Shown in pieces: positions 1-24,171 of a stretch of DNA of 24,171 bases. The stretch is from Candidatus Heimdallarchaeota archaeon (GTDB lineage: Archaea > Asgardarchaeota > Heimdallarchaeia > Heimdallarchaeales > Heimdallarchaeaceae). The translations under genes were made by a program, and so were the position numbers. Positions within the stretch are counted from its first letter, which is position 1, and the number at the start of each line of letters is the position of its first letter. The stretch spans positions 1 through 24,171 of the forward strand of contig JAEOSZ010000057.1 of assembly GCA_016840095.1 (NCBI GenBank), given 5' to 3'. The notes under the pieces were generated by a model that did not search any database, had not been told where the DNA came from, and saw only the letters and a list, made by a program, of their open reading frames with translations.

Positions 1-1389
1 ATCTCTACCTATCAATATCTTACTCTTCTCAAAGATGGAAGGAATAAATAATAGAAATGCAGCTATAATTGCTACAATTGAAGAGGAAAATTGTGGAAAT
101 AAAAATCTCTTAATTGTACCTTCTAGGAACCAAAGAATCAAAGCAAGTACGAAGACTGAAAGCACATAAATCTGTTTCTTGTTAAGATGACCCATGTTAT
201 CTAATTCTTTCTTAACTGCAGTTTTTGCGTTTGTAATACTGTCCTTTGGAACTTTTGGTTTATAAACCACCCACAGATACAACCATACTAATGGTAACAT
301 AAGAAAGACAACTGGTAATCCAAACGAAAACCATTGAATAAAAGTAATATGAACATCTGCATATTGACTTAATAGAGCAATAGCTATAGGATTTGCAGGA
401 GTTCCGATAGCTGATCCAATTCCTCCGATTGAAGCACTATATGCGATACCAAGTATGAGTGCTTTACTGTATCTATCTATTTTCTCTTCATCTATTTCTT
501 TGTTTACTTTTAATTTATCAGTAACTGCGACAGCTATTGGTATCATAGTTGCTGCTGTTGCAGTATTACTCATAAACATGGAGAGAACAGCTGTTACAAC
601 CATCATTAAAAGCATTAAAATTCTAGGATTGTCTGGACTTATTCTTACAATATTAAGAGAGATCCATTTATCTAGATCTGTTTTATTCATTGCTTTTGAT
701 ATAATAAATCCACCCAGAAACAGAAAAATTACTGGTTCTGCAAAAGGTGCGAGTAATCCTTTAGCAGGCAAAGTTAGAGCTAAGACACCAAAGATTGGAA
801 TCATTAAACTAGTGGCGACAAGAGGGATAGATTCCATAACCCATAGAATACCAACCATAAAGAGCAAGGATAAAACAATATTCGATTTATATGGCAGTCT
901 TATTCTGAATACAAGCCAATCTTGTTCTCTATAGTCTTTTTCTGATGATGAAGCAGGTAGAGTTAGATTAAGTCCACCTTTTACTCCACTAGAAATATCT
1001 ACACTGAAATTACCAATTGTAGGTGAAGGATTAGTTACAGTATTATTATTTATATCAGAAACAGTTGCTCTGATTACAAGTTGTTTGTTATATCCAACTT
1101 GAACTTTCGGAGAATATGCAATTCTCAAAGTTAGATTATCGCCAAGATCATATAGTTCTGTTACATCTGGAAAATCTGTTCCATTATGAAGGTAAAAAGT
1201 AAAATTAACATCCATGTTATACTGATGTGTCCCATTATCATAGAAACAATGAAGTGTAGCATCATGCAGAGCTTCGTTTTTTGTTCCAGCAACAGTTCCT
1301 CTTACTGAGGTCATAGAGATAGTTATAGCAGTAACTAGTAAAACAACAGTTATACCAATTTTGATTAATTCTTGCCTCTTAATTTCCAT
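1..1389 (-). CDS. DASS/SLC13 family sodium-coupled anion (dicarboxylate/citrate/sulfate) symporter with an extra N-terminal extracellular domain; 3' end outside the window
   Basis: Manual translation: ATG at 1389 preceded by AGGTGGG, frame open to base 1 (463 codons). Motifs LWVMESIPLVATSL, FAEPVIFLFLGGF, LSMFMSNTATAATMIPIA (SNT motif) and GIAYSASIGGIGSAIGTPAN are typical of DASS transporters. Confidence 0.93.
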   Translation of the reverse strand, partial: MEIKRQELIKIGITVVLLVTAITISMTSVRGTVAGTKNEALHDATLHCFYDNGTHQYNMDVNFTFYLHNGTDFPDVTELYDLGDNLTLRIAYSPKVQVGYNKQLVIRATVSDINNNTVTNPSPTIGNFSVDISSGVKGGLNLTLPASSSEKDYREQDWLVFRIRLPYKSNIVLSLLFMVGILWVMESIPLVATSLMIPIFGVLALTLPAKGLLAPFAEPVIFLFLGGFIISKAMNKTDLDKWISLNIVRISPDNPRILMLLMMVVTAVLSMFMSNTATAATMIPIAVAVTDKLKVNKEIDEEKIDRYSKALILGIAYSASIGGIGSAIGTPANPIAIALLSQYADVHITFIQWFSFGLPVVFLMLPLVWLYLWVVYKPKVPKDSITNAKTAVKKELDNMGHLNKKQIYVLSVFVLALILWFLEGTIKRFLFPQFSSSIVAIIAAFLLFIPSIFEKSKILIGRD

Positions 1390-1401
1390 CTTATTCCCAC
1401 C

Positions 1402-2292
1402 TCAATAGAACTCCTTGGTAATAATGTCAATTTGTTCTTTTGTCAGATCTAATGAATCATGTGCTGGAATACAACCTTGATTCAGGGAGAAATCTCTTTC
1501 TTCATAGGTAGTCTTGTTTTCAATTTGATAGAATATTCCTATGGGTAATTTATCTTTAACAAATCGTTGATTAGATAAATCTAAAGCTGCAAAATAATCC
1601 TCTTTGTCATGATCAGTATCTTCAAGTTTGAATACTCTTTCTCGGAAGTAATTGAAGGTTTGATTCTTGTTGAAAGTTATACAAGGACTAAAAACATCTA
1701 CATATGCAAAACCACGATGATCAATTGCTTCTTTAATTATATACGAAAGATGCTTCAAATCACCAGAAAATCCTCTAGCCACAAAAGTAGCTCCTGCAGA
1801 AATTGCTAAAGCGAGAGGATTGATAGGGTTTTCAATAGAACCTCGAGGAGTTGTTCGTGTGATAGTTCCAACAGGAGTTGTTGCACTAGCTTGGCCTGTT
1901 GTAAGTCCGTAAACAAAATTATTAGATACAATTGTAATAATATCCACATTACGTCTACATGCGTGTAAGAAGTGGTTTCCGCCTATTCCATATATGTCTC
2001 CATCTCCTCCATAGACCAAAACTGTTAGTTTAGGATTAGCTAGTCTTATTCCTGTAGCATTTGGAATTCCTCTCCCGTGCACAGTTTGAAGACCATAAAC
2101 CTTCAAGAAATTTGGCATGTGAGAAGAGCATCCTATCCCACTTACAAGCACTACTTCTTCTTGTGGTATTTCTAGATCTATTAATGCTTGCCTAATTGCT
2201 CTCCATTGAGAAAAATTCCCGCATCCAGGACACCATGTTGGGAAAAAACTACTCTCATAATCTTTAATTGTTAGATTGAACTCTTCACTCAT
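1402..2292 (-). CDS. korB: 2-oxoacid:ferredoxin oxidoreductase beta subunit (TPP-binding)
   Basis: PTWCPGCG, SGIGCS, HGR, GGDGD...NN TPP motif, YGLTTGQ, SPCITFN; start overlaps the alpha-subunit stop (ATGA). Confidence 0.95.
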   Translation of the reverse strand: MSEEFNLTIKDYESSFFPTWCPGCGNFSQWRAIRQALIDLEIPQEEVVLVSGIGCSSHMPNFLKVYGLQTVHGRGIPNATGIRLANPKLTVLVYGGDGDIYGIGGNHFLHACRRNVDIITIVSNNFVYGLTTGQASATTPVGTITRTTPRGSIENPINPLALAISAGATFVARGFSGDLKHLSYIIKEAIDHRGFAYVDVFSPCITFNKNQTFNYFRERVFKLEDTDHDKEDYFAALDLSNQRFVKDKLPIGIFYQIENKTTYEERDFSLNQGCIPAHDSLDLTKEQIDIITKEFY

Positions 2293-4034
2293 TTTTCTAA
2301 CACCTCTTTTACTTTAGCCACAATCTGTGACGTCACTATTGGTTCTCCATCCCATCTCAACAATGAGTGCTTTATATTCACTCCTGTTTTCATTCTAACA
2401 TAATCTCTAAGCTGACCTGTAAAATTCTGTTCTACACATAAAGTTGACTGTGCATTTTGAAGAATCTTAGATACAGATTCAGTATGGAATGGATTAAGAT
2501 ACTTAAGATGAAGCTGATTTGCCTTTATACCGTTTTCATTAAGATGTAACATTGCTTCTTGAACTATGTTTTTTGTTGAACCCCAAGATACTATTGTAAT
2601 GTCGGCTTGTTCAGGTCCTTCTAATATAGGCTCATCCAACTCATCAATCAGATAATCTAATTTTTTCATTCTTTTTTCTACCATTTTAACTCGAATTGGA
2701 AGTGTATCTGGTAAACCTGCTAATGTGGAAGCAAGTGATGTTCCTTCCTCATTTCTTTCACTTGAACCAGTGAAAAACATTCCACCTTTTGTTCCAGGTA
2801 TAGTTCTTGGAGAGACACCTGTTTCTGTAAATTGATACCGTTTGAATTCTTTTGGTGGATCATCAAGAATAGCAAACCTTTTGTTTTTTCTTTCTAATTC
2901 AAGTTTTCTAACAGTAGAAAATGATTCAGATAAATACAAATCCATTAAAACAATAACAACAACTTGATATTTTTCTGCAATTTCTAAAGCTTCTATTCCA
3001 ACATTAAAAGAATCTTCTACATCAGATGGAGCAATTATAACTTTGGGAAACTCACCTTGACTAGCACCATAAACTTGAAACAAATCTGCTTGTTCTGTTT
3101 TAGTAGCCATTCCAGTAGATGGACCAGCTCTTTGAGAATTAATAACAACCAAAGGAATTTCTTCAATACCAGCCATACCTATGATTTCGGTCATCAAACT
3201 GAAACCTCCTCCAGAAGTTCCTGTTGCTGCTCTTGCACCACAATAAGCTGCCCCTACAGCCATTCCTACAGCTGCAATTTCATCTTCTGTTTGTTTAACA
3301 ATGATTCCTAGCTTAGGAAGGTGCTTAGTTAAATAATGAACTATAGATGTAGCTGGTGTCATTGGATATCCAGAATAAAACTTCAAACCAGCAGATAACA
3401 ATCCCAAAGCAAGAGCTTCATTTCCAGAAACAATCATCTGTTGAGCTTTCTCGTGTTTATGTTTCTCCCATATTTCAGGCCAATTGTTATCTTCTGCAAA
3501 TTTTATACCTTTTTCCAAAGCTTCAAAATTAGTAAATACTACTTCTTCTCCCTTATTACCGAATTGTTCAAAGATAACTTCTTTGATTAAAGTTTCTTCT
3601 AATCCTAGAATCTGACTTATTGCTCCAAAACCTACAATGTTTTTCAATACTTTAAGTTTAGAGATTTCTTTAGTAATTGATGCTAATGGAATAGGAAGTT
3701 TTCTTATCTCATCTGGATAATCTAAATCGTCTATATCAAAGGAATCATTATCATAAATTACCTTAGCATTGGACCCTGTAAACGCCTTGTGAAGTTCAGC
3801 TACATTCTTATTCAATAGAAAAATAACATCAGCTTCTTCTCCTACTGATAATACTTTTTTTGTACAAGCTCGAATCTGGTATGTGTTGTATCCACCTCTG
3901 ATTACAGATTGATAACTTCGAAAGCCTAAAACATTGAAATTGTGCTTCTTAAGAATTTTACTAAAGAGAATTCCCATTGAGACAAGTCCATCTCCAGCAC
4001 TTCCTACAAACCTTATTATTACATCTTTTTTCAT
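2289..4034 (-). CDS. korA: 2-oxoacid:ferredoxin oxidoreductase alpha subunit (gamma-alpha fused type)
   Basis: N-terminal GSAGDG...YQSVIRGG gamma-like domain, then GNEALALG, YSGYPMTP, QTEDEIAA, TSGGGFSLMTE, QRAGPSTGMATKTEQAD. ATG at 4034 preferred over TTG at 4037. Substrate specificity cannot be read from the sequence. Confidence 0.95.
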   Translation of the reverse strand: MKKDVIIRFVGSAGDGLVSMGILFSKILKKHNFNVLGFRSYQSVIRGGYNTYQIRACTKKVLSVGEEADVIFLLNKNVAELHKAFTGSNAKVIYDNDSFDIDDLDYPDEIRKLPIPLASITKEISKLKVLKNIVGFGAISQILGLEETLIKEVIFEQFGNKGEEVVFTNFEALEKGIKFAEDNNWPEIWEKHKHEKAQQMIVSGNEALALGLLSAGLKFYSGYPMTPATSIVHYLTKHLPKLGIIVKQTEDEIAAVGMAVGAAYCGARAATGTSGGGFSLMTEIIGMAGIEEIPLVVINSQRAGPSTGMATKTEQADLFQVYGASQGEFPKVIIAPSDVEDSFNVGIEALEIAEKYQVVVIVLMDLYLSESFSTVRKLELERKNKRFAILDDPPKEFKRYQFTETGVSPRTIPGTKGGMFFTGSSERNEEGTSLASTLAGLPDTLPIRVKMVEKRMKKLDYLIDELDEPILEGPEQADITIVSWGSTKNIVQEAMLHLNENGIKANQLHLKYLNPFHTESVSKILQNAQSTLCVEQNFTGQLRDYVRMKTGVNIKHSLLRWDGEPIVTSQIVAKVKEVLEK

Positions 4035-4110
4035 CAAAGATTCCTCGAGAGTCTAGACGTTATCAGCTCATGAAGTAACCGGCTTATAAAATGTTGCGAA
4101 TGACCATATT

Positions 4111-5157
4111 TTAAGCCATCCACCAAACAAGTAAAGCAATTTCACCTGGAAGGAAAATTAATGCTATAAGTGTCAATAATGCAATTGATCGGCTAGTTAA
4201 AATTTCATCCAAATTGAAATATTTTGAATAAGCTGTATTAGCAACAGCTGGAGGAGCTAAACTTTGAATTATCATAGCAACTTTCATTCCTATTGGTATA
4301 GGTAAGAAGATGACAATAATAACAACCAAAACTCCTCCTCCAAAACGAGCAAAACTATTTCTGAATAACGCAACCTCTTTCCATTCATTCTTCTTTGGTA
4401 ACTTAAAACTTAGACCTACTAAAGCTAACATTATTACCATTGATACATCTTGAAAAATAGTTACTGCAATATGATCTCCTAGAGATACTTGACCTACAAA
4501 GATCTTATTTACTATTTCAGGATTGGAGATGTGATAGGAGACATAATCTATCAAATGATGACCAATGTTTATTTGACCTATTGAAAATCTTAGAACTAGA
4601 CCAATGAACATACCAATTGTAGGTGGGAAAAGAAGCATACCTTTGACTACTTTCCAGATTGATTTGTTCACAGTTGAGCCATAATGTAATCCTAGGTAAA
4701 CTCCTAAAGTATTTCTATAGAAAGTTTGTACTATCAAATAAATTGAAGCTGCTAGTAAACCTTCTGCTAGCATATCTCCAGAAAGAATCCCGATTATAAT
4801 TGGAAAAGGATAGAATAATGCATTCATGAAACCAGTTGTATTGATTTCTGCACCTTTAGTTTGACTCGGTAAATCCTTCTTTCTCACCATTAACCAATCA
4901 ATTAACATAGAAAAAGCCATTCCAAGGGTCGTAACTAGAGCAATAAACCACCAATTAAGACTAGTTAACGAACCTGTATCCATATCTAGAAAAATTATAA
5001 TAAGCAATGCTGGAGATAGAATATTTATACCAGCAAAAAGTAACCATTTTCCTATCTTTTCAGACTTAGGTACACGCTGTAGTAAGAATCCTCCAAATAT
5101 ACCAGCATATATTATTGCTACTCTGATTGCAAGTTCTGCTAGATAGTGGAGTGCCAT
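4111..5157 (-). CDS. AEC (auxin efflux carrier / malate permease) family transporter
   Basis: About 10 hydrophobic segments in two halves; NILSPALL, GFMNALFYPFPI, FPPTIGMFIGL and APPAVANT resemble AEC crossover motifs. Confidence 0.75.
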   Translation of the reverse strand: MALHYLAELAIRVAIIYAGIFGGFLLQRVPKSEKIGKWLLFAGINILSPALLIIIFLDMDTGSLTSLNWWFIALVTTLGMAFSMLIDWLMVRKKDLPSQTKGAEINTTGFMNALFYPFPIIIGILSGDMLAEGLLAASIYLIVQTFYRNTLGVYLGLHYGSTVNKSIWKVVKGMLLFPPTIGMFIGLVLRFSIGQINIGHHLIDYVSYHISNPEIVNKIFVGQVSLGDHIAVTIFQDVSMVIMLALVGLSFKLPKKNEWKEVALFRNSFARFGGGVLVVIIVIFLPIPIGMKVAMIIQSLAPPAVANTAYSKYFNLDEILTSRSIALLTLIALIFLPGEIALLVWWMA

Positions 5158-5180
5158 TGAATGGAAGAAAATGAATCCAA

Positions 5181-5194
5181 TTAATAAACCTTTT
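5181..5194 (-). promoter_or_regulatory. Putative archaeal BRE/TATA promoter of the AEC gene
   Basis: Minus strand AAAAGG-TTTATTAA, TATA element 24-31 nt upstream of the ATG at 5157. Confidence 0.55.
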
Positions 5195-5229
5195 ATTTGT
5201 ACGGAAAAAGAGAAGAGAATAGGAGTAGA

Positions 5230-7161
5230 TTAATCCAACATCTTATTCAAGTTCTTAAGAATTAATTTGTAAAGAGGATACTTTTTCTCTTCAGAGATAT
5301 CTTTAGTAAGTAATAGTTCACTCAGATTCTGACTACCCTGAGCAATTAATGTAGGTGCTGTGGTTTCTATTAATGGATAACCCTTTATTTTGAAACCTGT
5401 TAGTATAGTATTGTGCCTTAAACAGATTTTTACTAAACTGTCACATTCCTCATTGCTTTTCAGTGTGATTGTTTCAGTTGGATTAAGCCAACTAAAGTCT
5501 CCAGATTTTCCTATTGTTGTCATCCAGAGTAATAAGGATAGGCCAAACAATAAAGAACTGTTACCCATCACTATGTAGCTGTTAATGAAATCTAACAATT
5601 TTGCAAGAGAGTTCAAAATTTCTGGATCATTTTCAAAGAGTTGAACTGATAGTAAGAAATCTTTCTGAAATTCGCTGAGTTTCTTCTTGTGTTTAGTCTC
5701 GATTTTCAGATATTTGTCTCTTTTGTCTTTTATTTCTTCAAAATTAACATCTACCATTCCCAATTCATCAATAATGAGGGTGTATTCTTTCTTCTTCACA
5801 GGAGCAACTTTTAATTCTTTGATATACTCTGCAAGCTTTTCAATAATCTGCTTTTGCTTTGCTTCAACATCTTCATCAGTAACCTCAGGTGGTTCTTGTC
5901 CAGGCGTTCCTCCTTGCATAAGCAATTGTGATTGTTTAACCCATGATAAACCGTCTTTAAGAACTTCAGGAGTTAAAATCTTCTCCAAAGTCTTTGCAAG
6001 TAGATATTTCTTATCTTTGAGTTTCTTAGCTTTTGAACTAATGATTGCCAAAATAAATGTCAAAGCATTTGGAATGATATTGTAAGGATCCATCTGTGAA
6101 TTTCCTTTCATAGCTTGGAAACTCAAATCTTGATCTATCCATTCTATTAACCCACCAGCTATCATTGAGAAAAGAGGGTTAAAGTTTGTAAAGAAAGGCA
6201 TTGAAGCATAGATATTAGCCATTGAAAGGAAGATATCTTGATAATCAAAACTTGTAATTTGTTTATATTTCTTAAATGAAATTTCATGTTCATCGAACAA
6301 GAATTGCATTGAAAAGTAGTACAGAATATGTTTATTCAAAGTAACTTTAGAGAAATCTTCTGCCTCATAATCTGTTCCTTGTTGAAGAGCTGTCAAAACC
6401 TCTGGATTGGAGAATATCTCAATTCTCTCAGCATCTTCTACTACACCCTTAATATCTTCTTGATCTTCTGGATACAATGATTCTAGTATTTGAAAAACCC
6501 AGTGGATCATGAAATTATAGAGATAAGGAGATTTTCTGAGAACTTTTCTCCATTTGAACCACTTAACTATGTTTTCGGAATAAACTGTTTGCATTTTTTC
6601 AAGGTCCTCATCAGTTACTTCTCTTGTTGAATATCTGAGAGGATAAATAGAAACAGGTTTAGCATCCTTAAATAAGAAACTGTCTATATCTTTAATTAGA
6701 GTACCAAAAATCAATTCAAAATCCATTATGGCAAATCGTGTTATAACTTTAGATTCTTTATAATAATCTGCATAACTTGCACCCCTCTTGAAGTAAATTG
6801 ATTTGAGAATTTTCTCATATATAGGTTGAAAAAGTGCTTTTCCTTCCTCATTTAAACCTTCAAGTACTTCTTCTTTATTAGAAATTTGTGTGATATAATA
6901 TTCTATTAGAAAAGCTCCATAAGTTGAAGCTGTTAATTCAGGGTGTGATAGATAAAATTCAAGAGATTTTGTTGCTTCCTTAGTGTTCGTCTTAATTTTA
7001 GTCAAATCGATATCTTCTGGTAAATCGATTGGTTGTTTCTGTCTGTCTTTTGGTAGGAGATACTTTCCACCTTTTTCAAAGACTAATGCTCTTTTTTTTA
7101 ATAATAAACCAAAGGTTACCTCAGATTTTTGTAAGGTTCCTTTGAATAAAACTTCGTCCAT
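5230..7161 (-). CDS. Hypothetical protein, 643 aa, apparently soluble and helical, with a 27-aa internal repeat
   Basis: Long ORF, upstream GCGAGGA SD-like sequence, no family motif recognised. Confidence 0.85.
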   Translation of the reverse strand: MDEVLFKGTLQKSEVTFGLLLKKRALVFEKGGKYLLPKDRQKQPIDLPEDIDLTKIKTNTKEATKSLEFYLSHPELTASTYGAFLIEYYITQISNKEEVLEGLNEEGKALFQPIYEKILKSIYFKRGASYADYYKESKVITRFAIMDFELIFGTLIKDIDSFLFKDAKPVSIYPLRYSTREVTDEDLEKMQTVYSENIVKWFKWRKVLRKSPYLYNFMIHWVFQILESLYPEDQEDIKGVVEDAERIEIFSNPEVLTALQQGTDYEAEDFSKVTLNKHILYYFSMQFLFDEHEISFKKYKQITSFDYQDIFLSMANIYASMPFFTNFNPLFSMIAGGLIEWIDQDLSFQAMKGNSQMDPYNIIPNALTFILAIISSKAKKLKDKKYLLAKTLEKILTPEVLKDGLSWVKQSQLLMQGGTPGQEPPEVTDEDVEAKQKQIIEKLAEYIKELKVAPVKKKEYTLIIDELGMVDVNFEEIKDKRDKYLKIETKHKKKLSEFQKDFLLSVQLFENDPEILNSLAKLLDFINSYIVMGNSSLLFGLSLLLWMTTIGKSGDFSWLNPTETITLKSNEECDSLVKICLRHNTILTGFKIKGYPLIETTAPTLIAQGSQNLSELLLTKDISEEKKYPLYKLILKNLNKMLD

Positions 7162-7262
7162 TTATATTCCTCGCTTAACTCTCTCTACAGTAATCGGCTA
7201 ATAAATCTTTATTTTTGAGATATAGAAAGTATTAAAGAATAACTCTATTATCTTCAAATTAT

Positions 7263-7766
7263 ATGAATAAGGAGAAAACACTAGAATTCTTGAAAGAGGA
7301 GCATGCTAAGTTAGATTTTATAATCAATTCTCTTAATCAAGAAGAGCTTGTTCAATATCATATCGTTAAAGCTTGGACAATAAAAGATATCCTAGCTCAT
7401 TTAGCTGCTTGGAATAAGGAACTAACAAAATCCATTGGATTAGTACTTGAAAAGAAAGATGTTTGGTTTAGAACCAAAAATGAAGAGGAATTCAATAAGA
7501 TTCAAGTTGTTCTAAGAAAACCAAGAAGTGTAATAGAAATACTTGACGAATGGGAAAATTCATTCACTAAAATGATTGAAAAAATCGAAAGCCTTTCTGA
7601 AGAAGAATGGAACTTCAGTTCAGAATTCAAATGGAAGGATGGTCATTATGTGACAGTAAAATCTCTTTTTGGATATAGAAAGAGAGAATATGGTCATGAA
7701 GGATGGCATGCATTTCAAATCGAAGACTATTTTGAGAGTGATAGATGCACTTGTAGAGTCTATTGA
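7263..7766 (+). CDS. DinB superfamily four-helix-bundle protein (ClbS/DfsB/DUF1706-like)
   Basis: WTIKDILAHLAAW motif and C-terminal HEGWH supply the three His typical of DinB-like metal sites. Confidence 0.8.
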   Translation: MNKEKTLEFLKEEHAKLDFIINSLNQEELVQYHIVKAWTIKDILAHLAAWNKELTKSIGLVLEKKDVWFRTKNEEEFNKIQVVLRKPRSVIEILDEWENSFTKMIEKIESLSEEEWNFSSEFKWKDGHYVTVKSLFGYRKREYGHEGWHAFQIEDYFESDRCTCRVY

Positions 7767-7817
7767 ACATGTAACATACTCAATGTTTAAATTTTGAGTT
7801 TAGTTTGGATTTCAGCG

Positions 7818-9113
7818 ATGATTCTAGAAAAATATCTATCACAAAAAGGTAAGTTTTTGGAAGATAATGTAGACTTATCTGCAGGCACAATAGCTTGGGG
7901 ATTAAGAGCCAAAAAACGAACCAAAGAGAACAAGGATTTTATCAATGCTACAATTGGAACAGCAACTGAAGATGATGGAAAACTAATGGTTTTGCCTACT
8001 CTTTATGAAGAACTTCGACAATTGTCAGGAGATCAACTTTTAGCTTATGCAAATATGAGAGGGCAATTTGATTTTGTTCAAGCTTGGAAAAGAGATACAC
8101 TCAAAACTTATCCTGCTGAATTAAGAAACAGAACTGAGGAATTATCAACTCTCCCAGTAACAGCATGTGGGGGATTAACAGGAGGATTAGCTGCTATGGG
8201 GCAAATTTTCTTTAATCAGGGAGATAAATTCCTTGCTCCAAACTCAAGATGGGGTAATGTAGATAATGTCTTTTTTAAGAATCAACAACTAACAGAAGTT
8301 CCGTATAAGCTTGTTGACCATGAAGGAAATCTTTCTCTCGCAGATTTGAATGAAAAATTAAACAATAGTCAAAAAACAGAGAAGAAGATTGGAGTTTATC
8401 TTAACTTTCCAAACAATCCATCAGGAATAAGTCCAACCCTAAGTCAAGTTAAGGAGCTACAAGAAACATTAGAAGAAATGACAATTCCAACAGTTCTATT
8501 ACTAGACGACGCATATGAGAATTATTGTTATGAAGATAATGTGGTTGATCATTCTATTTTCCCATATTTAGTTGGTTTAAACGAAAATATACTAGTAGTT
8601 AAAATCGATGGAGCTTCAAAGAGATATTGTGCTTATGGTGCAAGACTAGGAACTATGACAGTGGGATTTGGTTTGGAAAAAGGTGAAGAAGAAAAGACTC
8701 AAGTTAGAGAATTAATTACTAAAGCTGTAAGAACTAATACTTCAAGCGCCCCTAGAGGAATACAAGAAGCTTTAACCAATGTTTTAGTTGACGATAAAAA
8801 GAATGATCAAATTCAGAAAGAAAAAGCAAGAAATCTCAGCATTCTTTCTAAAAGATATAAATTAATCAAAAAACTTGGAGAAGAACAATCTAGTAGTATA
8901 CTTGAACCTGTAAAGTTCAACTCAGGATTTTTTAGTTACTATATAATAAAAAGTCAACAATCTGCTATTGATATATCAACAAAACTTATGGAAAATGGAC
9001 TAGGAACTGTTCCATTTGTAAACACATCTAATGGATTAAATGGAATAAGAGTAGCTTTTTGTTCAATAAAAGAAGAGAGAATAGAACGAGCTGTAGATTT
9101 GCTTTATTCTTAA
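7818..9113 (+). CDS. PLP-dependent aminotransferase, class I/II
   Basis: NATIGTA, LNFPNNPSG, LDDAY, DGASK (PLP lysine), YGARLG, IRVAF. ATG at 7818 preferred because a TTTAAAT box lies at 7786-7792, too close to the TTG at 7794. Confidence 0.9.
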   Translation: MILEKYLSQKGKFLEDNVDLSAGTIAWGLRAKKRTKENKDFINATIGTATEDDGKLMVLPTLYEELRQLSGDQLLAYANMRGQFDFVQAWKRDTLKTYPAELRNRTEELSTLPVTACGGLTGGLAAMGQIFFNQGDKFLAPNSRWGNVDNVFFKNQQLTEVPYKLVDHEGNLSLADLNEKLNNSQKTEKKIGVYLNFPNNPSGISPTLSQVKELQETLEEMTIPTVLLLDDAYENYCYEDNVVDHSIFPYLVGLNENILVVKIDGASKRYCAYGARLGTMTVGFGLEKGEEEKTQVRELITKAVRTNTSSAPRGIQEALTNVLVDDKKNDQIQKEKARNLSILSKRYKLIKKLGEEQSSSILEPVKFNSGFFSYYIIKSQQSAIDISTKLMENGLGTVPFVNTSNGLNGIRVAFCSIKEERIERAVDLLYS

Positions 9114-9131
9114 TTCTTTTTTCATATCTCA

Positions 9132-9147
9132 GAAAAAGTTTATTTAC
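9132..9147 (+). promoter_or_regulatory. Putative archaeal BRE/TATA promoter
   Basis: GAAAAAG-TTTATTTAC about 30 nt upstream of the ATG at 9169, directly after a T-rich tract following the aminotransferase stop. Confidence 0.5.
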
Positions 9148-9168
9148 TCAGTTGAAATATTATTTATT

Positions 9169-9717
9169 ATGTCGTCTATGATTGAATTACCTAAATGGTT
9201 GAGGTTTTTTAACATCTCAGCAGGGATAGTTATAGTAATTCTAGCAATAATTAGTCTCATTTTTATTAGCGGAAATTTTCAAACATTGATTATTGTTCTA
9301 GCAATTGCTTTAATAGTAATAGGAGTTTTTCGCATTTTAAATGGGATTTTTCTCCAATATATTGAATGGTACTCAAGAGCACTTAAAATATCAATTGGTA
9401 TACTAGTCTTACCGTTAGCAATAGCAATTTTGGCACTTTCAAATATATTTACTGCAAATATTGTATCTCTACTAGCAATTGCATTAATTCTTAGCAGCAT
9501 TGCTAGAATAAATGTTAGTAGTGCGTTACTTGAGTATCCAGACTGGTACAAGGTTCTCACAATAGTTATCGGAATAGTTTCAATTGTTACAGCAGGGATA
9601 GTTCTACTATTTCAATCAATTGCTGATTATACATTAGTTGCTTTGCTCGCAATAACATTCTTTTTCATTGGAACAGGATGGATTTATGCTGGAATAAAGG
9701 AAATTGAAGAAGCATAA
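9169..9717 (+). CDS. DUF308/HdeD-like six-TM membrane protein
   Basis: Three repeated helical hairpins (LIVIGVFRI, ILSSIARI, FFIGTGWI); size and pattern match HdeD-like proteins. Confidence 0.7.
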   Translation: MSSMIELPKWLRFFNISAGIVIVILAIISLIFISGNFQTLIIVLAIALIVIGVFRILNGIFLQYIEWYSRALKISIGILVLPLAIAILALSNIFTANIVSLLAIALILSSIARINVSSALLEYPDWYKVLTIVIGIVSIVTAGIVLLFQSIADYTLVALLAITFFFIGTGWIYAGIKEIEEA

Positions 9718-9763
9718 GAGAGATTATCATTATTAATAAACTAAAAGAATAATTGTGAAACTC

Positions 9764-10192
9764 TCACTCATCCACAATTTTTTTTCTCTCTCTTTCATCT
9801 AGATAGATCAGATCATGTTTTCTTTTTAATTTCTGAAATTGAGAACTATTTAAACCTTCAATACAGGTGATATGAAATCTCTGCATTTTAATCCAAAAAC
9901 CAGTGTTCACTTTATATCCAAACTGCCGAAATTCGTTTTTGAGTTTCATAACGTACTCACGTCCTTGAGGGTCTGCATCTAGAAGTAAGATTATTTGAAT
10001 ACCTTTTGGATACTTTTCCATTATGTAATCAATAAACTCGAACCAAGGATGAGTTAGTAATTCGATAGGAGATTTGATATGCCAAAACTCAAGTGCTATT
10101 TGATCATTTTTCCCTTCAACAATTATAACAGATTTTGCTACATCTCTTAAGTTTATAATAAACTGGAAAAAATCTTCATCTTGATATGACAT
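9764..10192 (-). CDS. Stand-alone TOPRIM-domain protein (small primase-like / RNase M5-like)
   Basis: IIVEGKND and ILLLDADPQG (DxD) motifs plus C-terminal CIEGL in 142 aa. Confidence 0.85.
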   Translation of the reverse strand: MSYQDEDFFQFIINLRDVAKSVIIVEGKNDQIALEFWHIKSPIELLTHPWFEFIDYIMEKYPKGIQIILLLDADPQGREYVMKLKNEFRQFGYKVNTGFWIKMQRFHITCIEGLNSSQFQKLKRKHDLIYLDERERKKIVDE

Positions 10193-10263
10193 AGGCTTAG
10201 TTCTTATTCTTAGTGAATAAATAAATCAATTGTGATAGTAAAGAAAAAAAGAAGGGAGAGTTG

Positions 10264-11010
10264 TTATTTTAGTGCTTCATCAGCTTTTCCTTGGAAAATC
10301 TTCCAAAGTTTCATCTTTCCAGCTTCACCTGACTTAATCTTTCTGAAGTTTTCCCCTTGTCGGGATAGAACAACTAGAGTAATGGCTACCATTGTTGCAA
10401 AAGCTACCCAACCAAATACATCGTTTACTGGACTTGCATTCAAATCCACATGCATGTTCGCAGGAGAAATCCAATCCCAAATATACGTTCCCCAAAAGAT
10501 GAAGATGACACCTAGTACAACAAAGCTCACAAGATAAGTTATAGCACTATACATAATAGCAGATCCAAGAACAAAGAAAAGCACTAACCATACTGGTAAG
10601 AATATAGGATTGAAGAATATCATAGAACCCAATGTAGTTGCAACACCTTTTCCTCCTGGTCCCCATAACCAAATAGGCCAATTATGTCCTAAAATAGCTG
10701 CTGGACCTGCAAATGCAACCACCCAAGGATCACTATTGCTAAATGTAAATGAAATATATACACATAGCCACATTGCAAAAAATCCTTTTAGTATATCCAT
10801 TATTGCTTCTATTAGACCAACTGTATAAGCTAATCCTTTTGATTTACCTTGTGCTTGAAATGCTCGAATAACATTTCTTCCACCAACATTTTTTGAACCT
10901 ACAGTTCGAATGTCAATTCTTAACCATAGTTTAACTATAATCCATGCAAATGGAATTGATCCTAGAAGGTATCCTATTCCAAGTGCCCATAAAACATCTA
11001 TTGATACCAT
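10264..11010 (-). CDS. plsY: PlsY-family glycerol-3-phosphate acyltransferase homologue with a divergent active site
   Basis: GYLLGSIPF, DIRTVGSKNVGGRNVIR, DILKG, GHNWPIW, GGKGVAT and C-terminal RQGENFRKI; multi-TM. Confidence 0.88.
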   Translation of the reverse strand: MVSIDVLWALGIGYLLGSIPFAWIIVKLWLRIDIRTVGSKNVGGRNVIRAFQAQGKSKGLAYTVGLIEAIMDILKGFFAMWLCVYISFTFSNSDPWVVAFAGPAAILGHNWPIWLWGPGGKGVATTLGSMIFFNPIFLPVWLVLFFVLGSAIMYSAITYLVSFVVLGVIFIFWGTYIWDWISPANMHVDLNASPVNDVFGWVAFATMVAITLVVLSRQGENFRKIKSGEAGKMKLWKIFQGKADEALK

Positions 11011-11032
11011 ATCAGAATCTCTTCTGAACTTC

Positions 11033-11046
11033 TTTAAAAACTTTGT
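11033..11046 (-). promoter_or_regulatory. Putative BRE/TATA promoter of plsY
   Basis: Minus strand ACAAAG-TTTTTAAA, TATA element 23-30 nt upstream of the ATG at 11010. Confidence 0.5.
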
Positions 11047-11144
11047 TCGACTAAAGGAATCAATGAAGAGAGATGCTTTAATCAGTTGTTCTGTTATTAA
11101 CCACTAACTTGAAATATATTTTCATGAAGAAATCTTGATTAACT

Positions 11145-12329
11145 ATGATTCGAGAGCTCAAAGATAAAGAAGAATTACTCAAAGCTGTGGATTTAGCGGT
11201 TCTTTGCTTTCATGAGCAAATTTATGATGAGAAAAGAGCACTTACAGAAGCACAAGAGTTAGAAATATTTGGGTATTATAGAGACACTAATTTATTAGCT
11301 ACTGCAGGTTCTTATAAATTTAATATGTTCATCAGAGATAATCTCTATGACTGTGCAGGAATAGCATACGTTATGACTCATCCAGCTGAGAGAAGAAGAG
11401 GTTATGTTAAGGAATTAATGCATAAAATAATTATTGATAGAAAGAATCAAGGTTTTCCGATTGCAGCTCTTTGGCCTTTCGATCACGATTTTTATCAGAA
11501 ATTTGGTTTTGCAAGTGCAGAAAAATCTATCAACTATGTCTTTAAACCTGGAGATATCAAATCTAAATTCAAATTGGATGAGAATATCAAAGTAGCAGAT
11601 ATAACCGAAAAGAAAGATTACTTACCTCTGAAACAAATTGCTGAAAATGTATCAAATAGGTATACAAGGGTTATTGGTGATAAAGATGCATGGGCACTTA
11701 GAGGTTGGCTAGCTGGTAAATTCAAGATATATTTACTAGAAAGAAATGATATTCCAATTGCTTATGTTTCATTGAAATTCGTTAAGAAAGGAGAATGGGA
11801 TCACAACATTTCCGTAATGGATTTTTCTTACATTGATATCCAAGCAAAATATAGTCTTTTAGGATTCTTAAGAAATTTTTCAGCAGATATCAGTAAAATC
11901 TCCATGTCATTACCAATTCAAGAGGAAATTGAAAGTTATCTGGATGGTGTTAAAGATGATCATAAGTTCAATCAATGGCCATCAATGATCAGAATTCTAG
12001 ATATAAAGAAATGTTTCGAACAAGTTGATTATCATCCATCGATAAATGAAGAACTAATTTTTCAAGTAGAAGACAAGATTCTATCTGAAAATACCGGAAT
12101 ATGGAAATTACAGATTTCAAATGAAAAATGTAATGTTTCAAAAATAGACAAAGAAGAAATCATCAAGGAAGAAATTCTTGAATTAACTATCAATCAATTA
12201 TCTCAAATTCTAATAGGATATTCCAGCATTGAGAAACTTCTAGAATCTGAAATCAAGGACATTCCAGAAAAATGGAAATTAAAGGAACTATTTCCAGAAA
12301 TGCCATGTTCATCCATGGTCTGGTTCTGA
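11145..12329 (+). CDS. Eis-like tandem GNAT acetyltransferase with C-terminal SCP2-like domain
   Basis: VMTHPAERRRGY acetyl-CoA motif, LWPFDHDFYQKFGF, MIRILD, VEDKILSENTGIW, terminal Phe, 394 aa. Confidence 0.85.
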   Translation: MIRELKDKEELLKAVDLAVLCFHEQIYDEKRALTEAQELEIFGYYRDTNLLATAGSYKFNMFIRDNLYDCAGIAYVMTHPAERRRGYVKELMHKIIIDRKNQGFPIAALWPFDHDFYQKFGFASAEKSINYVFKPGDIKSKFKLDENIKVADITEKKDYLPLKQIAENVSNRYTRVIGDKDAWALRGWLAGKFKIYLLERNDIPIAYVSLKFVKKGEWDHNISVMDFSYIDIQAKYSLLGFLRNFSADISKISMSLPIQEEIESYLDGVKDDHKFNQWPSMIRILDIKKCFEQVDYHPSINEELIFQVEDKILSENTGIWKLQISNEKCNVSKIDKEEIIKEEILELTINQLSQILIGYSSIEKLLESEIKDIPEKWKLKELFPEMPCSSMVWF

Positions 12330-12404
12330 ATTTTATCTGATATCTACCTCATCTTTTTAAATTCTTAATTGTATACTTTATTTTTGTTTGTAATTCCTTA
12401 AGTC

Positions 12405-14905
12405 TTTTAAGGTGGGTAAAATAAGCTAATTTGAATGAGAATAAGGTGGAATGGAGATAAGATTTTTGCATCTATATTAGCTATAGGCTTCTTATCTCTA
12501 GTAATTGTTTTTCCAGCTATTGTGACTAGAGAGACAGCTAAAAACTATGAAATATTCTCAGATCAAGATTTTGAAAAGTATAGGTTTGAAGGGGAAGGAA
12601 CTGAACACAATCCGTATGTAATAGAAAATCTCAGTATTTTGTATGCGAAGAAAAGAGCAATTATTATAGAAAACACTACTAGTTACTTTATTATAAGAAA
12701 TAACACAATAAAATTTAATGCGTTCAATGCAATTTCTATAAAATCAATTGCTCCAGGAACGGCAAAAATCTATAATAACACTTGTGTAGGGCACTCAACA
12801 GAAGGAATAAAAATCGTTTCGAGTGATTTTGTGGAGATCACTAACAACACTTGGCTAGATAACAAGATTGGAATAGGTATCTATGATTCAAACAACTGTA
12901 CAGTAGAGTATAATCAACTCCTAAGAACAATTCCTTTTTCAGAAAAAGCACCTATTTATAGTGTTGGTTTACTTTTATTAAACTCAAATTTCACATCTAT
13001 AATGAATAATTACTTCTTATATCCTGCTACTGGAATAGATTTAGAAAATAGTAACTATTGTATGATGAATAACAATAATATAGTTAGATCTTTCACCAAT
13101 GGAATCTTTATGAAATTCAGTTCTTTCTGTATAGTAAATAATACTATCATGCACCAAATTAGACATAATGGAATTAATTTGAGATATGCTCATCATAATG
13201 TACTTGAAAATTCAAGATCAAGTGAAAATACTCAAGGAATTGTCTTGCATCATAGTAACCAAAATCAACTTTCCTTCAATCAAATAATACAGAATGAAAT
13301 TGGGATACTAGTAACTGAGAGTAGCAGTGAAAATATATTTGAATTGAATGAGATAATTAACAATCTATATGATGGGTTTAAAATTGTATCAGGAAGTTTT
13401 AACAAAATTCATCATAATGATTTCTATTATAATAACTTAGCATATGTAATTCAGGCAAGTGATAGTGGAATCGACAACTTGTGGTATGATAATGTAACTT
13501 CAGAAGGCAACTACTGGAGTAGCTGGAATTCTTCTCTTCCTTATGAACTTCTAGGGAGTGCAAATAATACTGACCCCTTCCCTTTGAGTGATCCAGTTTC
13601 CCTTGTCTTCAAACAATCCTTATTAGTTTCTCACTTACAACTATTGACTTCTTCTTCAAGTGTTTATCTTTTATGTTGCCAATCATTAAGATTTTTAAGG
13701 GCTTCAAAAATCATCTAATTGAATGAGAGTAAGGATAGATGGAGACAAGATTTTTGCAATTATACTAGCCGTAGGTTTCCTATTTCTCACTATAGTTCTC
13801 CCTATGGTTTTGACTAGAGATCAAGTTAAAACCTATGAAATATTCTCAGATCAAGATTTCAAAAAATATAGGTTTGAAGGGGAAGGAACTGAGCAAAATC
13901 CGTTTTTAATCGAAAATCTAAGCATTGTTAACGGGATGAAAAGAGCGATTAACATTTCAAACACAAACAGCTACTTCATCATAAGAAATAACTTCTTATC
14001 ATATAATTTACTTTCTGCAATTTCCATAAAATCTATAGCTCCAGGAACGGCAAAAATCTATAATAACACTTGTATAGGGCACTCAACTGAAGGAATAAAA
14101 ATTGTTTCGAGTGATTTTGTGGAGATTACGAATAACACTTGTTTAGATAACAAAATTGGAATAGGTATTTATGATTCAAATAATTGCACAGTAGAGAATA
14201 ATCAGCTACTAAAATCACAACCTGTATCAGAACAAGAACCTAGTTCTAGTAGTGGTTTAATCATAGAAAAATCTAATTCGACATCCATAACAAACAATTA
14301 CATCAGAAATCCTGCTACCGGAATAGAGATAGAGAACAGTAACAATTGTATAATGGTCAATAATGATGTTACTAGAACATTCACCAATGGAATTATTATG
14401 AGATCTAGTTCTTATTGTACTTTACAAAATTCTGTTTCAGAAAGAAGTAAATATAATGGTATTAATTTGTATGATGCTCATTTCAATATACTCGAAAATT
14501 GTATAGCCAGTGATAATTTACAAGGAATAACCTTGCATAGTAGTAGCTTCAATCAGCTTTCTTTCAATCAATTAATAGATAATGTAATTGGGATACAATT
14601 ATCTGAGAGTAGTAATGGAAATATCATTACAATGAATGAATTATTGAATAATACTGAGGAAGGAGTAAATATTCTATCGGGGAGTAACAGCATTATTCAT
14701 CATAATTCTTTCTATGGCAATAATGAAGGTGAAACATCTCAAGCAAGAGATGATGGAATCGACAACTTGTGGTATGAAGATGTAACTTCAGAAGGCAACT
14801 ACTGGAGTAGTTGGAATTCTTCTTTACCATATGAACTTCTAGGGAGTGCAAACAATACTGATCCCTTCCCTTTGAGTGATCCAATTTTTCTTTTGCTTAA
14901 ACAAT
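12405..14905 (+). repeat. Tandem duplication with a 1288-bp period (promoter plus gene)
   Basis: Anchors 12405/13693 (TTTTAAGG), 12435/13723 (ATG), 12729/14017, 13467/14755 and 13611/14899 (AAACAAT) are all offset by 1288 nt. Confidence 0.9.
12435..13718 (+). CDS. Membrane-anchored right-handed parallel beta-helix (NosD/CASH-like) surface protein, copy 1
   Basis: N-terminal TM, GEGTEHNPYVIENL cap, repeated GIxLxxSxNxxIxNN coils, GNYWSSW...DPFPL end cap, many N-x-S/T sequons. Confidence 0.88.
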   Translation: MRIRWNGDKIFASILAIGFLSLVIVFPAIVTRETAKNYEIFSDQDFEKYRFEGEGTEHNPYVIENLSILYAKKRAIIIENTTSYFIIRNNTIKFNAFNAISIKSIAPGTAKIYNNTCVGHSTEGIKIVSSDFVEITNNTWLDNKIGIGIYDSNNCTVEYNQLLRTIPFSEKAPIYSVGLLLLNSNFTSIMNNYFLYPATGIDLENSNYCMMNNNNIVRSFTNGIFMKFSSFCIVNNTIMHQIRHNGINLRYAHHNVLENSRSSENTQGIVLHHSNQNQLSFNQIIQNEIGILVTESSSENIFELNEIINNLYDGFKIVSGSFNKIHHNDFYYNNLAYVIQASDSGIDNLWYDNVTSEGNYWSSWNSSLPYELLGSANNTDPFPLSDPVSLVFKQSLLVSHLQLLTSSSSVYLLCCQSLRFLRASKII

Positions 14906-14961
14906 ATTCTGTGTTTTCTTTTATACCTATAGTTGAACACTTCTTCTTTCTCTGTATCTAA
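13723..14961 (+). CDS. Membrane-anchored right-handed parallel beta-helix (NosD/CASH-like) surface protein, copy 2
   Basis: Collinear paralogue of 12435..13718 with the same motifs. Confidence 0.88.
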   Translation: MRVRIDGDKIFAIILAVGFLFLTIVLPMVLTRDQVKTYEIFSDQDFKKYRFEGEGTEQNPFLIENLSIVNGMKRAINISNTNSYFIIRNNFLSYNLLSAISIKSIAPGTAKIYNNTCIGHSTEGIKIVSSDFVEITNNTCLDNKIGIGIYDSNNCTVENNQLLKSQPVSEQEPSSSSGLIIEKSNSTSITNNYIRNPATGIEIENSNNCIMVNNDVTRTFTNGIIMRSSSYCTLQNSVSERSKYNGINLYDAHFNILENCIASDNLQGITLHSSSFNQLSFNQLIDNVIGIQLSESSNGNIITMNELLNNTEEGVNILSGSNSIIHHNSFYGNNEGETSQARDDGIDNLWYEDVTSEGNYWSSWNSSLPYELLGSANNTDPFPLSDPIFLLLKQYSVFSFIPIVEHFFFLCI

Positions 14962-15037
14962 AGTGACTCAACTAACTTTAGACAATACCTATGCAGTAAT
15001 AATGTAAATCGCATCAACTGAGAAAACAGAAAGATAG

Positions 15038-15052
15038 GGAAAAGTTATAAAA
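15038..15052 (+). promoter_or_regulatory. Putative BRE/TATA promoter of the sulfotransferase gene
   Basis: GGAAAAG-TTATAAAA, TATA element 24-31 nt upstream of the ATG at 15076. Confidence 0.55.
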
Positions 15053-15075
15053 ATTCAAGTAAGCGATATTATTTA

Positions 15076-16662
15076 ATGACACATTTCTGTTCGTCAAAGA
15101 CTATGAATTGTTTTTTTATGTCAATTATCACTTTTCTAATCTTCTTTTCATCACTTAGTTCAAATGTTGTAATATCAAATCATTTCCAAAAACAAGGTCA
15201 AATCATCACTTCCAATGGTTCTGAAAGATTTGAGGGCTTCAATCTATACGTTTTAGAGAGTAAAGCATTATCTAATTTCGAAGTATTAAATCGTACTTTA
15301 TTAGTCACTGATTTAGATGGCAAAATATATTTTAGTAGAGATGTTGGAATAACAGATTCTCTTGATACTAGACCAATTGAAATAATTAACTCAAATACTG
15401 TTCTCTATGGAACTGACTTGAAATCTTATCTTTGGAATATCGAAACTAATGAAACTACAGAGTTAAATTTTTGGTCTCACCACGATACAGAATACAATTA
15501 TGCTAATGAAACCTTTTTCACGCTTAAAAATTATGATATTGTATTTGATGAAAGATCATACAGATTTGAATACATCAACGAATATAATGAAGATGGAGAC
15601 CTTATTTGGTTTTTGGATACTAGAAGTTTTATTAACTACTCGCAGTGGTGTCCATTTGAAGATTCATCTCCTCCTTTTGACCAATATGGAGGAGTTAGAA
15701 ATATAGTTCATGCAAACGCAGTTTTTTATGACGAATCAACAGATATGATATATCTTAATTGTAGAAATGTTAATACTTTCTATAAAATCAGTCATGAAAC
15801 AAAAGAAGTCTTATGGGGATTAGGGGAATATGGAAATTTCACTTTGTTTGATATTCAGGGAAATGAGCAAGAACATCTTTTTTTCCATCCTCATGCTTTG
15901 GAAAAAATAAATGATAAGCAATTCCTCCTATTTGATAATGATTACCATAATCAAACAGATGCTACAAACATGATCTCGAGGTTAATAGAAATTACAATCG
16001 ATGAAGATAAAATGTTTGCAAATATCACACGAGAATGGAATTCTCCAAGTGATTACTTTAGCTTTAGTTATGGAGATTGTGACTTACTTCCCAATAATAA
16101 CTTGTTAGGGGTTTTTGGTACTTATACTCACCCAGAAAGTGACTTTGGAGCAATTATTTCTGAGATTGATATGAATGGAGATATTCAATGGGAGATTGCT
16201 TATCCAAATACTGGAGAGGTATCTTTTGATGTTTTCAAAGTTGAGAGATTAAGATTCGCTCCAGTTGTTTCATCTCCTATACTTGTAGATGAAGGCAATG
16301 GTACTATCTATTTTGAATGGGAGGTCTGGTATAATTTTAGATCTAAAACAAATTTTGTTGGTCAGTATTATATTACTCTAGAAAATCAAACTGTTCAAGA
16401 AGGAGATATTGAATTTCCTCGTTTTTGGCAACCAATCAAGGTGAGATATTACTTGGATGAACCTCCTGAAGGAGAAATAAATATTTCTTTAGCTGTTTCT
16501 GATGAAGAAGGACATTTATCAAATGAATCAGCCTTCATAAATGATCCTGATTCAACTAATCTGTTTAAAAGGAATCTAATTATCGGATTAAGCACTGGAG
16601 GTTTTACTTTAGGAGTAGTAGTAGTTGCTATATGGATAAAATATGTGAAAAAGAAACCATGA
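15076..16662 (+). CDS. Arylsulfate sulfotransferase (ASST)-family protein, exported, with C-terminal TM anchor
   Basis: SHHD, VHANAV, LNCRN, FHPHA, LLFDN, GDCDLLPNNN in ASST order; hydrophobic N-terminus; C-terminal TM followed by KYVKKKP. Confidence 0.82.
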   Translation: MTHFCSSKTMNCFFMSIITFLIFFSSLSSNVVISNHFQKQGQIITSNGSERFEGFNLYVLESKALSNFEVLNRTLLVTDLDGKIYFSRDVGITDSLDTRPIEIINSNTVLYGTDLKSYLWNIETNETTELNFWSHHDTEYNYANETFFTLKNYDIVFDERSYRFEYINEYNEDGDLIWFLDTRSFINYSQWCPFEDSSPPFDQYGGVRNIVHANAVFYDESTDMIYLNCRNVNTFYKISHETKEVLWGLGEYGNFTLFDIQGNEQEHLFFHPHALEKINDKQFLLFDNDYHNQTDATNMISRLIEITIDEDKMFANITREWNSPSDYFSFSYGDCDLLPNNNLLGVFGTYTHPESDFGAIISEIDMNGDIQWEIAYPNTGEVSFDVFKVERLRFAPVVSSPILVDEGNGTIYFEWEVWYNFRSKTNFVGQYYITLENQTVQEGDIEFPRFWQPIKVRYYLDEPPEGEINISLAVSDEEGHLSNESAFINDPDSTNLFKRNLIIGLSTGGFTLGVVVVAIWIKYVKKKP

Positions 16663-16723
16663 TTAATTTCGATGAAATAAAATTAATAGAGAAAACAAAA
16701 GAAAAAGAAGAAATTTGATCTAT

Positions 16724-18154
16724 CTAATCTTCTTTGATTTCAATAGTCTTCTTACGCATAAGATATCTTTCATATTCAAAAGTCATTTCGCCACTACTTA
16801 GTTTAGTAAAATTTACATCCATATTGCCATAAGGAGTGATACAATAGAATTCCATAACTTTAGGATTTTTAGATTTTGGTATTATTGGATGTGATAATCT
16901 TCCATCCCAGAAATCTCCTTCAAGATAAAGGAGACCATTGCGTTCTTGGACATCAATTGTGAGAATTTTCTTGAAAGCCTCATATCTTCCACATAAATCA
17001 TTGTAATGCTTTCTTCTGATATAATATGGCATAACTTCCTTTGGTTCCTTTCCCATTAATAGAATAAAAGCCAAATGTTTTAGGATTCGAGGTAAGTAAG
17101 AAACATTATACAACTGAGCAAAAGTGATATTTAGTTCTGGCATATACCCAATCAAACCACCTGTAACTCCTGAGACACCTCTATGCGCTATCAAAGTATT
17201 TCCATGAAAATTCTCATAGACTCTCCACCCATAACCATAACCAAGTTTTACATCAGGAACATATTCATGGAAGGAATCGGTAATATTGGTATTATGAGGT
17301 TTTACCATCTCTTGAACAAGATCTTCAGATAATAATTTCTTACCTCTAAATTCCCCATTATTTAGAAAACATTGAAGATAATTAGTCATTTCTACTACAC
17401 TAGAAATCAACCCACCAGATCCAGCAGTAAAAGGACTAGAAAGCATATCTTGGGGATATCTATTAATTTGGTTTTCCTTCCAGATAAAGTTAAAACCCCG
17501 AGAATCATCCCCATCCTGTTCAGCTTCTTTATGTGAATAAGTACTTCTTTTCATATCCAATGGAAGTAATATGTTTTCCTTGACATATTCTTCATAGGGT
17601 TTACCACTCACTTTTTCGATAATTTGACTCAATAGTGCAAAAGCTCCATTCCAATAATAAAATTTGGTACCTGGAGGACTGATTACTTCATCTTTAGCTT
17701 CATTGATATGAAAGTAAAAATCATCCCAATTACCTAGAGGTATCATAGGTGTTTTACCAGGGTACAATTCCTGATTCATTTGTGCGAAGTAAAATGTATG
17801 TAATGCGGGAACTCCAGAAGAGTGACTCATTAGATGATGTGATGTGATTGGATTATCTTTGAATCCTATATCTACAGGAAGATAATCAGAAATTGGAGCA
17901 TGGATATCGAGTTTTCCAGCTTGAAATAGTTGCATAATCGCCAAGCTTGTGACTGACTTAGTTATTGAAGACGTACCATAAAGCGTATCAATAGTTGCAG
18001 GTTTAACATCTTTCTTCTTTCTCAAACCAAAAGCTCTTTGATATATTGTTTCACCATCCTTTGTTATTAAAAGCGACATTCCTGGAATTTTAGCATCCCT
18101 CATCAATTTGACAGTTTCATATTCAAATTCTCTTTTGAATCTTTCTAAATCCAT
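16724..18154 (-). CDS. Serine hydrolase of the beta-lactamase/penicillin-recognising family, Pab87 (CubicO)-like peptidase
   Basis: SITKS (SxxK), HHLMSHSSG, PGTKFYYWN (YxN), HRG triad, and a C-terminal beta domain ending FEYERY as I recall for Pyrococcus Pab87. ATG at 18154 (MDLERF) preferred to GTG at 18190 given the TATA at 18207-18214 and upstream GAAGTGAG. Confidence 0.87.
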   Translation of the reverse strand: MDLERFKREFEYETVKLMRDAKIPGMSLLITKDGETIYQRAFGLRKKKDVKPATIDTLYGTSSITKSVTSLAIMQLFQAGKLDIHAPISDYLPVDIGFKDNPITSHHLMSHSSGVPALHTFYFAQMNQELYPGKTPMIPLGNWDDFYFHINEAKDEVISPPGTKFYYWNGAFALLSQIIEKVSGKPYEEYVKENILLPLDMKRSTYSHKEAEQDGDDSRGFNFIWKENQINRYPQDMLSSPFTAGSGGLISSVVEMTNYLQCFLNNGEFRGKKLLSEDLVQEMVKPHNTNITDSFHEYVPDVKLGYGYGWRVYENFHGNTLIAHRGVSGVTGGLIGYMPELNITFAQLYNVSYLPRILKHLAFILLMGKEPKEVMPYYIRRKHYNDLCGRYEAFKKILTIDVQERNGLLYLEGDFWDGRLSHPIIPKSKNPKVMEFYCITPYGNMDVNFTKLSSGEMTFEYERYLMRKKTIEIKED

Positions 18155-18199
18155 ATATCTCACTTCTTTTGACTGTTCAACTATATGCACACACTAATT

Positions 18200-18260
18200 A
18201 CGTTTAGTTTATAACTGTTTTGCTAAACATAAATTTTTTTACCCGAAAATCTTATATAAT
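18200..18260. promoter_or_regulatory. Divergent promoter pair between the peptidase and the opp operon
   Basis: Minus strand AAAACAG-TTATAAAC (TATA 18207-18214); plus strand CGAAAAT-CTTATATA (TATA 18251-18258). Confidence 0.55.
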
Positions 18261-18331
18261 TTTGAAGTATTCTATATTTAATCTTTGAAATTTATATCGA
18301 AGATGAAAAAAATAATATGGAATGAAAAAAA

Positions 18332-20074
18332 TTGAGAAAAACAATCTTAATTAGCTGTGCTATTTTTATGGCTTCAATTATGGTACTTTCTCCAGCAATG
18401 TCAGTTTATGCTCAAGAGCCAGCAGTTGGTGGAACTTATAAGACAAGAATCACCTCTGATATTCTTACTCTAAATCCCTGGTTCTGGGGAATGATGATTG
18501 AAAGTTATATAATGGGACACATGTATGATGCCATGGTAACTTACGATGTGAATAATGTTCTACGGTTAGAACTCTGTGATTCGTATACGGTAAGTCCTGA
18601 TTTCACAACATGGACATGGAATTTAGTACAAGACGCATATTGGCATGATGGTCAACAAGTTACGGCGGATGACGTTGTCTGGACTTGGCAAACTTTAGCT
18701 GATGATCCAGGTATTCCAAGACGAAGTTGGTTATACGATGAAGTTGTCAACATCACAAAAATAACTGATTTTCAAATTGAACTTGAACTATCTTATGGAC
18801 CCAAACCAGTAGATGTTTTAGTTGAAATTGGAACAGATTGGATTTTACCAGAACACATCTGGGATACAATAGATGTATATGATTTCACCAATGACAATCC
18901 AGTAGGATGCGGACCCTTCACATGGGGAGAACGCGAACCAAGTCAATACTTTATTCTCTATAGAAACCCAGACTACTACTTACCCGGTCCTTATGTTGAA
19001 GAAAAAATCATCACCATAATACCAGATGAGTCTACTGCATATTACGCACTAAGTGTTGGAGATATAGACATTTATGATGGTCCACCTCCAGAACTAGAAG
19101 CAGTTGCAGAAAACGATCCTAACATATTCTTGCACGACTATCTCGCAGACTTTATCATGTATCTTGGTGTTAACCAACGAAGATGGCCTAACAATATAAC
19201 TGAATTCAAACAAGCTGTTTTAACAGGTATTGATAGAGAAGCAGTTCGACAAATCGTTTTCGGTGGTAGAGGAGTAGTTGCTGAAGCATCAATGAGTCTT
19301 CCAAGAGGTCCATACTACAATCCAAATATTCCAAAATATGAATATAATGTAACATGGGCTAATGCGACACTTGACAGTATCGGAGTTGTTGATAGCGATG
19401 CCGATGGATGGCGAGAAGCGAATGGAACAGAAATTGCATTTGATCTATTAGTAAGTGCGGAATATCAAGATTCAGTCGATACAGTTAGATTGATGGCTGA
19501 TAATATGGCAGACTTAGGAATAGAGGTAAATGTCAAACCAGTTCTATGGCCAATTCTCTGGCAAACTGTTGGTGGTGCGGGACATCTCGGAGGAGATTAC
19601 GACTATCCTGGTAAATACGACTATGATTGGGCATATCTAGGTTGGTCAGGTTTCTGGAGCGATTTCCATCCAAGTTGGATGGGTTGGATGTACGGTATAG
19701 ACCAGTGGTGGGGATCAGATGATGTCAATATTCCTGGATGGAACAGTTCAGTCAGATGGGAAGTTAATGACATAATCGAAGATATTCAACTAGAGACAGA
19801 TGAAGCAGTTTATACAGCTCTATTAAAAGAAGCTCAACTTCTTGTAGCACAAGATCTATGTTATCTTCCAATAATCAACACTGGTGGTGTATCACTCTAT
19901 CGAAAAGATTCAGTAGATGGATACATTATGGGTGAAACAGCTGGACCTGATAACTTCGAATCTGATATCGCAGTTTACTCTGTTGCAGAGAAAACAGATG
20001 GTTTCCAGGTAATAGCAGCAGTAATCTCACTTAGTGCTATTGGATTTGCACTCTATAGAAAACGTCGAAAATAA
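18332..20074 (+). CDS. oppA: Peptide/nickel ABC transporter substrate-binding protein (family 5, OppA/DppA-like) with C-terminal anchor
   Basis: Signal peptide, WHDGQQVTADDVVWT signature, PVGCGPF, RNPDYY, IDREAV; C-terminal DGF-TM-RKRRK; TTG start. Confidence 0.92.
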   Translation: MRKTILISCAIFMASIMVLSPAMSVYAQEPAVGGTYKTRITSDILTLNPWFWGMMIESYIMGHMYDAMVTYDVNNVLRLELCDSYTVSPDFTTWTWNLVQDAYWHDGQQVTADDVVWTWQTLADDPGIPRRSWLYDEVVNITKITDFQIELELSYGPKPVDVLVEIGTDWILPEHIWDTIDVYDFTNDNPVGCGPFTWGEREPSQYFILYRNPDYYLPGPYVEEKIITIIPDESTAYYALSVGDIDIYDGPPPELEAVAENDPNIFLHDYLADFIMYLGVNQRRWPNNITEFKQAVLTGIDREAVRQIVFGGRGVVAEASMSLPRGPYYNPNIPKYEYNVTWANATLDSIGVVDSDADGWREANGTEIAFDLLVSAEYQDSVDTVRLMADNMADLGIEVNVKPVLWPILWQTVGGAGHLGGDYDYPGKYDYDWAYLGWSGFWSDFHPSWMGWMYGIDQWWGSDDVNIPGWNSSVRWEVNDIIEDIQLETDEAVYTALLKEAQLLVAQDLCYLPIINTGGVSLYRKDSVDGYIMGETAGPDNFESDIAVYSVAEKTDGFQVIAAVISLSAIGFALYRKRRK

Positions 20075-20082
20075 ATTTACTT

Positions 20083-20116
20083 AATCTAGGGTAACCTAGA
20101 TTTTCTTTTTCTTTTT
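20083..20116 (+). terminator. Hairpin (8-bp stem, GTAA loop) followed by T-tracts, downstream of oppA
   Basis: AATCTAGG-GTAA-CCTAGATT then TTCTTTTTCTTTTT. Confidence 0.65.
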
Positions 20117-20229
20117 ATTCAAATCGAAAATTATGTTTAGATATTTGTGGTTTTATTAAACATATAGTATATCCCGAAATATTTAAAAATACTCCAAGTA
20201 TAACAGTTTTAGAAGTTGGTGCCAAATTT

Positions 20230-21222
20230 ATGGGATTGAAAGGATATATTGCAAAAAAGATCTTGTTTGCTTTGATTGCATACTTCATCGCGATTACTGT
20301 GGTTTTTCTCATCTATCATGCTATGCCAGGTAATCCTGCTGATATCTTCGCCCTTGACCCAAGAGTACCTCCTGATGTAAGAGAACATCTTTTAGAAAGA
20401 TGGGGTTTAAATGAACCATTATGGAAACAGTATGGCCTCTTTTTAAGAAATATCTTCCAAGGAGACCTTGGCTTTTCATTTCTTCATAGAAAAGATGTAA
20501 GTGTTTTAATTGGTGAAAGAATTCCATGGACACTTCTTTTATTAGGATCAGCATTTGTAATAAATGGATTAGTTGGTATTTTTCTTGGTTCATTTGTAGC
20601 TTGGAGAAGAGGATCAAAGACAGACACAGCCTTTGTTTTGACTTATAATATCTATAACGCATTACCATTATTCTTTGTTGGAATGATGTTTATAGCATTC
20701 TTTGGCTTTTATGCTAGAACACATGGATGGGCAATATGGTTCCCATTTGTAGGTGCGAAAACGCCACTTATAGAAAGAGAAGGAACGTTAGCACTAATAT
20801 TAGATGTTCTTTGGCATTTAGTATTACCACTTTCAACGTTGGTAATTGCAGGAATCTTGGGTTGGTCCTGGTTTATGAGAGGTAACCTAATCAACGTAAA
20901 AACTGAAGATTACATTCAAACAGCAAGAGCTAAAGGGCTCAAAGAAAGAAAAGTACTTTACAGACATGGTGTTAGAAATGCATTGCTTCCAGTTATTACA
21001 GATATTGGAATGAGTATAGGCTGGCTTATAGGAGGTTCTGTACTTATAGAAACGGTTTTCGCGTATCCAGGAACGGGAAGATTACTTTATGAGGCGATAA
21101 TGTTTAAGGATTATCCACTACTACAGGGATCTTTCATTATTATTGCGGGATTAACACTGTTAGGACTACTCATTGCTGAGTTACTTTATGGATTTGTAGA
21201 TCCAAGGATTAGAACTTCATAG
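20230..21222 (+). CDS. oppB: Peptide ABC transporter permease
   Basis: MPGNPA, GLNEPLWKQY, GDLGFS, HLVLP, EDYIQTARAKGL (EAA loop), RNALLP, IETVFAYPGTG, DPRIR. Confidence 0.93.
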   Translation: MGLKGYIAKKILFALIAYFIAITVVFLIYHAMPGNPADIFALDPRVPPDVREHLLERWGLNEPLWKQYGLFLRNIFQGDLGFSFLHRKDVSVLIGERIPWTLLLLGSAFVINGLVGIFLGSFVAWRRGSKTDTAFVLTYNIYNALPLFFVGMMFIAFFGFYARTHGWAIWFPFVGAKTPLIEREGTLALILDVLWHLVLPLSTLVIAGILGWSWFMRGNLINVKTEDYIQTARAKGLKERKVLYRHGVRNALLPVITDIGMSIGWLIGGSVLIETVFAYPGTGRLLYEAIMFKDYPLLQGSFIIIAGLTLLGLLIAELLYGFVDPRIRTS

Positions 21223-21233
21223 GTGAAAAAAAG

Positions 21234-22142
21234 ATGGCATTTAGAATAAGAAAACCTAATATAGGTAACATCAGTCGAAGATTAAAGAGAACTGGATCTA
21301 ACTTAAAAGTATTCAGCAAGAATTGGATGGGTGTAACTGGATTTATCCTTTTACTAATTATAATCGTGTTAGCAATAGGTGGAGAAAATTTTACTGAATA
21401 TGATCCTTATGAGTATTCAATTGAAGATCCAACACAGCCTCCAAGTAGCGAACACTGGTTAGGTACTAATAGATATGGACAAGATGTTTTTACTATTCTT
21501 CTAACTAGTCTCAGAATCTCATTATTAGTGGGACTCGTTGCAGGGAGCTTAACTGTACTTATTGGGACAACGATAGGAGTTGCGAGTGCATATATTGGCG
21601 GATGGGTGGATGTTGTAATTATGAGAATAACGGATGTGGTATTAGTTATGCCAGCATTACCACTTATGCTTGTACTAGCATCACTTCCATTCCTCGGGGG
21701 AACAACCCATTGGTCAGTTGTAGCGATAGTTTACGTGGTAGTATTCTGGCCTGTATCTGCTCGTTTGATACGTGGTCAAGCATTATCTCTTAAAATGAGA
21801 GCATTTGTTACAAGTGCAAAAGCAGCAGGCGCAAGTAGAAGATATATTATCTTTAAACACATACTTCCTAATGTTTTTCCACTAATGCTAACCATGATCA
21901 TAACATCTATGAGACAAGCGATTCTATATGAATCATTCTTAGCTTATCTCGGCTTAGGAGATCCTTTGAATTGGACACTTGGACAAATGCTTCATATAGC
22001 TCAAGTTCATGCAGCATTTGCTTCAGGAGCATGGTGGCTGTTCTTCCCACCAGGGATTATGATAGGGTTAATAACTTTGAGTTTTGCATTCATTGGAATA
22101 GCTTTCGATGAAATCGTAAATCCAAGGCTGAGAAAAAGGTGA
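21234..22142 (+). CDS. oppC: Peptide ABC transporter permease
   Basis: PPSSEHWLGTNRYGQD, ARLIRGQ, FVTSAKAAGAS, HILPN, NPRLR; GGTGA SD upstream. Confidence 0.93.
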   Translation: MAFRIRKPNIGNISRRLKRTGSNLKVFSKNWMGVTGFILLLIIIVLAIGGENFTEYDPYEYSIEDPTQPPSSEHWLGTNRYGQDVFTILLTSLRISLLVGLVAGSLTVLIGTTIGVASAYIGGWVDVVIMRITDVVLVMPALPLMLVLASLPFLGGTTHWSVVAIVYVVVFWPVSARLIRGQALSLKMRAFVTSAKAAGASRRYIIFKHILPNVFPLMLTMIITSMRQAILYESFLAYLGLGDPLNWTLGQMLHIAQVHAAFASGAWWLFFPPGIMIGLITLSFAFIGIAFDEIVNPRLRKR

Positions 22143-22146
22143 TAAA

Positions 22147-23220
22147 ATGTCGAAAAGTAAACAAAAACCGATACTAGAAGTACAAAATCTGAAAACATAC
22201 TTCCATACAAGAGGAGGAGCAGTTAAAGCTGTAGATGACGTGAGTTTTAAACTTCAAAGAGGAGAAGTTCTCGGTCTTGCAGGAGAAAGTGGTTGTGGTA
22301 AAACCACTTCCTGTCTTTCTATTATGCGGATGATACCTGAACCTGGGGAGATAATGGAAGGTCAACTCATCTATGATAAAGCATTCGAAGTAATGGATGA
22401 TAGAAAGACTATCAAAGAAAGAGTGAAGGAACGTCGTCTTACTAAGAAAGGAGAAGTAATCGAAAGAACAAATAATTTGCTGGAACTTAGAAATCATGAG
22501 ATGAGAAGAATAAGAGGTAATCATATTGCCATGATATTTCAAGGTGCAATGAATGCTCTTAATCCAGTCCATAGAGTTGGAGATCAGATTCTAGAAGCAA
22601 TAAAGATCCATGATACAGTAATTGACAAAACAGACGCTTGGGACAAAGTAATTGACATACTAGAAACTGTCGGAATTGATTCTTCTAGAGCTCGAGATTA
22701 TCCTCATCAACTAAGTGGGGGTATGAAACAAAGAGCTCTAATTGCAATGGCTCTCGTTAATAATCCTGATATTGTGATTGCTGATGAACCTGTTACAGCG
22801 TTAGATGTAATAGTTCAATCACAAGTTCTAAAAGCAACTAAACACTTGCAAAAGGAATTTGATTTGTCTATGATCATGATTACACATGATTTATCTGTTA
22901 TTGCAGAAGTCTGTGAAACAGTAGCTATTATGTATGCAGGTAAACTCGTTGAATATGGTGATCTTCGTACAATATTCAAAGAGCCTTTTCATCCTTATAC
23001 TCAAGCGTTAATTGACTCATTTCCGAGTATTGTTGGAGAAAAGAAAGAGTTATATGAGATTGGAGGTGCTCCTCCTGATTTGCGAAATCCACCATTAGGT
23101 TGTCGATTTCACCCACGATGTCCGAAAGCTATGCCTATTTGCAGTAAAAAAATACCTTCAAACACAGAAATGAAAGACGGTTTTGTGGCTTGCTGGCTCT
23201 ATGAAGAGGAGGAGAAATGA
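22147..23220 (+). CDS. oppD: Peptide ABC transporter ATP-binding protein
   Basis: Walker A GESGCGKT, IFQ Q-loop, LSGGMKQR, IADEP, ITHD, HPYT, C-terminal GCRFHPRC..C..VAC oligopeptide-ABC domain. Confidence 0.95.
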   Translation: MSKSKQKPILEVQNLKTYFHTRGGAVKAVDDVSFKLQRGEVLGLAGESGCGKTTSCLSIMRMIPEPGEIMEGQLIYDKAFEVMDDRKTIKERVKERRLTKKGEVIERTNNLLELRNHEMRRIRGNHIAMIFQGAMNALNPVHRVGDQILEAIKIHDTVIDKTDAWDKVIDILETVGIDSSRARDYPHQLSGGMKQRALIAMALVNNPDIVIADEPVTALDVIVQSQVLKATKHLQKEFDLSMIMITHDLSVIAEVCETVAIMYAGKLVEYGDLRTIFKEPFHPYTQALIDSFPSIVGEKKELYEIGGAPPDLRNPPLGCRFHPRCPKAMPICSKKIPSNTEMKDGFVACWLYEEEEK

Positions 23221-24171
23221 AAATGAAAACGACAACATCTGAAACTTTAGATAATTTCTCACTTGGTTTAATAGGAAACGCAGGAATCTTGTTTGTTATT
23301 GTAGCTGTAATAAATGTAATTCTTGATATCATTGGTCAAGTTCTTGACATCTATACTTTATCGCTTATATCAGTAATACTGCTTAACCTTGCAATAGTAA
23401 TGTTAGGGGTTTCAATAGGGAGAATTGCGATAAAAAATCCCAAAATTAGACTTAATGCAATTATAGTTGGGACTAGCTTAGCTCTTCTAGTAATCTTCAG
23501 TATTCTTAGTAGTGTATTTACTGCTATATATCCCCAATTTGTTCTAGTGGATTACCAACTTATTGTTGTGATGACAATCGGGAGTTTAAATCTTGTATCT
23601 CGTGTGATTGCATTTACACTGCTGAATACATTTTTTAAGCGAATATCTAAACCTGAGTATACAATGGAATCATTAATTTTTCCATTTTATGGATGGTATG
23701 GTGTCCTTGCTGTGGTTTCTTTAATATTAACAATGTATGTCTCTAATATTGCGTTGCTTCTATTTGTTACAATCGTAATTATCCTTGGAGAGATTGTGGT
23801 TCAATATGCTATAGGTGACAAACTTATCCGAAGTTCTGTTAAAGCACAATTAGCAATTCTGGAACCAGTTCCTGTTGCAACATATGCTGAAGATCAAACA
23901 AGATCTAAAGAACAAGCAGTAATAGAAGCTGTTCATCTGGAAAAACTATTCCCAGTTATGTTCGGTTTCTTTTCTAGCATTTTCTCTATTGAAGCTATTC
24001 AGAAATTTGTACAAATGACAAAATACTATTTCTCTAATATTTTCTCAAAGGAACGAACCAAATCGATTGGTTTACTTCTACGAGAATACTATACAAAAGT
24101 ATTCACAGGAGGAGAAAAACACTTTGTTCATGCAGTAGACGATGTGTCCTTTAAAATATACAAAGGAGAAA
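23217..24171 (+). CDS. Fusion of a ~6-TM membrane domain and an OppF/DppF-like ABC ATPase; 3' end outside the window
   Basis: ATG at 23217 overlaps the oppD stop (ATGA); 318 codons open to the window end. Residues ~15-200 are hydrophobic helices; then VIEAVHLEKLFPV...HFVHAVDDVSFKIYKGE, the typical start of an OppF NBD. Walker A would fall just beyond the window. Confidence 0.85.
   Translation, partial: MKMKTTTSETLDNFSLGLIGNAGILFVIVAVINVILDIIGQVLDIYTLSLISVILLNLAIVMLGVSIGRIAIKNPKIRLNAIIVGTSLALLVIFSILSSVFTAIYPQFVLVDYQLIVVMTIGSLNLVSRVIAFTLLNTFFKRISKPEYTMESLIFPFYGWYGVLAVVSLILTMYVSNIALLLFVTIVIILGEIVVQYAIGDKLIRSSVKAQLAILEPVPVATYAEDQTRSKEQAVIEAVHLEKLFPVMFGFFSSIFSIEAIQKFVQMTKYYFSNIFSKERTKSIGLLLREYYTKVFTGGEKHFVHAVDDVSFKIYKGE

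Follow-up and report, generated by a model that had tools for sequence, protein, structure and literature searches.

A six-helix membrane module joined in one gene to the OppF-type ATPase of a Heimdallarchaeota peptide importer

Type I ABC importers consist of two permeases and two soluble ATPases, and accessory membrane domains are known mainly from exporters of the eukaryotic type, in the form of TMD0. The 24,171-nucleotide stretch of DNA analysed here (the window; contig JAEOSZ010000057.1 of a Candidatus Heimdallarchaeota archaeon) ends in an open frame that an initial annotation, made from the letters alone, had read as an OppF-like ATPase preceded by a membrane domain of its own. This reading raises the questions of whether the two parts are truly one protein, what kind of domain the membrane part is, and what it could contribute to an importer that already has its permeases.

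The gene is the last of an OppABCDF peptide-importer operon, whose other members lie directly upstream on the same strand (the forward strand, as for all coordinates below) and are of normal size. Translation of 18332-20074 gives the substrate-binding protein OppA (580 aa; Pfam SBP_bac_5, E 2.9e-64), which terminates in a hydrophobic anchor and a KRRK tail. The permeases OppB (20230-21222, 330 aa; BPD_transp_1 and BPD_transp_1_N) and OppC (21234-22142, 302 aa; BPD_transp_1 and OppC_N) are both present at their usual length, as had been noted, and are followed by the soluble ATPase OppD (22147-23220, 357 aa), which matches ABC_tran and oligo_HPY in Pfam and has OppD as its best NCBIfam match. 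Downstream of a GAGGAGGAG stretch, the ATG of the last gene overlaps the TGA stop of OppD (ATGA). From there a single uninterrupted frame of 318 codons (23217-24171) continues past the contig end and encodes, in the order originally described, six transmembrane (TM) helices, a 29-residue linker and the beginning of an OppF ATPase; the window stops 5 codons (15 nt) short of Walker A, which lies on another contig, C9, of the same genome. The final 127 nt of the window (24045-24171) recur at the very start of the reverse complement of C9, an exact identity and the sole such match in the assembly, and joining the window contig (C35) to C9 across this overlap extends the 318 codons to an ORF of 710 aa. 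This join is a k-mer overlap within a metagenome-assembled genome (MAG) of 7.8% estimated contamination, and is supported by P0054, a contiguous 711-aa orthologue that is 61% identical from end to end (710 columns, 5 gaps). The latter lies in the same synteny on a 44-kb ENA contig, where it is called as a single gene, and is the metagenomic counterpart of the fusion carried by genome G006. A third fusion, P0051 of G021 (596 aa), is complete within a 45-kb contig. Given that the same fusion occurs in G006/P0054 and G021, and that the membrane module, hereafter Y, is found on OppD in G015, the architecture is real and no quirk of assembly. We regard it as highly probable that the normally soluble OppF is here the product of one gene with an N-terminal membrane domain, and is thereby anchored in the membrane.

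The ATPase part of the joined protein contains, in order, Walker A (GESGCGKST, residues 324-332), the Q-loop (FQNPY, 477-481, inside an IVFQNPY match at 475-481), the LSGGQ signature (LSGGQRQR, 537-544), Walker B (FVVADEP, 557-563) and the H-loop (ITHDL, 593-597), so that the motifs expected beyond the contig end are all in place. It matches ABC_tran (E 1.6e-27) and oligo_HPY (E 8.7e-20), and the oligo_HPY tail contains four cysteines. In E. coli DppD and DppF four such cysteines bind a [4Fe-4S] cluster (PMC12136057). The best PDB sequence matches (E 1e-99 to 1e-67) are chains of 8Z21 (E. coli OppBCDF), 8Z1V (E. coli DppBCDF) and 8J5Q (M. tuberculosis OppABCD). With the full set of nucleotide-binding domain (NBD) motifs in residues 234-710, the four cysteines and the OppABCDF operon, the protein resembles OppF and DppF of the PepT family of type I importers. 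Its score against the NCBIfam OppF equivalog NF011659, obtained with P0002, a partial protein (residues 277-710) that includes a large insertion, is 307 bits and falls below the cut-off of 540; to judge from its sequence, it is an OppF-type family member and no equivalog by that model. Two kinds of feature set it apart from the known OppF and DppF proteins, which are soluble and approximately 330 aa long: 1) the N-terminal six-TM domain with its linker; and 2) two insertions in the NBD, namely one of 54 aa between strands 1 and 2, and another, about 115 aa long, that separates Walker A from the Q-loop. Alignment with the N-termini of relatives' plain OppF places the first NBD β-strand at residues 234-247 (23916-23957), ending in LEKLFPV; the first insertion (residues 248-301, 23958-24119), delimited by alignment and model, forms amphipathic helices, and the second strand (HAVDDVSF...KGE, 24120-24170) follows in the joined sequence. 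The first insertion is also present in the plain OppF of G004 and G015, and is therefore uncoupled from Y.

Module Y occupies residues 1-215 (23217-23861). A Kyte-Doolittle profile shows six hydrophobic segments (approximately 22-40, 48-68, 82-100, 112-133, 153-173 and 177-197); these comprise the five quoted in the initial annotation and a sixth, at 112-133. The loops at 69-81 and 134-152 are rich in K and R, and by the positive-inside rule both termini are accordingly predicted to be cytoplasmic (N-in/C-in). AlphaFold2 (AF2) folds the module, which family alignments (A1-A3) also support, into an up-down six-helix bundle (pLDDT 93.5, pTM 0.88). Its helices span residues 13-43 (23253-23345), 48-73 (23358-23435), 75-107 (23439-23537), 112-143 (23550-23645), 154-173 (23676-23735) and 178-214 (23748-23858), the last of them reaching into the cytoplasm; hydropathy and model alike make the extracellular loops very short. 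In the AF2 model of full-length P0054, which is poor as a whole (pLDDT 60.6, pTM 0.39), probably owing to a messy mixed alignment, and of which we use only the confidence of Y and the linker, Y scores pLDDT 76-93 and the linker below 50. The best-conserved stretch of the family, R129-x3-F133-x2-L-N137-x2-F140-K141, lies at the end of helix 4 that is predicted to face the cytoplasm, and is followed by a loop and by an F-x-F/L-Y-G-W motif that opens helix 5 (23601-23702 in all; alignments A1 and A2). F133, N137 and F140 are invariant in the 14 sequences of A2, and A1 adds K141, F155 and Y158 to these.

Does Y belong to any described class of membrane domain? Searches of Pfam (E <=0.1 with P0001; E <=1 with 43 family members) and NCBIfam returned no match in the module, a sequence profile search of the PDB found no relative, and the best Foldseek hit in the PDB had an E of 0.67. 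VIA-align retrieved a designed six-helix barrel (Z 13.1) and bundles of the GPCR/rhodopsin type (Z 10-12); these values are at the level of generic helical bundles, and we reject the matches as specific relatives. Among predicted structures, the neighbours of Y in the ESM Atlas included HdeD/DUF308 and LiaF-TM, at TM-scores of 0.59-0.65 over 174-183 residues, a range common among simple up-down helical bundles, and Pfam detects a sequence signal of these families in 0 of the 43 members. DUF973 and DUF996, suggested as language-model neighbours at 0.78-0.84, were set aside, these values being under the useful range and without confirmation in Pfam. We likewise rejected a permease identity for Y, as there is no Pfam match to BPD_transp_1 and, in agreement with what had been claimed, no EAA motif in residues 1-215. 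A literature search on OppF or OppD fused to TM segments, on ABC importers with accessory TM domains and on Opp systems of Heimdallarchaeota found nothing relevant, and the impression that this architecture had not been described held up across these databases and papers.

A profile search for the Y family scores the window copy at E 1.4e-70, and Y matches only 48 clusters among 1.84 billion representative proteins; a locus search with P0001 as query gave no relatives. Matches occur in 26 of the 30 genomes of one Heimdallarchaeota family, with a single marginal match in the 370 other genomes of the phylum. Hence, Y is a small, uncatalogued membrane-domain family confined to one family of Heimdallarchaeota, and adds a new, confidently folded domain to the known repertoire. 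Outside the fusions, the family consists of membrane proteins that stand alone and in most cases bear a zinc ribbon at the C-terminus; the genome of the window itself encodes free-standing paralogues on contig C126. The closest free-standing relative is P0003 (260 aa), which combines Y with a zinc ribbon; in a tree the Opp-fused copies and P0003 form one clade (support 100/99). Free-standing proteins such as P0003 share with the fusion the homologous six-helix domain, the loop motif and a similar Pro-rich linker, and differ in what follows: a zinc ribbon alone, or a zinc ribbon with a second TM domain and a coiled coil, takes the place of the ABC ATPase. The common linker suggests that the fusion arose when a Y gene without its zinc ribbon was inserted behind the OppF start codon and ahead of the first NBD strand.

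Comparison of the same operon across the genus places the fusion in a wider pattern. Y is attached to OppF in three species (G000, the genome of the window, G006 and G021) and to OppD in G015; the operons of G004, G005 and G011 are without Y, and three species have no extra module. In other species a second unit, X, a four-helix repeat, is found on OppC (in 1, 3 or 4 copies) or on OppB, and in some it is inserted inside OppF between NBD strands 1 and 2. As hmmsearch yielded no cross match between Y and X, and hhalign gave a probability of 0.3%, we treat the two as unrelated. One orthologous importer within one genus varies from 0 to roughly 20 added TM helices, and the extra modules are of two unrelated kinds at five attachment points, ATPases included: the N-termini of OppB, OppC, OppD and OppF, and a loop of the OppF NBD. 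All additions of Y and X enter the membrane from the cytoplasmic side and have an even number of helices. Because the same or a different module is found on other subunits in sister species, the extra membrane module seems to be a portable accessory, so far undescribed, of an otherwise textbook ABC importer.

A functional precedent is offered by TMD0 of ABCC (SUR, MRP1), ABCB6 and TAP1/2 transporters. This additional N-terminal helical bundle stands apart from the core that carries out translocation, whose mechanism does not require it, and acts as a module for interactions or targeting. On balance, and with some reserve, we favor the statement as a whole that the fused gene yields a membrane-anchored OppF whose module has the role of an accessory bundle. 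The narrower proposal that Y is a tethered accessory membrane bundle functioning like TMD0 is one that we hold evenly, and is drawn by analogy. Under it, Y would sit beside the OppB/OppC core, tethered through the approximately 30-residue linker that is predicted to be disordered; it would keep OppF at the membrane and supply a lateral surface for interactions, and would take no part in the translocation path or the ATP site. Candidate partners of that surface are the periphery of OppBC, the C-terminal TM anchor of OppA, lipids, or another membrane protein. A complex prediction of OppB, OppC and Y (with alignments and without controls) gave ipSAE values of 0.00-0.01 against a mark of 0.32, which speaks neither for nor against docking. 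Like TMD0, Y is an extra N-terminal membrane bundle, the likeness of role being inferred by analogy alone. TMD0 precedes the core TM domain of exporters, comprises 4-5 helices and begins on the non-cytoplasmic side, whereas Y precedes the NBD of a type I importer in which OppB and OppC are separate chains, has 6 helices, and is predicted to be N-in/C-in; moreover, Pfam, Foldseek and VIA-align indicated no sequence or specific fold similarity between them. As TMD0 is attached to a core TM domain and Y to an NBD, the analogy is a loose one. The order of six TM helices, cytoplasmic linker and first NBD strand also recalls the half-transporters of ABC exporters; however, Y gives no match to ABC_membrane or BPD_transp_1 and lacks an EAA loop as well as long intracellular coupling helices, and its operon already supplies both permeases.

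The point of attachment is probably immaterial to the accessory role, given that Y is found elsewhere on OppD, that X is found on OppC, on OppB or inside OppF, and that all of them enter from the cytoplasm with an even number of helices. A bolder and distinctly tentative extension of this would be that Y and X are portable accessory membrane subunits, which act in cis from any cytoplasm-facing site and form an outer shell around OppBC that docks the OppA anchor or another partner and controls assembly, localisation or activity. If true, the archaea most closely related to eukaryotes would build an ABC importer on a new architectural principle, in parallel to the TMD0 domains of eukaryotic ABC transporters. 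More generally, should the modules prove to have a role, they would be a natural experiment on how ABC transporters recruit accessory membrane domains, in which operons with and without the module can be directly compared in close relatives such as G021 and G004.

The conserved motif in the cytoplasmic loop would fit a specific partner or a signalling role better than a passive anchor. This opens an alternative, which we consider unlikely yet the most serious of those at hand, that Y is a sensor or regulator which reads a cue in the membrane or outside the cell, or binds a partner through its cytoplasmic loop, and gates ATP hydrolysis by the NBD attached to it. The C-terminal regulatory domains of MalK, MetN and ModC provide a model for such control. 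In its favor, no other feature of the whole family is as well conserved as the cytoplasmic motif where helix 4 ends and helix 5 begins; further, in the free-standing members Y is joined to a zinc ribbon on the cytoplasmic side, and so resembles an input module that serves cytoplasmic domains from the membrane, and its weak structural neighbours include LiaF-TM and bundles resembling 7TM receptors. However, those structural matches are no better than any helical bundle would give, the extracellular loops are very short, and the long linker, predicted to be disordered, would transmit a conformational signal poorly. The occurrence of Y on either OppD or OppF, and of the unrelated X at yet other sites, also speaks against it.

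A second alternative begins from the rate at which Y evolves. The accessory-bundle reading has to accommodate the absence of Y from close relatives: in the tree G004, whose operon lacks the module, is sister to G021, which has it, and the role of Y may therefore be weak or even neutral. By the NG86 method, Y has a dN/dS of approximately 0.44-0.65, 5-8 times that of the Opp core (0.06-0.10 for OppB, OppC and OppD), when the same pairs of genomes are compared. Y is dispensable over evolutionary time and weakly constrained in sequence. It might accordingly be a nearly neutral passenger, a lineage-specific membrane gene that landed between oppD and oppF, fused in frame, was tolerated because it leaves the transporter undisturbed, contributes nothing to function, and is being lost in some lines; the high dN/dS, the scattered distribution of Y among close relatives (G004, G005 and G011 lack it) and a truncated remnant of a P0003-type free-standing gene in G004 are all in line with this. 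Nevertheless, the dN/dS of Y remains below 1, the AF2 confidence is very high, and five independent sequences of 36-52% identity have all kept an open frame, six hydrophobic helices and the loop motif. In addition, the repeated independent gain of TM modules (Y by OppD and OppF; X by OppB, OppC and OppF) would be hard to explain without a benefit. We hence judge this alternative rather improbable; were the modules nearly neutral after all, they would show clearly that a membrane complex can tolerate the accretion of domains in frame.

Membrane anchoring of OppF by module Y presupposes that the two parts remain joined, and it is at the linker (residues 205-233, 23829-23915) that this could fail. 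This segment of 29 residues, close to the roughly 30 first estimated, is rich in Pro, Glu and Gln, and its equivalent in P0054 is the region of pLDDT below 50. Y and OppF could in principle be translated separately, with an internal start close to where helix 6 ends, or be cleaved in the linker, leaving OppF soluble. A GTG at residue 195, preceded by GGAGAG, might provide such a start, and a disordered linker could be accessible to a protease. However, the GTG lies within a TM helix, only 3 nt from the hexamer that resembles a Shine-Dalgarno sequence, and no ATG occurs between residues 175 and 248, consistent with the earlier failure to find an obvious start. The fused forms of G000, G006, G021 and G015 likewise lack a Met ahead of the NBD. 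Plain OppF, by contrast, has its start Met exactly at the beginning of the NBD in G004, G015 and others, and plain OppF and OppD keep this residue. A stop codon or frameshift in the linker, or two separate genes in relatives, would speak for distinct proteins; yet no stop is found in the linker in any of these four species, in which the frame is open despite strong divergence of the linker, and none of the relatives examined encodes the two parts as separate genes. As the gene callers of NCBI and ENA also give a single gene, expression as two proteins is very improbable. Finally, the chance that a frameshift, a chimeric assembly or a binning error produced an apparent fusion, to which a gene split across two contigs of a partly contaminated MAG might seem to point, is negligible, as the junction between the TM domain and the NBD lies wholly within C35, away from the contig break, and the same architecture recurs in independent assemblies from other samples (P0054, P0051, G006 and G015).

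The last gene of the OppABCDF operon occupies positions 23217-24171 (plus strand) of the window as a single open frame of 318 codons that runs past the contig end; its ATG comes after a GAGGAGGAG stretch and shares bases with the OppD stop codon TGA just upstream (ATGA). A hydropathy scan revealed six hydrophobic segments, at residues ~22-40, 48-68, 82-100, 112-133, 153-173 and 177-197, in its N-terminal membrane domain (residues 1-215), hereinafter module Y. Since Lys and Arg are abundant in loops 69-81 and 134-152, the positive-inside rule predicts that both termini of module Y are cytoplasmic, and a cytoplasmic C-terminus is what an attached ATPase requires. A linker rich in Pro, Glu and Gln (residues 205-233) precedes the nucleotide-binding domain (NBD), which is of OppF type and whose first strand begins at residue 234. 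The window takes up all of contig C35, and the remainder of the gene lies on contig C9 of the same genome (2662 nt), whose reverse complement opens with the 127 nt that end the window, a match unique among the 165 contigs of the genome. The joined frame of 710 aa displays Walker A, Q-loop, LSGGQRQR, Walker B and H-loop motifs followed by a C-terminal oligo_HPY domain, and its best NCBIfam model is OppF, with a score under the equivalog cut-off. The initial annotation, which had read a membrane domain, a linker and an OppF start in one frame, was accurate, and the extension that it called for supplied both Walker motifs and the ABC signature downstream. Further, the orthologue P0054, contiguous counterpart of the gene in genome G006, is called as one gene of 711 aa on a 44-kb ENA contig and shows 61% identity to the joined protein over 710 columns with 5 gaps. 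Its neighborhood runs in the order Pab87-type beta-lactamase-fold gene, OppA, OppB, OppC, OppD, fused gene and TPR-HTH gene, which is the synteny of the window save for the last gene, beyond the window's reach. The join of the window to C9 is therefore independently corroborated by P0054.

As the operon contains a full set of parts of normal size, namely OppA (SBP_bac_5), OppB (330 aa), OppC (302 aa) and OppD (357 aa), the extra transmembrane domain is a third membrane module and not a missing permease, in keeping with the earlier remark that both permeases were already present. The gene is shown to encode one OppF, integral to the membrane and flexibly tethered; in the full-length model of P0054, which is otherwise poor, the linker has pLDDT < 50 while Y stays at 76-93. 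The solved Opp/Dpp ATPases, such as those of E. coli DppBCDF, are soluble proteins of ~330 aa with a C-terminal [4Fe-4S] domain (PMC12136057), whereas the fused OppF has a transmembrane domain; judged only by sequence search, the solved chains nearest to it belong to E. coli OppBCDF and M. tuberculosis OppABCD. Our searches of family models, structures and literature found no match for a non-permease transmembrane domain on OppD or OppF, nor for module Y or the unrelated four-helix unit X found on the same transporter, which bears out the initial impression of an architecture not recognised as described.

Neither module Y of the window protein nor any of 43 aligned family members matches a Pfam or NCBIfam model, and Y has no sequence relative in the PDB. 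A highly confident AF2 model from the 43-sequence alignment (pLDDT 93.5, pTM 0.88) consists of six long antiparallel helices. Foldseek recovered nothing for it in the PDB (best E 0.67); an exhaustive structural aligner returned a designed six-helix barrel (Z 13.1) and GPCR/rhodopsin-like bundles (Z 10-12), values that the aligner itself rates as generic for helical bundles, and neighbors in the ESM Atlas were hypothetical six-TM proteins, HdeD/DUF308 and LiaF-TM (TM-scores 0.59-0.69). The best-conserved feature of Y is a motif that runs from helix 4, at its cytoplasmic end, into the beginning of helix 5, with F133, N137 and F140 invariant across 14 diverse members. When 1.84 billion representative proteins were searched with a Y profile, only 48 clusters scored E <= 1e-3. 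Among 400 genomes of the phylum Y is present in 26 of the 30 from the window's family (five genera), with one marginal match in the other 370; these counts rest on incomplete MAGs (63-95% complete), and absence denotes that the module was not found in those searched. The majority of members are free-standing, either as a shorter form (~250-280 aa) with a C-terminal zinc ribbon or as a longer form (~450-590 aa) in which a coiled coil and a second transmembrane domain accompany the zinc ribbon. The window's genome encodes three further copies within 12 kb of contig C126, at 3814-4416 (-), 12348-13106 (+) and 14893-15705 (-), one of ~543 aa with a zinc ribbon and second transmembrane domain and two of ~250-270 aa.

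We compared the orthologous operon in 14 genomes of the genus. Y is fused to OppF in the window's own genome (G000), in G006 (of which P0054 is the contiguous counterpart) and in G021, whose 596-aa P0051 is the only other full-length fusion found in a database of 5.8 billion clusters. In G015 Y is joined likewise to the N-terminus of OppD (L005/L168, G015:C418, 5971-7698), and OppF is plain (L170, G015:C32), its first three residues being those of the window gene. C418 ends exactly at the overlap of the OppD stop and OppF start and C32 continues base for base; as the two share no overlap, we infer their adjacency from the reconstituted junction sequence. G004, G005 and G011 have no extra module on the operon, and G013 has a short one-helix extension on OppB. 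In a tree of the OppB+C+D core, (G000, G006) and (G015, (G004, G021)) form separate, well-supported clades, so that gain, relocation or loss of Y has occurred on more than one occasion. In the module tree the four Opp-fused copies form a clade (support 100/99) with their closest free-standing relative, the Y-zinc-ribbon protein P0003. The Pro-rich linker is present in P0003 too, suggesting that the ATPase took the place of the zinc ribbon in the fusion. In G004 the locus that corresponds by synteny to P0003 (L008, G004:C75, 1492-1797) retains only a truncated gene of 102 codons, with helices 5-6, the linker and one half of the zinc ribbon.

The remaining species bear unit X, a repeat of ~125 aa and four helices with no detectable relation to Y. 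One copy is present at the N-terminus of OppC in G002 (L158:4384-5886), G017 and G022, and three or four in G001 (L161:3532-5571, 679 aa), G023 and G016 (L163:3086-5587, 834 aa stop to stop), where OppB also carries X as a related extension (L161:1921-3522 in G001); these proteins have no Pfam match besides OppC_N and BPD_transp_1. In the metagenomic OppF orthologues P0066, P0068 and P0070 (572-579 aa; L179:7001-8719) X is inserted between NBD strands 1 and 2 (hmmsearch E ~1e-18), the site of a 54-aa insertion in the window protein. Together with an additional helical hairpin, X makes up an insert of six hydrophobic segments, and OppC of these operons is 716 aa. X was found only within Opp genes, in 7 of the 30 family genomes and one of another family (8 of 400 searched). 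One orthologous importer has thus gained extra transmembrane modules at five attachment points across the lineage, and at all five the module reaches the membrane from the cytoplasm and contributes an even number of helices.

We infer that Y is most likely an accessory membrane bundle held beside the OppBC core. Its role would be comparable to that of TMD0 of the ABCC and TAP transporters: it would serve as an anchor and as a surface for lateral interactions and would not form part of the transport path. This reading is favored because the permeases are complete, Y is without any coupling-loop features, the attachment point is interchangeable between OppD and OppF, a module unrelated to Y plays the same part at other sites and sister species can dispense with Y. 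A regulatory or sensing role is the main rival, one to which the conserved cytoplasmic motif and the zinc-ribbon partners of the free-standing members point. Alternatively, Y may be a near-neutral passenger: its dN/dS (Nei-Gojobori) is ~0.62 between G000 and G006 and 0.44 between G021 and G015, against 0.06-0.10 for OppB, OppC and OppD in the same pairs. These values are rough, since synonymous sites are near saturation, but the contrast is large despite saturation, with 44% amino-acid identity in Y versus 82-87% in core genes. Y is weakly constrained, yet its frame is open and its hydrophobicity and motif are intact. That Y and OppF are translated separately is unlikely: the fused frame contains no ATG between residues 175 and 248, the Met that precedes the NBD in plain forms is absent in fused forms, and Y is nowhere a separate gene at the Opp locus in the genomes examined. 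An assembly artefact is likewise unlikely, as the junction of membrane domain and NBD sits well within the window's contig, making the contig break irrelevant to the fusion. The fusion is of genuine interest to those who study ABC transporters and Asgard archaea, even if its function may be modest.

Several other features of the operon deserve mention. The C-terminus of OppA (window 19990-20074), a hydrophobic helix and then KRRK, is a membrane anchor that its orthologues share and a candidate partner for the accessory modules. Both ATPases keep four Cys in oligo_HPY (OppD tail, window 23100-23220; OppF tail on C9), which in E. coli DppD/DppF are the ligands of a [4Fe-4S] cluster that the complex requires for its stability (PMC12136057). 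Charged, helix-prone insertions separate Walker A from the Q-loop, of ~35 aa in OppD (residues ~70-105; window 22147-23220) and ~115 aa in OppF (residues ~351-470 of the joined protein; G000:C9, L002:326-1627, minus strand, beyond the window). The latter is common to G004, G015 and P0054 and absent in G021 and G002, and is hence independent of module Y. Divergent from and adjoining oppA is a gene (window 16724-18190, minus strand) for a beta-lactamase-fold protein with a Pab87 octamerisation domain, presumably, from the family name, a self-compartmentalising serine peptidase of the D-aminopeptidase type. This adjacency and its synteny on the P0054 and P0070 contigs hint that importer and peptidase might handle the same peptides. 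The fused gene is followed, at every orthologous locus examined, by one for a TPR and winged-HTH protein of ~720-740 aa (G000:C9, L002 about 1-290, minus strand; L178:9173-11344; L106:6866-9058), which may regulate the operon.
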